A stretch of DNA of 64,000 nucleotides from an uncultured Bdellovibrionales bacterium (GTDB lineage: Bacteria > Patescibacteriota > Minisyncoccia > Moranbacterales > GWC2-37-73), in the NCBI GenBank assembly GCA_964484505.1, contig CAZAFB010000003.1, positions 37,044 to 101,043 of the forward strand. The letters are read 5' to 3'. The notes under the pieces were generated by a model. That model had not been told where the DNA came from, did no database searches, and saw only the letters and a program-made list of their open reading frames with translations. This document shows positions 1 to 64,000 of this stretch, piece by piece. Every line of letters starts with the position of its first letter. Positions within the stretch are counted from its first letter, which is position 1. A program made the position numbers and the translations under genes.

Positions 1-843
1 TCTACCGAAGCTCAACAACAAAATGTAGAAACTACTCAAGAGATTTCGCACGAGCCGACTATCTTTGCGGAGCCGATTTTTCACGTGGGAAGCTTCACTA
101 TTACCAATTCTTTGATTATGAGCTGGGTTACTGTCGCTATTTTGGCGACTTTTTTTGTGCTTGTTGGAAAGAATCTCAAGAAGGTTCCGGGAAAGTTGCA
201 AACCGTTTTTGAAATCATTTTGGAACAAGCGCTGAATATGGCTGACACGGTCACGGGAGAAAGAAAAAAAACCTTGCGTTTTCTGCCGATTGCCCTGACC
301 CTTTTCTTGTTCATCTTGGTCAATAATTGGCTGGGACTTTTGCCGGGAGTCGGCACTATCGGTTTCAACGAAGTTGAGGAAGGACATCATGTTTTCGTGC
401 CGCTTCTGCGCGGCGGAACGGCCGATCTTAACACGACTTTGGCGTTTGCACTTTTCACGGTTATTGCGTCGCATATTTTCGGAGTGATTACAATCGGAGT
501 TTGGCATCATCTGAACAAATTCATCAATATTAAAGCGATTGCGGAGATACCAAAGAAAGTTAAAAAGGATCCGACGATTGTGATGGTGAATCCTATCAAA
601 GTGTTTGTTGGCTTGATTGAGGTGGTGAGCGAGATTGCAAAAGTCGCATCGTTGAGCCTTCGACTTTTTGGAAATATTTTTGCCGGGGAAGTTTTGCTTG
701 CCTCGATGATGGCTATTTTTGCATACCTGCTGCCACTGCCGTTCATGTTTTTGGAAATCATCGTGGGAATCGTGCAGGCATTGGTATTTGCGATTTTGAC
801 ACTGGCGTTTTTGAGCATAGCAACGACGGCGGAAGAACATTAA
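1..843 (+). CDS. atpB: ATP synthase F0 subunit a, 5' end probably outside the window. The reading frame is open from position 1.
   Basis: Translation carries the subunit-a hallmark LSLRLFGNIFAGE and multiple TM helices. It is the first gene of the atp operon. Confidence 0.9.
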   Translation, partial: STEAQQQNVETTQEISHEPTIFAEPIFHVGSFTITNSLIMSWVTVAILATFFVLVGKNLKKVPGKLQTVFEIILEQALNMADTVTGERKKTLRFLPIALTLFLFILVNNWLGLLPGVGTIGFNEVEEGHHVFVPLLRGGTADLNTTLAFALFTVIASHIFGVITIGVWHHLNKFINIKAIAEIPKKVKKDPTIVMVNPIKVFVGLIEVVSEIAKVASLSLRLFGNIFAGEVLLASMMAIFAYLLPLPFMFLEIIVGIVQALVFAILTLAFLSIATTAEEH

Positions 844-940
844 AAGAACCACTGATTAGCACATGAACACACATGATTTCACTGATATAAATACAAATCA
901 TGTGTAATCAGGATAATCAAGTGTTAATCAGTGGTTCTGA
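844..940. repeat. Palindromic element family A, gene-less copy 1. Termini are AGAACCACTGATTAGCACATG and its reverse complement.
   Basis: Left end AGAACCACTGATTAGCACATG and right end TTAATCAGTGGTTCT are an imperfect inverted repeat. The same termini occur at 2421 and 15122/15609. Confidence 0.6.
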
Positions 941-997
941 TAATTAATTTAACGCATACACTATTTCTGCTCCCAAAACGAGAGAAAGCAGGGATAA

Positions 998-1237
<240 letters not shown>

Positions 1238-1378
1238 GTGTTTTCTTACGACTTCTTGTTTATTGCAGGAAGTCGGAATGAGGGCAATTATAAAAATATT
1301 TTGAGAAAAAGAACAATGAACAAAGAACAGTGAACAGAGATATTGTTCATTGATCACTGTTCATTGATCACTGATTTT

Positions 1379-1867
1379 ATGGAAGAATTAATAAAAACAT
1401 TTCACATCGATTGGAAACTGATCATTGCGCAATTGGTTAATTTCGCCATTGTGCTTTTCGTGCTGTATAAATTCGCCTATGGTCCGATGATGAAATTGAT
1501 GGACGAGCGTACGAAAAAGATCGACAAGGGACTCAAAGATGCTGAAAACTCACACAAAAAACTTCAGGAAATCGCCGAAAAGGAAAAGGCCGTATTGGTT
1601 GAAGCGAGAAAGCAAGCGCAGGAAATAGTTGCCAAGGCCGAGGCTGCCGCATCAAAGACCAAAGATGAAATTATTGCCGAATCAAAACAGCAGGCGCAAA
1701 AGATTTTGGACGACACTGCCAAAAAGATCGAAATGGAAAAGAACCAAATGCTCGCAGAAGTGAAAACGCAAGTCGCGGAATTGGTGGTTGCAGCGACAGG
1801 GAAGGTTATTGATGAGAAGGTGGACGGGGAGAAGGATAGAAAAATAATTGAAGGAGTGTTGGGATAG
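1379..1867 (+). CDS. atpF: ATP synthase F0 subunit b
   Basis: N-terminal TM helix followed by a long charged coiled-coil (AEAAASKTKDEIIAESKQQAQKIL). The ATG at 1379 is preferred over the upstream in-frame start, which lies in a repeat. Confidence 0.8.
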   Translation: MEELIKTFHIDWKLIIAQLVNFAIVLFVLYKFAYGPMMKLMDERTKKIDKGLKDAENSHKKLQEIAEKEKAVLVEARKQAQEIVAKAEAAASKTKDEIIAESKQQAQKILDDTAKKIEMEKNQMLAEVKTQVAELVVAATGKVIDEKVDGEKDRKIIEGVLG

Positions 1868-1892
1868 ACTAGTATAATCGATTATTTTATAA

Positions 1893-2010
1893 TTTCAAAT
1901 TCACCAAATTACCTAATTCACCTAATAAAATTTCAAATGACCAAATATTTAGCATTTATGAATTTGGCATTTTATTAGGTGAATTAGATGAATTAGAAAT
2001 TAGGAATTTG
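1893..2010. repeat. Palindromic element family B, copy 1 (AATTCACCTAAT words followed by ATTAGGTGAATT)
   Basis: Arms of about 45 bp form a long hairpin between atpF and atpH. A near-identical element sits at 7061-7220. Confidence 0.65.
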
Positions 2011-2015
2011 TTACA

Positions 2016-2417
2016 ATGAAAATCACCACCAAACAATACGCGCAAACATTACTTGACCTGACGGAAAATAAATCCGAGCAGGAGGTTTCTGCTATTGTTC
2101 AAAAATTTGCCGCAGTGTTGAAAAATGACGGGCAGCTCAAAAATGCGGGGAAGATTATGGAAAAGTTTTCGCAGTTGTATAATGCAAAGCACGAGATCGT
2201 TGAAGCGGAAGTGATAACAAGATTTGAAATGGGAGATGTCGAATTGAAAAAGATTGAGGATTTTATTGAGGAAAAATATAAGGCTGAAAAAGTTGAAATA
2301 AGAAATGTTGTTGATGAGAAGATTAAGGGAGGGATTGTGATAAAAGTTGGGGATGAAGTGATTGATGGGTCGGTAAGCGCACAGTTAAAAAAATTGAAGA
2401 GGGAGTTGGTAAAATAA
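2016..2417 (+). CDS. atpH: ATP synthase delta (OSCP) subunit, short form
   Basis: Its position between atpF and atpA and an OSCP-like helical N-terminus. 133 aa. Confidence 0.7.
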   Translation: MKITTKQYAQTLLDLTENKSEQEVSAIVQKFAAVLKNDGQLKNAGKIMEKFSQLYNAKHEIVEAEVITRFEMGDVELKKIEDFIEEKYKAEKVEIRNVVDEKIKGGIVIKVGDEVIDGSVSAQLKKLKRELVK

Positions 2418-2420
2418 ATC

Positions 2421-2513
2421 AGAACCACTGATTAGCACATGATTTTTCTGATTACACATGATTGATTTTTATCAGTGAAATCATGTGTGTTCATGTGATA
2501 ATCAGTGGTTTGG
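2421..2513. repeat. Palindromic element family A, gene-less copy 2
   Basis: AGAACCACTGATTAGCACATGA at the left and TAATCAGTGGTTTGG at the right. Internal words are shared with copy 1 (CATGTGTAATCAG, TCACTGATA). Confidence 0.6.
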
Positions 2514-3007
2514 AATGACAGAAAGAGAAGTTCTTTTGAAAAAAATAAACGTCCGCATTCCAGCTTTCCGGAATGGGACGTTTACATAACAGGACGATCT
2601 TGCTATCGCTAGTCTGTCAAAAACCTATACTTTGCGAGAAGACGGAAAGCTGATGCAATGATCAATGTGAGGACAACGGTAGTCACGCATGTTTGAATGT
2701 GGGATCCGGTTGAAAGGTAGATTGATGGTGAAACTGTGGTGCTTATCGCTACTCCTCGTAGCAGGTTCATGGTTTCCTCCCTATGGTGCGTGTATAGTAG
2801 TTGAACATTGTCAACCGTCAACTATACACCCAAATTAACAATTTGTCAACCATCGAATTCTGATTATTGCATTATTGCCTTAAATAAGCCATAATTTAGT
2901 AATGAGGATTTAATTAAAAAACAGAAAGATACAGAATGAAGCAGAAAGACACAGAAATCATAAATTCCGTGTAGCTGTGTTATTCCGTAGTAAATCTGTG
3001 TAATTCC

Positions 3008-4522
3008 GTGAAATATATGAACAAAGACTACATCATTGATCAATTAAAAAAACAGATCGAAGGCTTCAAGACTGAGGCGACAACTGAGCAGGTTGGGAAA
3101 GTTATTGAGGTGGGAGACGGAGTGGCACGCATCTCGGGTCTTAGCAATCTTATGGCCTCAGAGATGGTAGAGTTCCCGAATGGGGAAATCGGCGTGGCGC
3201 TTAATCTTGAAGAAGATCGCGTCGGTGCGATGGTGCTTGGTGATTATCTCGGTATCAAAGAGGGCGATGAAGTGAAAGCGACCGGTAAAATACTTTCCAT
3301 CCCGGTCGGTGAAGGAATGATTGGACGTGTGATTGATCCGCTTGGAGCACCAGTAGATGGCAAGGGTGATATAAAATCAGATGCATATTATCCAGTAGAG
3401 AAGATTGCTCCCGGCGTAATTACTCGTAAGTCGGTGCATCAACCGGTGCAAACCGGTATCAAAGCGATCGATGCCTTGATTCCAATCGGACGTGGACAGC
3501 GTGAATTGATCATCGGCGATCGTCAGACTGGAAAGACTGCTGTGGCGATTGATACCATCATCAACCAGAAAGGGCAGAACATGAAATGTATCTATGTTGC
3601 GATCGGGCAGAAGGAATCGAAAATTGCCAGAATTTTGGGCGAACTTGAAAAGAACGGTGCGATGGAATATACGACAATTGTTGTGGCTGGCGCTTCGGAC
3701 AGTGCGGCTCTTTCCTACATTGCTCCTTATTCAGGTTGTGCACTCGGTGAATATTTTATGGACAAAGGTGAGGACGTGCTTATTGTGTTTGATGATCTTT
3801 CCCGCCATGCATGGGCATATCGTCAAATTTCTTTGATCTTGAAACGCCCACCAGGACGCGAGGCATATCCGGGAGATGTTTTCTATTTGCACTCACGCCT
3901 TTTGGAGCGCTCTGCTAAGCTTAATGAAAATTTCGGCGGCGGTTCGATGACAGCGCTGCCGATCATTGAAACGCAGGCAGGTGACGTATCCGCATATATT
4001 CCGACCAATGTTATTTCCATTACTGACGGACAAATTTTCTTGGAAACGGATTTGTTCTACAAAGGAGTACGTCCGGCATTAAATGTGGGTATTTCCGTTT
4101 CACGTGTGGGAGGAGATGCACAGATCAAAGCGATGAAGAAAGTTGCCGGAAAACTCAAATTGGAACTTGCACAGTTCCGCGAACTCGAAGCGTTTGCGCA
4201 ATTCGGATCCGATCTTGATGAAAAAACTCGCATCCAGATTGAACGCGGACGCCGCACAGTGGAAGTTTTGAAGCAAGGACAATATGAACCGATGGCAGTT
4301 GAACACCAAGTGGCTATTCTCTATGCTCTCATAAACGGCTTCATGGATGATGTGGCAATAGATAAAATTAAGGAATGGGAAAATGACTTCCATAAATATC
4401 TCGACACGCAAGCGAAAGAAGTCTTGTCGCTAATTACCGAAAAGAAAGAATTGAGCGAGGAAGTTGTGGCGGCACTGGAGAAAGCGATTAAGGAGTTTAA
4501 AGAGATATATCAAACGAATTAA
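3008..4522 (+). CDS. atpA: ATP synthase F1 alpha subunit
   Basis: Walker A motif GDRQTGKT in a 504 aa alpha-subunit homolog. Confidence 0.95.
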
Positions 4523-4609
4523 CACGAATTGATGACGAATGAAAACGAATCACGAATTCGTGTTTCGTGGAAATTCGTTCATACATTCGTGAAAATTTGT
4601 CAAAAATAA

Positions 4610-7003
<2,394 letters not shown>

Positions 7004-7060
7004 GTTGGATAAAATAATTAAGCGTATTTATTAAAAACGCTAAATTTATAATCAGTGTAT

Positions 7061-7220
7061 TTTGAATTCAAAATTCACCTAATTGCCTAATTCACCTAAT
7101 AAAATTTCAAATAATCAAATAAGACATATTTTAGATATTTGTGAATTTGGCATTTTATTAGATGAATTAGGTGAATTAGAAATTTGGTGAATTTGTAAAA
7201 ATGAATTTGGAATTATAAAC
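7061..7220. repeat. Palindromic element family B, copy 2
   Basis: AAATTCACCTAATTGCCTAATTCACCTAATAAAATTTCAAAT is followed by ATTTGGCATTTTATTAGATGAATTAGGTGAATT. It lies between atpD and atpC. Confidence 0.65.
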
Positions 7221-7225
7221 TTTAT

Positions 7226-7666
7226 ATGTCCGGACAAAAAATCAAATTCAAAATTGTTACTCCCGAAAAAACCGTCTTTGAGTCCGAAATTGACCAAGCC
7301 ACTTTACCCGTGACCGACGGGGAGGTGACTATTTTGCCGAATCATCGAAGCTATATTGCTTCGCTTAAGGCTGGTGAAATCATGCTTAAAACTGGTGGCA
7401 AAGAGACCTTGATGGCGACATCGGGTGGTTTTGTGGAATTTTCCAGCAATACATTGGTAGTGCTTGCGGATACGGCCGAGGCTGCAGGAGAAATAGATAT
7501 CAAAAGAGCGGAGGAAGCTATCAAACGTGCCGAAGAGCTTAAGAAAGAAAGAGTTACGATGGATGACATGGAATATGCACGCGTGGCGGCAGCGATCGAA
7601 AAAGAAACAGCGCGTATCAAAGTGGCGAGAAAACATAGGACGAAGCATAATATACAAATCGATTAA
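7226..7666 (+). CDS. atpC: ATP synthase F1 epsilon subunit
   Basis: Beta-sandwich N-terminus (KIVTPEKTVFESEIDQATLPVTDGEVTIL) plus a C-terminal helical hairpin. Confidence 0.9.
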   Translation: MSGQKIKFKIVTPEKTVFESEIDQATLPVTDGEVTILPNHRSYIASLKAGEIMLKTGGKETLMATSGGFVEFSSNTLVVLADTAEAAGEIDIKRAEEAIKRAEELKKERVTMDDMEYARVAAAIEKETARIKVARKHRTKHNIQID

Positions 7667-7818
7667 CCCTACAAATCTACAAATCAATTACCCGCATACC
7701 GGCGAGGCAGGCAAATATACAAATGTGCAAATACAGAAACTAGCGTTTTTGATAACGTTTATGATGTGTTTGTAAATTTGTATATTTGTATAAATTTGTA
7801 ATTTGTAGAACTAAAAAT

Positions 7819-8265
7819 ATGAAAATTCCCTTCAAATTTAAAAACATCCACAGTTGTGAAGCGGTAGTGCTCACTTGCATCGACTTCCGCTTTTGGCGGG
7901 AAACGCTGGAATTCATTGAACAAGAATTGAAACTTACGACATTTGATTTCCCTTCTCTTCCAGGTAGTGCAAAAGCTATTAATGAGTGTGTGAAGAATGG
8001 CGATTTGGCTATGTCTTGCATAAGCGTTCCTTGTGACCTGCACCACGCTAAAAAAATTGTGATTGTGAATCATGAGGATTGTGGTGCCTATGGTGGCTCG
8101 AAAAAATTTGAAGGCGACAAGATTGCGGAGCAGGCTTTTCATGAAATGGAATTGCGCAAAGCCAAGGACGCGATTTTGAGCAAATATCCGGAAAAAGAGG
8201 TAGTTTTAGTTTATGTAAAATTGGTTGATGATGGTGAAACTATAGAATTTGTGGGGGTTGACTAG
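7819..8265 (+). CDS. Small beta-class carbonic anhydrase-like protein
   Basis: Motifs C-I-D-F-R and H-E-D-C-G-A-Y-G-G match the beta-CA zinc ligand pattern (CxDxR ... HxxC). It is short, about 149 aa. Confidence 0.5.
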   Translation: MKIPFKFKNIHSCEAVVLTCIDFRFWRETLEFIEQELKLTTFDFPSLPGSAKAINECVKNGDLAMSCISVPCDLHHAKKIVIVNHEDCGAYGGSKKFEGDKIAEQAFHEMELRKAKDAILSKYPEKEVVLVYVKLVDDGETIEFVGVD

Positions 8266-8364
8266 ACATCGATTTCGTGTATAATATTTAGGCTGTTTGC
8301 TTCTAGCATGCAGCCTTTATTGTTTCGAGAGTTCTTTTAACCCCAGCAAAAGGAGGATACAAAG

Positions 8365-8640
8365 TTGAACATTATTGAAGATGGAAAGAAGAGAGTGGTA
8401 ATTTTCTGTTTCAATGGAACCGAATACGGTCCTGTTGTCAGGAAAGAAATGGAAGTATTGGGTTTCTCTGTTATGATGTACTATGAAAATGCCGCACCGG
8501 AAGTTATCATGGCTGCAATTGAACAATTGCATCCCGTGGATAATCTCGATGTGGGCTTCGTGGTCGTATATCACAAAAAAATGGGAAAAAAATCGCTCCT
8601 TTTAAGAAGGAGTGTGAGGGAAAAAAAGTTGTTTTTGTGA
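8365..8640 (+). CDS. Hypothetical small protein with a TTG start
   Basis: ORF preceded by AAAGGAGG. No recognisable domain. Confidence 0.3.
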   Translation: MNIIEDGKKRVVIFCFNGTEYGPVVRKEMEVLGFSVMMYYENAAPEVIMAAIEQLHPVDNLDVGFVVVYHKKMGKKSLLLRRSVREKKLFL

Positions 8641-8775
8641 GTACGAACGCCAGTAAATAGAATTTTGGCGTTCAAATTGGGGCGTGGTTTGAAAACAGAC
8701 CGCGCTCTTTTATTTTTTTCAAAAAGTGTTGTATAATTAAAATAACTTAAAACTTTCGAAATAAAAACTATAAAC

Positions 8776-8912
8776 AAAAATATGCCCGGTAGTGAAAATT
8801 CAAAAATAATCGCAGGAGCACGAAATTTTTGTATTATTGAATAAATTTTTAAATAAAAAATAAACAAATGAAATACTTTTGGGCAAAGCCCATTTGAATT
8901 TCTACTACCGGG
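8776..8912. repeat. Family C element with 20-bp terminal inverted repeats (CCCGGTAGTGAAAATTCAAA ... TTTGAATTTCTACTACCGGG) ending 1 nt before the ATG
   Basis: The two ends are near-perfect reverse complements. The last 41 nt are identical to the copy at 47857-47985. It contains a GGGCAAAGCCC mini-hairpin. Confidence 0.65.
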
Positions 8913-8913
8913 T

Positions 8914-10017
8914 ATGGAAACAACAAAAAAAATTCTTAAGATTGCTTTGATTATCATCATTGCGATTGTTTTGGCGTTCGCATTACTTCTGGCTTTGCGT
9001 GTTGCCAAAAACGAGAAGGGCGGTTCGCAAACGGGATATGATTCCGCTGGAACAATGCCGATGTCGATAGACGCGGGCAGAAGCATGATGGGCATTGAAA
9101 ACGGCGAAGGGATGGCTGATTTCAATATGCCAAACCCTGCATTGCAAGAAAGTGCTGCGATGCCTGCGCAGAAAGGAGAAGTTGTGGCGAGAGATGTGCA
9201 AGTCGCAGAGAAAAAAATCATCAAAGACGGATATATAAATGCCCAAGTGGATAATGCTGACAATGCAGCCAGGGATATTTCCGGAATTGCCAAACGTTTG
9301 GGCGGTGATGTCGAATCGATGAATTTCCGCAAGACCGCACAGAACGTAAAAAGCGGCACGATTGTCGTACGTGTTCCGTTTATCAATTTCGATACGGCTT
9401 TTGAAGAAATCAAGCAAGTTGCAACATTGGTCAGGAGCGAATCGGCTAATGCGCAAGATGTGACCAGTCAAGTTGCCGATTTGGAAGCTCGCCTCAAAAA
9501 CAAGCAGGCTGAAGAAGAATCTTTTCAGCAAATTTTGGATAATACGAACGGCAAGACCGAAGATGTTTTGATGGTAACGCAAGAACTATCTCGCGTACGC
9601 GGGGAAATTGAACAACTTGAAGCGCAGAAGAAATATCTTGCATCGCAAACGGATATGTCCACGATCACGGCAAATATTTCCGAAGATGTGACGGTTGGCA
9701 CCGCGACCTCCTGGAGGCCATGGCAGATTGCCAAGACTGAATTCGCCAGCATGCTTAAAGATTTGCAAAAATTGATTGGAGCATTGATTGTGATTGTTGT
9801 TCGTCTCACTCCGATACTCCTGGTGTTTATTCTGTTCTTCCTGATTGTTTTTTGGGTAGTGAAAGCTATTATTAAATCAATTTTTTGGAAAAAGAAGCAA
9901 AAGGAGATGCAACAAAAAACAGAAGAACCGATAACTCCTGCTGGCCCTGAGTCGATAAAGAAAGCTCCACGCACAAGAACGATAGCTGCAAGACGTATTA
10001 TTTCACGAAAAAAGTAA
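8914..10017 (+). CDS. DUF4349-like membrane protein (N-terminal TM, central domain, C-terminal TM)
   Basis: This architecture and central region are typical of DUF4349 proteins. Confidence 0.6.
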   Translation: METTKKILKIALIIIIAIVLAFALLLALRVAKNEKGGSQTGYDSAGTMPMSIDAGRSMMGIENGEGMADFNMPNPALQESAAMPAQKGEVVARDVQVAEKKIIKDGYINAQVDNADNAARDISGIAKRLGGDVESMNFRKTAQNVKSGTIVVRVPFINFDTAFEEIKQVATLVRSESANAQDVTSQVADLEARLKNKQAEEESFQQILDNTNGKTEDVLMVTQELSRVRGEIEQLEAQKKYLASQTDMSTITANISEDVTVGTATSWRPWQIAKTEFASMLKDLQKLIGALIVIVVRLTPILLVFILFFLIVFWVVKAIIKSIFWKKKQKEMQQKTEEPITPAGPESIKKAPRTRTIAARRIISRKK

Positions 10018-10065
10018 CTCGCCAATGCAGAGCTAATCAAGAGCGAATAGGTGTTAATTTATATA

Positions 10066-10100
10066 AGAGCGGGTGATGAGCCCGCTTTTTTACTCGCTCT
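10066..10100 (+). terminator. Rho-independent terminator
   Basis: AGAGCGGGTGATGAGCCCGCTTTTTTACTCGCTCT: a GC stem followed by a T-run. Confidence 0.7.
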
Positions 10101-10265
10101 TACAAAATGTATGTTTTCAAGACGGTCGTCATCTCAGCATAAGTTATAATTTATAAGCTGAGCGGGATATTAAGTATCCAAACTGGGCATTTATGTCTGA
10201 ACAGGAAGTGTGCTGAAATTGCAGTGTTGAATTTGACCTTATTATAGCCAAAAATCAAGCTACCA

Positions 10266-10294
10266 TTGACTTTTTGGCTTTTTTGTGCTAAAAT
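10266..10294 (+). promoter_or_regulatory. Sigma70-type promoter TTGACT-N17-TAAAAT
   Basis: Exact -35 TTGACT, a 17-nt spacer and -10 TAAAAT about 100 nt upstream of the 10397 ORF. Confidence 0.6.
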
Positions 10295-10396
10295 AGATGG
10301 TCATGGGATTGTCCCGTGGCGTGTATTATATCAAAGGTCATTTGGACTTAGCCAAAGGGCCTCGGGTCCTTTGAAAACTAAATATGGAGGTGGGTT

Positions 10397-11080
10397 ATGG
10401 CAATCGCCAAGTTTATGCTCGAAGCTTTGGGCGAGGGAGCTTTCCTGCAGGTTTTAAAGAAAGCATGGGGTTGGGCAAAGAAAATATGGCTTGCCTTTGG
10501 AATTGGAGCTAGTGCAAAGGATGAAATTTCCAAGCGACTGGTTGGTTCGAAAGGTTGGGAAGATGAAAATTTCTTTGCGCTTGATCTTGCGGAGGCTAAC
10601 CTTTCCGCGGATAAGAAAAAAATGATTTGCGATGCGGTAAGAATGGTTGAACAATATGATGATGTTTCTGGCACTCAATGGGCCAAAAACTTTCGCATAA
10701 TTGTGACCATTCGAGACAGAGAGCCAAGTCCTGCTGGAATAAGGTCTGGTACAATTATTCTTCAAGATCTTGGCTCGACTTGCAATAGTGTGCAAGAAGT
10801 TTTTTGTCATATTATTGCATTTGGTATTTCTCAAGACCCTTCTTCGACATTGGAGAAGTTTATAAATTTTTCCAAAACTTCCGTTTGGCCATTTATTAGT
10901 GAAAAGGCGGGCGGAGTTCGCGATGCTCTTGATTCTGGCGTAACAAGGCTGGAAAATTTGCGGCGTGACATCGAGGAAGATGAAAGAACTGAAATGATAA
11001 GGGTAAGCCGTATAGCTGATCCTAAGAAAAGGGTAGTTGCAAAAGCTTGGAATTGGCTATCAAAATACATTTTCAACTAA
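10397..11080 (+). CDS. Hypothetical protein, first gene of a G+C-richer cassette
   Basis: Strong SD (TGGAGGTG) before the ATG. No recognisable domain. Confidence 0.5.
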   Translation: MAIAKFMLEALGEGAFLQVLKKAWGWAKKIWLAFGIGASAKDEISKRLVGSKGWEDENFFALDLAEANLSADKKKMICDAVRMVEQYDDVSGTQWAKNFRIIVTIRDREPSPAGIRSGTIILQDLGSTCNSVQEVFCHIIAFGISQDPSSTLEKFINFSKTSVWPFISEKAGGVRDALDSGVTRLENLRRDIEEDERTEMIRVSRIADPKKRVVAKAWNWLSKYIFN

Positions 11081-11095
11081 TAAAAGGAGGCTGTC

Positions 11096-12172
11096 ATGAT
11101 AGGAAGATTTTTTGCAACGATGTTTTTTTTGGCCAACAGGGAAGTAGAAAGGATGCGCAGGTGTTTGGTTGCAGTGTTTTTCGCAACCATTCTCGGCACT
11201 ATCCCAATCCTGCTTTTTCACCCGAAAATCGGTGTTTGTTTGTGGATAACTCTCGTGCCGCTGATTTTCTCGGCGTACAAACTTTTTTCCATCCGCCGCT
11301 TTATCTTTGCCGATATCGCTGGCGAGGTTTTGGAAGCGCTTCATATGCGGGTTGATGATCCGGCGAATCCAAATCCATCGACTAGTATAGTTGACAATAA
11401 GTTCATCCGAATTTATTTGTCGATAATCTCTGGCATTTTTGCCGCTCAAGTGGGATTATTCCTGCTTCTCCCGCTCTATGTTAATTATACAGTGGGAGGG
11501 TTCACTGCACTGATTCTTATTGCCATGATTTCGGCACTGATGATTATTGCAAGCCACGGATTTTTTGCCAGGACATACATGGCACTCGCGGGAATCGCTT
11601 GTGTTGTATATGTGATTGGGCTGGTGCTGTATCTGTTTCCGCAGATATCGTACTACTTGCCACTCAGTAGAATTAATGTTATATCCGTTTCGTCTGCCAA
11701 AATCATTCGAGAAACGGATGAGTTGCGCAAGCAACAAATTGAGACCCTTAACAACGGCAGGTTAAGGGCCATAATGGAATGGCAACGTGAAAATCCTACA
11801 AAGGACTTGCCTGAAGAATATAAGCAAGTCCAAGAAGCTGCGGGAAAAGGGGTGACCGTCGAGCAGTATTGGCAGCAAAAAGCTGTGGCGGCAGAAACTG
11901 CTAAGAAAGCAGCGGAAAAGGCTGATGCTGATCGAAAATTGGCTGAGGCTAAGGCCAAGGCTGATCGGGAGGATATTGAGAGGGAGGCGGCGAAGATCGA
12001 GCAGGAAAGAAACGCCGCCAAAAACCCAATCCAGGAGACGCCGGAAGAACTTCGGCGTCGCCTGAAGGCCATCCAAAGGGCGAAGGAATTGAGGCCCGGC
12101 CCTGATGGTTTATACCATATCGGGGGCGGGGTTCCGCAACCGAAACCTCCTGTAGCAGTGTATGTAGATTAA
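11096..12172 (+). CDS. Hypothetical multi-pass membrane protein with a C-terminal Ala/Lys/Glu-rich coiled-coil and a Pro-rich tail
   Basis: 4-5 hydrophobic helices, then AKKAAEKADADRKLAEAKAKADRED, ending PQPKPPVAVYVD. SD AAGGAGG. Confidence 0.5.
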   Translation: MIGRFFATMFFLANREVERMRRCLVAVFFATILGTIPILLFHPKIGVCLWITLVPLIFSAYKLFSIRRFIFADIAGEVLEALHMRVDDPANPNPSTSIVDNKFIRIYLSIISGIFAAQVGLFLLLPLYVNYTVGGFTALILIAMISALMIIASHGFFARTYMALAGIACVVYVIGLVLYLFPQISYYLPLSRINVISVSSAKIIRETDELRKQQIETLNNGRLRAIMEWQRENPTKDLPEEYKQVQEAAGKGVTVEQYWQQKAVAAETAKKAAEKADADRKLAEAKAKADREDIEREAAKIEQERNAAKNPIQETPEELRRRLKAIQRAKELRPGPDGLYHIGGGVPQPKPPVAVYVD

Positions 12173-12635
12173 AACACTGCTAAGTGAAAAATTGAGGCGT
12201 GGGAGATGTTAACTGACATCGACCGCGCCTTTTATTTTGCAAAGAAATTTCTTGAATTTCTTTGCACGCGGACAGATGCGGACGAGACGCAGAATTACGC
12301 GGAAAAATATCAAAACCGATTCGAATCTACGAATATCCGCAAATAAACTAAAAATGCAAAATACTTCGATACTCGAAAGTATCAAAGTATTTGACCAATT
12401 TATTTTTGAAGAAATTTTTTGATAAAAAAACAAAGCCATATGGCCTTGTCCTTATGTGCCGCGGGAGAGACATCTCACTCGCTCTGACTTTCAGTCTGAG
12501 CTCTTTGAAAACCCACGGTTTTCAAGACTTTCCTTCACGGGAAAACTCAGGTTTTCCCGACCCCTTTCCTGGTTCGAGTCTCCAAAGAAATAAAATTTAA
12601 AAGCCAACTATAAATAGTTGGCTTTTAAATTTCAG

Positions 12636-12719
12636 TACCGCGGGAGAGACTCGAACTCTCATGATATTGCTATCGCTGGATTTTGAGTCCAGTGCGTCTA
12701 CCAGTTCCGCCACCGCGGC
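12636..12719 (-). tRNA. tRNA-Leu(CAA), type II with a long variable arm
   Basis: Manual fold: acceptor GCCGCGG/CCGCGGT, D-loop GAACTGGTAGA, anticodon stem CTGGA/TCCAG with loop CTCAAAA, variable arm GATAGCAATATC, T-arm GAGAG-TTCGAGT-CTCTC. Confidence 0.75.
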
Positions 12720-12866
12720 GAGTATTGATATTTAGGCTATTCCAAGCCTTTTTACCTCTATATGATAAACGATTGAAAAGAGATTGTCAATGTGATAATA
12801 TAGATACGCGGTTAAGGTTATGGTAACGAGGCCAGTATCGTAAAAGGGTGATGATAACACGTCAAA

Positions 12867-13271
12867 ATGCAAGAACCAAAACAAACAATTAAAAGTTTTC
12901 GTGATTTGGAAGTTTATAGAAATACATATGATGCTAGTATTGTGGTTATGAAAGAAATAGTGCCGTTGCTTCCGGATTCGGAAAAATATGATCTTAAAGA
13001 TCAATTATCCAGATCAAGCAAAGCTGTTCCGCGGCTCATTGCTGAGGGTTATGCAAAAAGACATCAGAAAGCAGGATTCCAAAAATATCTAGACGATGCC
13101 ATGGGAGAATGCAATGAGACCATAGTTGGACTTGAACAATGTTGTGATATTTATGATATCAATAAAGAAAAATGCCAAAAATTAATTGACACATATGATA
13201 AGTCTGGAAGACAATTATACAGATTGTCAGAAGCATGGAGTCGATTTAAAGACGGAAGACGTAACCATTAA
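12867..13271 (+). CDS. Four-helix-bundle protein (23S rRNA intervening-sequence protein family)
   Basis: FRDLEVYR ... DLKDQLSRSSKAVPRLIAEGYAKRHQKAGFQKYLDDAMGECNETIVGLE matches the IVS four-helix-bundle family. It is flanked by an imperfect inverted repeat, GGTTATGGTAACGAG and ATCGTTACCGTTACCC. Confidence 0.7.
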   Translation: MQEPKQTIKSFRDLEVYRNTYDASIVVMKEIVPLLPDSEKYDLKDQLSRSSKAVPRLIAEGYAKRHQKAGFQKYLDDAMGECNETIVGLEQCCDIYDINKEKCQKLIDTYDKSGRQLYRLSEAWSRFKDGRRNH

Positions 13272-13313
13272 ACGAAACGGGCATCGTTACCGTTACCCTT
13301 TGACGAAGCAAGT

Positions 13314-14084
13314 ATGGCTAAGATAATTTCACTCATCAATCAAAAAGGCGGAGTGGGGAAGACGACCACTGCCATAAATCTCGCAACTTATTTGGCGGAT
13401 GCCGGTAAGCTTGTTTTGCTCGTTGATCTTGATCCGCAGGGGAATGCCTCCTCTGGACTGGGCATTGATGTGCGCAGCGTAACCCAGGGCCTCTATCATG
13501 CCATCATTGGTACTTGTAACCCCCATGATGTAATTGTGAGAATGAAAGAAATCGGACATGACATCATTCCAGCAACTCAGGATTTAGCAGGGGCGGGTGT
13601 TGAATTGGTGCACTATGACAATCGCGAGTTCAAACTATATGACGTGCTCAGACAAATCCGCACCGAATATGACTACATTATCATCGACAGTCCGCCTAGC
13701 TTAGGACTCCTAACCATAAACGGTTTGGTGGCGAGCGACGCAGTGATCATCCCGGTGCAGACAGAATACTTTGCTTTGGAAGGATTGAGTCAACTTTTAC
13801 AAACCATACAGCTCGTGCAACAGCATTTGCAACCGAAACTGGAAATTATGGGCGCAGTGCTCACTATGTATGACCGAAGGAATCGTTTGTCGCGCCAAGT
13901 GGTCAAGGAAATGCGAGAGCATTTTCCGGGGCATGTTTTTGATAGTGTGATTCCGCGCTCTGTTCGTCTAGCGGAAGCACCAAGCTATGGAAAATCCATT
14001 CTTAATTTCGATAGCCTTTCCAAAGGCGCAAGATCTTACAAGGCTTTAGTGAGGGAGATATTGGAAAAAGACAGTAATAAGTGA
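13314..14084 (+). CDS. parA: Chromosome partitioning ATPase ParA/Soj
   Basis: Deviant Walker A KGGVGKTTTAINLA. Confidence 0.9.
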   Translation: MAKIISLINQKGGVGKTTTAINLATYLADAGKLVLLVDLDPQGNASSGLGIDVRSVTQGLYHAIIGTCNPHDVIVRMKEIGHDIIPATQDLAGAGVELVHYDNREFKLYDVLRQIRTEYDYIIIDSPPSLGLLTINGLVASDAVIIPVQTEYFALEGLSQLLQTIQLVQQHLQPKLEIMGAVLTMYDRRNRLSRQVVKEMREHFPGHVFDSVIPRSVRLAEAPSYGKSILNFDSLSKGARSYKALVREILEKDSNK

Positions 14085-14213
14085 TTTTTTTATAGTACTT
14101 TCTCTACGAAGTGCGAACAGGTACGAATGTACAAATGTGTTTATCGATGTTTCGTAATTTCGTATGGTTCATAATTCATAGAGTGAAAATTTAACTATTC
14201 AAAACTATTTTCT

Positions 14214-15137
14214 ATGGCTGCTCAAAATTTTGGTCTCGGCAGGGGATTATCATCACTTATACCTAACGCAGGCACTGCGCCACAGACAGATGCGCCGGTA
14301 GGAAAACGTCCCGTGATCGGCGAAGATGATTCGATTCGCGGTGACAAATATGTCGTGGAAATCGATATTGACTCAATTGTGCCAAATCCGCAACAGCCGC
14401 GCATCCGTTTTGACGAGGAAAAATTGGCCGACCTGGCTTCATCAATCAAAACACATGGAATCATTCAGCCGTTAATAGTAAGTCGCGATGGCAATCAATA
14501 TGAAATTATTGCCGGTGAGCGTCGTTATCAGGCGAGCAAAATTGCCGGACTGAAGAAATTGCCGGTGATTGTTCGTGAAGCCGGGGAATTAGAGAAGCTT
14601 GAGTTGGCGATAATCGAAAATATTCAACGTCATGACCTTAATGCAATTGAAGAGGCGAAAGCATATCAAAAATTGATAGATGAATACCAAATGAATCAGG
14701 AGGAGGTTGCTTTCAAGATGGGGAAGAGTCGCAGCTTGGTAGCTAATAAAGTGCGTTTGTTGTCGCTGCCTGTGGAAATTCAACGGGCGCTTATTGAAGG
14801 CAGGATTACCGAGGGTCATGCAAAGGCGATTTTGGCAATTTCCAACCCTGAAAAACAACGCGCTCTATATGAACTTATTCTCAGAGATAATTTGACCGTA
14901 CGCCAAACTGAAGACAAGACCAAAGATATTTCGGTCAAACCGCATAAACGTGTCGTCAATGTCGACCCTGCATTAAAAGAAATTGAAGAAACTCTGATTG
15001 GCGCTCTTGGCACGAAAGTTAAAATTTCCAAAGCCGGCAATGGCGGGAAAATCGTGATTGAATATTATTCGCAAGAAGATTTGGATGCGCTACTAAATAA
15101 GATACGAACCACTGAAAATATAAGAACCACTGATTAG
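14214..15137 (+). CDS. parB: Chromosome partitioning protein ParB/Spo0J
   Basis: GLGRGLSSLIP, the ParB box IAGERRYQASKIAG and an HTH. The last codons and the TAG stop lie inside the repeat-family-A terminus. Confidence 0.9.
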   Translation: MAAQNFGLGRGLSSLIPNAGTAPQTDAPVGKRPVIGEDDSIRGDKYVVEIDIDSIVPNPQQPRIRFDEEKLADLASSIKTHGIIQPLIVSRDGNQYEIIAGERRYQASKIAGLKKLPVIVREAGELEKLELAIIENIQRHDLNAIEEAKAYQKLIDEYQMNQEEVAFKMGKSRSLVANKVRLLSLPVEIQRALIEGRITEGHAKAILAISNPEKQRALYELILRDNLTVRQTEDKTKDISVKPHKRVVNVDPALKEIEETLIGALGTKVKISKAGNGGKIVIEYYSQEDLDALLNKIRTTENIRTTD

Positions 15138-15619
15138 CACGTGATTAAAATGATTGCACTGATCATAAATGCAGCATGAAAAAATATGTTGATGACAAAT
15201 ATTATAAATCTGAAGTAACCGGCAGCATAATTAACTGCGCGCAGAGAGTTCATCGCGAGCTAGGCAATGGATTCCAAGAAGTCATTTATCAAAAAGCTTT
15301 AGAAATAGAACTAAAACGTGCTGGCCTAAAGTTTGAACGAGAAAAGGAGATGGCTATTTATTATGAAAACGAACTCATCGGAACCAGGAGAGTTGATTTT
15401 CTTGTTGATAAGGATATTATGGTTGAACTAAAAGCAACTACAAAACTGGAAGACGTCAATGTGGCACAACTCATAAACTATATAGAGGCATATAAGGTAA
15501 AAGTAGGCCTGCTTATAAACTTCGGCTCAAAAAGTTTGGAAGTGAAACGTTATGTAAAATGATCCCTATCACGTGTAATCAGGGAAATCAGTGCTAATCA
15601 GTGGTTCTCTAGTGGTTCT
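15122..15619. mobile_element. Family A element carrying a GxxExxY (PD-(D/E)xK-like) gene between 21-bp terminal inverted repeats
   Basis: Left end AGAACCACTGATTAGCACGTG (15123-15143). Right end CAGTGCTAATCAGTGGTTCTC (15589-15609), plus a partial second copy TAGTGGTTCT. 19 of 21 positions match as a reverse complement. Confidence 0.55.
15176..15562 (+). CDS. GxxExxY family protein (PD-(D/E)xK nuclease-like fold)
   Basis: NGFQEVIYQKALEIELKRAGLKFEREKEMAIYYENELIGTRRVDFLVDKDIMVELKA ... GLLINFG matches the GxxExxY family. Confidence 0.75.
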   Translation: MKKYVDDKYYKSEVTGSIINCAQRVHRELGNGFQEVIYQKALEIELKRAGLKFEREKEMAIYYENELIGTRRVDFLVDKDIMVELKATTKLEDVNVAQLINYIEAYKVKVGLLINFGSKSLEVKRYVK

Positions 15620-17093
15620 TTTTCAGCGCTCTTCTTATGTGGGATTTTGCCACAGAAGTGCGCGCGAACTTAAGCCAGTCGCCATTGGGCGATTTTCTAT
15701 CTTTGGAAGTTATAATCTCGATCACTTGTCCGTTTTTGATGATGTGATCCAATGGTATCATCTTCCCGTCAGCCTTGGCGCCGACCGTGTGGTGTCCGAT
15801 TTCGCTGTGGATGGCATAGGCGAAATCTATAGCGGTGGCTTCCTCCGGAAGATCGATAATATCGCCGCGGGGAGTGAATGCAAAAATGTGATTGCGAAAA
15901 AAATCTATTTTCAAGGTTTCCAAAAATTCTTGATCATCTCGACCTATTTCCGTTTGCCACTCACGCAATTGTTTGACCCAAACCAATTCTTTTTCGGTAA
16001 CAAGCGGCTTTTTGCTCATGAATAAAATATTTTTCCAGCTTTTTTTGGCTTTTTCACTATAAATCCAATGTGCTGCAATACCGAACTCGGCTTCATCATG
16101 CATTTTCTGAGTGCGTATTTGTACTTCCAAAATTCTGCCTTCCGGACCGAAAATAGTGGTGTGAATGGATTGATATCCATTTGGTTTAGGCAGGGATATA
16201 TAGTCCTTTATTCTACCGATCATGGGGCGATATTTTTTGTGAACTATGCCCAACGCCTCATAACAATCAGTAACTTCCGGTACTATTATGCGCACTGCTG
16301 AAAGGTCATAAATTCTGTTTATATCCATGTCGTGCTTCTTGAGTTTTTCAAAGAGACTATAGAGACTTTTGGCTCTCCCGTGAATTTCCAAGACGCTTAT
16401 ACCAGCATTGGCCAATTCTTTGCGAAGCTGTTTGATCGCCTGATTCACATAAACCTCTCGCTCCTTGTAACTTTTTTTAACCAATTCCTCGGCGTAGACA
16501 TAATTTTCATGGTCAAGATATTTAAAAGAAAGGTCTTGCAATTGAGTTTTGATTTCGCCGATTCCCAAACGGTTTGCCAGGGGCACAAAAACTTCCATGG
16601 TCTCGCGGGCGATGCGCTGCTGTTTTTCCGGGGGGTTGTGTTCCAGTGTCCGCATGTTGTGCAGGCGATCCGCCAGTTTTATGATAACGACTCGGATATC
16701 CGCAGCCATGGCCAAAAACATTTTGCGCAGATTTTCCAAAAAATATTCTTCATGGGAACCACGCAATTTCAATTTGCCCAATTTGGTTACGCCGTCAACC
16801 ATGTGAGAGATTTCACTATCGAAATTCCTTTCAATTTCTTCCAGAGTATATGCTGTATCTTCGGGAACATCATGAAGTAATCCAGCAGCTATTGTTTTAG
16901 CTCCCATACCTATTTCAGCCAGAATTTTCGCTGTTGCCAGGGGATGTTGAATATAGTCGTCGCCACTGCGTCTTTTTTGACCGCAGTGCGCTTTTTTGGC
17001 AACCTCAAAAGCCTTGCGGATTAAGGCATCTTTTTGCTTGTCCAAAGGGAATTTAAACGCTTTGATAATATCTTCAATGACTAATTGCTTCAT
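15609..17093 (-). CDS. Bifunctional (p)ppGpp synthetase/hydrolase, RelA/SpoT family, no ACT domain
   Basis: HD domain (HDVPED), synthetase domain and TGS domain. The stop codon lies in the family A repeat. Confidence 0.9.
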   Translation of the reverse strand: MKQLVIEDIIKAFKFPLDKQKDALIRKAFEVAKKAHCGQKRRSGDDYIQHPLATAKILAEIGMGAKTIAAGLLHDVPEDTAYTLEEIERNFDSEISHMVDGVTKLGKLKLRGSHEEYFLENLRKMFLAMAADIRVVIIKLADRLHNMRTLEHNPPEKQQRIARETMEVFVPLANRLGIGEIKTQLQDLSFKYLDHENYVYAEELVKKSYKEREVYVNQAIKQLRKELANAGISVLEIHGRAKSLYSLFEKLKKHDMDINRIYDLSAVRIIVPEVTDCYEALGIVHKKYRPMIGRIKDYISLPKPNGYQSIHTTIFGPEGRILEVQIRTQKMHDEAEFGIAAHWIYSEKAKKSWKNILFMSKKPLVTEKELVWVKQLREWQTEIGRDDQEFLETLKIDFFRNHIFAFTPRGDIIDLPEEATAIDFAYAIHSEIGHHTVGAKADGKMIPLDHIIKNGQVIEIITSKDRKSPNGDWLKFARTSVAKSHIRRALKKNH

Positions 17094-17257
17094 ACAAAAA
17101 TACTGCAATTAAAAGCTGGCTCGTCTTTAGTATAGAGGATAAATCTTCAAATGGCTACCATCGGCAATAAAATTAGGAGTTACGTGTTATAATAAATTTC
17201 AAACAAATATTATTTTTTGCTGAAATTTTAAAAATTAAAACGAGCAGATCCTAAAAA

Positions 17258-17290
17258 TAAAAAACCGACCCGTGAGAGATCGGTAAAAAA
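17258..17290 (-). terminator. Terminator downstream of topA (hairpin ACCGATCTCTCACGGGTCGGT followed by a T-run on the minus strand)
   Basis: On the minus strand the stem precedes TTTTTTATTTTT. On the plus strand it is followed by an A-run, so it could be bidirectional. Confidence 0.5.
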
Positions 17291-17304
17291 TATTTTTTAG
17301 AACA

Positions 17305-19542
17305 TCAACTTTCTTTTTCGTAGGAGCATTCTTTGTTGGAACATTTGATTTTGCCTTTTGGTGCAAATCCCAAAGGTTGGCCGCACTGGGGGCAAAGTTC
17401 TCCTGTCGGCTTGTTCCACATCACGAAATCGCAAGCGGGATATTTATTACAGCCATAGAATGTCTTGCCTTTTTTGGATTTACGCGCGATGACATCACCT
17501 TCTTTGCATTTAGGGCATTTGAGACCGGTCTTCTGCTCAATCTTCATGATGTTCTTGCATTCCGGATATTTACTGCAACCCAAAAATGAGCCGAAACGTC
17601 CACGCTTGACCACCATCGGTGCGCCACATTTGTCGCAGACAATGCCGGAATTTTCTTCATCCTCCTTTTTTTCCTCAGCGGTCTTTTCTGTATATTTGCA
17701 AGTGGGATAGTTGGTGCAAGCGATGAATTTGCCGAAGCGCCCATATTTGAGCACCAAATCACCGCCACATTCAGGACATTTGCGATCAAGTTTTTCCTCC
17801 TCTTTTTTAACGGTTTTGGTTTTTTCCTCCAATCTTTCGTGGAACGGCTCATAAAAATCTCGCACCACGGGAACCCATTTTTTGTTGCCTTCAGCGATTT
17901 CATCAAAATCCTGTTCAAGTGTTGCAGTGAAGCCAGTATCCACTATCTGAGGAAAATGTTCCACCAGCATATCGTTCACCAAAAAACCGATTTCCAAAGG
18001 GAAGAGTCTTTTCTCTTCATTTTTTTCCACATATTTGCGGTCGATGATCGTGGAAATGGTTGGCGCATATGTGGAAGGTCTGCCGATACTGTTTTCTTCC
18101 AAAACTTTCACCAAGGTTGCTTCACTGTAGCGAGGTGGGGCTTGAGTGAATTTTTGGTTGGGAATTATTTCTTTGGCAGTCAAGGCGTCGCCTTTTTTGA
18201 GCTCTGGCAAAAACGCTTCGGCGCTCTGGGCGCGACCCTCATATATTTTGAGAAAGCCGTCAAAAATGACGGTACTGCCATTGGCGCGCAGCAGATAATT
18301 ATTTTCAGAAGTTTTGGCTGTGATGTCTGCTTTCACCGATTTCAATTTGGCCGGCTGCATTTGGCAGGCAAGCGTGCGGTTCCAAATGAGCTTATATAAT
18401 TTGTATTGGTTTGGTTCCAGAAGCGGCATTAGTTCGTCGGGATTTTTTTCCGGGTATGTCGGGCGGATCGCTTCGTGCGCTTCCTGAGCGGATTTTGATT
18501 TATTTTTGTAATAGCGCGGCGCTTCCAAAGCATAGTTTTTGCCAAACTCTTTTTCAATCGTCTTTTTGGCATTGACTAGAAATTCCAAGGAAAGATTGAG
18601 ACTGTCCGTACGCATGTAGGTGATAAAACCCTCTTCGTATAATCTTTGTGCGATGGACATGGTTTGCTTAGCGGAAAAGCCATGGGTATTTATGGCAGCT
18701 TGCTGCAAGGTGGAAGTGGTGAAAGGCGCTGGCGGGGTGCGCAGAGTTTCTTTCTCCTCGACATTTTCAACGGAGTAGCTTGCTTTTTCCAGCTCAGCCA
18801 CTATTTTTTCAGCATCTTTTTGGTTGGCAATGATGCTTTTTTTGGTTTTATAATCGCCGGCAAAAAGTTTGAGCGTCACAGTCTGTTCTGTTTTTTCTCC
18901 ATTTTGCTCGACAAGGTTGGATTCAAAAGATTCTTCATTCTTGAGCAATTTGGCAGTAATAGTCCAGTATTCCTCCTTATTGAATTTTTCAATTTCACGT
19001 TCTCGTTCCACGATCAAGCGCAGAGCGACTGATTGCACGCGTCCGGCGCTGAGACCACGGCGCACTTTTTTCCAAAGAAAGGGCGATAATTCATAACCGA
19101 AAAGGCGGTCCAACACTCGCCTTGCTTGCTGAGCGTCGACCAAATTGAGGTCGATCTCCCTTGGGTTTTCCAAAGCTTTTTCAATTGCACTCTTGGTGAT
19201 TTCATGAAAAACGATGCGTGAAAAAGGCTTTTTGTTTTTTTTCTTGAGATCGAGAGCTTCCACCAAATGCCAAGAAATCGCTTCTCCTTCACGGTCTTCG
19301 TCGGATGCCAGAATGACTTCCTCGGCTTTTTCCAAACCTTTCTTGAGTTCGGTTACTTTTTTACGCGCAGCCATCGGCACGATATATCGTGGCGTAAATT
19401 CATGCTCAATATCGATGCCCATTTCGCTCTTGGGCAGATCGCGCACGTGTCCAAATGATGATTTGACCAAATAATCCTTCTTGTTCAGGAATTTGGTAAT
19501 GGTTTTGGCTTTGGTTGGGGATTCGACAATTACGAGCTTCAT
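17305..19542 (-). CDS. topA: DNA topoisomerase I with C-terminal C4 zinc ribbons
   Basis: Toprim N-terminus MKLVIVESPTKAKTI and several CxxC...CxxC zinc-ribbon repeats at the C-terminus. Confidence 0.95.
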   Translation of the reverse strand: MKLVIVESPTKAKTITKFLNKKDYLVKSSFGHVRDLPKSEMGIDIEHEFTPRYIVPMAARKKVTELKKGLEKAEEVILASDEDREGEAISWHLVEALDLKKKNKKPFSRIVFHEITKSAIEKALENPREIDLNLVDAQQARRVLDRLFGYELSPFLWKKVRRGLSAGRVQSVALRLIVEREREIEKFNKEEYWTITAKLLKNEESFESNLVEQNGEKTEQTVTLKLFAGDYKTKKSIIANQKDAEKIVAELEKASYSVENVEEKETLRTPPAPFTTSTLQQAAINTHGFSAKQTMSIAQRLYEEGFITYMRTDSLNLSLEFLVNAKKTIEKEFGKNYALEAPRYYKNKSKSAQEAHEAIRPTYPEKNPDELMPLLEPNQYKLYKLIWNRTLACQMQPAKLKSVKADITAKTSENNYLLRANGSTVIFDGFLKIYEGRAQSAEAFLPELKKGDALTAKEIIPNQKFTQAPPRYSEATLVKVLEENSIGRPSTYAPTISTIIDRKYVEKNEEKRLFPLEIGFLVNDMLVEHFPQIVDTGFTATLEQDFDEIAEGNKKWVPVVRDFYEPFHERLEEKTKTVKKEEEKLDRKCPECGGDLVLKYGRFGKFIACTNYPTCKYTEKTAEEKKEDEENSGIVCDKCGAPMVVKRGRFGSFLGCSKYPECKNIMKIEQKTGLKCPKCKEGDVIARKSKKGKTFYGCNKYPACDFVMWNKPTGELCPQCGQPLGFAPKGKIKCSNKECSYEKES

Positions 19543-19672
19543 AATGCTAATTGTTGCTAATGATAAATACGAATGAACGCTAATAATATATGCTAATTAT
19601 TGCAAATAAATAAATGTGAATGAGTTTACTTTTCAGCAGCTTTTGTGTTTATGATTTGCGAAAATTAGCATG

Positions 19673-20752
19673 CTAGAGTCTGATGAAATTATGCCCACCC
19701 ATATCTTTTACCGCTCCTTGCATTTCCAAAATGGAGAGCGCAGAAATGACAGTCGATGTCTCCAGTTTAGAGAGTTTGATTATTCTGTCAACGTGAACGG
19801 GTTCAGAAGAAAGTGTCTCATATATTTTTTGATGCTCTTTGTTTTCAAATTCGCGCTTTTCAGTAGGTGGAATAATATCTGCACTACCCAAGGAAAATTC
19901 TTCCAAAATATCATTGGCACAAGTCACTATTTTTGCACCGTTTTTGAGTAGAAAATGTGTGCCGAAACTTTGCGGAGAAAGGATTGAACCGGGAACTGCG
20001 AAAACTTCTCTCCCGTTTTCCAAAGCATGATTTGCAGTAATAAGACTGCCGCTGCCTTCTGCCGCTTCAATAACTATTGTACCCGCAGTCATGCCAGCCA
20101 TGATACGGTTACGAGCAGGGAAAGAGCCATTGGTGGGTGGTGTGGGCACGGGATGTTCACTTATGATTGCGCCGCCATTAGCGATTATTTCATCGCCCAA
20201 ATTGGCATTGGAGCGAGGAGTTATATTATCGCGATCGACACTACTGCCAAGTACGGCAACAGTTAGTCCGTTTGCAGCAAGCGTACCGCGGTGCGACTCG
20301 GCATCGATACCGAGAGCCAAGCCACTGACTACGATTATTCCGGCGCCGGCCAATTCATGAGAAAGTGTTTTAGCGACGTGCAGGCCATATGATGTGCAAT
20401 TGCGAGATCCTACGATGGCAAGCATTTTTCCACCCAATACCGATGCATCACCTCGTATATATAATAGGTAGGGAGGATTATGAATATGCTTAAGCAGGGG
20501 AGGATAATCCGCATCTTTTATTGTTATGATTTTGATTTCCGCTTGTTCATTTCTTGCCCACAATTCGTCGACATCCATCTTTGCACGTTCTTTTACTATA
20601 TTTTCCGCGATTTTTGCGGTGATGCCCGATTTCTCGAGCTCAACAAAATCAGCAACCCAAGCAGATTGGGCGGAGGGGAAATAGCTCATGAGCAAAGTCA
20701 GCTTTTGCGAACCGACGCCGGAAATGAAGTTGAGAGCATTTAAATATTTCAT
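19673..20752 (-). CDS. dprA: DNA processing protein DprA/Smf
   Basis: Rossmann-like DprA core (GLALGIDAESHRGTLA) and a C-terminal winged-helix domain. Confidence 0.85.
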   Translation of the reverse strand: MKYLNALNFISGVGSQKLTLLMSYFPSAQSAWVADFVELEKSGITAKIAENIVKERAKMDVDELWARNEQAEIKIITIKDADYPPLLKHIHNPPYLLYIRGDASVLGGKMLAIVGSRNCTSYGLHVAKTLSHELAGAGIIVVSGLALGIDAESHRGTLAANGLTVAVLGSSVDRDNITPRSNANLGDEIIANGGAIISEHPVPTPPTNGSFPARNRIMAGMTAGTIVIEAAEGSGSLITANHALENGREVFAVPGSILSPQSFGTHFLLKNGAKIVTCANDILEEFSLGSADIIPPTEKREFENKEHQKIYETLSSEPVHVDRIIKLSKLETSTVISALSILEMQGAVKDMGGHNFIRL

Positions 20753-20950
20753 AAACCGATCCGAAACTACGAATTATAGCCTAATCTACGAATAGAAAGC
20801 CTTTTTGCTGGGAAACTTAACATGGGAATAATTAATAAAAACTTTGTATTTTGTTTGGTTATTTCCAACTATACCACAAACAGGCAAAAACTCATTGTTT
20901 GGAATGAGTTTCTGTTGTATAATTAAATTACTTATATTTGAGTGAAAAAT

Positions 20951-21355
20951 ATGCCCCAAAAAAATAAAGCATCCGTATTAGTCTACTCACTGGTTATTCT
21001 TTCGGTGATGCTTTTAATAGCGCTTGCAATGACGACTTCTTCGATAACAGATCTTACGACCTATCAAACTTCTGCAAAATCTAACCAGGCCCTCCAGGTT
21101 GCGGATAGCGGTTTGAACAAAGCTGCAACTTTCATCAAAGAAAATGCAACTGGTAAAATCAAGGATTTGGGAGCTTGCACGGAAGGGAAAGTCATCTTTG
21201 ATATAGCGGGAGGAAAATGTGAGATCACTTTCTATGATTCTGCAGGAAGTCTCATAAAAAATTGTGAAACCCCTTGTTTTTCCGTGGCCAGGATAAAGTC
21301 TATCGGAAAATTCGGAGGAACGGCCAGAGCTCTGGATGTACAAGCTTTTCATTGA
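20951..21355 (+). CDS. Type IV pilus minor pilin-like protein with a PilX N-terminal-like domain
   Basis: Hydrophobic N-terminal helix (VLVYSLVILSVMLLIALAMTTSS), then SNQALQVADSGL resembling the PilX_N motif QAxxxAEAGL. Divergent from dprA. Confidence 0.45.
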   Translation: MPQKNKASVLVYSLVILSVMLLIALAMTTSSITDLTTYQTSAKSNQALQVADSGLNKAATFIKENATGKIKDLGACTEGKVIFDIAGGKCEITFYDSAGSLIKNCETPCFSVARIKSIGKFGGTARALDVQAFH

Positions 21356-21365
21356 TTGGCAAAAT

Positions 21366-21935
21366 CTATTCTGAAAAAGTGTTGCTGATTTTCTCAGTTA
21401 ACGATAAAGTAGCGGCTAATTCTTCTTCTGAAAAATCCTTAAGTACAAACACGTCTCCTGTCATGGTGCGTGTTTTTTTGCGTTCTGTTCCTTCAATGCC
21501 GATGCGGATGCGCTTGAATTGTTGCGTGCCCAGATGATCTACAATAGATTGTACGCCATTGTGACCGCCAGCAGAGACATCGGTTGAAATTTTGAAAGCC
21601 CCAAGATCTATATCAAGATCGTCATGAACAACAACAATGTCATCCGGGGATAATTTATAAAAATCCATAATTGCTCGCACAACTTGTCCTGAGCGGTTCA
21701 TGAATGATTGAGGCTTGACCAAGATGTAATGCTCTCCGAAGGTTGATCCTTCAGATTCCGAAGGTTCAACCTTCGGAAGTACACCTTCAGACAACTCGGC
21801 GTTGAATTTGTTGCTGAATTGAAATTCAGGCAGATCCCACTTTTTTCTCAATTCATCAAGTACGATGAATCCCGCATTGTGTCGGGTTTTTTCATATTGC
21901 TTGCCGGGATTGCCGAGACCGATTATTAGTTTCAT
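21366..21935 (-). CDS. pth: Peptidyl-tRNA hydrolase
   Basis: MKLIIGLGNPG ... TRHNAGF. Confidence 0.9.
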   Translation of the reverse strand: MKLIIGLGNPGKQYEKTRHNAGFIVLDELRKKWDLPEFQFSNKFNAELSEGVLPKVEPSESEGSTFGEHYILVKPQSFMNRSGQVVRAIMDFYKLSPDDIVVVHDDLDIDLGAFKISTDVSAGGHNGVQSIVDHLGTQQFKRIRIGIEGTERKKTRTMTGDVFVLKDFSEEELAATLSLTEKISNTFSE

Positions 21936-22079
21936 AGTTCTATAAATTACAAATTGTTTACAAATTATTCTATATTAAGTATCCTTTTATATCTTACACC
22001 TTGTGATGTTATATTTACCAGTAAGGCAAGGTCGGTGGCATCTTTTTTGTATATTTGTATTGATTTGTAATTTGTAGGT

Positions 22080-23696
22080 TCATTCGTCCTGGGCTTTGTT
22101 GAATTCCTCAATAGTGTTCTCCTCATATCCATAAGTATCCGCCAAATCTTTGCCTAGCACAATAATGAAATCATAATTATTTTTTATTTCTACGGGATTA
22201 TCCGTTGAGAGCTTGGCAGGAAGTTTTTTGGTCAGCTCATCCAAGGTGAATAGTTTTTGTCCCGAGGTGTTGTCTTGAACAAATGAATCATCTTGTTCGG
22301 CTTTTGTTTTTTCGTTTTCTATAATGACATTTTTCATGTTCAATCTGCCTTCAAGAAGGGAATTTATTTTTTGAGGCAGGGAATGGTCACCGCTGCGGTT
22401 GATGATTGCGAGGGAAGCGTCTTCATTGGCGATATTCTCTTGTCTTTTTTTCAAAATGTCTTGGTTAAAAATATTTTGTGCCAATTCTTGGATTTCACTA
22501 TAATTGCCAACTCTTGGGATAAGAATGAAAGCATTGACTCCACCCAGCTCGACATGCGAGACCTTCAGCAAGCTTTCCGGCTTCCAAGCGTCCACAACTG
22601 CGTTGGTGATGTTTTGCATATCAACCATGCGTGAAAGTTTCAAAAATTGTTCCATTTCTTCCAAAGATAAATCTGTTTTGATATTATTTCCCACTGAATT
22701 CAGAATGGCGTTAATGGTAAGCGGATTTAACAATGTTTGCGCGGAAAAAATTTTATTTTTTACTGCTTGGATAACTTGCTGCTGTCTTTTGGCGCGACCG
22801 AAATCGCCTTGCGGATCGTCATGGCGTTCGCGCACATACTTGAGCGCCGTTGCTCCGTCCAAATCCTGAAGTCCCTTGTCCAATTTGAAAGTTTCATAAC
22901 TGTAGTTTGGACCGGGATAGCGCGTATCATAGATATCGCGCTCTACGGTAACCTTTATTCCACCGATTTTATCAATCACTTGGGTGAACGCATCGAAATC
23001 AACAACAGCGTAATAATGCATTTCAAGTCCTGTTATTTCAGCCACTGCTTGCTTCGCATAATCAGCATTTTTATCTTCCGCAAGACTGATTTGATAAACA
23101 CTGTTGAGTTTGGTATGAATTTGCGAATGGCCCAGTTTTACATATAAGTCGCGGGGCAGTGAAAGCAAGGCCACCTTTTTGTTTTGGGTATCTATGCTCA
23201 TGATCATTATTGTGTCCGTAAGATTCTTGCCTGGTTTCTTTTCACCGGCAGCTCCCAGAAGCAGGATATTGATCCGTCCTTCGTCATATCCGCGCAGAGT
23301 CATCTTGGTATCGTCAGCGCCAAGTAGGGAGGACATGGTACCCCGTACATTTTCCGAAAATGAGCCGTTATGTTGTGAGACGGAAATCTTTTTGCCGGTA
23401 GAATATGTTTTCCAGACAAGAAATCCCGCGCTGATGATTGCAAAAAACAATAATAGTACAAAAAAAAGTAAGCTTAATTTGCGCACAATCTTCTTATTTT
23501 TTGGCGCTGGCTTTTGGGATATAATTCCATATTCTTTTTTTAGTGCCTCTCTTGCTCTCATTTCTGTATCCCGAATATTTTGATCAGCTGTTTGATTGAA
23601 ATTTTTTGGGGTATCAGAAAGAGCCGTATTTGTCGGACGGCTTGGCAGTGGGTGTGCTATTTTTCTTTGTTGAGGCTGTCTGCGTACGATATCCAT
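22080..23696 (-). CDS. LytR-CpsA-Psr (LCP) family cell envelope protein with a cytoplasmic tail, TM and C-terminal extension
   Basis: LCP core INILLLG ... DTIMIMSID ... LLSLPRDLYV. Confidence 0.8.
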   Translation of the reverse strand: MDIVRRQPQQRKIAHPLPSRPTNTALSDTPKNFNQTADQNIRDTEMRAREALKKEYGIISQKPAPKNKKIVRKLSLLFFVLLLFFAIISAGFLVWKTYSTGKKISVSQHNGSFSENVRGTMSSLLGADDTKMTLRGYDEGRINILLLGAAGEKKPGKNLTDTIMIMSIDTQNKKVALLSLPRDLYVKLGHSQIHTKLNSVYQISLAEDKNADYAKQAVAEITGLEMHYYAVVDFDAFTQVIDKIGGIKVTVERDIYDTRYPGPNYSYETFKLDKGLQDLDGATALKYVRERHDDPQGDFGRAKRQQQVIQAVKNKIFSAQTLLNPLTINAILNSVGNNIKTDLSLEEMEQFLKLSRMVDMQNITNAVVDAWKPESLLKVSHVELGGVNAFILIPRVGNYSEIQELAQNIFNQDILKKRQENIANEDASLAIINRSGDHSLPQKINSLLEGRLNMKNVIIENEKTKAEQDDSFVQDNTSGQKLFTLDELTKKLPAKLSTDNPVEIKNNYDFIIVLGKDLADTYGYEENTIEEFNKAQDE

Positions 23697-23799
23697 ATAT
23701 CTATGTTATCTCAGCAACAATTCCCAGTCAAAGAGACTATTGCGTCAGGCTTTGGAAAATGGTATGATATGCGTATTGACATTAAATATTGGCTTAAAT

Positions 23800-24429
23800 A
23801 TGGAAAAAAACGAGATAAATGTGGCTGTGGATAAGACAGAGCAGCTTTATTATGGGGTTGGTAATTTTCTTTGGGAAGTAGTCAAGGTTTTTTTCTGGGC
23901 ATTGGTTATTATAATGCCTATAAGGATTTTTCTTTTCCAGCCTTTTTTTGTGCAAGGAGCGAGTATGGAACCTAACTTTGACGACGGTGATTATCTGATC
24001 GTGAATGAATTGGGATACAAAAAGACCACAGTCGGAACAGGTTTTGCTGATTTTTTTACAGTCACTCCCTTCAAGGAGTTGGAGCGCGGCGATATTGTTG
24101 TTTTCAAATATCCCAAGAATCCGCAGCAATATTTTATCAAGCGCATTATCGCTCTTCCGGGAGAGAAGATCCAGATCAGTGCTGGCAAAGTAATTATATT
24201 CAATAGTCAAAATCCCGAAGGACTTGCTTTGGATGAAAGTTATTTGTCAGAGGGCCTAGAGACAACTCCGGAAATTGCTCGCACGCTTTCTGATAGTGAA
24301 TATTTTGTAATGGGTGATAATCGAAAGGCGAGTCATGATTCCAGAGCCTGGGGTCCGCTTCCAAAAGACATGGTTATAGGAAAAGTTCTTTTGCGTGCCT
24401 GGCCTGTTAATAAGGCTAACATTTTTTGA
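23800..24429 (+). CDS. lepB: Signal peptidase I
   Basis: Catalytic boxes GASMEP, GDIVVF, RIIALPGE and GDNRKASHDSR. The upstream in-frame extension from 23740 is less likely. Confidence 0.85.
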   Translation: MEKNEINVAVDKTEQLYYGVGNFLWEVVKVFFWALVIIMPIRIFLFQPFFVQGASMEPNFDDGDYLIVNELGYKKTTVGTGFADFFTVTPFKELERGDIVVFKYPKNPQQYFIKRIIALPGEKIQISAGKVIIFNSQNPEGLALDESYLSEGLETTPEIARTLSDSEYFVMGDNRKASHDSRAWGPLPKDMVIGKVLLRAWPVNKANIF

Positions 24430-24556
24430 TGTATCAGTTTTTTTCAGGAGAAATATAGAGTCCGAGAATTTGCACATTTACCAGCAATATATTCAGTAAT
24501 AAACCTATCCCTCATGAATCTTAGACCTCTTGTCTTTGACGCAGGATCGATAGTTT

Positions 24557-26002
24557 GTGATCAGGATTATGACGCCCAAGAAATCAGCTAAGAAGCAAGC
24601 ATCCTTAAAAGCCAAAACGACAGCAAAGAAGGCTGTTGTCAAATCTGTGTCTGCCAAAAAGAGAGTGAAGAAAAATTTTGAAAAGCAAGGAAATCCCTTA
24701 GTCGAAATAATGCTTCAACCGCCGCGTGGAATGCGCGACCTGCTTCCTGGCGAACAACCATATTGGAATCAAATTCGTCGTGTTACTCAGCGTATGGCTT
24801 TGGAATATGGATTTTCCAGAATAGATTTGCCGGTTGTTGAATATGCCAACTTGTTTGTGCGTTCCATAGGCGAGGGGACAGATATTATCGACAAGGAGAT
24901 GTATATTTTCAATACCAAGGGAGGCGACAGGGTTGCGCTTCGCCCGGAATTTACTGCTGGCATAGCTCGTGCTTATATTCAGCACGGGATGAATGTTTTG
25001 CCAAAGCCGGTAAAACTTTTTTCGACCGGACAAGTATATCGCTACGATCGTCCTCAAGAGGGTCGCTATAGAGAGCACTGGCAAGCTAATTTTGATGTTT
25101 TTGGCGAACAAGACGCGATACTTGATGCCCAAGTGATCCAAATGGCTCACCGGGTGGTTACAGGTCTTGGAATCAAAAATATCGAGTTTCAGGTCAATTC
25201 CATCGGTTGTCCCAAATGTCGCAAGGAATATCAAGATCTGCTTGTGGCATATTTTGAATCAAAAAAACAAAAACTTTGTCTGAATTGCAAAAAACGTCTG
25301 GAAACAAATCCCCTGCGCATTTTAGATTGCAAAGAAGACAAATGTATGCAGGTTGCGGCAAGTGCCCCGCAATCGATAGATCATCTTTGCGCAGAATGTC
25401 GTACTCATTTCAAAAATCTGTTGGAATATCTTGACGAACTTGATTTGCCTTATGTCATAAATCCTCGTTTGGTGCGCGGTCTGAGTTATTATACTAAAAC
25501 TGTTTTTGAAGTATGGTCTGTTGATGAAGAGGGTAGAAAATATTCCTTTGGCGGTGGGGGCAGATATGATCACCTTGTCGAACATATAGGGGGTGAACAT
25601 ACGCCGGCAATCGGTTTCGGTTTAGGAATGGATCGCTTGGTAAATGAAATGAAGAGAGTTCATGCTAAATTCTATGTTGAACCTAAGCCGCGGATATTCT
25701 TGGCGCAGCTTGGTGATTTGGCCAAGAAAAAAAGCTTAAGGTTGTTTGCCGAGCTTCAAAAAAACGGCATTCTTGCCGCGGAAAGTTTTGGCAGAGGGTC
25801 GCTCAAATCACAGCTTCGTGTTGCTGATAAGTTGGGGGTGGAAATAACCCTGATTGTCGGACAGAAAGAAGCTTTGGATGGAACTGTAATCATCAAAGAC
25901 ATGGTTAGCGGCACTCAAGAAACCGTTTCTAACGAAAAAATTGTTAATATGGTAAGGAAACTTCTTAAAAATAATAATGTTGTGGTTTCCCACAACTCAT
26001 AA
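24557..26002 (+). CDS. hisS: Histidyl-tRNA synthetase with a Lys/Ala-rich N-terminal extension
   Basis: Class II HisRS motifs (GMRDLLP, RPEFTAG, YRYDRPQEGR) after an approximately 50 aa KKxA tail. Confidence 0.9.
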   Translation: MIRIMTPKKSAKKQASLKAKTTAKKAVVKSVSAKKRVKKNFEKQGNPLVEIMLQPPRGMRDLLPGEQPYWNQIRRVTQRMALEYGFSRIDLPVVEYANLFVRSIGEGTDIIDKEMYIFNTKGGDRVALRPEFTAGIARAYIQHGMNVLPKPVKLFSTGQVYRYDRPQEGRYREHWQANFDVFGEQDAILDAQVIQMAHRVVTGLGIKNIEFQVNSIGCPKCRKEYQDLLVAYFESKKQKLCLNCKKRLETNPLRILDCKEDKCMQVAASAPQSIDHLCAECRTHFKNLLEYLDELDLPYVINPRLVRGLSYYTKTVFEVWSVDEEGRKYSFGGGGRYDHLVEHIGGEHTPAIGFGLGMDRLVNEMKRVHAKFYVEPKPRIFLAQLGDLAKKKSLRLFAELQKNGILAAESFGRGSLKSQLRVADKLGVEITLIVGQKEALDGTVIIKDMVSGTQETVSNEKIVNMVRKLLKNNNVVVSHNS

Positions 26003-26066
26003 ATAAAAAAACAGAACCTTGTGCGCCTGGTTTGTGGATCATGCGCCTGGCGTTTTGGAAAAACGT

Positions 26067-26420
26067 ATGCAGTGCATTTTTTGCAAAATCGCCTCCAAAG
26101 AAGTCCCTGCGGACATAGTCTGGGAAGATGATGATGTGGTGGCTTTTCACGACATCAAAGCATTGGCCCCGGTCCACATACTGGTCATTCCCAAGAAACA
26201 TTTTTCCAGCCTTAATGATATAACCGACAATGATAAGGCACTCATGGGAAAACTGATGATTAGCGCTCAAAAAGTTGCTGAAAAAATGGGGATTGCCAAA
26301 GAGGGATATAAATTTTTAATAAGAGTTGGCCAACATGGTGGTCAGGAAGTGGATCATCTGCATATCCACATAATCGGTGGAACCCAACTGTTTGAGGAAA
26401 TTCATCCTCTGTTGCAGTAA
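26067..26420 (+). CDS. HIT family histidine triad protein
   Basis: HLHIHII motif. Confidence 0.8.
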   Translation: MQCIFCKIASKEVPADIVWEDDDVVAFHDIKALAPVHILVIPKKHFSSLNDITDNDKALMGKLMISAQKVAEKMGIAKEGYKFLIRVGQHGGQEVDHLHIHIIGGTQLFEEIHPLLQ

Positions 26421-26560
26421 TTTTGACTTATTATCGCTGTCATGTTATGGTAAGGCAAAGCCGGCCTAGGAATTGGGAGAGTTTTGACTTTCGCCAGGTT
26501 TGCGCTTATAAAAGGCTAATTATCAATTTTTTTGATAAAATTTTAGAGGGGAGGTTTTAT

Positions 26561-26815
26561 ATGATTGAAGTAAAAAAGAAGGATAGGGAAACCGCTGAAA
26601 GTTTGATTAGGCGCTTTTCAAGGCGTATCCAACAAAGCGGCGTTTTGGTAAGAGCTCGCAAAACCAGGTTCCGCACGGAGGAAAAAAGTAAGCGTGAAAA
26701 GAGACAAGAAGCTCTATACAAAGTCAAAATTCGTAAAGAAATAGACAAGCTTAAGAAATTAGGTAAGTTTGACGATGAAGCTTTGCGAAATATCAAACGC
26801 AAAATGGGCGAATAA
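26561..26815 (+). CDS. rpsU: 30S ribosomal protein S21
   Basis: MIEVKKKDRETAESLIRRFSRRIQQSGVLVRARKTRFRTEEKSKREKR is S21-like. Confidence 0.75.
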   Translation: MIEVKKKDRETAESLIRRFSRRIQQSGVLVRARKTRFRTEEKSKREKRQEALYKVKIRKEIDKLKKLGKFDDEALRNIKRKMGE

Positions 26816-26893
26816 AATAGGTTGCGAATCAGTGCGAATGTAATGCATATGCTAATATTTGCGAATCATTCATTCGCATCAATTTGTATCTTT

Positions 26894-27352
26894 ATGACTA
26901 TAAAGAATAAAATCCAAGAAGATCTTAAAGCGGCAATGAAATCGGGCGATAGCTTTCGTCGCGATGTTTTGCGCTTGCTGGATAGTGCTATCAAGAATGT
27001 GGAAATAGAAAAGAAAAAACGCGAAGAAGGATTGAGTGAAGAAGAGGTTATAGAAGTCATTTCCAGGGCGGTAAAACAAAGACAAGACAGCATCAAACAA
27101 TATAATGATGGCGGGCGAGGAGACTTGGCCGAGAAAGAACAAAAAGAACTTGATATAATCATGGAATATATGCCGGAGCAGCTTTCCGAAGATGAAATCG
27201 AAAAGATCGTTGCGGAAACTATTTCCCAAGTGGGAGTTTTGTCGCCTGCTGATATGGGCAAGGTCATGAGTATGGTGATGGCGAAGTTGAAAGGAAAGGC
27301 TGATGGTAACGTTGTGCGCGACATAGTTCAGAAAAAATTGGCGGCAAAATAA
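26894..27352 (+). CDS. GatB/YqeY domain protein
   Basis: IKNKIQEDLKAAMKSGD ... MGKVMSMVMAKLKGKADG. Confidence 0.8.
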   Translation: MTIKNKIQEDLKAAMKSGDSFRRDVLRLLDSAIKNVEIEKKKREEGLSEEEVIEVISRAVKQRQDSIKQYNDGGRGDLAEKEQKELDIIMEYMPEQLSEDEIEKIVAETISQVGVLSPADMGKVMSMVMAKLKGKADGNVVRDIVQKKLAAK

Positions 27353-27354
27353 GC

Positions 27355-27825
27355 ATGACTATATCTGTAAATAAAAGGATTTGCAAATTGGAAGTACAGG
27401 TAAATAATTGTACGGATTATAATTTTTCTAAAAGGCAAATTAGGGATGTCTGCCGCAAAGCGATTGATTTGTATCGCGCTCATAATGCAGGAAAGGAAGA
27501 ATTTTCCATAAGCATTGCTTTGGTAGGGCAGAATGAGATGCGAAAGTTGAACAGAAATTTTAGAAAAAAAGACAAGGTAACGGACGTGCTTTCATTTTGC
27601 GAAGAGGAATCTATCCCTGATATCATAGAAGAGGGACAAAAAAAATATTTGGGTGAAATAATATTATGTCCTTCATATATCGATAACGACACTCAATTTT
27701 TTGTGGCTCTCGCTCATGGCACTCTCCATCTCTTGGGCGCAAGGCATGGCAAAAAAATGTTTGCAATTCAGGAGGAAGCCGGATCTTCCATAATAAAAAA
27801 AGTATCAAAAAACAAAGATGAATGA
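27355..27825 (+). CDS. ybeY: Endoribonuclease YbeY
   Basis: HGTLHLLG zinc-binding motif. Confidence 0.8.
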   Translation: MTISVNKRICKLEVQVNNCTDYNFSKRQIRDVCRKAIDLYRAHNAGKEEFSISIALVGQNEMRKLNRNFRKKDKVTDVLSFCEEESIPDIIEEGQKKYLGEIILCPSYIDNDTQFFVALAHGTLHLLGARHGKKMFAIQEEAGSSIIKKVSKNKDE

Positions 27826-28210
27826 AGAGATAAGGAAATTCAACAGAAGTGTTTCACATGCCGTTGATGGATTGGTTTATGCTCTCAAACATGAGCGCAA
27901 TTTTCGTGTCGAAATTGTGATTGCGGCGGTGGTATTGTTTCTGATTTTTGTTTTTAAAGTGAAAAATTGGGAGGCTATAGTTTTGATTCTGATGATTTTG
28001 GGCGTGCTTGTGGCAGAACTAACAAACACCGTCCTGGAAAGGGTTGTGGATATGCTTAAACCGAAAATTCATCCCTACGCCAGACTTATCAAGGACATTA
28101 TGGCTGCGGTGGTACTTCTCACTTCGGTAGTTTCGGCGGTTGTAGGTGTGATAATTTTTTATCCGTATATTCGTGATTTGATTGTGATTTTTTTCAATGG
28201 CAAATTATAA
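27818..28210 (+). CDS. dgkA: Diacylglycerol/undecaprenol kinase family membrane protein
   Basis: Three TM helices and DgkA-like conserved residues (ELTNTVLERVVDM). Confidence 0.75.
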   Translation: MNEEIRKFNRSVSHAVDGLVYALKHERNFRVEIVIAAVVLFLIFVFKVKNWEAIVLILMILGVLVAELTNTVLERVVDMLKPKIHPYARLIKDIMAAVVLLTSVVSAVVGVIIFYPYIRDLIVIFFNGKL

Positions 28211-28284
28211 TTCTGATTCGAACAAATTTTTGCTATAATAAAAAGTACGTGTCTGGTTACCGGTAAAAAACAAAAAAACGAAAA

Positions 28285-29544
28285 TTGATCATGGAAAAGA
28301 TAAATCCCATAGTTGGCATAGATATAGGCTCTTCTTCAGTCCGCACCATAATTGCGGACATTGGTCGTGGTGATACTGATCCCAGGGTGATTGGTATCGG
28401 CATAGAATCTTCAGTGGGAATAAGGCGTGGCTCTGTGGTTGATGTTACTGAAGTGGTTAAGTGCATCAATGCTTCAGTGGAAGCAGCGGAAAGAATGGCA
28501 GGAATAGCCGTGGAAGACGCTTTGGTTAGCATAGGTGGTACAGGTATAGTCTTTCAATATGCCAAGGGCGTCGTGGCAGTGGCTAAGGCTGACGGGGAAG
28601 TAACGGAAGAAGATTTGAATAGGGCTATAAGTGAGGCGCAGGTTTTTCAAGTTCCTGCCAATAATGAAATATTGCATGTGATACCGCGTAGTTTCAGATT
28701 GGATGATCAGGATGGTATCAGGGATCCCGTGGGAATGAAAGGAGTGCGTCTGGAAGTGGATGCTTTGATAATCCAAAGCAATTCTTCCCAAATAAAGAAT
28801 CTTACCAAATGCGTGTATCAATCAGGCATAGAAATAGCCGACATGGTGCTTTCTCCTTTGGCAGCTTCTCGGGCAGTGCTGACCAAAAAACAAAAAGAAT
28901 TGGGAGTGGCTTTGGTTAATATTGGTGGCGGAACCACCTCGTTGGCCATATATGAGGAAGGTGATCTTTTACATACGACTATTCTCCCAGTTGGAGCGGG
29001 GCACATAACTAATGATATTGCTATTGGTTTGCGTACATCAATTGAAGTTGCTGAGCGTGTAAAATTGGAATTCGGCGCAGCTTGCCCGGATTATGTGGAT
29101 AAAAAAGAAGAAATTGACCTTTCATTGATTGATTCCGGGGAAGAGGGCGTGGTCTCGCGACATCATGTTTCTGAAATAATCGAGGCCAGGCTGGAAGAAC
29201 TTTTTGAACTGGTCCATGCCGAATTGCGCTCGGCCGGCAAAGCCGGGCTTCTTCCCGCGGGAATAGTGCTTACTGGCGGAGGGGCGAAGATGCCACATAT
29301 TGTGGAACTTGCCAAAGAAAAATTGAAATTACCCATGCAAGTCGGTTTTCCGCAGGGTTTGGGTGGAATTTTGGATAAAGTTGACGACCCATCTTTCACA
29401 ACCGCTGCCGGTCTTGTCCTTTGGGGAGCAGACCAGGGGTCTTCAAAACATGCGTCGCAATCCGGAATGACTAAAATGTTTTCTAAAAATGCCGGTGAAA
29501 CAATGGATACATTCAGGAAATTGATGAAAAAGTTCCTGCCCTGA
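28285..29544 (+). CDS. ftsA: Cell division protein FtsA
   Basis: Actin-fold ATPase, GIDIGSSSVR. Confidence 0.9.
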   Translation: MIMEKINPIVGIDIGSSSVRTIIADIGRGDTDPRVIGIGIESSVGIRRGSVVDVTEVVKCINASVEAAERMAGIAVEDALVSIGGTGIVFQYAKGVVAVAKADGEVTEEDLNRAISEAQVFQVPANNEILHVIPRSFRLDDQDGIRDPVGMKGVRLEVDALIIQSNSSQIKNLTKCVYQSGIEIADMVLSPLAASRAVLTKKQKELGVALVNIGGGTTSLAIYEEGDLLHTTILPVGAGHITNDIAIGLRTSIEVAERVKLEFGAACPDYVDKKEEIDLSLIDSGEEGVVSRHHVSEIIEARLEELFELVHAELRSAGKAGLLPAGIVLTGGGAKMPHIVELAKEKLKLPMQVGFPQGLGGILDKVDDPSFTTAAGLVLWGADQGSSKHASQSGMTKMFSKNAGETMDTFRKLMKKFLP

Positions 29545-29700
29545 GCGCGATTTACCTTATTTGACATGAGTATAGTTGACGTGATACATTTAGGTACTAG
29601 AGAAAAAAACAAAAACTTCCAAAAATAAAACAAAAATAGATGCAAAGAGTTTGCTAACTATTTTTCATATTGATCAGGAGAATTTTGATCAGGAAACCCT

Positions 29701-30957
29701 ATGGCTGAAATAAAACCAGACATTGAAACATTTGCACGCATAAAAGTAGTCGGAGTCGGAGGTTCTGGCGGTAATGCTTTGAGCCGGATGATCGATGCAA
29801 AGATAAAAGGAGTTGAATATGTGGCGATCAACACTGATGCGCAGGCTTTGCATCACTCCAAAGCTTCGGAAAAGGTACATATAGGCAAAAACCTAACCAA
29901 AGGATTGGGAGCAGGAATGAATCCGGAAGTGGGAAGGCAGGCTGCCGAAGAGAATCGTGAGGAAATTCAAGAAGTGCTCAAGGGAGCAGATATGGTTTTT
30001 GTAACTTGTGGTTTGGGTGGAGGAACGGGAACCGGAGCGGCTCCTGTGGTTGCTGAGACTGCTAAAGAGTTAGGTGCACTCACAGTGGCTGTTGTCACCA
30101 AGCCTTTTTCTTTTGAAGGAGCGCAAAGGCGTGCTATCGGTGAAGAAGGTTTGCAGAATCTCAAAGATCGCGTTGATACTTTGATTACAATTCCTAATGA
30201 CAAATTGCTTTCCATTATTGATCGCAAGACAACCTTAATCAGCGCTTTTCGCATCGTGGATGATATCCTAAGACAAGGTGTGCAGGGAATTTCTGATTTG
30301 ATCACAAAGCCCGGAATTGTTAATGTAGACTTTGCCGATGTTCGCGCAATTATGCAAGACAGTGGCTCGGCCCTCATGGGAATCGGCATTGCCAGTGGTG
30401 AAAGTCGTGCTTCCGAAGCTGCCAAAGCGGCAATTAATAGTCCACTTCTGGAACTTTCTGTTGATGGAGCGAAGGGAGTACTTTTCAATATTTCTGGTTC
30501 CAGTGATCTGACGATGTTGGAAATAAACGAAGCTGCCAATATTATCACTGAAAGCATTGATCCGAACGCAAAAGTTATTTTCGGTGCGGTTGTTGATGAT
30601 CAGGTTAAGAAAGGCGAGATTCATATCACGGTGGTGGCAACAGGCTTTGATGCCGAAAGGGAAGCAAGGAAAGAAAATCTTTTGGTAAATCGTGTTTCTC
30701 CGAAGTCGCAAGTTGCTCAGGTTCAGCAGCAGACATATACAGCTCCGGCCTATTCTGAAGAAAAGGTTCAGTCGGTTGCTGCAAAAGAGGAACTCGAAGA
30801 TAAAATAACTTTTCCAACCAAGAGAATACTTGAGCCGAAAATGATTATTGAAGAGAAGATTCAGCCTCGTCCGATTGCACCGGTCGCGCAGACTCAAGAA
30901 CCGGAAGAAGAGGAATTGGAAATCCCAGCATTTATTAGAAGAAAAATGCAGAAATAA
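29701..30957 (+). CDS. ftsZ: Cell division GTPase FtsZ
   Basis: Tubulin signature GGGTGTG. Confidence 0.95.
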
Positions 30958-30986
30958 CTTTCAACTTACAATTTACAATAAATGAC

Positions 30987-31010
30987 AAAAGCGGGGCATC
31001 CGCTTTTTTG
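30987..31010 (+). terminator. Rho-independent terminator after ftsZ
   Basis: AAAAGCGGGGCATCCGCTTTTTTG. Confidence 0.75.
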
Positions 31011-31137
31011 TTTGCTGCCTGCAGTGAACCCCTGTGGCTTGCTGTGCATAACTAAGCGCTTCTTTGATGAAATAGTTTGGTATATAATGTATTTGTGGTC
31101 TAAATAAAAATATTTAGAGAAAAATTAAACCAAAAAT

Positions 31138-33126
31138 ATGAAAATCAAAATTGTGTGCTTGGCTTTTGCTTTGGTGTTCTTCGCTACAGCAATAAATGCC
31201 GAGGAAATTTCCGATAGCACAAGCGAAAATGTCAAAGAAGGATATGTCGTGCCGGTAATCGTATCTTCTGCCAGTGCAGAAATGCAGGAAGGGAATATTG
31301 CTAAGATTAATTTTAGTGTCAAAAATAGTGGAAAGGAAGCGCAGCGTTTCAGATACAGCACAAATGTCTTGAATGTTAATGGCGATGGTGTTGAACTTTA
31401 TGATCAAAAAAAGTTTGACGAGTTAGTGTTTCTGTTTCCCGGAGAAAACAAAGATTTACAGTTTGAATATGCTTTTTCAGAAAAAGGAAAGCTTGGTAAT
31501 TCTTTTACAGTGAAGATCATTTTGGAAGACTCAAATGGAAAGATTTTGGATATGTATAATGCTGGTATCATTAATTGGGAACCAAAAGAAAAACAAGTCG
31601 TAACAAATAATTCCAATATTGAAAAGAAAGAATCAAGCCTAATGCAAAAGGCTTCGATTGCATTTATTTTTGTTACAGTATTTCTGATAATGTTAGTTTT
31701 ATTTTTGAGGAAAAAAATGGCAAACAGAGCCGCATTGTTCTTGTTTTTTGTCCTTTGCAGTATGCTTCATTTCCAAAAAGCTCAAGCAGTGACTGTAAGT
31801 AGCGGTAGCGGCAGCGTTACCTTTACCTCGTATACCAGGGCTGATGCTTGTCCCAACCCTGGTCCGTTTGTGTGTGTGGCCTCTGGAGTTACTTATAACA
31901 ACGGTCTTGATTATAACTACAGAACAACATCCACGGCCACCATTCCTGGTTATAAGAGGGGTCGTGCGGCAATATACATAGGAACCGAAGCTTCAATTAT
32001 TGACAGTGCAAATCCGATTAATGGAACATACTCGCCACCTACAAGCACTACGCAATTTATAAACAGTGAACCGCCAATTTCTTATTCGGTCACATTTAAT
32101 GGGCAAACCAAGACGGTATTTACAAATGCTACGGCAAGATTTGAATATTGTGGTTCAGGAGCATCCGGATGCGATAATCCCGTTTATTATAATTATGCTT
32201 CTTTTACTTTACCCGCATCTCCAGGTATATATAATGCAAGTTACACCGCTTCATATAATGGCAGGACCAGCAGCGGCACTTTTCCGATAGCCGTAGTTTC
32301 CGAACTTTCAGGAGCTTGTGATAATGGTCCGAATGGCCAAAATAGTGGGGTTCCAAAGTCTACAGCACCAACGTCCTTTTGCAGTTCTGGTTTTTATAAT
32401 AATGATCTTATTTCCAATGCAACCACTTGGAATTGGAGATGTTATGGAGGACTTTCAGTCAATGGCGCAACTGTTGATGCAAACAACCTAGGCGTTTTTG
32501 CAAACTGTAGCGCGAACAAGATCGTGTATAGTTGTACGGCAGGTGCCAGCACGGCAAATGCTGATCCTTGCACGGGTGATAATACAGGCCTTTCGGCCAA
32601 TACTCCGAACACTCTGGTTTCTGCTTGTGGCGTTCCTAAATGTGAATATACCTGTCGTTCAGGATTCACCCTTTATTCCGGAGCTTGCAGAAATATTTGT
32701 GGAAGTGCTAATGGAGGTACTTATTCAACGGCTCCCGCAACAAATCTTTGCGGAACAGGGAGCTCTATCATCGGTACGGTTACTGATTCTGGAACCAATT
32801 GGACTTGGACGTGTGCTGGAACAAGCGATGGCAGGATGAGAAATTGCAGTGCTATAAAAGGAGCTTGTGTTGTGAGCTATAGTGATTATCAGTGCACATA
32901 TAACGATTCAGTCGATTGTCTTGATGAGGCAAATTGTGAACAAACAAATCACAAAACCGTCAATGCATGTTCTGCCCAAAATAGTTGCACTTCTGGTTAT
33001 GATTTACTTACTCCTGCAGATTGCAACAATAACGGAGTCGCTTGTGCGAACAATGACCAAACATGTCCGGATTGTGCGCCAAGCGATCCCACGGGAGAAA
33101 ATGTTTATCGTGAAGTAGCACCATAG
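31138..33126 (+). CDS. Large Cys-rich surface protein, paralog A. Signal peptide, N-domain, TM helix, RKK, internal signal-peptide-like helix, then a Cys/Thr/Ser/Gly-rich C-domain.
   Basis: N-terminal Sec signal (AINA/EE). Mid-protein ASIAFIFVTVFLIMLVLFLRKK-MANRAALFLFFVLCSMLHFQKAQA. The C-domain carries repeated [ST]APxxxLC...TW[TN]WxC boxes and the conserved tail TCPDC...NVYREVAP. Confidence 0.6.
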   Translation: MKIKIVCLAFALVFFATAINAEEISDSTSENVKEGYVVPVIVSSASAEMQEGNIAKINFSVKNSGKEAQRFRYSTNVLNVNGDGVELYDQKKFDELVFLFPGENKDLQFEYAFSEKGKLGNSFTVKIILEDSNGKILDMYNAGIINWEPKEKQVVTNNSNIEKKESSLMQKASIAFIFVTVFLIMLVLFLRKKMANRAALFLFFVLCSMLHFQKAQAVTVSSGSGSVTFTSYTRADACPNPGPFVCVASGVTYNNGLDYNYRTTSTATIPGYKRGRAAIYIGTEASIIDSANPINGTYSPPTSTTQFINSEPPISYSVTFNGQTKTVFTNATARFEYCGSGASGCDNPVYYNYASFTLPASPGIYNASYTASYNGRTSSGTFPIAVVSELSGACDNGPNGQNSGVPKSTAPTSFCSSGFYNNDLISNATTWNWRCYGGLSVNGATVDANNLGVFANCSANKIVYSCTAGASTANADPCTGDNTGLSANTPNTLVSACGVPKCEYTCRSGFTLYSGACRNICGSANGGTYSTAPATNLCGTGSSIIGTVTDSGTNWTWTCAGTSDGRMRNCSAIKGACVVSYSDYQCTYNDSVDCLDEANCEQTNHKTVNACSAQNSCTSGYDLLTPADCNNNGVACANNDQTCPDCAPSDPTGENVYREVAP

Positions 33127-33156
33127 ATAAAACTGCACATAAAAATAGTCTACACA

Positions 33157-33190
33157 CAAAAGCGGGGTGACCCGCTTTTGTCGTCTTTTG
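33157..33190 (+). terminator. Rho-independent terminator
   Basis: AAAAGCGGGGTGACCCGCTTTTGTCGTCTTTTG. Confidence 0.65.
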
Positions 33191-33308
33191 CATGCAATGA
33201 ACCCTTGCGGTTTGCTGTGGATAACTCGTTAACTTTTTTTTCGCAGCCTTTTGTTGTATAATAAGCCTATAATAATAAAAAAATATTTATAAAAAATAAA
33301 CCAAAATT

Positions 33309-36086
33309 ATGAAAACAAAAATACTTTGGCTGGTTTTTGCTGCCGCTCTCTTTGTGGCACAAAACAATGTTTTGGCTGAAGAGAAACTTTCCGATGAACA
33401 AATCAGGGCCGACATGGAAGCTAAAATGAAGAATCAGTACGGAGACTTGGTGAAGCTGAACACTGACCAGCAGGGTCAAGCAACAAAAATAGCCTCGACA
33501 GATGTTTACAACGTCCAAATTTTGGAAAATAACGGGACGGAAGCTACTGTCGGTTTTGATGTCTACAATAAAGAAGGCATCCAATCCCAGATAAAATATG
33601 CTGCCAAATTATTTAAGGAAACGGAAAACAGCTCGCAGCTTGTTGATTTCAAAGTATATGACGAGTTGTTATCAGTTGGCAACGAGGAACAGATTCATAG
33701 AGAAATAAGGTATGAACTGCCTAATTATTTGAATGGTAAATTTAAATTGTATGTGGAATTGCAAAACAGTGAGGGCATGCTCCTTTCTCTTTCGCCGGCA
33801 GGTGATGTAGATTTGAAGCCTGCTAATGGGTACATTTCCATCGATGAAAGCAGTTGCTATCTTTTCATCGGAGAGGATAGCCAAAATAAATATAATCTTG
33901 TTCAGGGCGTAGACGTGGCTTCTTCCGAGAAACTCACATTGAATTGTGATATTGAGAACAAAGCCGGAGCTGAAAAAACCCTGACCCCAAATATCTCGTC
34001 ATATTACAGAAATATTTTTGGTGAAAAGAGATCTTCGGCTGATTTGGATAACATTATTCTTGAATCAGGCAAAAAAGTGGAAAAGCAGTTCGTCATTCCC
34101 AAGCCTGAAGCGCCCCAAGCTTATGATACTGTCCTTTCTTTGGTTGGCGAGGATGGGAAAATAGCCTCAAATAAAATTATTGTTCATTATGTGGTCCAGG
34201 GTCCCAGTGGAACTATTCAAAACATTATATTTGACAAAGACAAGTATCTCAAAGGAGAAGTTTCCAAGATAAATTTTGCATATTTTGACAGTGCTGACAG
34301 TTTCACTGGTTCTCGCGCTGGCACGGCGAATATAAAAGAAGCGGTTGCTTTTATAAAAATTGCTGACGGCTTTGGCAAGTCATGTGGAAAAATGGTTGAA
34401 AAAAACATTGAAAAAAGCAACGGACTCATCAGTGCAGATTATTCAATGGAAAAAGATTGCAATTACCCGCAAGCTGAAATAACGGTCAAGGATCCGGAAG
34501 GACGTGTTTTGGCGCAGACAATCTTTAAAATGAAAACAGATAACTTGGAGCATGAAAGTGAAGTGTCGAAACTGTCTGAAACGGTAGCCTCCAAGAAATT
34601 ATTGCTTATTGTTTTAATCATCTTGCTTGCAATATCTTTGGCGATAGTTTTCACAGTAAGATCAAGAAAAGCGAAGATAGCATCCCTCGCGTTGTTTCTA
34701 GCTGGAAATATGTTTTTATTGGGAGCAGGAAAAGCAAGTGCTGACAGCTACACGCTGAGCATGCATTATTATGTCTATGGCTATTCTTGTCCAGTTTCCG
34801 TTGAATGTCATAAGGCCCCAATAAATCTGTCTTCTCGCTTGGCTGCTGACCATATTAATTTCGGAAGTTGTACTTATACTGCGATACATGAATCCAATGA
34901 GACAATGAATGGAAGTTTTGTTGTGCCACCGACTGTTGCTCCCGGAGCTACTTTTCCTGTAACGGTTGGCTTATACAATCCTAAGTGCGTAAATACTGTT
35001 CCTGTGCAAGTCACTGTTGCCGGTTATGTGCCAAACGGATTCGGTAATTTTGACAAAGAAGTAACATTCTTCGGTACCAGCTGGGCTCAGCGAGCAGAGG
35101 ATGGACTTGTCATTGCAGGAGGAACTTCCGTCAGTAAAACGATCAACGCCATTGCACCGAATACCCCGGGTGATTACATTGTGAGATTTTATGTATTCGG
35201 TTCTCCTGATCCTGATAGTGTATATAATGCGTTTAAGAACTGTGGTGCTCATCCTCAATTGAGTGGGGCAATCAGTGCAACTGCTACAATAATAGATGTG
35301 AAATATAAAGTTGTTGTTCCTACTCCAGTAAATGGTGTTTGTGGATCATCTAACGGAGGATCATTTACTACGGCTCCAACAAGCGGACTTTGCAATACAA
35401 CCGCTACGACTCCAACAGTGGCAGATAGCGGTACTTCTTGGACATGGAAATGTACGGGAAGCGGAGGGGGAACAGATGCATCTTGTAGTGCAAGTAAATT
35501 AGCAGCTTCTTGCACCGGCTCCGTTCCGACAAACGCGGGTGCATATGATGCCGAAGAAAGCAGTGGCTTGGCTGTTAGTACCTCTTGGGCATATTCAGCT
35601 ACTGATACAGCGACAAAATGTCAATACAGGTGCACTGCCGGAAGTTGGATGGGTTCTTATTGCGGCTACAATTGCGGTGGGTCAATTCCGACCAATGGTC
35701 AATCATATGGCGCAACTGAGACCTCGAGCATATTTTCTCCAACTTCATGGTCTTATTCCGGATCGAACACTGCAACTAAATGCCAATTTTACTGTCAGGC
35801 AGGCACAAGCTGGGATGGTTCCGGTTGTGTAAATGGAAGTTGTACCTACAGCGGGCATACTTGTAGCTACAGCAATTCCGTAGATTGTTCAGACTCTGCT
35901 AATTGCGGACAAACCAACAATCAAACAGCATTTTGCTTGGCCGCAAACAGTTGCACGGGCAGCACGGATACGTTATCTGCAGCAGCTTGCACTGCCGCGG
36001 GAGTTTCATGTTCTGACAAAACTGAAACTTGTCCGGCATGCAGCGGAGGATCTGGTGATAATACGTATAGGGAAGTGCTGCCATAA
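33309..36086 (+). CDS. Large Cys-rich surface protein, paralog B, with the same domain grammar and a longer N-domain
   Basis: Signal peptide, about 440 aa N-domain, TM LLLIVLIILLAISLAIVFTV, RSRKAK, IASLALFLAGNMFLLGAGKASA, then a Cys-rich domain ending TCPACSGGSGDNTYREVLP. Shares the CGSxNGG...SGTxWTWxC box with paralog A. Confidence 0.6.
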   Translation: MKTKILWLVFAAALFVAQNNVLAEEKLSDEQIRADMEAKMKNQYGDLVKLNTDQQGQATKIASTDVYNVQILENNGTEATVGFDVYNKEGIQSQIKYAAKLFKETENSSQLVDFKVYDELLSVGNEEQIHREIRYELPNYLNGKFKLYVELQNSEGMLLSLSPAGDVDLKPANGYISIDESSCYLFIGEDSQNKYNLVQGVDVASSEKLTLNCDIENKAGAEKTLTPNISSYYRNIFGEKRSSADLDNIILESGKKVEKQFVIPKPEAPQAYDTVLSLVGEDGKIASNKIIVHYVVQGPSGTIQNIIFDKDKYLKGEVSKINFAYFDSADSFTGSRAGTANIKEAVAFIKIADGFGKSCGKMVEKNIEKSNGLISADYSMEKDCNYPQAEITVKDPEGRVLAQTIFKMKTDNLEHESEVSKLSETVASKKLLLIVLIILLAISLAIVFTVRSRKAKIASLALFLAGNMFLLGAGKASADSYTLSMHYYVYGYSCPVSVECHKAPINLSSRLAADHINFGSCTYTAIHESNETMNGSFVVPPTVAPGATFPVTVGLYNPKCVNTVPVQVTVAGYVPNGFGNFDKEVTFFGTSWAQRAEDGLVIAGGTSVSKTINAIAPNTPGDYIVRFYVFGSPDPDSVYNAFKNCGAHPQLSGAISATATIIDVKYKVVVPTPVNGVCGSSNGGSFTTAPTSGLCNTTATTPTVADSGTSWTWKCTGSGGGTDASCSASKLAASCTGSVPTNAGAYDAEESSGLAVSTSWAYSATDTATKCQYRCTAGSWMGSYCGYNCGGSIPTNGQSYGATETSSIFSPTSWSYSGSNTATKCQFYCQAGTSWDGSGCVNGSCTYSGHTCSYSNSVDCSDSANCGQTNNQTAFCLAANSCTGSTDTLSAAACTAAGVSCSDKTETCPACSGGSGDNTYREVLP

Positions 36087-36108
36087 GGGTAAAAAATTAC
36101 TTTGCTTT

Positions 36109-36146
36109 GACACTCGATGCTCCCAAGAGACATCGAGTGTCTGTTT
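36109..36146 (+). terminator. Rho-independent terminator (11-bp perfect stem GACACTCGATG / CATCGAGTGTC)
   Basis: Hairpin followed by TGTTT. Confidence 0.6.
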
Positions 36147-36415
36147 AAGGATATTAAATCGGGGTTGTTAACTGTGGATAACTATAAAAAAAGGCTTTAT
36201 TAAGGGAAAATAATCTCTTATCTTTAGGTTAACTTTGCTAATGTTGACAAGTTTTGGCTTGTTTGATATCATATCCATACGTTCTAAAAAACAATATAAC
36301 GCAAAGATAGATACAAGAGGTTTGCCAAGGTGATTGCAAGCATTTGGATAGAATTCCGGCGAGTCACCCTCTCTTTTTGGGTTGGCGTTAAACAGACAAT
36401 ATTTTGCAATAAAAT

Positions 36416-36634
36416 ATGAGTTCAAACAAAGAACTGATCAAACTGGAAGGAACTGTAGTGGAGACGTTGCCAAGCACTACTTTTCGCGTGAAATTGGACA
36501 ACGGGCATGAAGTCTTGGCGCACATTTCAGGAAGGATGCGAGTGAATTATATCCGCTTGCTTCCTGGTGATAGGGTGCTGCTGGAAATGAGCCCCTATGA
36601 TTTAACCAAGGGGAGAGTGATTCAACGAATGTAA
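36416..36634 (+). CDS. infA: Translation initiation factor IF-1
   Basis: S1-like OB fold; 72 aa. Confidence 0.9.
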
Positions 36635-36729
36635 AATTAAAGGAAAAACGCAGAAGAAAACAGAAAAACACAGAGACACAGAATTTCAGTGTCATTCTGC
36701 AAGCTTCTGTGTAATTCTGTAATAGCTAT

Positions 36730-36843
36730 ATGAAAGTACGAGCATCAGTGAAAAAAATATGTGCCAAGTGCAAGATAGTAAAGCGCAGAGGAAAACTCTA
36801 TGTGATTTGCGTTACTCCTAAGCACAAGCAACGCCAAGGATAA
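36730..36843 (+). CDS. rpmJ: 50S ribosomal protein L36
   Basis: Manual translation [37 protein letters not shown], 37 aa with the C-x2-C...C...H zinc ribbon. It is below the ORF-track length cutoff. Confidence 0.85.
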
Positions 36844-36951
36844 AAATCGCGAATTGACGCAAATGGAATCGCGAATAATCGCGAATATATCAGCGGTGGT
36901 TATTAGTGAATATTGGAGATAAATTAGTGTAAATTAGTGATTTATAAAATT
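36844..36951 (+). repeat. r-protein leader repeat copy 1 (CGCGAAT and AATTAGTG words)
   Basis: AATCGCGAAT x3, then ATAAATTAGTGTAAATTAGTGATTTATAAAATT immediately before the rpsM ATG. Confidence 0.7.
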
Positions 36952-37338
36952 ATGGTACGTATCGCAGGAATAAATTTGCCGGACGAAAAGCGCATTGACA
37001 TCGCGCTTACCTATATATACGGCATCGGAGACACGACAAGTAATCGCATTTTGGAAGGTTTGGGAATCGACAAGTCTTTGCGCACCAAGGATCTGAGCGC
37101 TGACCAAGCAAACAAGATCCGCGAAGAGGTGGAAAAGAAATATCGCGTGGAAGGAGAACTCAAACATGAGGTAAAGATGAACATCAAACGTCTCAAGGAA
37201 ATTGGTTGCTATCGTGGCTCACGCCATCAGAAAGGTCTTCCGGTAAACGGACAGCGCACCAAAACCAATAGTCGCACCGTTCGCGGTAATGTTCGTCGCA
37301 CGATGGGAAGCGGCCGCAGATCGGAATCTAAGACATAA
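36952..37338 (+). CDS. rpsM: 30S ribosomal protein S13
   Basis: MVRIAGINLP N-terminus. Confidence 0.9.
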   Translation: MVRIAGINLPDEKRIDIALTYIYGIGDTTSNRILEGLGIDKSLRTKDLSADQANKIREEVEKKYRVEGELKHEVKMNIKRLKEIGCYRGSRHQKGLPVNGQRTKTNSRTVRGNVRRTMGSGRRSESKT

Positions 37339-37445
37339 TGATAAAAATCGCGAATCGACTCTAATATAGTCTCGAATAATCGCGAATGTTTTATTAGGGA
37401 TAATTAGTGAATTAATTCGTGTTGATTAGAGATTCATATCATCAT
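37339..37445 (+). repeat. r-protein leader repeat copy 2
   Basis: AAATCGCGAATCGACTCTAATATAGTCTCGAATAATCGCGAATG ... ATAATTAGTGAATTAATTCGTGTTGATTAGAGATTC. Confidence 0.7.
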
Positions 37446-37925
37446 ATGGCAGAAGAAAATAAGACAACAGAAGAAGTGATGGAAAAAGTCGAGGTTGCAA
37501 CCGAAGCTCCTGCTGAAGAAATTCAGACTCAGGAAACTGCTGCGGAAGCTAAGAAAAAAAAGAAGAAGCTCAAAAGGCAAATTTTGAAGGGGCAGGCTCA
37601 TATCCATTGCACATACAATAACACCAAGGTTGCTTTGTCTGACATTAATGGTTCTATTCTTGGCTGGTCAAGTTCCGGCCTGCTCGGTTTCAAAGGAGCA
37701 AAGAAAGCTACTCCCTATGCTGCAGCGCAGGTGGTTGCCGATGTGTCGGAAAAGGTGAAGAAATATGGCTTACAAGAATTGGAAGTATATGTGAAAGGTG
37801 TCGGTAGCGGAAGAGAATCTTCAATTAGAGCTTTGGCTAACCGCGGTTTTGAACTGGTTTCAATCAAGGACATTACTCCGATCCCGCACAACGGATGTAA
37901 GGCAAAGAAACCTCGTAGAGTCTAG
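37446..37925 (+). CDS. rpsK: 30S ribosomal protein S11 with a Glu/Lys-rich N-terminal extension
   Basis: S11 core HIHCTYNNTKVALSD ... GFKGAKKATPYAA after an approximately 45 aa acidic/K-rich tail. Confidence 0.9.
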   Translation: MAEENKTTEEVMEKVEVATEAPAEEIQTQETAAEAKKKKKKLKRQILKGQAHIHCTYNNTKVALSDINGSILGWSSSGLLGFKGAKKATPYAAAQVVADVSEKVKKYGLQELEVYVKGVGSGRESSIRALANRGFELVSIKDITPIPHNGCKAKKPRRV

Positions 37926-38032
37926 AGGATATCAGTCGCGAATCGACACTAATTAGTCTCGAATAATCGCGAATGTGAATTTATTAGAGATAATTAGTGA
38001 TAAATTAGTGTAAATTAGAGATTTATAACATT
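37926..38032 (+). repeat. r-protein leader repeat copy 3
   Basis: GGATATCAGTCGCGAATCGACACTAATTAGTCTCGAATAATCGCGAATG ... GATAAATTAGTGTAAATTAGAGATTTATAACATT, then ATG. Confidence 0.7.
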
Positions 38033-38665
38033 ATGGCACGTGATTTAGGATCAAAATGCAAGAAATGCCGTCGCGCATCAGAAAAACTCTTCCTTAAGGG
38101 TGAACGTTGTGCTTCTCCCAAGTGCGCTATGGTCAGAAGGCCATATGCTCCGGGAGCGCATGGTAAAAGTGTTTCCAGAGGCGCAAGTGAATATGGCAAA
38201 CAGTTGGCAATGAAACAAAAAATCAAGCGCATCTATGGTGTGCTCGAAAGGCAATTCCGCAAGCATTATGAAGAAATCAGCGGCAAGCAAGGAGTTACCG
38301 GTGATTTGCTCATGGCTCGTTTGGAAATGCGTCTCGATAATGTGGTTCGCCGCATGGGATTTGCCAGCGCGCCGTCACTTGCAAGACAGTTGGTTAATCA
38401 TGGATCATTCATGGTTAACGGCAAGCGTGTCACTATTCCTTCCTATGAAGTGAAAATCGGTGATGTTATCTCCATCAATCCTTTGAAAGCTGAGAATGTA
38501 TATTTCAATAATCAAAAACAGTGGATCCAAAATAAAAAGGATGTTCCAGCTTGGCTTCTGCTGGATGGTGCGAAATTGGAAGGAAAAATCGTGTCTGTTC
38601 CAAGTCGCGAGGATGTAGGCGTGCACGTCGATCCTCAGATGGTAGTTGAATATTATTCTCGCTAA
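38033..38665 (+). CDS. rpsD: 30S ribosomal protein S4
   Basis: N-terminal zinc knuckle CKKCRR ... CASPKC and S4 domain. Confidence 0.9.
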   Translation: MARDLGSKCKKCRRASEKLFLKGERCASPKCAMVRRPYAPGAHGKSVSRGASEYGKQLAMKQKIKRIYGVLERQFRKHYEEISGKQGVTGDLLMARLEMRLDNVVRRMGFASAPSLARQLVNHGSFMVNGKRVTIPSYEVKIGDVISINPLKAENVYFNNQKQWIQNKKDVPAWLLLDGAKLEGKIVSVPSREDVGVHVDPQMVVEYYSR

Positions 38666-38739
38666 ATTTTTACTACAAACTAACTTCATAAGTAAACGTG
38701 TTCTTTGCGCCTGGGCGCGATCAGCATGTTCCAAAGGCT

Positions 38740-39720
38740 ATGCAGGGAGTATCGCTTCCTCAAAAACCAAAGTATATTCCTGTCGATGACCACAGCGGCA
38801 AGTTTGAAATCCTCGGATGCTATCCGGGATATGGCGCTACCTTGGGTAACGCCCTTCGTCGTGTGCTGCTCTCTTCTTTGGAAGGGGCTGCTGTCACTTC
38901 AGTTAAGATCAAAGGTGTTTCCCATGAATTTTCCACCATTAGTGGTGTAATGGAAGATGTGGTTCAGATTGTGCTTAATCTCAAAAAAATTCGCTTTAAG
39001 ATGTATTCAGACGAGCCGGTGAAAGTTTCTCTCAAATCAAAAGGGGAAGGTCCGGTGACTGCAGGCAGCATTGTTTGCCCTTCCAGCGTGGAAGTGGTAA
39101 ATGGCGAACAAATAATCGCAACCGTTACTGACAAGAAGACTGAACTGGAGATGGAATTGGAAGTAGGTAAGGGCTTGGGATATATTCCAATTGAACAACA
39201 GGAACGCCCGGATAAGGAAATCGGAGTTATTGCAATCGACGCGGTGTACACCCCGATTCGTCGTGTAAATTATGAAGTTGAGAACATGCGTGTAGGAAAG
39301 CGCACTGATTTCAATAAGATAACCTTGGAAATCGTAACCGATGGCAGCATTACGCCAGAAGAAGCGTTCGATAAGTCCGTGAGGATACTGATCGAGCAAT
39401 TCTCGACGCTGGCTCAAATCGAAGTCGTTTCCGAGAAGGCTGAAGAGGAAGAAGAAGTTAAAGAAGCAGAAGCAGTGAAAGAAACATCTTCTGAAAAAAA
39501 AGAGGAAGAGCAGGAGGATCCGCTGAAGCTAAAACTTGTTGATCTGAAGGGAATTTCCACCCGTACGGCAAATGTCCTGGAAATCCACAAGATCGTCAAG
39601 ATCAAGGACGTGGTCAAATTCACTGAAGAAAAACTTCTCGAACTGGAAGGAATGGGAGAGAAGGGAGCCAAGGAAATCAAGAAGGCGATTGGTGAATTCG
39701 GTCTTACATTAAAGCAATAA
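38740..39720 (+). CDS. rpoA: DNA-directed RNA polymerase alpha subunit
   Basis: Alpha NTD (GYGATLGNALRRVLLSS) and CTD. The 38740 start is chosen in frame with the longer ORF. Confidence 0.9.
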   Translation: MQGVSLPQKPKYIPVDDHSGKFEILGCYPGYGATLGNALRRVLLSSLEGAAVTSVKIKGVSHEFSTISGVMEDVVQIVLNLKKIRFKMYSDEPVKVSLKSKGEGPVTAGSIVCPSSVEVVNGEQIIATVTDKKTELEMELEVGKGLGYIPIEQQERPDKEIGVIAIDAVYTPIRRVNYEVENMRVGKRTDFNKITLEIVTDGSITPEEAFDKSVRILIEQFSTLAQIEVVSEKAEEEEEVKEAEAVKETSSEKKEEEQEDPLKLKLVDLKGISTRTANVLEIHKIVKIKDVVKFTEEKLLELEGMGEKGAKEIKKAIGEFGLTLKQ

Positions 39721-39835
39721 GGATATAAATCGCGAATCGACGCGGATTTAATCCCGAATTATCGCGAATAGCGATGCGAATTGATTCATTAGAGATTATT
39801 AGCGATAAATTAGTGTTGATTAGGGATTTAATTAT
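39721..39835 (+). repeat. r-protein leader repeat copy 4
   Basis: GGATATAAATCGCGAATCGACGCGGATTTAATCCCGAATTATCGCGAATAGCG ... GATAAATTAGTGTTGATTAGGGATTTAATTAT. Confidence 0.7.
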
Positions 39836-40201
39836 ATGAAACATAGAGTAACAGGAAGAAAATTTAGCAGAAAGAAAGGTCCGCGTGAGGCGATGATCAA
39901 GACTTTGCTCGGTAGCATTATTGTGCGTGAGCGCGTTACTACCACTGAGGCGAAAGCCAAGGAAGCAAAGCCAAAAATTGATCGTTTGATCACCAAAGCG
40001 AAAAAAATGAAAGCCGATCCAGCTAAGAGCACCGCAGTGATTCGCGATTTGCGTAAGCACTTGCCTTTGCCTGCTGTGAAGAAGCTTTCCGGAGAATTCC
40101 TGGATCGTTTCCGGGCTCGCCAAAGTGGCTATACCAGAATAACCAAGCTGGAGCAAAGAAAAAGCGATGGCGCAAGAATGGCCGTGATAGAATTCGTTTA
40201 A
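39836..40201 (+). CDS. rplQ: 50S ribosomal protein L17
   Basis: MKHRVTGRKFSRKKGPREAM. Confidence 0.9.
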   Translation: MKHRVTGRKFSRKKGPREAMIKTLLGSIIVRERVTTTEAKAKEAKPKIDRLITKAKKMKADPAKSTAVIRDLRKHLPLPAVKKLSGEFLDRFRARQSGYTRITKLEQRKSDGARMAVIEFV

Positions 40202-40308
40202 GATCGCGAATGATCACGAATAAAATTTCGCGAATTTACACGAATGACTTGCTGAAATTATTCGAGATTATTAATGATAAATTAGTGTAAATTAGCGAAT
40301 AAATTAAT
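40202..40308 (+). repeat. r-protein leader repeat copy 5 (more diverged)
   Basis: GATCGCGAATGATCACGAATAAAATTTCGCGAATTTACACGAATG ... GATAAATTAGTGTAAATTAGCGAATAAATTAAT. Confidence 0.65.
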
Positions 40309-40695
40309 ATGAAGAGACAATATCATTTATTTGATGCGAAAGGGAAGAGGCTGGGAAGACTGGCTACTGAAATCGCAACCGTTTTGAGCGGCAAAGGAAA
40401 AGTTGACTTTACCCCGCATATTGACGGAGGAGACACTGTGGTTGTGATTAATGCAGCTGAAATTGCAGTTACCGGAAACAAGATGACCGACAAGATATAT
40501 CACAGTTTCAGCGGTTATCCGGGTGGAATCACTTCAATCGCGCTGCGCGACCTGCTCAAGAAGGATGCTCGCAAAGTGATTCAAAACGCAGTATATGGCA
40601 TGCTTCCGAAAAACAAATTGCGCGACAAGATGATGACGCGTTTGTTTGTCTACGCTGATAGCGAGCACAAGCATGGAATAGACATTACACATTAA
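40309..40695 (+). CDS. rplM: 50S ribosomal protein L13
   Basis: L13 fold; 128 aa. Confidence 0.9.
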   Translation: MKRQYHLFDAKGKRLGRLATEIATVLSGKGKVDFTPHIDGGDTVVVINAAEIAVTGNKMTDKIYHSFSGYPGGITSIALRDLLKKDARKVIQNAVYGMLPKNKLRDKMMTRLFVYADSEHKHGIDITH

Positions 40696-40802
40696 GGATA
40701 TGAATCGCTAATCGACACGAATTTTATCTCGAATAATCGCGAATGAAATTCATTAGAGAAAATTAGCGATAAAATTAGCGTAAATTAGAGATTTATAACA
40801 TT
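40696..40802 (+). repeat. r-protein leader repeat copy 6
   Basis: GGATATGAATCGCTAATCGACACGAATTTTATCTCGAATAATCGCGAATG ... GATAAAATTAGCGTAAATTAGAGATTTATAACATT, then ATG. Confidence 0.7.
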
Positions 40803-41288
40803 ATGGCAGTAAAAGCAGTAAAAAAAGTTGAGAAAAAAGATGCGCCAAAGGCGGCGAAAACGGTAAAGGCGTCAGCAGCTTCTTCCAAAGAGAAATATTT
40901 TGCCGGTGTTGGAAGACGCAAAGCTTCCGTAGCGCAGGTCCGCATATATCAGCAAGAAGGTTCCGGCGAGGCTGATGTGATGATCAATGACCGCAAGATG
41001 AAAGACTATGTTCCCATGGTTAATTTGCAAACAACCGTGCTTGCACCAATGAGAGTGACTGGCACATTTGGCAAATTCCGCATGAGCGTGGTTGTTCGCG
41101 GTGGCGGTTTCAATGGACAAGCTGAAGCGATCCGCTTGGGACTTTCCCGCGCGCTGGTGGCATATGACGAAGCGCTCAAAAAAACGCTTCGTGACAATGG
41201 TTTCCTTACCCGCGATTCCCGCGCCGTAGAACGCAAGAAGCCGGGTCTCAAGAAGGCAAGACGTGCTCCACAGTGGGCTAAAAGATAG
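40803..41288 (+). CDS. rpsI: 30S ribosomal protein S9 with a Lys/Ala-rich N-terminal extension
   Basis: S9 core GGGFNGQAEAIRLGLSRAL ... KKARRAPQWAKR after an approximately 30 aa KxxA tail. Confidence 0.9.
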   Translation: MAVKAVKKVEKKDAPKAAKTVKASAASSKEKYFAGVGRRKASVAQVRIYQQEGSGEADVMINDRKMKDYVPMVNLQTTVLAPMRVTGTFGKFRMSVVVRGGGFNGQAEAIRLGLSRALVAYDEALKKTLRDNGFLTRDSRAVERKKPGLKKARRAPQWAKR

Positions 41289-41401
41289 AATATCTTTCAG
41301 CACAGTGTGGAAAGGAAAGGGGTCGGGAAAACCTGGGTTTTCCCGTGGCGGAAGTACTGAAACCGCTGGGTTTCAGGGAGCGAAGCGACTCCACAGTGGG
41401 C
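41279..41401. repeat. Hairpin-rich insert at the 3' end of rpsI, bounded by the 13-bp direct repeats CTCCACAGTGGGC
   Basis: Direct repeats at 41266-41278 and 41389-41401. Between them lie GGGAAAACCTGGGTTTTCCC and CTGAAACCGCTGGGTTTCAG hairpins. The 38-bp core recurs at 12533-12570 in inverted orientation. Confidence 0.55.
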
Positions 41402-41496
41402 GAAGCGTTAGGATACGAATTTTCGCGAATTGGGAAACGAATGTTCACGAATCGCGAATTTCACGAATACTCAGCAATACCAAGATTTATATACAA

Positions 41497-41523
41497 AAAA
41501 CGCCTTATTTGGGCGTTTTTTGG
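41497..41523 (+). terminator. Rho-independent terminator closing the r-protein cluster
   Basis: AAAACGCCTTATTTGGGCGTTTTTT. Confidence 0.75.
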
Positions 41524-41532
41524 CGTTTATGA

Positions 41533-41561
41533 TTGACTTTTTCACCAGATAGGTGTATAAT
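41533..41561 (+). promoter_or_regulatory. Sigma70-type promoter TTGACT-N17-TATAAT
   Basis: Perfect -35 and -10 with a 17-nt spacer about 80 nt upstream of the 41640 ORF. The ATTGACTTTTT context is the same as the promoter at 10266. Confidence 0.65.
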
Positions 41562-41639
41562 ACTAAGTCGCATAAAAACGGCATTTAGTGCCTTAAAAAT
41601 CCAAAGTCGGCGGACTGAAAACGCAGAAGGAGGATTCAA

Positions 41640-42242
41640 ATGAAAAGAACTAGAAGGACCAAACTTGAGATGGGGATGAAAAATGATATCCAAAGAGCTG
41701 GCGTGGTTTTTTCCTTGTATGGGACATTAATTCAGTTTATTGAAAGAATGGCTGATTTATTGGCAAAAAGCAAAACAGACGTTGTCTTATTGAAAGATAT
41801 TATTCCTGAAAAAAACGATCAAGCGACCATTTTCAGAATGATGAAAGAAGTTAATTTACCAGGCTGTGCGATTGATTTTATTGCTTGGATTAATCTGGCG
41901 AAAGTAGTAACGGATAATTGGAAAGATCTCGTCAGTAGTGATATTGTCCAGGTTTTTAAAAATATTATTGTTCATCCCAGCGTAAAGAAAACGGACATGG
42001 TAAATATACTACATTTATTTTGTTCCAACAGCTTAATGTTTTATCACTACTTGAACTTTGAGATTCAAAAAAGATTATTCCCGTTCGAAGGATTCGAGGA
42101 ATTGGATGAGAATTCTCTTATGACACTGATTAGACTCAGTGGTTTGGCTTCCAAATATAAAGAGTTGTTTTTCTGGGAGCAAAGAAATGGCAGGAAACAT
42201 CCTGCTCGCGATATGATATTGGAGGATATATTGAAGGGATAA
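41640..42242 (+). CDS. Hypothetical protein
   Basis: Strong SD GAAGGAGG. No recognisable domain. Has its own consensus promoter and terminator. Confidence 0.5.
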   Translation: MKRTRRTKLEMGMKNDIQRAGVVFSLYGTLIQFIERMADLLAKSKTDVVLLKDIIPEKNDQATIFRMMKEVNLPGCAIDFIAWINLAKVVTDNWKDLVSSDIVQVFKNIIVHPSVKKTDMVNILHLFCSNSLMFYHYLNFEIQKRLFPFEGFEELDENSLMTLIRLSGLASKYKELFFWEQRNGRKHPARDMILEDILKG

Positions 42243-42265
42243 ACCCTTGTTGATACATTGGATTT

Positions 42266-42306
42266 ATTAAAGGCTGCAGTCTTAAGGGATTCGCAGCCTT
42301 TTTCAT
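42266..42306. terminator. Bidirectional terminator-like hairpin (AAAGGCTGCAGTC ... GCAGCCTTTTT)
   Basis: Stem GGCTGC / GCAGCC, with a T-run on the plus strand and an A-run before the stem. Confidence 0.5.
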
Positions 42307-42385
42307 CGGTTCTTCTTTCATTGGGAGTGTGTGTGGAGGTTCAACCTCCATAAGGGAGGTTGAACTTCCTAAACGGAAGTATTTA

Positions 42386-43843
42386 TTAAAACCCAAGTAT
42401 TCCTGTTTTCTCAGGGAAGGTGATTGATTGAATGGTGACAATGCCGGCGCTATTTTTGTCGGTGAAATATAAATTGCCGTCCGAATGATTGCTGACCAAA
42501 TGTGTCGAGTCTGCGGAAATATCCAAAACATCTTCCATGGTGCGGTGGTCGCGCGGATCAAGCTCAATAACTTTTATTTTCTTGCCGGTGGCAAAGATTA
42601 TATGTTCGTAGTCTTTGGTCCATTGAACATCAACAACAGGTTCGGAAAAACGGGTGACAGTGGCTAATTCATTTTTCATGCGAGTTGGTTGAACTTCCCA
42701 TTTTCGGCTAAAATAAGCTAAAATTTCGTTGTCGCTCCAAAAAAGAATTTTTTTGCCATCATTTGAAAATTGTGCGCCCCGGATCTTTCCCGGCATCTTG
42801 CGGAAATATGTATCCAGCTCCCCTTTATTATAAACATAAAAATCACCACTTCGGTTCAGATAGGTAATTCGATCTTTGTCATATACGATTATTTGATATG
42901 AAGTGTCGGACATTTCAGCTGGTCCGGATGTCGTGATTTGTTCGGGATTCGAAGAACCGGTCATGTTGGTACGATAAATGATTCCTCCCGGCAATTGCAT
43001 GTAATATAGGCCGCTTGAAGAAAGATCATAACTGGCGATGCCGGAAACCAGGGTCGTTATGCTTTGGGGGTTATCCAAATCGACGCGGTATAAAGTGTCT
43101 CCGTCCATATAGAAAAGAGCGTTTTTGGTGTCAGGATCCCAGCGCACATGGGAGATGTTATTTGTATTCACGATGTCTTTAAGGTCAATCGTTTCTCCGG
43201 TTTCTGTGGTTTCAATGAAATAATGTTTGGTTCCGTCGTTTTTGATTGTAGGTATGATTAGGCGGTGGGCTTGTGGTGACCACTCGATATTTTCTTTTTC
43301 ATCGTTAGTAAAAACATATTCCTTGGAGGAAAAAATGTTTTTGGCGATTTGTTCTTCCGAATCCAATAAACCAACTAAAAATTCCTCGTCCTTTTTCTGC
43401 GTGAAGGCGATTAAATCATTTTTTGGCGAGATGAAGATTTTTCCTGATTGCGTAGCATCATAGGATATGCGGTCATAAGAATCACGCACAAGCATGATGT
43501 TCCAAAACTCAGTCGATATGCCGCTGTGCACATCGATGCGTTTGGACCATGGCTTGAACCCGGAGGCACTGACGGTAACCTCATATTCGCCAGGTTTGAC
43601 GCCGTCAATGTGATATGAATTATTGAGACGATTGAGTTTTTTGGAGGGAATAGGGACGCCATTGATGGCAACGTCGACGGTTTGAGGAAGAGTTTTTAGG
43701 CTGACGGAGCCGCCATAGATAAAAACCCCTTTGCCAAAGCTGTAACGATAGCCAAAGGCGTAGGAGATTATCAACGTGGAAACGATGAAAAAGACCGCTA
43801 CAAGGGTCCAAAAGAAGATAAATTTTCCTTTTTCTGGTGTCAT
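42386..43843 (-). CDS. Membrane-anchored PEGA-domain protein with a TolB-like beta-propeller region
   Basis: N-terminal TM. PEGA-like GEYEVTVSASGFKPWSKRIDV. Repeated propeller-like blades (FSNDGKKILFWSDNEI, EWSPQAHRLI). Confidence 0.55.
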   Translation of the reverse strand: MTPEKGKFIFFWTLVAVFFIVSTLIISYAFGYRYSFGKGVFIYGGSVSLKTLPQTVDVAINGVPIPSKKLNRLNNSYHIDGVKPGEYEVTVSASGFKPWSKRIDVHSGISTEFWNIMLVRDSYDRISYDATQSGKIFISPKNDLIAFTQKKDEEFLVGLLDSEEQIAKNIFSSKEYVFTNDEKENIEWSPQAHRLIIPTIKNDGTKHYFIETTETGETIDLKDIVNTNNISHVRWDPDTKNALFYMDGDTLYRVDLDNPQSITTLVSGIASYDLSSSGLYYMQLPGGIIYRTNMTGSSNPEQITTSGPAEMSDTSYQIIVYDKDRITYLNRSGDFYVYNKGELDTYFRKMPGKIRGAQFSNDGKKILFWSDNEILAYFSRKWEVQPTRMKNELATVTRFSEPVVDVQWTKDYEHIIFATGKKIKVIELDPRDHRTMEDVLDISADSTHLVSNHSDGNLYFTDKNSAGIVTIQSITFPEKTGILGF

Positions 43844-43953
43844 AATTATGTGGTAATGATAGGATATTTTGGTATATTTGTCCAGAAACCAAAAAATCCC
43901 TTTCGGGATCTTACGGGGCCTGCCACGTGGCGAGCGAAGCGAGTTTTACGGGG

Positions 43954-44026
43954 TGCGCCCACCAGGACTCGAACCTGGGACCGTTTGCTTAAAAGGCAAC
44001 TGCTCTACCAACTGAGCTATAGGCGC
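43954..44026 (-). tRNA. tRNA-Lys(TTT)
   Basis: Manual fold of the reverse complement: acceptor GCGCCTA/TGGGCGC, D-arm GCTC-AGTTGGTA-GAGC, anticodon loop CTTTTAA, T-arm CCAGG-TTCGAGT-CCTGG. Confidence 0.8.
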
Positions 44027-44162
44027 AAAAAATACCAACTGCTTGTCCCGTGGTCCGACCTGTCGGACTTTACGGGAAGCTATAGGCGCATATCTGAAAA
44101 TCAAGATAACACAATCAATTATATCCGATTTTCGCAATCGGTCAATAGTTTCCAAAAATTCC

Positions 44163-44660
44163 TTATTTTCCCCTCTTATTGACTATTATAACAAAAAATA
44201 GCGGAATAACCATCCAGGCGACGCGCGCCCAAGGAGAGGTGAAATATTGCAAGGAATCTATGGAAACATATTTGACGATTTCCTTTTGGGGAATGTAGGT
44301 GAAGGCTATGCTTGCCAAAAGTCCGATTTCCAAAAAGCTTATCAAAAAAACTTCCCAATAAGGTAATCCGCTGCCTGAAATATGAATATCAAAGAGATAT
44401 TTCTCCATCAAAAACAAGACGATAATCGCAATGGCAAAAACCATGATTGCGGTATATTTTCCCATGTCCGGAACCACGGATGGCAAAACTTGCAACAGGG
44501 CCAGAGAAATATAGATATTTATGAGCATGTTATAGAGCCTGAAGCGTCCAACCAACAGCCAAAACACCGTACTGATAATCAAGATTGCTACCGCAAGGGT
44601 TATGAGTTCGCCTGTTGATGTCGAAAGCCCAAGCGATGCATAGAGTGCTTCCAATTTCAT
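44163..44660 (-). CDS. Hypothetical integral membrane protein
   Basis: About 5 predicted TM helices. No recognisable motif. Confidence 0.45.
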   Translation of the reverse strand: MKLEALYASLGLSTSTGELITLAVAILIISTVFWLLVGRFRLYNMLINIYISLALLQVLPSVVPDMGKYTAIMVFAIAIIVLFLMEKYLFDIHISGSGLPYWEVFLISFLEIGLLASIAFTYIPQKEIVKYVSIDSLQYFTSPWARVAWMVIPLFFVIIVNKRGK

Positions 44661-44770
44661 ATCTTTTTTATTATGAAGAATATCTTTCCATAGTATACAT
44701 TCTTATGCACAAGTTGAGAAGATGTTCCGATGGCTTTTGTTGATTTCTTTTTGTGTGCTATTATTTGGTT

Positions 44771-45832
44771 ATGAAAAAGATATATTTATTAGGCAGTATA
44801 TTTGCCGCAACAATGTTACTTTCCGGTTGTTCTTTGATTCCAGGTGGTTCAGGAACCTCAACTTCCGGAACTTCGGCAGCCAACTTTTTTGTCTCCGGGG
44901 ATGGTGGCGCAACTTGGAATCCGAAAGTTAAGGTTGATGAAAAGAAGAGCATTACTGCAGCTGATATTTTGACGATTGCCGCGCATCCGACTGATTCCAG
45001 CATTATTTATGCCGGCACGATGAGCAATGGCTTGCTCAAAAGCACGGACGGCGCCGAGACTTGGCAAGTGGAATCTTTCGCCCAAAAAGCCTATGCGATT
45101 TCATTTGATCCTCAAAAACCGAATATCATATATGCGGCCGGAGTATATAATAAGAGGGGAAAAATATTCAAAAAGGAAGGCGAAGGGGAATGGAAAGAAA
45201 TATATACCGAGCCCGCCGAAGGCACATTTGTCGCTTCTTTGGCAGTCGATCAATCAAACAGCGACTATATTTATGCCGGCACTTCCGATGGCGTAATTAT
45301 CAAATCAACAGATGCGGGAAAGACGTGGAAAAATCTAAAAAAGGTCGACGGACCGGTAACGAGTATTGTTTTCGATGCAGGAGGAGGACCACATCTGTAT
45401 TTTGGCATTTTCCAACAAGGAGTATTGGAAACGCTTGATGGCGGTAATGAAATAGTGGACATGACATCAAAAGAAGGGGTTATATCCGGAATCTCTGGGA
45501 AAGATGTATATTCCGTAGTGGCAGATCCTATCGTTAAAAATGTATTGTATGTGGGGACAGATAAGGGAGTGGTTAAAGTAACCGAAGGCGGTAAAAAATG
45601 GGAGTCGCTTAATGTAATTGCCAGCAGCGAAGGATTTGCAATTCGTGGGCTTGCAATAAATCCCAAGAATAACAAGGAAATTATCTATGTCGCAGCAAGA
45701 GCGATATATCGCACGATTGATGGAGGAGTGAAATGGTCCACTTATCAACTGGATACCAAAAAAGGAGTAGGTGTGATAAAATTCAGTCCGGCAGATTCGC
45801 AAAAAGTATATATGGGATTGAGGAATATTTGA
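44771..45832 (+). CDS. Lipoprotein with BNR/Asp-box repeats (beta-propeller, sialidase/Ycf48-like fold)
   Basis: Lipobox LLSGCS. Repeated S-x-D-G-G-x-T-W motifs (SGDGGATWN, STDGAETWQ, STDAGKTWK, TIDGGVKWS). Confidence 0.6.
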   Translation: MKKIYLLGSIFAATMLLSGCSLIPGGSGTSTSGTSAANFFVSGDGGATWNPKVKVDEKKSITAADILTIAAHPTDSSIIYAGTMSNGLLKSTDGAETWQVESFAQKAYAISFDPQKPNIIYAAGVYNKRGKIFKKEGEGEWKEIYTEPAEGTFVASLAVDQSNSDYIYAGTSDGVIIKSTDAGKTWKNLKKVDGPVTSIVFDAGGGPHLYFGIFQQGVLETLDGGNEIVDMTSKEGVISGISGKDVYSVVADPIVKNVLYVGTDKGVVKVTEGGKKWESLNVIASSEGFAIRGLAINPKNNKEIIYVAARAIYRTIDGGVKWSTYQLDTKKGVGVIKFSPADSQKVYMGLRNI

Positions 45833-45882
45833 TCACAGTGATCAAGGAACAATAATACTAAATACTAAATACTAAACGAGGT

Positions 45883-46440
45883 ATGTATACACAAGTAATC
45901 GAAACTAAAAAAACTGATTTGGAAAAGGCGATTGAACATCTTCAAATTGAGTTGGGGAAGTTGAGAACGGGACGCGCGACGCCATCACTGGTGGAAGATT
46001 TGAAGGTTGATTATTATGGCACCAAAACCCCGCTAAAACAAATTGCTGCAATAAACACCCCCGAGCCTCGGACCATCATGATTCAACCATGGGATCGCGG
46101 CGCTTTGGTTTCAATTGAGTCGGCAATTCGTGAGTCTGACCTTGGCTTCAATCCTAATAATGATGGTATTGTTATCCGCATCAACATCCCAATGTTGACA
46201 GAGGAGCGTCGCAAGGATTTAGTGAAAGTTTTGAATCAAAAAGCCGAAGAATCGCGCATCGCCGTGCGTATGGTTCGAGAAGACGCGCTCAAAGAAATTC
46301 AAGACATGGAGAAGGCAGGCGATATTTCCGAGGATGACAAATTCAAAGGCAAAGATAAACTGCAGGAAATTATTGACCAATATAATAAAAAGATCGAAGA
46401 AATCAGAGCGAAGAAAGAGCAGGATATCATGACGGTGTAG
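45883..46440 (+). CDS. frr: Ribosome recycling factor
   Basis: RRF signature (LKVDYYGTKTPLKQIA ... EERRKDLVK). Confidence 0.9.
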   Translation: MYTQVIETKKTDLEKAIEHLQIELGKLRTGRATPSLVEDLKVDYYGTKTPLKQIAAINTPEPRTIMIQPWDRGALVSIESAIRESDLGFNPNNDGIVIRINIPMLTEERRKDLVKVLNQKAEESRIAVRMVREDALKEIQDMEKAGDISEDDKFKGKDKLQEIIDQYNKKIEEIRAKKEQDIMTV

Positions 46441-46555
46441 AATGCTCGCAACTTTATTTCCATATATTTCGTGCAACATATTTCTATATGTTTTTCGGGT
46501 GTTGGAAATAAATAGAAATACGAAGAAATAAGTAGAAATTAATTGTCAAAATGCA

Positions 46556-47710
46556 ATGTTGACCATCTTAGTTTTCATCATAATTCTCGGTTTTCTAGTA
46601 TTCGTGCATGAGCTCGGTCATTTTGCAGTGGCGCGAAGAAATGGAATCAAGGCTGAAGAATTCGGTTTTGGTTTCCCACCGCGCGCTTTGGGTGTGGTGA
46701 AGAATGACCAGACGGGGAAATGGGATTTTGTCTTGGGCAGAAAACATATTGAATCAAAAAATACTATCTATTCGATAAACTGGTTGCCAATCGGGGGTTT
46801 TGTGCGCATCAAAGGAGAAAATGGCGATGAGAAGGGCGAAGACAGCTTTGTTAGCAAGAGTCCTTGGGTTCGCAGTAAAGTTTTGATTGCAGGAGTGGTG
46901 ATGAATTTCATTTTCGCTTGGCTGTTGTTTTCTTTTGGATTCATGTTGGGAACGCCACAAGAAGTTGAAAATGCTAACGTCAAGGGGGCATATGTATTGA
47001 TCGAAAAGGTGGAGGATGGTTCTCCTGCGCAAAAAATGGGTCTGAAAATGGGAGATGTTATTGAAAAGAAACAAACCGGTCCGGATGGGAAAACATATAA
47101 TCTTGTGGGCGTTGAAGGCGTGCAGGAATTTATTGGTTCCAACGTGGGCAAGGAAATAAATCTCAACATAAAACGTGGCAAGGAAGAATTGGTCTTAAAA
47201 GGAATTCCTGAAATTATGCCAGAAAGCGGCAAGGGAAGGATTGGTGTCAGCTTAGCGCAAGTGGCCAAAGTTTCCTATTCTTTGTTTCCAGCACTCTGGA
47301 AAGGATTTGTGGAACTTGGTAATGTTTTCTTGATGATATTTATGGTGCTTAAGATGCTACTTTCCGGACAAGGTGGTGGCTTGGATGTTACCGGAGTTGT
47401 GGGAATCGCGGTCTATACCGGAGAAGTTATTCCCTTGGGATTGGCGCATATTCTGCGTTTTGCTGCAATATTAAGTGTAAATTTGGGAATTATCAACGCG
47501 CTACCTTTCCCGGCTCTGGATGGTGGACGTATTTTGTTTATAATTATCGAAAAAATCAAAGGTTCGCCTGTAAGTCAGAAATTAGAGCAAATATTCCACA
47601 CGGCAGGCTTTGCTATTTTGATCGGTTTGATGATATTTGTGACTTACCGCGATTTCTTGAAGTTTGATGTGATCGGTAATCTGGTAGGAAAAATAAAAGG
47701 CATTTTTTAG
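46556..47710 (+). CDS. rseP: Site-2 protease (RseP/M50 family) with a PDZ domain
   Basis: HELGH zinc motif in TM1, a PDZ domain, and the C-terminal LDGG motif. Confidence 0.85.
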   Translation: MLTILVFIIILGFLVFVHELGHFAVARRNGIKAEEFGFGFPPRALGVVKNDQTGKWDFVLGRKHIESKNTIYSINWLPIGGFVRIKGENGDEKGEDSFVSKSPWVRSKVLIAGVVMNFIFAWLLFSFGFMLGTPQEVENANVKGAYVLIEKVEDGSPAQKMGLKMGDVIEKKQTGPDGKTYNLVGVEGVQEFIGSNVGKEINLNIKRGKEELVLKGIPEIMPESGKGRIGVSLAQVAKVSYSLFPALWKGFVELGNVFLMIFMVLKMLLSGQGGGLDVTGVVGIAVYTGEVIPLGLAHILRFAAILSVNLGIINALPFPALDGGRILFIIIEKIKGSPVSQKLEQIFHTAGFAILIGLMIFVTYRDFLKFDVIGNLVGKIKGIF

Positions 47711-47803
47711 CTTAAAAAAGCTTATTTTGCTAGATATATACTACTATGTTGACAAAGTAGAAAAATCTGGTATTCTGGATACGTTACAAATGAACACTAA
47801 ATG

Positions 47804-47832
47804 CACCGCCCATGAGGCGGCGGCATTTTTTA
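47804..47832 (+). terminator. Terminator-like hairpin (CACCGCCCATGAGGCGGCGGCATTTTTT)
   Basis: GC stem and T-run. It is flanked by the 11-bp direct repeats AACACTAAATG at 47793 and 47833. Confidence 0.55.
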
Positions 47833-47856
47833 AACACTAAATGAGGGAAAAATATG

Positions 47857-47985
47857 CCCGGTAGTGAAAATTCAAAATAGTAATTTCGGGCATTTATAGT
47901 TTTACAAGCGTGATAAACGAAAGATAATCAGATAAAATATTAAAGGTTCTTTTGGGCAAAGCCCATTTGAATTTCTACTACCGGG
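47857..47985. repeat. Family C element, copy 2, ending 1 nt before the greA ATG
   Basis: Same 20-bp terminal inverted repeats and an identical 41-nt 3' segment (CTTTTGGGCAAAGCCCATTTGAATTTCTACTACCGGG) as 8776-8912. Confidence 0.65.
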
Positions 47986-47986
47986 T

Positions 47987-48442
47987 ATGGCAAGACTTAT
48001 TACCAAGGAAGGGTTGAAAAAACTGCAGGACGAATTGGAGCATCGCAAGATCCAAATCAGACAGGAAATAGCTAAGGCGATCAAAGAAGCCAAAGAACAA
48101 GGCGATCTTAGTGAAAATGCCGAATATTCCGAAGCTAAATCGCAGCAAAGTGAAAATGAAACTCGTATAGCTGAATTGGAAATGGCGATCAAAAACTCAC
48201 AGGTTGTGGAGAAGAGTGAACAGTCCGCCAATGTGGGAATTGGTTCGACTGTGACAGTCAAATTCAATGGCAGCGAGATGGATTTTGAAATCGTGGGATC
48301 AAATGAGGCTGATCCTGTGCAGCGAAAGATTTCCAATGAATCTCCTCTGGGCAAGGCCTTTATGGGACGCGCCAAGGGAGATGAGGTTGAAGTGGCTACT
48401 CCGAAGGGGATGATTAAATACAAAATCCTGAACGTGAAATAG
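47987..48442 (+). CDS. greA: Transcription elongation factor GreA
   Basis: N-terminal coiled-coil (LTKEGLKKLQDELEHRK, DLSENAEY) and C-terminal FKBP-like domain. Confidence 0.9.
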   Translation: MARLITKEGLKKLQDELEHRKIQIRQEIAKAIKEAKEQGDLSENAEYSEAKSQQSENETRIAELEMAIKNSQVVEKSEQSANVGIGSTVTVKFNGSEMDFEIVGSNEADPVQRKISNESPLGKAFMGRAKGDEVEVATPKGMIKYKILNVK

Positions 48443-48452
48443 ATTTACAGAT

Positions 48453-48482
48453 AGCGGCGCTCTCGGGGGCGTCGTTTTTTGT
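48453..48482 (+). terminator. Rho-independent terminator after greA
   Basis: GCGGCGCTCTCGGGGGCGTCGTTTTTTG. Confidence 0.6.
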
Positions 48483-48673
48483 TTGCCAAAACGCATATTT
48501 TGGCTTAAAATTAGGTCATGCTATTAAAAACTTACGCATTTACTCTCAAGTCAAAATGAGCCTCTATGCACTTTGACTATTAACATTTGCCAAAGAAGTG
48601 CAAAAACTCATTTCTTTGTTTCGAGCAAACGCGCAAGTTTTTAATTTGAATTTCTAAATCATAAAATATTTAT

Positions 48674-50131
48674 ATGATTCGCGAAGACATACTCCAAACC
48701 AAACTTGAAAAACTAAACAACATACGTGAGGCTGGCATGGATGCATATCCGGAAAAGACGATGCGTGATTTCAATAGTGCTCATGCCTTGAGTAAGTTCG
48801 ATGAACTTCAAGGAAAGTCGATAACGTTAGTTGGTCGGGTGCGTTCAATGCGTCCCATGGGTGGCTCTGCTTTTGCGCATATTGAAGATGAAAGTGGTAA
48901 GATTCAGTTGTTTCTCAATAAGAGCAATATGGATGAATCCTTGTTTAAAATATTCGTGAAGAATGTGGAACTTGGTGATTTTGTGCAAGTTAGTGGTGAA
49001 TTGTTTTTGACAAAGAGCGAAGAAAAATCTTTAAAAGTGACCGATTGGAAAATGCTTTCCAAAAACATGCGCCCTATTCCGACGGAGCATTTCGGTATCA
49101 AAGATGAAGAAGAACTTTTGCGTCGCAGATATCTTGATTTGATGACGAATGACGAGACGCGTGAAATGTTCCGTAAGAAAAATATTTTTTGGCAAACTGT
49201 GCGCAAACTCCTTAGCGAAGAAGGATTTTTGGAAGTTCAGACACCTGTACTTGAACATGTGCCTGGTGGCGCTGATGCCGAGCCATTTATTACACACCAT
49301 AATGCACTGGATCAGGATTTTTTTATGCGTATCTCTTTGGAGTTGGCTTTGAAGAGACTTTTGGTTGGCGGTTATGAAAAAGTTTTTGAAATCGGTCGCG
49401 TGTTTCGCAATGAGGGAATCGATCGTCAACATTTGCAAGAATTCGATCACATGGAATTCTATGCGGCATATTGGGATTTGGAAAAAGGCATGGAATTTTC
49501 GGAAAAGTTTTATCGCGAAATCGTGCTTGCAGTTCTGGGGTCATATCAACATAAATATGATGACGAGATAATCGATTGGGAAAAGCCGTTTCCGCGAGTC
49601 GATTATTTCGAAACTTTCAAAAAAGAAACTGGAATCGATTTATCCGAAGAAGTGACTGTTGAGCAGCTTCGCGCGAAGGCGGAGGAACTGGGAATTAAAT
49701 ATGACACGGCTGCCGGCAAAGGAAAGATGATTGATACGATTTATAAAAAAACCGTGCGCCAAAAAATGATCCAGCCTTGCATTTTGGTCGGACATCCTTT
49801 GGACATTTCTCCTTTGGCCAAGAAAGATCCGACAAATCCCAAAAAAGTTTTGCGTTTCCAAGTTGTTGCCGGTACGGCAGAGCTTTGCAATGCCTTTGCT
49901 GAACTAAATGACCCGATCGATCAAAGAGAGCGTTTTGAACAGCAGATGAAATTGCGTGAAGCGGGTGACGCGGAAGCGCAAATGATCGATGAGGATTTTG
50001 TGGAAGCACTGGAATATGGCATGCCGCCGGCATTCGGCTTCGGTTTTTCGGAGCGCTTCTTCTCATTTCTCATGAACCGCTCAATCCGCGAGACCGTTAT
50101 TTTTCCACCGATGAAGGAAAAAGGGGAATAA
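48674..50131 (+). CDS. lysS: Lysyl-tRNA synthetase (class II)
   Basis: OB anticodon-binding N-domain and class II motifs (FRNEG, GGADAEPF). Confidence 0.9.
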   Translation: MIREDILQTKLEKLNNIREAGMDAYPEKTMRDFNSAHALSKFDELQGKSITLVGRVRSMRPMGGSAFAHIEDESGKIQLFLNKSNMDESLFKIFVKNVELGDFVQVSGELFLTKSEEKSLKVTDWKMLSKNMRPIPTEHFGIKDEEELLRRRYLDLMTNDETREMFRKKNIFWQTVRKLLSEEGFLEVQTPVLEHVPGGADAEPFITHHNALDQDFFMRISLELALKRLLVGGYEKVFEIGRVFRNEGIDRQHLQEFDHMEFYAAYWDLEKGMEFSEKFYREIVLAVLGSYQHKYDDEIIDWEKPFPRVDYFETFKKETGIDLSEEVTVEQLRAKAEELGIKYDTAAGKGKMIDTIYKKTVRQKMIQPCILVGHPLDISPLAKKDPTNPKKVLRFQVVAGTAELCNAFAELNDPIDQRERFEQQMKLREAGDAEAQMIDEDFVEALEYGMPPAFGFGFSERFFSFLMNRSIRETVIFPPMKEKGE

Positions 50132-50133
50132 TA

Positions 50134-51228
50134 ATGAGTAGTATGAATATTGCAAAGCCAAGTGCGAAAATACTTTTTGTAACTAGGGGCAGATCATCGA
50201 GGGGTGGTCATGTGGTTTTAGTAAATATAGTCAGAGAATTGCGTAAAGAAGGGTATGATGTGACACTGACAGTCTTTGAATCAAAGAAGCAGATGAAGAA
50301 AGTTGTTCCATACTGGGAAAGTATGGACGTTAATTTTGTGGAAATTCCGCATTTGAAAGAACGAAATTCGGAACAAATTGAACATGTTAAAGCTATATCT
50401 AAATATATTCGGGAAAACGTGGATAGCTTTGATAAAATAATTTTAGACAGTTGGATTACAGCGTTGGCTGTGGCACGAGAATATATATTTTCAGACAAGA
50501 TATGGCAGCTCGTGCAAAGTGATCCTCTTTTTGTTCCAGAAAATGAATCAGTATTTTGGAAGGCGGAGTTGCTTGGTTTATTGCCGCTTACTCCTATGAA
50601 CAGAATCATTGTTTCTGAAACATTAGCAAAGCATCTTAGCAAAAGATATAAAAAAAAGTTCGAATATCTCAGTTTGTTTTTGGATGAGAATTATTTAAAA
50701 TGTAAATTTGATGTTGGGGAAAGTGAAATCTTGAAAATAGTTTCATCAAGTGCAACTTTTAATATCCCAACTAAGGGACTTGATTTTTTGTTGGATCAAT
50801 TGAAAAAAATTAAAGATTTTAAATTCGAGTTAACCCTTATTTCCGGGGAAAAAATAGAAAAAGATTTAAGCGAGTATCCTTTTCCTATTAAAATAACAAG
50901 TACGAAAAACTCACTTGAAATGGCTCAGGAACTTTGTAAGCACGATGTTTATGCAAATACATCAACAAAAGAATCTTTTTGTTTGGCACTTGCTGAAGCA
51001 ATCGCAATCGGAATGCCTGCAATTGCGCTTGATTCCATAGGAAATCGCGAATATATGGATGGAAATAATGCAATCTTCGTTGATAATCCTAAAGATTTTA
51101 TTACAGGACTTTTAAAAATGAAAGATGTAAAATTTAGGAAAGGGCTGAACGTAAAAGCAAGAGAAAGCATGAAAAAATACAAGATAAAAAACACAATCAA
51201 AGAATTTAAAAAAATCATTGAAATATAA
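50134..51228 (+). CDS. Glycosyltransferase family 1 (GT4-like)
   Basis: C-terminal GT-B signature ESFCLALAEAIAIGMPAIALDSIGNREY. Confidence 0.75.
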   Translation: MSSMNIAKPSAKILFVTRGRSSRGGHVVLVNIVRELRKEGYDVTLTVFESKKQMKKVVPYWESMDVNFVEIPHLKERNSEQIEHVKAISKYIRENVDSFDKIILDSWITALAVAREYIFSDKIWQLVQSDPLFVPENESVFWKAELLGLLPLTPMNRIIVSETLAKHLSKRYKKKFEYLSLFLDENYLKCKFDVGESEILKIVSSSATFNIPTKGLDFLLDQLKKIKDFKFELTLISGEKIEKDLSEYPFPIKITSTKNSLEMAQELCKHDVYANTSTKESFCLALAEAIAIGMPAIALDSIGNREYMDGNNAIFVDNPKDFITGLLKMKDVKFRKGLNVKARESMKKYKIKNTIKEFKKIIEI

Positions 51229-51329
51229 AAAAGTTTTATTTGTGTTGGAATGTGAATGAAGTAAAAATAAATTTTTATTTTAGAATCTGGTCATTATTAT
51301 GAGATAATGTCAAAATTCTACTACTGAAT

Positions 51330-51578
51330 ATGCAGTGTAAAAGAGAAGAGAATTTGGCGAATTGCCCATGCAGTTATCCTGACTGTCCGCGAAAGGGCAA
51401 GTGCTGTGATTGCGTGAGTCATCATCGGGAAAAGGGTGGGATCCCGGCGTGTTTTTTTCCGATTGAGGCGGAAACGGAAACAATGAATGATCGCAGCGTG
51501 GAAAGTTTCATCAAGGCGTATCAGAAATCAAAGGGAACGAATAATGCGGAGGTTCTTAATGTGGATGAAATTATCTGA
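51330..51578 (+). CDS. Small Cys-rich protein, putative metal-binding
   Basis: CPCSYPDCPRKGKCCDCVSHH cysteine cluster. Conserved-looking but of unknown function. Confidence 0.45.
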   Translation: MQCKREENLANCPCSYPDCPRKGKCCDCVSHHREKGGIPACFFPIEAETETMNDRSVESFIKAYQKSKGTNNAEVLNVDEII

Positions 51579-52725
51579 TTATACACGAATCTACAAATTA
51601 ACTGCGAATCTACAAATGAAAAATCTTTTGATAAAAGTGGCGATTTGGTTGGTGGTGGTGAATGTGTTTGCGTTTGCCGCGCTGAATCGTTTTAATCTTG
51701 AGCCTGACACGGCATATACTTGGATCACACCTTGGAGTTTTCCGGTGCCGCACGAATCAGGATTGGTGGACATGCATAATCGCTGGGATTCCTATTGGTA
51801 TCACGACATCGTGCAGAATGGCTATTATTCACGTGGTGATGGGCAATTAGCGAACGTGGTTTTCTTTCCGCTTTATCCATTCCTCATCAAAGTGATGATG
51901 CTTTTCACTTTTGGTAATTTTTCTTTGGCTGGGTGGCTCGTGAGCACCATTTTCCTTTTTCTTTCGTGCGCATATATCTATAAATTCGTCAAAGAATTTC
52001 ACAAAGATGTCGATCCGGAATTGCCGGTTTTGCTCATGCTCATTTTTCCGACAGCCTTTTTTCTGAATGTCATTTACACTGAATCGACTTTTTTGTTCAT
52101 GACGATCGCGACTTTTTACTGGGCATTCAAAAAGAATTTCAAACTAGCGGCATTGTTTGCATTTTTGGGCGCGCTGACTCACAGTAATGGCATGTTTTTG
52201 GCGCTGCCGGTTTTGTGGAAAATGTGGGAGAATGTCGGCTGGAAAAATTGGAAAAGCTTGCTTTCTTGGAAATCTTGGCCGATTTTAGTTGCACCATTGG
52301 GGACGTTTCTTTTCGTGGCATATGATTATTTGAAATTCAAAGATCCGATGCTGTTCTTCAAAATCCAGAGCGCTTGGGGAAGATCATTTTCCATCAATTG
52401 GGATCATTTCTCCCTTTTTTCACACCCGTCGATCACCAACATGTATATCGATATTGCGCTGGCAATATTCATTATTGCAGCGACAATATTGATTTGGAAA
52501 AAACTTTCGCCGCTTTATGCGCTGTTCATGTCCGCCACGCTGTTTGCGGCATTTTCATCCGGAACCTTGATGAGCGTGGGGAGGTATAGTCTGACAATGT
52601 TTCCACTTTTCATATTACTAGCCAAAATCAAAAATAAAAACGCCATGTTCGCCTGGTGTCTTATCTCAGGTTTGTTTTTCGCTCTGGATATTATTTTGTG
52701 GGTGAATAATTATTGGGCGGGGTAA
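51547..52725 (+). CDS. Integral membrane glycosyltransferase (GT-C, DUF2029/mannosyltransferase-like)
   Basis: Multiple TM helices; WDSYWYHDIVQNGY and FFPLYPF motifs typical of PIG-V/GT87-like GT-C enzymes. The start is uncertain (51547 to 51568). Confidence 0.5.
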   Translation, partial: RRFLMWMKLSDYTRIYKLTANLQMKNLLIKVAIWLVVVNVFAFAALNRFNLEPDTAYTWITPWSFPVPHESGLVDMHNRWDSYWYHDIVQNGYYSRGDGQLANVVFFPLYPFLIKVMMLFTFGNFSLAGWLVSTIFLFLSCAYIYKFVKEFHKDVDPELPVLLMLIFPTAFFLNVIYTESTFLFMTIATFYWAFKKNFKLAALFAFLGALTHSNGMFLALPVLWKMWENVGWKNWKSLLSWKSWPILVAPLGTFLFVAYDYLKFKDPMLFFKIQSAWGRSFSINWDHFSLFSHPSITNMYIDIALAIFIIAATILIWKKLSPLYALFMSATLFAAFSSGTLMSVGRYSLTMFPLFILLAKIKNKNAMFAWCLISGLFFALDIILWVNNYWAG

Positions 52726-52770
52726 AAATTAGCTTATAGCCTCACTAGCTTTTAGCTTTTAGAAAAATGT

Positions 52771-53439
52771 ATGAAGAAAGTTTCCAAAAAACTAATGGGG
52801 GATATTGAGGTGGAGGCAAAAAAATATTTTGAAGGTGCTAGTGGGTGCCATGATTGGTCGCATATTGAGCGTGTGCGAAAATTAGCCTTGCATATCGGAA
52901 AAAATGAAAAAGCGGATTTGGGAATTTTGGAAATTGCGGTATTACTTCATGATATCGGTCGCAAAGGAGAAATGAAGGCAAAAGGAATTTTTTGCCATGC
53001 AGAAGCTGGGGCGAGGACAGCTCGTAAAATTTTGAAGAAATACAAATTTAAAGAAGATCAAATTGAGAAAATCACACATTGTATTGAAGCGCATCGTTAT
53101 AGAAACGCTCATGTTCCACAAACAATTGAAGCCAAGGCTTTATATGATTCCGATAAACTGGATTCTATTGGTGCCATAGGTGTAGCGCGTGATTTTCTTT
53201 TTGCTGGAAATGCGGGATCAAATTGTTTGTATACGGGAAATGAAAAAAAATTGGCTAAAAGTGGCAAGGATTACTCATATACAAAAGAAGATTCTGCCAT
53301 TCTGGAATATGAAATAAAATTAAAGCGCATCAAAGACAAAATACTTACAAAAACAGGAAAGCAGATAGCCAAAGAGCGACATAAATTTATGAAGCAATAT
53401 TTCGAAAGATTTTGGAAAGAAGTTGAAGGTAAAATTTAA
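52771..53439 (+). CDS. HD-domain phosphohydrolase
   Basis: H ... HD motif (DWSHIERV ... LLHDIGR). Confidence 0.8.
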   Translation: MKKVSKKLMGDIEVEAKKYFEGASGCHDWSHIERVRKLALHIGKNEKADLGILEIAVLLHDIGRKGEMKAKGIFCHAEAGARTARKILKKYKFKEDQIEKITHCIEAHRYRNAHVPQTIEAKALYDSDKLDSIGAIGVARDFLFAGNAGSNCLYTGNEKKLAKSGKDYSYTKEDSAILEYEIKLKRIKDKILTKTGKQIAKERHKFMKQYFERFWKEVEGKI

Positions 53440-53451
53440 ATTTTAAAAAAC

Positions 53452-53686
53452 ATGCAAATCGAATACGAGGCTACGTTTTCTGATATCGATAAAGATGAAA
53501 TTCGCGGAAGATTAAAATCTGTCGGTGCCGAGTTAGTGAAGCCGGAATTTATGCAAAAGCGGTTTTTGGCGCGGTCGATCAGCAATACAAGGAAAAATAT
53601 GGCATTTCAGAAGAAATTATCAACAATGTGATTTTGGAAATAACGTTCAATGGTGAAAATCCGTTTGTCAAATTCAAAAAATAAAA
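53452..53686 (+). pseudogene. Possible frameshifted or truncated CYTH-like (CyaB/thiamine triphosphatase family) gene remnant
   Basis: MQIEYEATFSDIDKDEIRGRLKSVGAELVKPEFMQKR resembles a CYTH N-terminus (EIExKF). After a +1 shift the frame continues as VFGAVDQQYKEKYGISEEIINNVILEITFNGENPFVKFKK. The total is far shorter than a CYTH domain. Confidence 0.3.
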
Positions 53687-53689
53687 ATT

Positions 53690-54727
53690 ATGCGGAGGTT
53701 GAAACAGGGGGTGAGAGAAATTAAGCACGTTTTGGTAGAAAATAAAATTTTTAAGCGCCCTTTGATCAAAAGATTTTGCAGTAAGCGATTTATGCCGCTA
53801 CGCATTTTTTTAGTCGTAGTTGCTTGTTCTGTGGTCGCCTTTAGTTATCAGCAAAAAAATCTTGATACTATATATGCGAATTACCCATTACCTAAGCCGC
53901 AGGAAATCGTTTCCTATCCCGATGCAAAATTGTCTATTGGGCTGATCAATGACATTCATGCGCTAGCCAAAAGTTATGGCAAGGGATACATACTCTCACC
54001 AAGATATAAACTAACAGTGGAAGAATTCACAGAGACAATGCGCGATGATTTCAAGCCTGATTTCATGGTGGCAAATGGCGATGTGATTGATGGCACCTAT
54101 CAGGAACCGAACGAGGGCATGGCTATTCTTGGTATGCTCAAGACAATTTTTGAAAAGGCGGGAATGCCGGCATATTGGGTTATTGGAAATCACGATTTAC
54201 GCAGTCTCAGTGACGAGCAATGGTTGTCTGCATTAGAAATAGATTATTTAGACAAGGCTTTTTTCGTCGGTGATTACAAAATTATTCTGATGGATAGTCA
54301 ATATAGCTCTGGTGGAAGAATTGAGGGGGATGATGAAAAAAGTTCGGATGGTATTCTGTTTAGTGATAAACAGAAAAAATGGTTAGAAAAGGAGCTTCAA
54401 AATACTCGTAAAATTCCGGTCGTATTTATGCACAACCCGCCTTTTGAATATATAGATAATAAACCCTGCGGCGCCAGTGCCCAGGAAGCTGCTTATTTAC
54501 AGGATATGTTTGCGCGCTATCATGTAGCGGCGGTATTCGCGGGGCATATTGAAAAACTTTTTCACCAAAAGATTGGCGGGGTTGATTATTATGTTCTTCC
54601 TGGAATTAAAAAAAATGGTGTTTATTTTGGCACTTTTTCTGAAATAACAATGACGCGCAGGCACGCTGAAGTCGATCTGTTCTATCGCGATGCGGCTAAT
54701 AATGAGAAGATTGAGAGGGTGGAATAG
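53690..54727 (+). CDS. Calcineurin-like metallophosphoesterase
   Basis: GLINDIHA, GDVIDG, GNHD and GHIEK metal-binding motifs. Confidence 0.75.
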   Translation: MRRLKQGVREIKHVLVENKIFKRPLIKRFCSKRFMPLRIFLVVVACSVVAFSYQQKNLDTIYANYPLPKPQEIVSYPDAKLSIGLINDIHALAKSYGKGYILSPRYKLTVEEFTETMRDDFKPDFMVANGDVIDGTYQEPNEGMAILGMLKTIFEKAGMPAYWVIGNHDLRSLSDEQWLSALEIDYLDKAFFVGDYKIILMDSQYSSGGRIEGDDEKSSDGILFSDKQKKWLEKELQNTRKIPVVFMHNPPFEYIDNKPCGASAQEAAYLQDMFARYHVAAVFAGHIEKLFHQKIGGVDYYVLPGIKKNGVYFGTFSEITMTRRHAEVDLFYRDAANNEKIERVE

Positions 54728-54897
54728 ATTAGGGCTTATGCGTTTACCAATTTTTCAGGTGTTTCAAAAAGCTCCACTTTTTGAGTAGCTTATGCCTTGT
54801 CTAAAGTCGAGCTTTGGGCAAAGTCAGAATTTCTAAACATATAGGTGTTATATTCGTACATTTGTATTTTTGTAACATTTTGTAATTTTATAGAACA

Positions 54898-55305
54898 ATG
54901 AAAAGAGTTCTTGTTTTCGGCACGTTCGACATTTTCCACGAGGGACATCGTGATTTTTTGCGGCAGGCAAGAAAGTACGGCGATTTTTTGTGCGCCGTGG
55001 TGGCGCGCGATGCTACGGTGGTTGAAGTGAAAGGCATTCCGCCGCAAAATGACGAACAAATCAGACTTGCCACTTTGAAAAACAGTGGCTTGGTTGATGA
55101 AGTGATGTTGGGAAGTTTGGATGATAAATATGAAGTGATAAAAAAATATGCCCCGGATGTGATTTGTCTTGGTTATGATCAGAAATTTTTTATAGATAAT
55201 TTGCGAGGCAAACTAGATAAATTGGGCTTGCAAAATACGAAAATCATAAAATTGAAACCGTATCATCCAGAGGAATATAAATCTTCAAAATTAAGAAATC
55301 ATTGA
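54898..55305 (+). CDS. Cytidylyltransferase-like nucleotidyltransferase (HxGH superfamily)
   Basis: GTFDIFHEGH matches the (H/T)xGH nucleotidyltransferase motif. 135 aa. Confidence 0.6.
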   Translation: MKRVLVFGTFDIFHEGHRDFLRQARKYGDFLCAVVARDATVVEVKGIPPQNDEQIRLATLKNSGLVDEVMLGSLDDKYEVIKKYAPDVICLGYDQKFFIDNLRGKLDKLGLQNTKIIKLKPYHPEEYKSSKLRNH

Positions 55306-55466
55306 GAAGCGACTCTAATACGCGAATGCGTCACCCTAATGACTCGAATGCAAAATACGCATAATCTGCAAGACAAATGTGCGCGTACTTAAATGCTTTT
55401 ATGCTTGTATGATTGTATGTTTCATAAAAAGTGAAATATGAAAAAATTTTCTTTGTAGTATATGAC

Positions 55467-55603
55467 AGGTTCGTAGTTCAGTGGCAGAGCAGCATCCCGG
55501 GTGAAATGAAGAGTGGTTGATGGACAAAAAGGGGGAATTTAGATTGTCGAACAACCTCTCCGTGTGGGAAGCTACGTCGCTGGTTCGATTCCAGCCGAAC
55601 CAA
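55467..55603 (+). tRNA. tRNA-like gene interrupted by an insertion of about 70 nt in the anticodon region (intron-containing tRNA or disrupted pseudo-tRNA)
   Basis: Canonical 5' half (acceptor AGGTTCG, TA, D-arm GTTC-AGTGGCA-GAGC, A, GCATC) and canonical 3' half (GAAGC, var TACGTC, T-arm GCTGG-TTCGATT-CCAGC, acceptor CGAACCA, discriminator A). About 71 nt lie between the anticodon-stem halves. Confidence 0.4.
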
Positions 55604-55814
55604 CAATTTTAAACGGCATTCTTGCAGGGAGCCGTTTTTTGGCATAAAATAAGGATGTATATTCACCCCGTTAAATAATCCATAAATTCTTTCCAGGAAT
55701 ATATGGATTAAGATTTGATTGACGGGGCGCTGTATTCGTGTTTAAAATATTTTTAAAATTTATTTTTATAAGTTGCTTTCTTTTATAGAAATCAAATCTT
55801 ATTTAACAGGGTAA

Positions 55815-57146
55815 ATGTTAGACATCAAATTTATCAGGGAAAACAAGGAAAAAATCATGGAAGCTGCGATCAGGAAAAACATTGACCTGAACGTGGAAGC
55901 GCTTTTGGAAATTGACGCGCAAAGAGTTGCCTTGATGCAAGAAATCGAAGAACTTAATTCGCTCAAAAATGACATCAATGATTTGATCAAGCAATCGAAG
56001 GACGAAAGTGAGCGCGCAGAAATCATTGAAAAGGGTAAGGAAATAAAAGCAAAATTAGAAGAAAAAGAACCGCGCTACAAAGAAGTGAAACAAATGTTTG
56101 ACACGTTCATGGTGCAAGTGCCAAACATTATTTCTGAAGACACGCCAATTGGCAGGGGAGAGGAAGAAAATGTTGAAGTTGAAAAATGGGGCGAAGTTCC
56201 AAATTTTAATTTTACGCCAAAAGATCATATCCAGCTCGGAAAAGATTTGGACGTGTTGGATTTGGAAAAGGGTGCTAAAATTGCCGGATATCGGGGGTAT
56301 TATGTAAAGAACGAAGGCGTTTCTTTGATGATGGCGCTGATGATGTATGCCTTGAACAAGATGATAGAGAGGGGCTACACGCCGATGATTCCGCCGACAT
56401 TGGTAAAAGGATTCACCTTGTTCGGCACGGGATATTTCAAAGGATCTGAATATGATCCCAAGGATGACAATGTCTATCAGCTTGCCTCACGCGACGAAGA
56501 AGCTGACGGGAAAGAAACAAAAGAACGAAAATTTTTGGTGGGAACGGCGGAGCCTTCACTTTTGGCATATTTTTCAGACGAAGTTTTAAAAGAAGATCAA
56601 TTGCCGATCAAGGTTGCTGGATATTCGCAGTGCTATCGCTCCGAGATCGGTACATATGGCAAAGATACACGTGGCTTCTATCGTGTGCATGAATTTATGA
56701 AAGTGGAACAAGTCGTGCTGATGGCGGCGGATGAAAAGGAGTCGATCAAAATGCATGATGATATGTTTGCGATCTCCAAAGAGATTCATCAGGAACTTGG
56801 CTTGCCATATCGCGCTTTGCAAATTTGCTCAGGAGACATGTCTGCTGGAAAATATCGTGCGTTTGATATTGAAGCTTGGATGCCGGGACTCAATCGTTGG
56901 GGCGAAACGGGATCAGCTTCAAACTTTTTGGATTGGCAGGCGCGTCGTTTGAATGTGAAATATGTGGACAAAGATGGTAATCGCAAGCATGTCTATATGC
57001 TTAACAATACCGTGCTTCCTTCGCCGCGTCCGTTCATCGCGATTTTGGAAAACTTTCAACAAGCCGACGGCTCGGTTGTTATTCCGGAAGTTTTGAGGAA
57101 ATATATGCCGGGAGGGATGGAAAGAATTTTACCTAAAAAAGCCTAG
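55815..57146 (+). CDS. serS: Seryl-tRNA synthetase
   Basis: N-terminal coiled-coil arm and class II core. Confidence 0.9.
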   Translation: MLDIKFIRENKEKIMEAAIRKNIDLNVEALLEIDAQRVALMQEIEELNSLKNDINDLIKQSKDESERAEIIEKGKEIKAKLEEKEPRYKEVKQMFDTFMVQVPNIISEDTPIGRGEEENVEVEKWGEVPNFNFTPKDHIQLGKDLDVLDLEKGAKIAGYRGYYVKNEGVSLMMALMMYALNKMIERGYTPMIPPTLVKGFTLFGTGYFKGSEYDPKDDNVYQLASRDEEADGKETKERKFLVGTAEPSLLAYFSDEVLKEDQLPIKVAGYSQCYRSEIGTYGKDTRGFYRVHEFMKVEQVVLMAADEKESIKMHDDMFAISKEIHQELGLPYRALQICSGDMSAGKYRAFDIEAWMPGLNRWGETGSASNFLDWQARRLNVKYVDKDGNRKHVYMLNNTVLPSPRPFIAILENFQQADGSVVIPEVLRKYMPGGMERILPKKA

Positions 57147-57270
57147 TTTTGGAGTTATCCACAGAGAAAGGGTTGAGTGATTTTTGTTATAGTGATAAAA
57201 TATCACTATAATCCATAAAATATACCCCAGTTAAATGTTGTACTTCGTGCAATTTAACGGGGCAAGCAAC

Positions 57271-58095
57271 ATGGAAAACACAAAAATCGTTTTATTTAGA
57301 GGAAAGGGAATTAGAAAGACTATTTACAAAAATGAATGGTATTTCTCAGTCGTTGATATTATTGAATCTCTGACTGATTCAAAAAACGCTACAGATTATT
57401 TAAAAAAATTGCGCAAGAGAGATGTGGAAGTCGGATCGTACATAGGGACAAATTGTCCCCAGGTAGAAATGGAAACTGAAACTGGCAAAAAAAGAAAAAC
57501 ACTTGCGGGCAATGTTGAGCAGCTGTTTCGTATCATACAATCGATTCCATCGCCGAAAGCGGAACCAATCAAACGTTGGTTAGCAAAAACAGGATATGAA
57601 AGAATAGAGGAAATCGAAAATCCGGAATTGGCGACGAAGCGGACAAGGGTTCTGTATAAGCTCAAAGGATATTCGGATGATTGGATTGAAAAGCGGGTGC
57701 GGGGAATTGCAATTCGTGAAGAATTGACTGACGAATGGAAAAACCGCGGAGCTGACGAGCAAAGAGATTATGAAATTTTGACTGCGGAAATTTCCAAAGC
57801 TACTTTTGGGATTACGCCCAGTGAATACAAAAAACACAAGGGGCTGGAGCGTGAAAATTTGCGTGACCACATGGACGATTTCGAATTGATCTTCACAATG
57901 CTTGGTGAAAGATCAACCACGGAGATTCATCGCACGGAAAATTCGAAAGGTGTTGCAAAATTGAAGGCTGATGCCAAGGCAGGTGGAGATATTGCAGGTG
58001 GGGCGAGGAAAAAGTTGGAAAAAAGATTGGGCAGATCAATTGTTACTAAGGATAATTATCTCAAAAAACCTCAAAATAAGAAATTGTTGAAATAA
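57271..58095 (+). CDS. Bro-N domain protein (DinD/phage antirepressor-like N-terminus)
   Basis: KIVLFRGKGIRKTIYKNEWYFSVVDIIESLTDSKNATDYLKKLRKR resembles the Bro-N / DNA-damage-inducible protein D N-terminal domain. Confidence 0.5.
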   Translation: MENTKIVLFRGKGIRKTIYKNEWYFSVVDIIESLTDSKNATDYLKKLRKRDVEVGSYIGTNCPQVEMETETGKKRKTLAGNVEQLFRIIQSIPSPKAEPIKRWLAKTGYERIEEIENPELATKRTRVLYKLKGYSDDWIEKRVRGIAIREELTDEWKNRGADEQRDYEILTAEISKATFGITPSEYKKHKGLERENLRDHMDDFELIFTMLGERSTTEIHRTENSKGVAKLKADAKAGGDIAGGARKKLEKRLGRSIVTKDNYLKKPQNKKLLK

Positions 58096-58281
58096 AATAT
58101 GCAACTGGAAAACAACAATACAAAATTTCGAAGGATTGGTTAGACTATAAAATATGAATAAAATACGGAGCTAAAGATATGGTTCACATCCGGGTTTTCT
58201 GGTTGTAGAGTGTAGTAAAAAGGAGTATAATTTGGGCATGAGTCTACTTTGATTGTTTTGGCCGCAAGGGGGTTTCGAAGT

Positions 58282-59166
58282 ATGGAAAAAACAAACGATG
58301 TGGAAGAAGATTTCTATGCAGAAGCCTTTTCTCGCAACATTGGGCTGTTTTCTCCCAAAGAACAAGGTATTTTGCGGGAATCTACAGTTGCCATAGCTGG
58401 CTTGGGTGGCGTTGGTGGCAATTATTGTCTTAGTTTGGCGCGCACGGGAGTGGGCGGTTTTTCGCTTGCGGATTTTGACACTTTTGAACTTGCTAATACA
58501 AATAGGCAGGCCGGGGCTGACACTCAAAGCATGGGAAGAGAAAAATGTATCGTGATGGCGGAAAAGGTAAGGTTGATAAATCCACATGCCAGAATAAGGC
58601 AGTTCAACAAGGGAATAAGTAGTGAAAATGTGGACGAATTTCTTGAAGGCGCCAAAGTGGTTTTGGATGGGCTTGATTTTTTTGCCATAAGAGAAAGAGT
58701 GATGCTTTTCAAAAAGGCCAGGGAAAAAGGAATTTTTGCCATAACTTCTCCGCCAATTGGTTTTGGAGCCGCGCTTTTGGTTTTTGATCCCAAGGGCATG
58801 AATTTTGAGGAATATTTTGATATTTGTGATGGAATGGATGAAAAAGAAATGCTTTTTCGTTTTGGTTTGGGTTTGAGTCCTTCTCTGATTCAGCGAAAAT
58901 ATTTCAAGCCGGAATCGATTGATTTTTCTGGCAAAAAAACACCTTCACTTGGGATAGGTACCCAAGCCTGCAATAATTTAGTCTGTTGTGAAACAGCCAA
59001 GGTCATTTTGGGAAAAAGAGTACGTAGTGTGCCTTTTTCAACACACTTCGATCCATATGTACAAAAATACAAAAAAATAACACTCTGGGGCGGCAATCGT
59101 AATCCCAAACAATTGCTCAAGAGAATGATTTTTAGAAAAATTCTCAAGAAAAAAGGAATGATATGA
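58282..59166 (+). CDS. ThiF/MoeB/HesA-family E1-like adenylyltransferase
   Basis: VAIAGLGGVGGNYCLSLARTGVGGFSLADFDTFELANTNRQ (Rossmann GxGxxG and the conserved NRQ). Confidence 0.7.
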   Translation: MEKTNDVEEDFYAEAFSRNIGLFSPKEQGILRESTVAIAGLGGVGGNYCLSLARTGVGGFSLADFDTFELANTNRQAGADTQSMGREKCIVMAEKVRLINPHARIRQFNKGISSENVDEFLEGAKVVLDGLDFFAIRERVMLFKKAREKGIFAITSPPIGFGAALLVFDPKGMNFEEYFDICDGMDEKEMLFRFGLGLSPSLIQRKYFKPESIDFSGKKTPSLGIGTQACNNLVCCETAKVILGKRVRSVPFSTHFDPYVQKYKKITLWGGNRNPKQLLKRMIFRKILKKKGMI

Positions 59167-59795
59167 AGAAGAAATTCAAGAAAAAAATAGCCGATTTGTT
59201 CATCGCGTTTAATCAAATATTGGTTTATGTGATATTTTCCCGTCTTTTGCGCTATTATTTTCGTGCCAATAAAAAGGTCGCTGCTTCCATAGGGGAATTG
59301 AAAAAAGGATCCTTGATTGTCGCAAACCATCAATCAATTCTTGATCCCTTCATAATATTGTCGCACCTCCCTTTGAAATCTTTTTTGCGGACTATTCCGG
59401 TTAGATTTCCGACTAAGCATTCATATTACAAATACCTTCGTTTGCTGGCATTTGTGGGAGCATTTGATATTGGCGATCAAAACAGGGAACGCATGCTCGG
59501 CCTTTTTCGCACGCGACAATACCTTGTGGATGGCAAAAGCATCATGCTTTTTCCCGAAGGAAAGATCTGCACAAATGCGGAAGCTGGAATAGATGAATTT
59601 CAAAAAGGCATAACTTTTTTAACCGATGTGGCAAAAAACGTGCTTTTTGTGCGAATGGAAGGATTTCATCGTAGTGATTGGTTGAAGATCATGAAAAAGC
59701 GTAGAAGCATGGCTTTTAGTGAAATATGCCAGATGAAAGGAGAAAATAAAAATCCCGATGTATTAAAGGAATATATGGAGCAACTCTCTGTTTAA
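59163..59795 (+). CDS. Lysophospholipid acyltransferase (PlsC/LPLAT family)
   Basis: H(x)4D motif ANHQSILDP and the FPEGK motif. Confidence 0.6.
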   Translation: MKKKFKKKIADLFIAFNQILVYVIFSRLLRYYFRANKKVAASIGELKKGSLIVANHQSILDPFIILSHLPLKSFLRTIPVRFPTKHSYYKYLRLLAFVGAFDIGDQNRERMLGLFRTRQYLVDGKSIMLFPEGKICTNAEAGIDEFQKGITFLTDVAKNVLFVRMEGFHRSDWLKIMKKRRSMAFSEICQMKGENKNPDVLKEYMEQLSV

Positions 59796-59810
59796 AAGAA
59801 AATAGAGCAT

Positions 59811-60494
59811 ATGGTAGTGGCTGAATGTTTTTATGACAAAATCGATTTTCACGAAGCGCATCTTTCTCCAAGAGAAAAAGTCATTTTTAGTGGTGCAAAT
59901 AGGGACAAAAAGAGAACCTGGCTTTCCGGCAGGATCGCTGCAAAAAGAGCATTTCAAAAGCATGTGGCTTTGGAATTTGGGATAAGTCCCAAGTTGGAGG
60001 AAGTGGAAGTTTCTTGCGATATACATGGCAAGCCGAAAATTTCTTTTATTGATAACCATGACAAATTCGGCTCTTATTGCGAAACTGATTTATCGATAGC
60101 ACATGCGGACGGCCTGGCCATGGCTGCTGTTTCCAGAATTAAAGATTTCGGATTGGTCGGGATAGATATTGAAAAAAAACGGTTTTTTAAAACATCAATA
60201 GCCGATGCTTTTTTATCGGCGAATGAGCTTGATTTTATAGCTGATTCCGCAAATGATGGCGATATCCTCAAGACAGTTTTCTGGTGCATAAAGGAAGCCT
60301 ACTTGAAGGCCAAGGGAATAGGCTTGAGGCAACATCCCGCAACCATACAAGTTTCGTCGCCTCTTAGCGGCAAGGGAAAGGTGTTTGATGAAAAAGACTC
60401 TTCCGCGGAAGCTTTTTTTCATGTCTTCCGCTGCTATGAAGATTTTTTTGTGGCAATTGTAAACATAAAAAATAGGGAACAAATCAATTTATAA
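59811..60494 (+). CDS. 4'-phosphopantetheinyl transferase (Sfp-type)
   Basis: GIDIE and WCIKEAYLKAKG motifs. Confidence 0.7.
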   Translation: MVVAECFYDKIDFHEAHLSPREKVIFSGANRDKKRTWLSGRIAAKRAFQKHVALEFGISPKLEEVEVSCDIHGKPKISFIDNHDKFGSYCETDLSIAHADGLAMAAVSRIKDFGLVGIDIEKKRFFKTSIADAFLSANELDFIADSANDGDILKTVFWCIKEAYLKAKGIGLRQHPATIQVSSPLSGKGKVFDEKDSSAEAFFHVFRCYEDFFVAIVNIKNREQINL

Positions 60495-60505
60495 AATACG
60501 AAAGT

Positions 60506-60736
60506 ATGACAGACAATAGAGTATATGAAGTCATCATTGAAACGCTCGGCATAGACAGGGCTGCTTTTGATGAATTTTCTAAAATAGAGGATATCTGCAA
60601 GGATTCCATCCAGATATTTAGTTTAATTATGGCGTTTGAAAAGAAATTCGGACAAAAAGTTGATTATGATGATTTGGTGAATATTGAAACTGTGGGTGAT
60701 ATAATGAGATTGGTCGAAAGACTTGGAAATAAGTAG
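60506..60736 (+). CDS. Acyl carrier protein-like
   Basis: 76 aa four-helix protein with a DSI(Q) phosphopantetheine attachment-like site (KDSIQIFSLIMAFEKKFG). Confidence 0.65.
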   Translation: MTDNRVYEVIIETLGIDRAAFDEFSKIEDICKDSIQIFSLIMAFEKKFGQKVDYDDLVNIETVGDIMRLVERLGNK

Positions 60737-60903
60737 GGAATTTTTACAATATGTTATAAAACTAGAAGTTACGCATCTGCATAAATTTCAAGCAAATATA
60801 TATTTTTTGCTTGCCTTTCACGGCCGGCAGTGCGCAAAAATAATATTTGCTGAAATTTTGAAAATTCAAACGTGTAAGTTCTAAAAATATTTTTTACAAA
60901 AAT

Positions 60904-61674
60904 ATGGCAATTAAAAACCAAGCTATTTTTATAGGATTGCTTCTTCCGGTTTTGCTCTTGCTTTGCATGGCAATTTATGCCGGTTTTTTCAAAGATTTTG
61001 CTTTTAAGATTAAATACGGCTCCTATTCTTTTTTTGGCACCAAGGAGAAGATGAATGCGATTAATGTTGAGAGTATTGCAAAATCAAAAAAAGATAGAAC
61101 CAACGTGACTGTAGTTATTCATGGTGCTGGCGCTGAATATTATAAAGATGTTTATGGTACGGTAATTTGGCTAAAAGAGCAGGGGATGAATCCGATTTCA
61201 TTTGATTATGATTTCAGGGAAAGCCCTGATGTTTCAGCCGGGAGGCTCAAAAAATTTATTGAAGAAACATTGCTTGAAACAGGAAATGAAAAAGTCGATA
61301 TTCTCGGCATATGTTTGGGAGGCATGTTGGCAAAATATTATGCTCAGGAATATGGTGGTGCCTCCAGCATCAGGAAACTTGTTACGATAATTTCTCCTGC
61401 ATTGGTCATACCTGAAAAAGAACCGGCTTACATGTATGATAAATATTTTTCTTTCGACCCGGATCCTTGGAATGAAATATTGGTCAAATTGGAAAATATT
61501 AATCCGGTAGTTGATCATCTCTATTTGTATTGCAGAAAAGATTTGCTAGTCCCGAGTAAATATCAAAGAGCGGAAATCGGCAATTATTTCGGTTTTGATT
61601 GCGGACATGCCTTTATCAATACCAACCCGCAATTACTTCAAAAGGCCGGAGAATTTTTAGAGACACGAAAGTAA
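60904..61674 (+). CDS. Alpha/beta-hydrolase fold protein with Cys in the nucleophile elbow (G-I-C-L-G-G)
   Basis: N-terminal TM; HGAGAEYY followed by VDILGICLGG. This is a GxSxG-like elbow carrying Cys. Confidence 0.5.
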   Translation: MAIKNQAIFIGLLLPVLLLLCMAIYAGFFKDFAFKIKYGSYSFFGTKEKMNAINVESIAKSKKDRTNVTVVIHGAGAEYYKDVYGTVIWLKEQGMNPISFDYDFRESPDVSAGRLKKFIEETLLETGNEKVDILGICLGGMLAKYYAQEYGGASSIRKLVTIISPALVIPEKEPAYMYDKYFSFDPDPWNEILVKLENINPVVDHLYLYCRKDLLVPSKYQRAEIGNYFGFDCGHAFINTNPQLLQKAGEFLETRK

Positions 61675-61698
61675 AAAGGAAATTCAACGAATGATGAT

Positions 61699-62817
61699 AT
61701 GGAAAAATGGAAATCAATAAGGGATTTTTTAAACCACAAGCTGTATGTGTATTTTCTCAGGAGAATTTTTTTTCAGATAGATCCCGAGCGTATACATAAT
61801 ATTATGATATCTTTTGGGAATTTCTTGGGGAAATATTCCTCAACAAAGAGGGTAACTTCTTTATTCTTTGGTTATGAGAACGATTCTCTGAAACAGCATA
61901 TTTTAGGACTTGAATTTGCAAATCCCATTGGTCTGGCTGCGGGATTCGACAAGGATGTGCAACTGACCCAGATATTGTCCGAAGTCGGATTTGGTTTTAT
62001 GGAGGGAGGTTCGGTAACGGGAGAAAGTTGTGAGGGCAATCCCAAGCCCAGATTATGGAGACTGAAAGAATCCAAGAGCCTTTTGGTTTATTATGGCCTC
62101 AAGAACGAAGGTTGTGAGCGAATTGCTGGCAGGCTTAAAGGAAAAAAAATAATTTTTCCTTTGGGTATAAGTGTTGCAAAAACAAACAATGAAAAAACAG
62201 TTTCTCTGGAAGGAGGAATCGAAGATTATCTAAAAGCTTTTCGTGAGATGTCCGGGATTGCTGATTATATAACCATAAACATAAGTTGCCCGAATGCTTT
62301 TGGGGGCTGTCCGTTTACTAGCAGGGAATATTTGGAGGCATTGCTTTCGAAAATAAGTTCTGCTCGCAGCAGCAAGCCAATATTCCTAAAATTATCGCCA
62401 AATCTCACCAAAGAAGAACTGGATACGATTATTGAAGTTTCCGGAAGATATGGCATTGATGGTTTTGTGTGTAGCAATTTAACCAAAGACAGAAGAAATG
62501 GAAAAATAAAAGACCTTGGTTTCCCGGAAAAGGGTGGGATGAGCGGCAAGGTGGTGGAAGATCTTGCCGAAGAACAGATAAAGTATATCTTTTCCTTAAC
62601 CAAGGGGAGATTCGTCATTATCGGTTGTGGTGGTGTTTTTTGTGCCGAGGATGCCTATCGGAAGATTCGTTTGGGTGCTTCCTTGATTCAAATGATTACA
62701 GGAATGATTTATGAGGGTCCACAAGTTATCGGTCAGATAAACCGAGGTCTTGATCAATTGCTGAAAAAAGACGGTTTCGTTTCAATAAGTGAAGCGATCG
62801 GTGTTGATAATGAATAA
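61699..62817 (+). CDS. pyrD: Dihydroorotate dehydrogenase-like (class 2 PyrD family) flavoprotein
   Basis: NPIGLAAGFDKD ... GFGFMEGGSVT ... GNPKPRLWRL ... ITINISCPN are class 2 DHODH hallmarks. Confidence 0.7.
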   Translation: MEKWKSIRDFLNHKLYVYFLRRIFFQIDPERIHNIMISFGNFLGKYSSTKRVTSLFFGYENDSLKQHILGLEFANPIGLAAGFDKDVQLTQILSEVGFGFMEGGSVTGESCEGNPKPRLWRLKESKSLLVYYGLKNEGCERIAGRLKGKKIIFPLGISVAKTNNEKTVSLEGGIEDYLKAFREMSGIADYITINISCPNAFGGCPFTSREYLEALLSKISSARSSKPIFLKLSPNLTKEELDTIIEVSGRYGIDGFVCSNLTKDRRNGKIKDLGFPEKGGMSGKVVEDLAEEQIKYIFSLTKGRFVIIGCGGVFCAEDAYRKIRLGASLIQMITGMIYEGPQVIGQINRGLDQLLKKDGFVSISEAIGVDNE

Positions 62818-62820
62818 TTT

Positions 62821-63492
62821 ATGTCCAAGATAGACTTCTATTTGATGCGTTCTCAGAAAGGTCTTCAACAAGCTGCGGATCTGGTGCAGTTTGAATATGA
62901 AAAAGATGGATATGTAAAAGTTCTTGAAAAAGACGAGCGGGTGCCGATTTCAAAATATAACAAAGAATCAAGTTCCTTTACTTTTTTGGCGAAAAATGAA
63001 GAATTGGTTTTGGGTACGGTGAGTTTGGTTTGCGATGGAAAATTCGGAATTCCTTTGGATTCTATTTTTGCTCAGGAAATGCAGCTTTTGCGGGCGAAAG
63101 GAAAAAAGTGCGCTGAAATATCTCAGCTTGCCATCAGGCGCGATGCGGTCGATCTTCTTGGATTGAATCAACGAAAAATTCAAATGCTTTTACTTTTGCC
63201 TTTGTTTAAACTCGTTTTCTATTGTGCTAAAGCTTGTGAAATAGATACGCTTTGCATTACCATAAATCCCAAGCATGATAAATTTTATCTGGCTCTTGGC
63301 TTCGAGCCTCTCGGTGAAGAAAAAACATATGAAGCAGTTGGTGGTGCACCGGCGCTATTGAGAAAACTTGAACTTGATCGCGCCTCCGAAATGCAAGAAA
63401 ATATCGTGACGCGCGAGATTCTAAATGGACCTATAGAGTTCTCTTTCCTTGATAACAAAAATGATAAAGTTGTCTTTTCTCAAGGGTATTAA
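62821..63492 (+). CDS. GNAT-fold N-acyltransferase resembling N-acyl amino acid synthases (FeeM) and acyl-homoserine-lactone synthases
   Basis: The EISQLAIRRD and NPKHDKFYLALGFEPLG segments resemble E-x-SR-hxh and the C-terminal core of FeeM/LuxI-like enzymes. Judged from memory only. Confidence 0.4.
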   Translation: MSKIDFYLMRSQKGLQQAADLVQFEYEKDGYVKVLEKDERVPISKYNKESSSFTFLAKNEELVLGTVSLVCDGKFGIPLDSIFAQEMQLLRAKGKKCAEISQLAIRRDAVDLLGLNQRKIQMLLLLPLFKLVFYCAKACEIDTLCITINPKHDKFYLALGFEPLGEEKTYEAVGGAPALLRKLELDRASEMQENIVTREILNGPIEFSFLDNKNDKVVFSQGY

Positions 63493-63496
63493 TTTT

Positions 63497-64000
63497 TTAA
63501 CTTTTTGTTTTGAGCACTTCTGCAAGTTTTTTTCTTCCTGAATCAAGTGATGGTTTTTTGGCGTAGCCTATTCGGAAAAATGCTACAAAAACACCATTTT
63601 TTACGCCCTTGAATTTGCTTGAAAAATGATGATGTATTTTTTTTCTGATGTTTTCGTGCTTTTTAGATAGCCCGCCCTTGTGGAGTTGTCCATTGAGGAT
63701 AAAAGCGATGGGTCCGAAGAGTGGTTGCACGGAGATGCCTTGCTTGGAAAACTCCAGCCAAAGGGATTGCAAAAGTCTCCCACCCTCGGCATAAACATGA
63801 GGATGCCTCTCCAAAGGGGAAACTATCGCTACCAAGCCGGCGGACTTTCTGATTGTATTTCTGGTGTGTAAAACGGAACCTATCGCCAACATTTTCCAAA
63901 TCAAGGGAAATTTTGAAGCGGCGAATATGGCTGGCCTGAATAAATGCTTTTTTAATCCCAGTTCTAGACTGTCTATATGCAAGCCGTCAGCATGCTTTTT
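63497..64000 (-). CDS. Nitroreductase-family protein, C-terminal part. The N-terminus is outside the window.
   Basis: LLQSLWLEFSKQGISVQPL ... FFRIGYAKKP resembles the C-terminal half of FMN nitroreductases. The frame is open to the window edge. Confidence 0.4.
   Translation of the reverse strand, partial: KKHADGLHIDSLELGLKKHLFRPAIFAASKFPLIWKMLAIGSVLHTRNTIRKSAGLVAIVSPLERHPHVYAEGGRLLQSLWLEFSKQGISVQPLFGPIAFILNGQLHKGGLSKKHENIRKKIHHHFSSKFKGVKNGVFVAFFRIGYAKKPSLDSGRKKLAEVLKTKS

Follow-up and report, generated by a model that had tools for sequence, protein, structure and literature searches.

The window, which is the whole stretch of 64,000 nucleotides analysed here, contains a gene for a tRNA-like RNA in which a long helical rod stands in place of the anticodon loop. 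The comparison of its homologues indicates that the gene is real and far beyond a chance match. The explanation that we favour, with moderate confidence, is a non-decoding, lineage-restricted, tRNA-derived small RNA of about 137-143 nt, which would be transcribed independently and would work as a natural tRNA scaffold. No anticodon is present in any copy, and, as there is no anticodon loop, the RNA is probably unable to decode. The RNA appears to be undescribed, i.e., a tRNA-like non-coding RNA without a match to a known family.

Anatomy of the gene and its transcription signals

The gene lies on the + strand at 55467..55603, from position 1 to the discriminator, and is defined by its cloverleaf fold, covariance-model matches, covariation, and the match of the Rfam tRNA model to an orthologue (L020). 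The original prediction had described a tRNA-like 5' half (acceptor strand, D arm, and GCATC) and a 3' half running from GAAGC to the discriminator A, and direct reading of the sequence bears out every element. On the + strand, the 5' half comprises the acceptor strand AGGTTCG (55467-55473), T8 and A9 (55474-55475), the D arm GTTC-AGTGGCA-GAGC (55476-55490), A at position 26 (55491), and GCATC, the 5' half of the anticodon stem (55492-55496). The 3' half comprises GAAGC, which completes the anticodon stem (55568-55572), a 6-nt variable loop TACGTC (55573-55578), the T arm GCTGG-TTCGATT-CCAGC (55579-55595), the 3' acceptor strand CGAACCA (55596-55602), and the discriminator A (55603). The segment between GCATC and GAAGC, which had been put at about 71 nt, is exactly 71 nt long (55497-55567, +).

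The minimum-energy fold of the window copy is a cloverleaf with an irregular rod of 81 nt as its anticodon arm. This long irregular hairpin, which takes the place of the anticodon stem-loop (55492..55572, +), has the same architecture in the individual folds of 16 copies. In the window copy, it consists of a proximal 7-bp helix GCATCCC/GGGAAGC, a bulge, a 4-5-bp helix, internal loops, a distal helix GGTTG/CAACC, and a variable tip. The bulge is single-stranded and conserved; it reads GGGTGAA in the window (55499..55505, +) and GGGUGAU in most other copies. Both of the pairings that had been foreseen were recovered, namely, the hairpin of the segment itself (GGTTGATGGAC...GTCGAACAACC at 55515-55556, +, within the rod) and the pairing of the flanks GCATCCC and GGGAAGC, the latter with one A.A mismatch. 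This mismatch and the A.A at 1:72 are weaknesses of the window copy, the fold energy of which is by itself not exceptional (z = -1.55).

Upstream of the gene, a promoter-like -35 element that matches the consensus, TGAAAT (55432..55437, +), lies 18 nt upstream of a promoter-like extended -10 element, TGTAGTAT (55454..55461, +). The -10 element has the form TGTA(G/A)TAT or a close variant of it in most of 15 copies, and TGAAAT or a one-base variant is found at the same upstream distance in most of them, with a looser match in the others. In most of the 15 copies, 5-7 nt separate the end of the pair as a whole (TGAAAT, 17-18 nt, TGTA(G/A)TAT) from position 1; thus, the transcript would start at or next to position 1. 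Downstream, we read an intrinsic-terminator-like hairpin, CGGC...GCCG followed by T6 (55612..55640, +), which was missed by a simple scan because its loop is 13 nt long. A hairpin with a T-run occurs within about 50 nt of the 3' end in 15/15 copies compared. Judged by its signals, the RNA is a transcription unit of its own and would be independently transcribed.

At the 3' terminus, all copies have C at position 74 and most have A at position 76, with a variable base at position 75 between them. Five copies encode CCA; in the window copy, CAA stands in the CCA position directly 3' of the discriminator (55604-55606, +). The tRNA-Lys gene in the window also has no encoded CCA. As neither gene encodes it, post-transcriptional addition of CCA would be expected.

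The upstream neighbour is a CTP_transf_like gene (135 aa; 54898..55305, +) and the downstream neighbour is serS, the gene for seryl-tRNA synthetase (SerRS; 443 aa; 55815..57146, +), both assigned by Pfam matches. Most serS genes have a separate promoter, TTGCAA...TAAAAT, directly upstream. The serS leader (55664-55817) has a fold of its own, with a z-score of -4.3. In this leader, TTATTTAACAGGGT (55799-55812), which immediately precedes the ATG, is the pairing partner of CACCCCGTTAAATAA (55664-55678), so that the ribosome-binding site of serS would be sequestered in the predicted fold. A similar leader was found in L004, L006 (the 3' arm and central part only), L011 (two copies), and L026. The element is common to genomes with SerRS proteins that are only 37% identical, is absent from most other serS leaders, and has no Rfam match; a translational switch and a mobile repeat of palindromic form are both possible.

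Homologues, distribution, and covariation

Three metagenome contigs with the same SerRS protein carry a near-identical RNA, and in one of them a D-stem pair is changed from U-G to C-G. Among species-representative genomes, the SerRS relatives at 71-82% identity belong to Candidatus Moranbacteria and other Parcubacteria, which places the window in a bacterium of the candidate phyla radiation (CPR). A first pattern scan of the genome collection gave zero matches; the window variant GTAGTT is rare. With BLAST followed by a covariance model, the full-length RNA, insert included, was found in L004, L006, L007, L014, L017, L018, L019, and L020. It is also present in the metagenome loci L025, L026, L036, L068, L077 (3'-truncated), and L099, and in L155-L157. 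The covariance model was built from 5 copies and gave full-length matches at 68-158 bits in further loci. After the removal of duplicates, there were 16 distinct homologous sequences (15 in alignment A5, and L155), drawn from genomes of Moranbacteria and from metagenome contigs.

In all 16 distinct copies with flank sequence, the RNA is located upstream of serS on the same strand, and the distance to serS is between 135 nt and 2 kb in every copy with downstream flank sequence. In the lineage with the 443-aa SerRS, the RNA always lies between the CTP_transf_like gene and serS. In the case of L026, L036, and L155, the SerRS is the ordinary 428-aa Patescibacteria type, 35-37% identical to the window SerRS, and the upstream gene is different, yet the RNA is still found just upstream of serS. 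This constant site may be functional or may reflect only conserved gene order. As a separate observation, two very different SerRS types occur at the same locus in Moranbacteria (L022/L023 versus L026/L155), which suggests replacement of the gene in place. In the scan of species-representative genomes, the nearest matches of the 443-aa (window-type) SerRS outside the group were from Firmicutes, at 36-38% identity.

The family has a narrow distribution and is dispensable. In twelve related loci, no copy was found up to about 4 kb from serS, even when the filters were switched off; one of these loci, L158, retains the CTP_transf_like-serS arrangement. The copy in L016 (genome bin GW2011_GWC2_37_8, at about 1925) is without 36 nt that are present in the otherwise identical metagenome contig L068 (9395-9360). 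The missing part comprises the 5' acceptor strand, the D arm, and the start of the arm, and its loss is either a population deletion variant or an assembly artefact. L017 has an extra 45-nt hairpin inside the D loop (1554-1598), which contains TTTGTCGAC, resembling the TTGTCGA motif of the main arm; L068, its closest relative, is without this insertion. From the patchy distribution, the L016 deletion, and the L017 insertion, it follows that the RNA is dispensable or is not always intact.

Base pairs were counted on 16 distinct rows, namely, the 15 sequences of alignment A5 (15 of the 16 distinct homologues) and the 3'-truncated L077, which was handled as an extra row; L155 was left out. Standard pairs were formed in 94.6% of the cells, compared with 24-46% when the partners were slid by 1-3 columns. 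Fifteen of the 35 pairs change on both sides, compared with 1-4 in the slid controls, in counts that ignore phylogeny, and none of 500 shuffles reached the observed pairing value. In the acceptor stem, the pair 2:71 is G-C or A-U and the pair 5:68 is C-G, U-A or U.G; the pair 1:72 also covaries (U.G, C-G or U-A), with A.A in three rows. The D-stem pair 13:22 covaries, the T stem is 100% paired with three covarying pairs, and helices 3-6 of the rod are 77-96% paired, with 9 of their pairs changing on both sides. The nucleotides of the L-shape are retained: U8, A14, the invariant G18 and G19, the T-loop UUCRAWU (found in all copies), and a C (C48) that closes the variable loop. The molecule has the parts of a canonical tRNA body, i.e., a 7-bp acceptor stem, a D arm, a T arm of the UUCRANY type, and U8/A14/G18/G19/Y48, with stems that covary. 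The pattern of change indicates that this body (acceptor stem, D arm, T arm, and L-shape nucleotides) is under selection.

From the body outward, the individual folds of the arm show a helix of 7-9 bp starting at position 27, a 6-7-nt bulge on the 5' strand with no opposing bases, a helix of 4-5 bp, small internal loops, a helix of 5-8 bp around UUG...CAA, and a variable tip. The GGGUGA of the bulge is invariant in every copy listed, with L014 having a gap at that site in the CM alignment. The hexamer is followed by U in most copies; the window clade has A there, and a single copy has C. The mean pairwise identity is 0.74 in the tRNA body, 0.74 in the proximal arm, and 0.48 in the distal arm, which is still a helix; the identity of the distal arm to the window copy is 42-57% across orthologues and 26% in the most divergent one, L068. 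The insert ranges from 71 to 81 nt. Comparison of the orthologues, which had been suggested as a check of the original prediction, placed the insert at the identical position in all 16, in a structure that covaries. The intergenic flanks are far less conserved than the gene and can barely be aligned between clades. With its compensatory changes and its conservation above that of the flanks, the gene behaves as one for a functional, structured non-coding RNA, the pair statistics being ones that ignore phylogeny.

Candidate function and alternative readings

In the mechanism that we propose for the scaffold, the rod of about 80 nt would permanently replace the anticodon loop. The tRNA body would be a substrate for the machinery that matures and stabilises tRNAs, by end trimming and CCA addition, and, like that of an engineered tRNA scaffold, would give the RNA its fold, maturation, and stability. 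The conserved GGGUGA(U) bulge sits 7-9 bp down the former anticodon stem, and the proximal arm and this exposed bulge would form the working surface that binds a partner. As the bulge reads as a Shine-Dalgarno-like sequence, the candidate partner that we prefer is the 3' tail of 16S rRNA (UCACCU); a protein is just as possible as a partner. GGGUGA(U) is the complement of (A)UCACCU in this tail and corresponds to the 3' part of an extended Shine-Dalgarno sequence. UCACCU is the tail sequence generally established for 16S rRNA, and the pairing with it is a prediction. Few genes in the window use a Shine-Dalgarno sequence (GGAGG or GGAGGTG), and most are without such a signal; as some do have GGAGG or GGAGGTG, the 16S tail is presumably canonical. 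The match to the tail is 6-7 nt long and was found after several other ideas had been tried, and the pairing of the bulge with 16S rRNA is to be taken as a lead, not as a result.

Three other interpretations of the arm were rejected. For a K-turn or box C/D motif in GUGAUG...CUGA, the GA dinucleotides are not adjacent to helices either way and CUGA is not conserved. For a small reading frame or a tmRNA-like resume codon after the bulge, four A5 copies have AUA instead of AUG and the peptides show no conservation. Neither the terminal loop nor AUCAU on the 3' strand pairs with the bulge in a conserved way.

If the proposal holds, the RNA is the natural counterpart of the engineered tRNA scaffold, and it comes from CPR bacteria, the translation apparatus of which is already known to be unusual. 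To our knowledge, bacterial non-decoding reuses of the tRNA fold are few; tmRNA and YrlA are the main examples, and each of them revealed a new pathway. If the bulge truly binds the 16S rRNA tail or a dedicated protein, this would be a new regulatory mechanism. A further reading, which we regard as unlikely, is a translation-related RNA of a new kind that is specific to the CPR. Such a CCA-tailed tRNA mimic would dock on the 16S tail through GGGUGA and occupy or regulate ribosomes, or would carry an amino acid for non-ribosomal transfer.

No consistent aminoacylation identity could be assigned. Position 73 is U or A, and the pair 1:72 is variable and usually weak. The pair 3:70 is G-C in 13 of the 15 full-length rows and G.U in the other two, G3.U70 being confined to the L026/L036/L155 sub-lineage. 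U73 is found in Gly and Cys tRNAs, and G3.U70 is an Ala feature; the hallmarks of tRNA-Ser, a long variable arm and G73, are absent. The closest ordinary tRNA body among 452 tRNAs compared is that of a tRNA(CAU) in the L033 array, the T arm of which is identical to that of the window copy; as a pointer to the parent tRNA, this is suggestive only. L033 (1-1944) is a 1.9-kb contig made up almost entirely of 15 tandem tRNA genes.

It seems to us quite improbable that the locus encodes a true tRNA that decodes codons and contains a bacterial intron of a new kind, the rod being removed by some activity to leave a normal anticodon loop. The tRNA body is intact, and tRNA detectors respond to it in part. 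The tRNA and intron covariance models, named as a check in the original prediction, gave a divided answer. With the Rfam tRNA model, the L020 copy is matched over its whole length at 33.9 bits (gathering score 29), 73 nt taking the place of the 7-nt anticodon loop, but the window copy was not accepted, and no intron family was matched. At the window site, neither ARAGORN in default mode nor Rfam at the gathering threshold made a call; Rfam at E <= 10 returned only noise for this copy, with the tRNA model RF00005 falling below the E = 10 reporting level. No Rfam 15 family reaches its threshold for the tRNA-like RNA, and we found no description of such an RNA in the searchable literature.

ARAGORN in intron mode calls a tRNA in 16 of the 17 copies, and GUU or GUC is obtained in seven copies from the conserved 3' strand YGUYUGA. 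The second insertion of L017, in the D loop, is also reminiscent of archaeal tRNAs with multiple introns. Against this, the intron-mode calls amount to 11 anticodons for 9 amino acids among close orthologues, including Arg(ccg), Leu(gag), Asn(gtt), Asp(gtc), Ile(gat), Arg(tct), Ile(aat), Pro(agg), Thr(cgt), and Val(cac), and place the insert mostly after position 32, not at 37/38; orthologous tRNAs do not switch identity in this way. A canonical anticodon arm has a 5-bp stem and a 7-nt loop with U33 and a conserved anticodon; in the family, the loop has given way to 71-81 nt, C, A or G but never U is found at position 33, and no triplet is conserved on either side of the insert. The GGG that had been offered as a possible anticodon turned out to be part of the invariant GGGUGA bulge.

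Nor does the rod resemble a known intron. The archaeal bulge-helix-bulge has two 3-nt bulges on opposite strands with a 4-bp helix between them, and its 3'-strand bulge adjoins the anticodon stem. The family has a single 6-7-nt bulge with nothing opposite, on the 5' strand and proximal to the only helix of 4-5 bp; the 5' strand is the wrong one for such a motif. A group I intron has a catalytic core of P1-P9 and is usually 200 nt or more in length. The insert, a single rod of 71-81 nt, is far below this size, with no Intron_gpI match even at E <= 10 and no intron or ribozyme family in Rfam; the original prediction had judged it too short for a group I intron, and it is indeed about one third of the minimum size. 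Moreover, the proximal part of the insert is as conserved as the exons, and the gene is absent near serS in many close relatives. The earlier suggestion of a non-canonical tRNA intron therefore fails in the comparison of orthologues, which have no U33, 11 anticodons, and no bulge-helix-bulge. If the rod were spliced, it would be a new kind of bacterial tRNA intron. In practice, tRNA finders in intron mode give such genes arbitrary anticodons and would corrupt the tRNA inventories of these genomes.

Other tRNA-like genes with additional segments were observed on unrelated metagenome contigs, with 40-80 extra nt between the D and T arms: L027 (18-159), L050 (1983-2111), L054 (2145-2278), L075 (3314-3447), L076 (8276-8416), L082 (56-211), L110 (165-304), and L126 (155-292). 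ARAGORN in default mode made no call on any of these eight loci. L082 resembles a tRNA-Tyr(GUA) with an anticodon-loop intron, the site of which is 37/38 by our reading and after position 35 by ARAGORN; in the other seven, a long extra arm comes after an anticodon-like hairpin.

We give an equally low probability to a tRNA gene that was inactivated by a small mobile element, or to a pseudogene that is decaying otherwise and is retained only by linkage. The A.A at 1:72 and the A.A stem mismatch of the window copy, the 36-nt deletion in L016, the extra insertion in L017, and the patchy distribution would all suit such a history. A miniature mobile element is recognised by several copies per genome, by a site that is occupied in some relatives and empty in others, and by terminal repeats or target duplication; the insert is single-copy in the 64-kb window and lies at a constant site in the 16 orthologues, including lineages with a 37%-identical SerRS. 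Outside the family, its signature motif gave just two matches, both unrelated and due to chance. All helices show compensatory changes, promoter and terminator have been preserved, and the intergenic DNA on either side is much less conserved than the gene. The disruption by a mini-element that the original prediction had considered is contradicted by the single copy in the window, the common insertion site, and the covarying helix. An origin from phage was dismissed, as the scan of viral contigs with a looser pattern gave 11 matches, all by chance in coding DNA, and none of them fits the covariance model.

Very unlikely, in our judgement, is a main role at the DNA level, either as a tRNA-like attachment site or as a chimera made by integrative elements that target the 3' ends of tRNA genes. 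L019, L025, L026, L099, and L155 have a second copy of the final 13-18 nt of the gene, in many cases together with the terminator, at 115-330 nt downstream; the two copies flank a small insert, the core of which also follows the true tRNA-Leu gene in the window. However, the window copy and 9 others are without a downstream repeat of the 3' end, and for a DNA site there would be no need of a conserved promoter or of base changes that compensate each other in the rod and in the acceptor and D stems.

The direct repeats of the 3' end of the tRNA-like gene are located at L019 1983-2310, L099 about 1-250, L026 1465-1650, and L155 3669-3870; in L099, the whole unit (gene end and downstream repeat) is tandemly repeated. 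Such repeats are the signature expected of site-specific integration into the 3' end of a tRNA gene. The repeated element itself is about 110-130 nt long and occurs twice in the window, at 12445-12575 (-) and 41300-41405 (+), as well as at L025 5620-5741 (-), L026 1492-1623 (-), and L155 3700-3835 (+). It follows an upstream gene (and, at tRNA and tRNA-like sites, the terminator of this gene), and its 5' end is the reverse complement of the last bases of that gene. Next comes a core of two hairpins, GGTCGGGAAAACCTGRGTTTTCCCGTG and then ...TGAAACCGNTGGGTTTCA..., after which the final 13-18 nt of the upstream gene recur in direct orientation; most sites also have a terminator after this repeat. 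Of the two window copies, one follows tRNA-Leu and the other a protein gene; the copies in the relatives follow the tRNA-like RNA. At the protein-gene site, the repeated end re-encodes the C-terminal PQWAKR with synonymous codons. The element has no Rfam match and may be a small integrative or mobile element.

The least probable reading is a cis- or trans-acting regulator of serS, i.e., a tRNA mimic that titrates SerRS or controls serS expression: the position upstream of serS on the same strand holds even in the lineage with the different SerRS, and the window GGGUGAA is complementary to UUCACCC of the serS leader, but that leader element is missing in most genomes with the RNA and the pairing, which we rejected, is without covariation (L026 has a U.U mismatch), and the hallmarks of tRNA-Ser are lacking. 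In addition, a cis-acting leader is unlikely because of the terminator of the RNA, the separate serS promoter, and, in five lineages, intervening genes, which extend for up to 2 kb before serS. We only infer a link of the RNA to SerRS.

Comparison with known RNAs

The tRNA-like RNA fails a defining feature of each of tmRNA, YrlA, and intron-bearing pre-tRNAs. Like tmRNA, it retains an acceptor stem and a T arm, with a long irregular helix where the anticodon arm would be, and the tmRNA gene, too, is a favoured integration site. However, it has a complete D arm, whereas tmRNA has no D stem; G3.U70, a feature of tmRNA, is found in only one sub-lineage of the family; and the RNA has neither a tag reading frame nor pseudoknots and is about 140 nt long, compared with about 360 nt for tmRNA. 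The tmRNA search of ARAGORN gave no match at the window gene or its orthologues.

YrlA is likewise non-decoding and combines a tRNA-like module of D, T, and acceptor arms with a long protein-binding stem that replaces the anticodon arm. YrlA is topologically permuted, with a capped acceptor stem and with both termini in the long stem, whereas the family RNA ends in the acceptor stem. In addition, YrlA is linked to rsr (Ro60), whereas no rsr was found among the Pfam-scanned neighbours of the family RNA, and there was no Rfam match.

Intron-containing pre-tRNAs, with the bulge-helix-bulge in Archaea or group I introns in Bacteria, share the intact body, the tens of nucleotides in the anticodon arm, and an exon-proximal helix that runs on into the insert. 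In the family, by contrast, U33, a conserved anticodon, the 3-4-3 bulge-helix-bulge, and the group I core are all absent, and the insert is as conserved as the body.

In engineered tRNA scaffolds, a recombinant RNA is placed in the anticodon stem, and the tRNA body gives folding, processing, and resistance to nucleases. The architecture is identical to that of the family, with the cargo RNA replacing the anticodon loop; the difference is that the scaffolds are man-made constructs, whereas the tRNA-like RNA is the product of a natural, conserved gene.

Follow-up and report, generated by a model that had tools for sequence, protein, structure and literature searches.

The eight genes at positions 58282-64000 of the window, by which we mean the whole 64,000-nucleotide stretch of DNA analysed, probably form an operon-like biosynthetic cluster for a fatty-acylated amino acid lipid of the oxazolone type (discovered only recently) or the dehydro-amino-acid type, in a form specific to the CPR (Patescibacteria). 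Since numerous further genomes show the same grouping of genes, chance is far from sufficient to explain it. By profile searches, we confirmed that all eight consecutive ORFs lie where an earlier note on this DNA had placed them, with the domains that it had named. The first seven genes (g1-g7) are on the plus strand and are tightly packed; g1 and g2 overlap by 4 nt, and the successive gaps from g2 to g7 are 15, 11, 167, 24 and 3 nt. The eighth gene (g8; 63497-64000, the window end) is on the minus strand, convergent with g1-g7. The window holds just the C-terminal 168 codons of g8; the complete gene encodes 353 aa in the source contig (JGI Ga0248168_1000248, 111.5 kb) and corresponds to window positions 63497-64558.

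The product of g1 (58282-59166, plus strand, 294 aa) was assigned as a ThiF-like ATP-dependent adenylating enzyme or cyclase of the TyzB/OxzB-N/TrzS-N type. [quoted passage not shown] The ThiF domains of ThiF-FDO fusion proteins showed 49-51% identity to g1. The GxGxxG motif, R75, K88 and D129/D132 are invariant across the g1 family, and the adenylation motif is retained in g1, including the Asp equivalent to TrzS D217. TcdA is the closest solved structure to g1; the identification of g1 as TcdA itself was rejected (73 bits against a cutoff of 304), as was its identification as a housekeeping ThiF or MoeB, with scores far under both equivalog cutoffs.

The product of g7 (62821-63492, plus strand, 223 aa) is a FeeM-type N-acyl amino acid synthase, analogous to OxzA, TyzA and NasY. 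It matched PF21926 (FeeM) at 109 bits and the FeeM structure PDB 2G0B with an E value of 1.9e-23 and 38% identity. The catalytic Glu (FeeM Glu95) is kept in g7 within 'CAEISQL', and in 84 of 90 family members. These assignments indicate that neither the GNAT nor the E1-like protein belongs to an unrelated housekeeping family, an outcome for which the earlier note had proposed a check. The scores of FeeM-like proteins against FeeM had a median of 92 bits for those linked to an acyl carrier protein (ACP) and of 0 for those without such linkage, and the crystallised FeeM is 60-68% identical to FeeM-like proteins of the ACP-linked CPR clade (L109 and L009, the latter from a Paceibacterota MAG). 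FeeM is described as binding FeeL, the ACP of its own cluster (Van Wagoner & Clardy 2006). Since acyl-CoA is the in vitro donor for OxzA, TyzA and TrzA, the characterised enzymes, use of an ACP by g7 is predicted only from FeeM/FeeL and from gene linkage.

The g8 product is an FDO of the nitroreductase superfamily (TyzC/OxzB-C/TrzS-C type). Full-length g8 (locus L001) gave 154 bits against positions 374-720, the FDO part, of the family model for Rv1355c/TrzS, with 152 bits for PRK14851 and 107 for the Acg family, and it retains all family positions of at least 85% conservation, including APSxDNxQPW. The trio of ThiF, FeeM and FDO is known to make tyrazolones, phenazolones, tryptazolones and N-acyl-dehydrotyrosines. 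Among 81 loci holding the g1-type ThiF family, 55 had an FDO within 6 kb of ThiF (23 of them as a fusion) and 51 had a FeeM-like gene within the same distance (3 as a fusion); all three genes occurred together in 39.

Three further genes encode a module with a dedicated acyltransferase and a dedicated carrier protein. The product of g2 (59163-59795, plus strand, 210 aa) is an LPLAT acyltransferase of the PlsC/OlsA type, which matched PF01553 at 34 bits with invariant HX4D (H56-D61) and FPEG (130-133) motifs, and its best NCBIfam matches are named acyl-[ACP]--phospholipid O-acyltransferase. Next to it, g3 (59811-60494, plus strand, 227 aa) encodes a two-domain Sfp-type 4'-phosphopantetheinyl transferase (PPTase), in which PF01648 matched two stretches, along with a hint of 4PPT_N. 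The FeeL-like ACP encoded by g4 (60506-60736, plus strand, 76 aa) matched PF00550, with Ser34 within a DSI motif, and scored under every AcpP equivalog cutoff, indicating that it is not a canonical AcpP. The serine of the DS[ILF] motif is invariant in all 24 cluster ACPs.

We then compared 12 CPR loci with 76 non-CPR loci. The g2 LPLAT was present in 11 of the 12 CPR clusters and in none of the 76 non-CPR loci, while the g3-type PPTase and g4-type ACP were each found in 12/12 CPR clusters and likewise in none of the 76 others; LPLAT-PPTase-ACP was the gene order in nearly all cases. Linkage of ThiF, ACP, PPTase and LPLAT was observed in 11-12 of the 12 CPR loci, even in those without an FDO, and the ThiFs linked to an ACP form a single clade. 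Gene order is shuffled between CPR lineages, yet the cluster genes remain together. In a reciprocal search from the LPLAT, all 17 close homologues adjoined other cluster genes (ThiF being nearby in 15), compared with 0 of 63 distant PlsC-like proteins. This LPLAT subfamily is rare, with 46 members among 1.84 billion representatives at E <= 1e-30. The LPLAT-PPTase-ACP module is a real, CPR-lineage-specific companion of the trio, and the cluster is recurrent in a CPR lineage and no single-genome oddity. The earlier note's reading of an N-acyl amino acid or lipid cluster was borne out, and the genes are co-conserved, as examined through the gene neighbourhoods that it had suggested. The FDO was undetected in about half of the ACP-linked clusters (L006, L008, L009/L103, L038 and L106), and the end product of these lineages therefore cannot be a conjugated oxazolone; the carboxylate activated by ThiF may have another fate in them.

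By homology, a pathway can be proposed for the window cluster. The g3 PPTase would convert the apo carrier g4 to the holo form, as expected from its family. Acyl-ACP synthetase, AMP-binding ligase and FAS genes were absent from the window and from Pfam-annotated sister loci, and acyl loading of the ACP would follow a route other than a cluster-encoded classical ligase or FAS; acyl groups from scavenged lipids may come via the LPLAT, the g5 hydrolase or, in sister clusters, the GDSL lipases. Using acyl-ACP as donor, g7 would acylate the alpha-amine of an amino acid, in the way proposed for FeeM/FeeL. The g8 oxidase would then catalyse C-alpha/C-beta desaturation, as judged from its homology to the OxzB, TyzB/TyzC and TrzS systems, for which the reactions have been reconstituted in vitro, and the predicted product is an acyl-arylidene-oxazolone, or an N-acyl-dehydro-amino acid if the ring opens. 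The weakest step is that of g2, which might add or move a second acyl group by acyl-ACP-dependent O-acylation; this putative role is assigned by analogy with OlsA/GlsA, the pairing of an N-acyltransferase with a PF01553 O-acyltransferase being an established two-step aminolipid scheme. Most sister clusters, in which lipases are also usual, encode an ABC exporter of the MacB type together with a membrane-fusion protein, and this exporter may handle the product there; no MacB-type exporter was found in the window. Methyltransferases were detected in several CPR clusters (L006, L038, L086, L109 and L175).

An unlikely alternative is that the holo-ACP bears the ThiF-activated N-acyl-aminoacyl group, instead of or besides a fatty acyl group, and that the LPLAT passes this group to a lipid or hydroxyl acceptor. 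In this chemistry, ThiF would adenylate or cyclise the N-acyl amino acid, and attack by the holo-ACP thiol would open the adenylate or azlactone and yield N-acyl-aminoacyl-S-ACP. In favour of it, no enzyme other than ThiF that activates carboxylates with ATP was found in any cluster, the linkage of ThiF to ACP, PPTase and LPLAT persists where the FDO is missing, and LPLATs take acyl-ACP donors, judging from the NCBIfam naming of the best g2 matches. Saturated oxazolones are chemically activated acyl donors. The literature shows that TrzS produces them as genuine intermediates that can be released. However, an E1-like enzyme feeding a carrier protein is without known precedent, the approximately 50% identity of the ThiF to the ThiF domains of ACP-less systems implies that the extra step must be an add-on, and the binding of FeeL by FeeM already accounts for the ACP.

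The hydrolases bear on a second alternative, which we consider quite improbable: that LPLAT, PPTase, ACP and lipases constitute a unit by which CPR cells lacking FAS scavenge or remodel lipids in general (re-acylation of lysolipids with host-derived acyl chains being one example), and are merely co-located with the trio. The g5 product (60904-61674, plus strand, 256 aa) is a membrane-anchored LipA-like alpha/beta hydrolase with a hydrophobic helix at the N-terminus and a Cys at the nucleophile position (G-I-C-L-G-G). Among solved structures, it is closest to minimal lipases of the Bacillus LipA type, whose nucleophile Ser aligns to this Cys, and 5/5 homologues keep the Cys of CLGG, the His of CGH and an Asp. 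Hydrolases recur beside the module, the g5 type in five of the 12 CPR loci (confined to one cluster sub-lineage), GDSL lipase pairs in four, while L006 and L038 have alpha/beta hydrolases of other kinds; the occurrence in 5/12 loci of a lipid-transport-type protein (DedA/VTT) and the lack of FAS genes in the window are also consistent with scavenging. Against this, the LPLAT subfamily was found essentially only beside ThiF, FeeM, ACP or PPTase, its rarity is unlike that of a general housekeeping enzyme, and the genes stay together despite their shuffled order.

The PyrD-like flavoprotein, g6 (61699-62817, plus strand), had been included among the pathway enzymes in the earlier note. It is a dihydroorotate dehydrogenase (DHODH) of class-2 architecture, with 222 bits on DHO_dh, and passed the PyrD equivalog cutoffs of TIGR01036 (296 bits; cutoff 200) and NF003652 (339 bits; cutoff 267), in agreement with that annotation. 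It aligned full-length to human DHODH, whose Ser215 corresponds to a Cys as the catalytic base of g6. Many CPR lineages and DPANN have DHODHs with 56-64% identity to it, and the Cys was invariant in 19/19. We regard it as very unlikely that g6 is an integral enzyme, such as a second C-alpha/C-beta desaturase with a dihydro-heterocycle or an N-acylated amino acid as its substrate. In favour of such a role, the oxidation of dihydroorotate already amounts to alpha,beta-desaturation of an N-carbamoyl amino acid in cyclic form, the g6 base is Cys and not the class-2 Ser, and a convergent DHODH-FeeM-FDO block with gaps of 3-25 nt is kept in L001, L005, L085 and L175, in the last of these although its ThiF is differently related. 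These four are the only loci in which the g6-type DHODH adjoins FeeM, directly upstream in each. Against such a role, most clusters lack a DHODH, and the Cys-type enzyme, at about 60% identity, is widespread, including at one archaeal locus with no cluster. Moreover, pyrF and a pyrE-like gene are located 7 kb downstream, and pyrF also flanks another cluster. Being present in just one cluster sub-lineage, g6 is probably not a core pathway gene but a general CPR/DPANN PyrD, likely the cell's own, in a conserved syntenic position, as a passenger or possibly an accessory.

The resemblance of the E1-like and nitroreductase-fold pair to SagC-like and SagB/McbC-like proteins, in line with the earlier note's mention of TOMM-type machinery, and the action of E1-like enzymes in several RiPP pathways (known from the literature) might suggest TOMM/RiPP machinery installing azol(in)es on a ribosomal peptide, but this is effectively refuted by the absence of YcaO from the window region and the 10 kb downstream (where the transporter also sought was likewise absent), by the PRK08223, OxzB-type clade of g1, by the FDO/Acg branch of g8, which fuses to such ThiFs, and by a conserved partner that is a FeeM-type N-acyltransferase and not a precursor peptide. 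The pair is heterocycle-forming, as that resemblance implied, but of the small-molecule oxazolone synthetase type (OxzB/TyzB+TyzC/TrzS).

Among known systems, aminolipid synthesis by OlsB/OlsA, GlsB/GlsA and SalA likewise combines a GNAT-type N-acyltransferase with a PF01553 (PlsC-like) O-acyltransferase, each of them dependent on acyl-ACP, but uses FAS II 3-hydroxyacyl-ACP and the housekeeping AcpP, without ThiF or FDO, and g7 is of the FeeM type (PF21926), not the OlsB type. The fee cluster of eDNA clone CSL12, with the N-acyl tyrosine synthase FeeM and the ACP FeeL (Brady, Chao & Clardy 2002; Van Wagoner & Clardy 2006), shares a dedicated ACP adjoining a FeeM-type synthase with the catalytic Glu95, FeeM being closer to the L109/L009 proteins than to g7 (38%). 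It differs in that it reportedly includes an enzyme that activates fatty acids as well as the flavin decarboxylase FeeG, with enamides and enol esters as the products; neither enzyme was seen here.

The acyl-oxazolone systems OxzA/OxzB (Pseudoalteromonas rubra), TyzA/TyzB/TyzC (M. tuberculosis Rv2336/Rv2338c/Rv2337c) and TrzA/TrzS (Rv1356c/Rv1355c) share a FeeM/AHL-synthase-fold N-acyltransferase, a ThiF-like cyclase and a nitroreductase-superfamily oxidase, clustered or fused, in line with the matches of g1 to ThiF-FDO fusion models and of g8 to the FDO part of the TrzS model; in Tyz, as in g1, g7 and g8, the proteins are separate. Unlike the CPR clusters, about half of which lack the FDO, these systems are known from Proteobacteria and Actinobacteria and lack a carrier protein, a PPTase, an LPLAT, a lipase and an exporter; acyl-CoA was the donor in assays of their acyltransferases. 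The NasY-ThiF-nitroreductase(-methyltransferase) clusters of Planctomycetota, Gammaproteobacteria and Betaproteobacteria have the same trio, and methyltransferases as in several CPR clusters, but no dedicated ACP, PPTase or LPLAT. Their products, the stieleriacines, thalassotalic acids and kyonggic acids, are open-chain N-acyl-2,3-dehydrotyrosines, a plausible end product for the CPR cluster too. Compared with the characterised oxazolone systems, which lack a carrier protein and acyltransferase of this kind of their own, the novelty of the CPR cluster lies in the presence of LPLAT, PPTase and ACP together with the trio.

Eight adjacent genes (g1–g8) occupy the end of the window, where ORF listing and profile searches agree with the description in the earlier note. 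On the plus strand, g1 (58282–59166) encodes a ThiF-like protein, g2 (59163–59795) an LPLAT acyltransferase with HX4D and FPEG motifs, g3 (59811–60494) a two-domain Sfp-type PPTase, g4 (60506–60736) a 76-aa carrier protein with Ser34 in a DSI motif, g5 (60904–61674) an alpha/beta hydrolase, g6 (61699–62817) a DHO_dh protein and g7 (62821–63492) a member of the FeeM family. The last gene, g8 (63497 onwards, minus strand), encodes a nitroreductase-fold protein of 353 aa and extends 558 nt beyond the window end on the source contig (JGI Ga0248168_1000248, 111.5 kb).

[quoted passage not shown] The g1 protein matched PF00899 and passed the PRK08223 cutoff (NCBIfam), and its adenylation motif was intact, with GxGxxG, R75, K88 and D129/D132 invariant in the family (the counterpart Asp in TrzS is D217). 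It shared 49–51% identity with the ThiF domains of ThiF–FDO fusions. The g7 protein matched PF21926 at 109 bits (cutoff 27) and the FeeM structure PDB 2G0B (E = 1.9e-23), and the Glu in its 'CAEISQL' segment aligned with the catalytic Glu95 of FeeM, a residue kept in 84 of 90 family members. A score of 154 bits was obtained for g8 against the FDO part of the Rv1355c/TrzS model, with the FDO conserved residue set kept. Alignments were also found between g1 and PRK14851 (679 aa; ThiF and nitroreductase-like parts), between both g1 and g7 and PRK14852 (989 aa; FeeM-like, ThiF and nitroreductase-like parts), and between g8 and both PRK14851 and the Rv1355c family model, in each case over the C-terminal part. 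Proteins of the PRK14851/PRK14852 type are Rosetta-stone fusions of g7, g1 and g8. The link of g1 and g8 to OxzB, TyzB and TyzC runs through the NCBIfam Rv1355c-family model, the fusion-protein models and published papers. The core trio belongs to an already described pathway family, that of the oxazolones and N-acyl-dehydro-amino acids.

The earlier note had likened the E1-like and nitroreductase-fold pair to azole-forming (TOMM) machinery while seeing no YcaO; the absence of YcaO was borne out and the likeness was not, as neither the cluster nor the 10 kb downstream encodes YcaO, and that 10 kb instead holds a GH1 glycosidase gene, a 16S rRNA gene with an insertion, homing-endonuclease-like ORFs, pyrF and a pyrE-like gene. 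A transporter gene, which the earlier note also suggested looking for, was absent from the same 10 kb. An assignment of g1 to a housekeeping E1 family, named in the earlier note as evidence against its lipid reading, fared no better: the scores for TcdA (73, cutoff 304), ThiF (77, cutoff 275) and MoeB (63, cutoff 377) all lay far under the cutoffs. The nearest solved structure to g1 is that of TcdA, itself a dehydratase forming an oxazolone.

Conservation of the gene neighbourhood, suggested earlier as a check on the cluster, was analysed by alignment of ThiF homologues, which gave 80 loci from GTDB genomes (81 loci counted), and by running iterated HMMs of the eight window proteins against six-frame ORFs of the loci. 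The cluster genes were co-conserved across many loci. An FDO gene was located within 6 kb of ThiF in 55 of the 81 loci, being fused to ThiF in 23, and a FeeM-like gene in 51 (fused in three); both were near ThiF in 39/81. The hosts of the 81 ThiF loci were chiefly Proteobacteria, Desulfobacterota and Planctomycetota. The LPLAT, PPTase and ACP were confined to a small set of Patescibacteria loci, and an ACP, PPTase or LPLAT of the cluster types was found in 0/76 other loci.

We assembled 12 ACP-linked CPR loci, including seven extra neighbourhoods from exact-protein lookups; the loci were assigned by records or protein names to Saccharibacteria, Paceibacterota, Moranbacteria, 'Patescibacteria group', Yanofskybacteria and Minisyncoccota. 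ThiF, PPTase and ACP were present in all 12, and LPLAT and FeeM in 11 each, the missing FeeM case being cut by the locus end. FDO was detected in six, with two more loci cut. A MacB-type ABC exporter was found in nine of the 12 loci, eight of them with an HlyD/YknX-type fusion protein, followed by a g5-type hydrolase (5/12), DedA/VTT (5/12), GDSL lipase pairs (4/12), an SAM methyltransferase (3/12) and DHODH (3/12). The 12 CPR ThiFs formed an exclusive clade in a neighbour-joining tree that carries no bootstrap and is indicative only, and with metagenome loci added, 25 ACP-linked ThiFs and four others fell in one clade of an equally indicative tree, again with no bootstrap.

In L175, a Moraniibacteriota locus on a 767-kb contig, the gene order was the same as in the window's relatives, and ThiF was located on the opposite strand at the far end, its nearest relatives (65%) being Saccharibacteria-type ThiFs. 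The LPLAT, hydrolase, FeeM and FDO of this locus have an ancestry in common with the window's group, and its ThiF belongs to another sub-clade; from these affinities, the ThiF looks to have been replaced or relocated. In a second relative, L085, an EryCIII-like (GT1) glycosyltransferase gene (L085:12253–13470) was located between PPTase and ACP, a hint that the product of this lineage is glycosylated.

FDO is missing from about half of the ACP-linked clusters, the Saccharibacteria and Paceibacterota versions among them: it was not detected within the fetched flanks of L006, L008, L009/L103, L038 and L106, in which ThiF, LPLAT, PPTase, ACP and FeeM were kept. In these clusters, ThiF would yield at most a saturated, reactive oxazolone. 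TrzS releases a saturated oxazolone intermediate, and ThiF may here provide either a saturated oxazolone or an activated donor of acyl groups.

The carrier protein g4 scored under every AcpP equivalog cutoff, and the phosphopantetheine serine was invariant in 24 cluster ACPs. The ACP gene lies directly upstream of FeeM in L008, L009, L038, L100–L104 and L109. Neither the window nor the annotated sister loci showed an AMP-binding ligase, acyl-ACP synthetase or FAS gene, and this raises the biochemical question of how the ACP is acylated without FAS or ligase.

For g2, the catalytic blocks H56-X4-D61 and F130-P-E-G133 were invariant in sets of 11 and of 17 sequences. The protein did not belong to the PlsC or Aas equivalogs, scoring 30.6 bits against 103 for TIGR00530 and 26–36 against 886–1349 for the Aas models. 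A reciprocal test was then started from the LPLAT, in which JGI metagenome contigs were scanned with the cluster-LPLAT HMM. At least one further cluster gene adjoined the LPLAT in all 17 loci scoring at least 149 bits: ThiF in 15 of them and, where the contig was long enough, PPTase, ACP, FeeM, FDO or exporter genes as well; by comparison, cluster genes adjoined 0/63 PlsC-like loci scoring 83 bits or less. This difference marks the g2-type LPLAT as a dedicated, separate small subfamily and not the PlsC of the cell. It was also rare, with 17 proteins at E ≤ 1e-15 in a word-indexed database of 5.8 billion and 46 of 1.84 billion representatives at E ≤ 1e-30. Since the pairing of a GNAT N-acyltransferase with a PF01553 O-acyltransferase is established in ornithine, glycine and glutamine lipid synthesis, g2 may, by analogy with these aminolipids, carry out acyl-ACP-dependent O-acylation.

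The hydrolase g5 resembles the minimal lipases of the Bacillus LipA type, with a hydrophobic helix at its N-terminus and Cys in the nucleophile elbow (GxCLGG). This Cys, an Asp and a His were conserved in 5/5 homologues, and GDSL lipases or Ser-type hydrolases replace g5 in other lineages.

The DHODH g6 exceeded both PyrD equivalog cutoffs (TIGR01036, 296 versus 200; NF003652, 339 versus 267) and aligned over its full length with human DHODH (residues 27–371), including the N-terminal extension, in a class 2 (quinone) architecture. Its NISCPN motif places Cys at the catalytic Ser position (human Ser215, E. coli Ser175), and this Cys was invariant in 19/19 CPR/DPANN homologues (alignment A3); the GLKN motif of g6 looks class-1A-like. 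Many CPR lineages and DPANN have homologues of 56–64% identity, and one of these lies at an archaeal locus without the cluster. DHODH is located within the cluster only in L001 (the window's own cluster), L005, L085 and L175, each time directly upstream of FeeM, and pyrF and the pyrE-like gene are 7 kb from the window's cluster, pyrF also flanking that of L109. The most economical reading takes g6 for a housekeeping PyrD whose syntenic position is conserved; a functional link to the cluster is less likely. To our knowledge, CPR and DPANN are generally thought to lack quinones, yet a DHODH of class 2 architecture is kept. In the window's sub-lineage, DHODH lies between the cluster hydrolase/exporter genes and FeeM, next to the flavin oxidase, and a very improbable reading is that the cluster's lipophilic conjugated arylidene-oxazolone or dehydro-tyrosine lipid serves DHODH as a surrogate electron acceptor in the membrane and is re-oxidised by the O2-dependent FDO. 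If true, this would be a two-enzyme mini electron-transfer loop sustaining pyrimidine synthesis in a quinone-less cell; a second unusual element alongside it could be the loading of the dedicated ACP, either from host lipids that the cell scavenges or by a ThiF-activated intermediate.

A Bro-N domain protein, of a type known from phage anti-repressors, is encoded directly upstream of g1 (57235–58095, plus strand). In L085, the GH1 gene takes the position held by this Bro-N gene in the window, where GH1 lies downstream of g8. The flanks of the cluster have undergone local rearrangement. About 2.7–5.2 kb past the window end, the 16S rRNA gene (L001:13875–15626) is approximately 220 nt longer than the model, with a GIY-YIG-like ORF inside, and is followed by a LAGLIDADG-type ORF (L001:15942–16382). 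Such rRNA insertions are typical of CPR. The rest of the window encodes housekeeping functions (ATP synthase, ParAB, RelA, TopA, FtsAZ, ribosomal proteins, aaRSs and a GT). Downstream of ftsA/ftsZ, two adjacent large ORFs on the plus strand (31138–33126, 662 aa; 33309–36086, 925 aa) had no match in their Pfam record. The 64-kb window was also searched throughout for the types of exporter, GDSL lipase, DedA protein and methyltransferase present in sister clusters, and none was found. Promoter and terminator counts in the cluster were not above those of shuffles, and Rfam gave no match on 57–64 kb at E ≤ 0.1. GC skew was positive in all 2-kb windows of positions 1–64000 except one, and the plus strand holds nearly all genes, which fits a single, strongly strand-biased replichore.

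Taken together, the lipid or N-acyl amino acid biosynthetic reading of the earlier note was supported and sharpened, in that the core trio belongs with the oxazolone/N-acyl-dehydro-amino-acid family. Within the data reached, the elaboration with carrier protein, PPTase, LPLAT, lipase and exporter occurs only in Patescibacteria, and it is not described in the oxazolone or N-acyl-tyrosine literature examined. What is proposed here on the product, the amino acid used, the way the ACP is loaded and the acceptor of the LPLAT is inferred. CPR/Patescibacteria are generally regarded as unable to make fatty acids and lipids and as dependent on hosts. A lipid-like pathway of 7–12 genes, conserved in such small genomes and equipped with a dedicated carrier protein, PPTase and acyltransferase as well as lipases and, usually, an exporter, is therefore likely to matter for envelope function or dealings with the host. 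The oxazolone/N-acyl-dehydro-amino-acid pathways, described in 2021–2025, thereby gain a new superphylum and an architecture that depends on a carrier protein. The cluster proteins are small, soluble or singly anchored, so that the predictions are directly testable by heterologous expression.

Among known systems, N-acyl tyrazolones, phenazolones and tryptazolones are the products of OxzA/OxzB in Pseudoalteromonas rubra and of TyzA/B/C and TrzA/TrzS (Rv1356c/Rv1355c) in M. tuberculosis, and the N-acyl-dehydrotyrosines of Planctomycetota and others are made via the same trio. Like these systems, the window's cluster combines a ThiF-family ATP-dependent cyclase with intact adenylation motif (g1), a clustered FDO-type oxidase (g8) and an adjacent amino acid N-acyltransferase of the FeeM/AHL-synthase fold (g7). 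Whereas those systems use an acyl-CoA donor and have no dedicated carrier protein, genes for a dedicated ACP and PPTase are linked here. The crystallised FeeM (PDB 2G0B) is encoded on eDNA, in a cluster that also includes a dedicated ACP, FeeL, to which FeeM binds. FeeM shared 68% identity with the FeeM-like protein of L109 (L109:11383–11982), 60% with those of the soil Paceibacterota MAG L009 (L009:12297–12956) and of L100–L104, and 38% with g7. The cluster of L109, the locus closest to FeeM, is flanked by BipA, Nramp, an ABC-F protein, a DAO-type oxidase and pyrF, with no FeeG-like or ligase gene beside it. FeeM-like proteins of non-ACP-linked loci scored far lower than those of ACP-linked loci (median 0 versus 92 bits; non-ACP-linked maximum 69), and, together with the 60–68% identities, this places FeeM itself, on sequence evidence, within the carrier-protein-linked clade. 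The classic N-acyl amino acid synthase system from eDNA, FeeM/FeeL, may thus come from a CPR-like soil bacterium. The acyl group of g7 is probably taken from g4, for which this clade membership is the best available support, and, as in the fee cluster, the dedicated ACP lies in the same cluster as the synthase, g4 being 2 kb upstream of g7.
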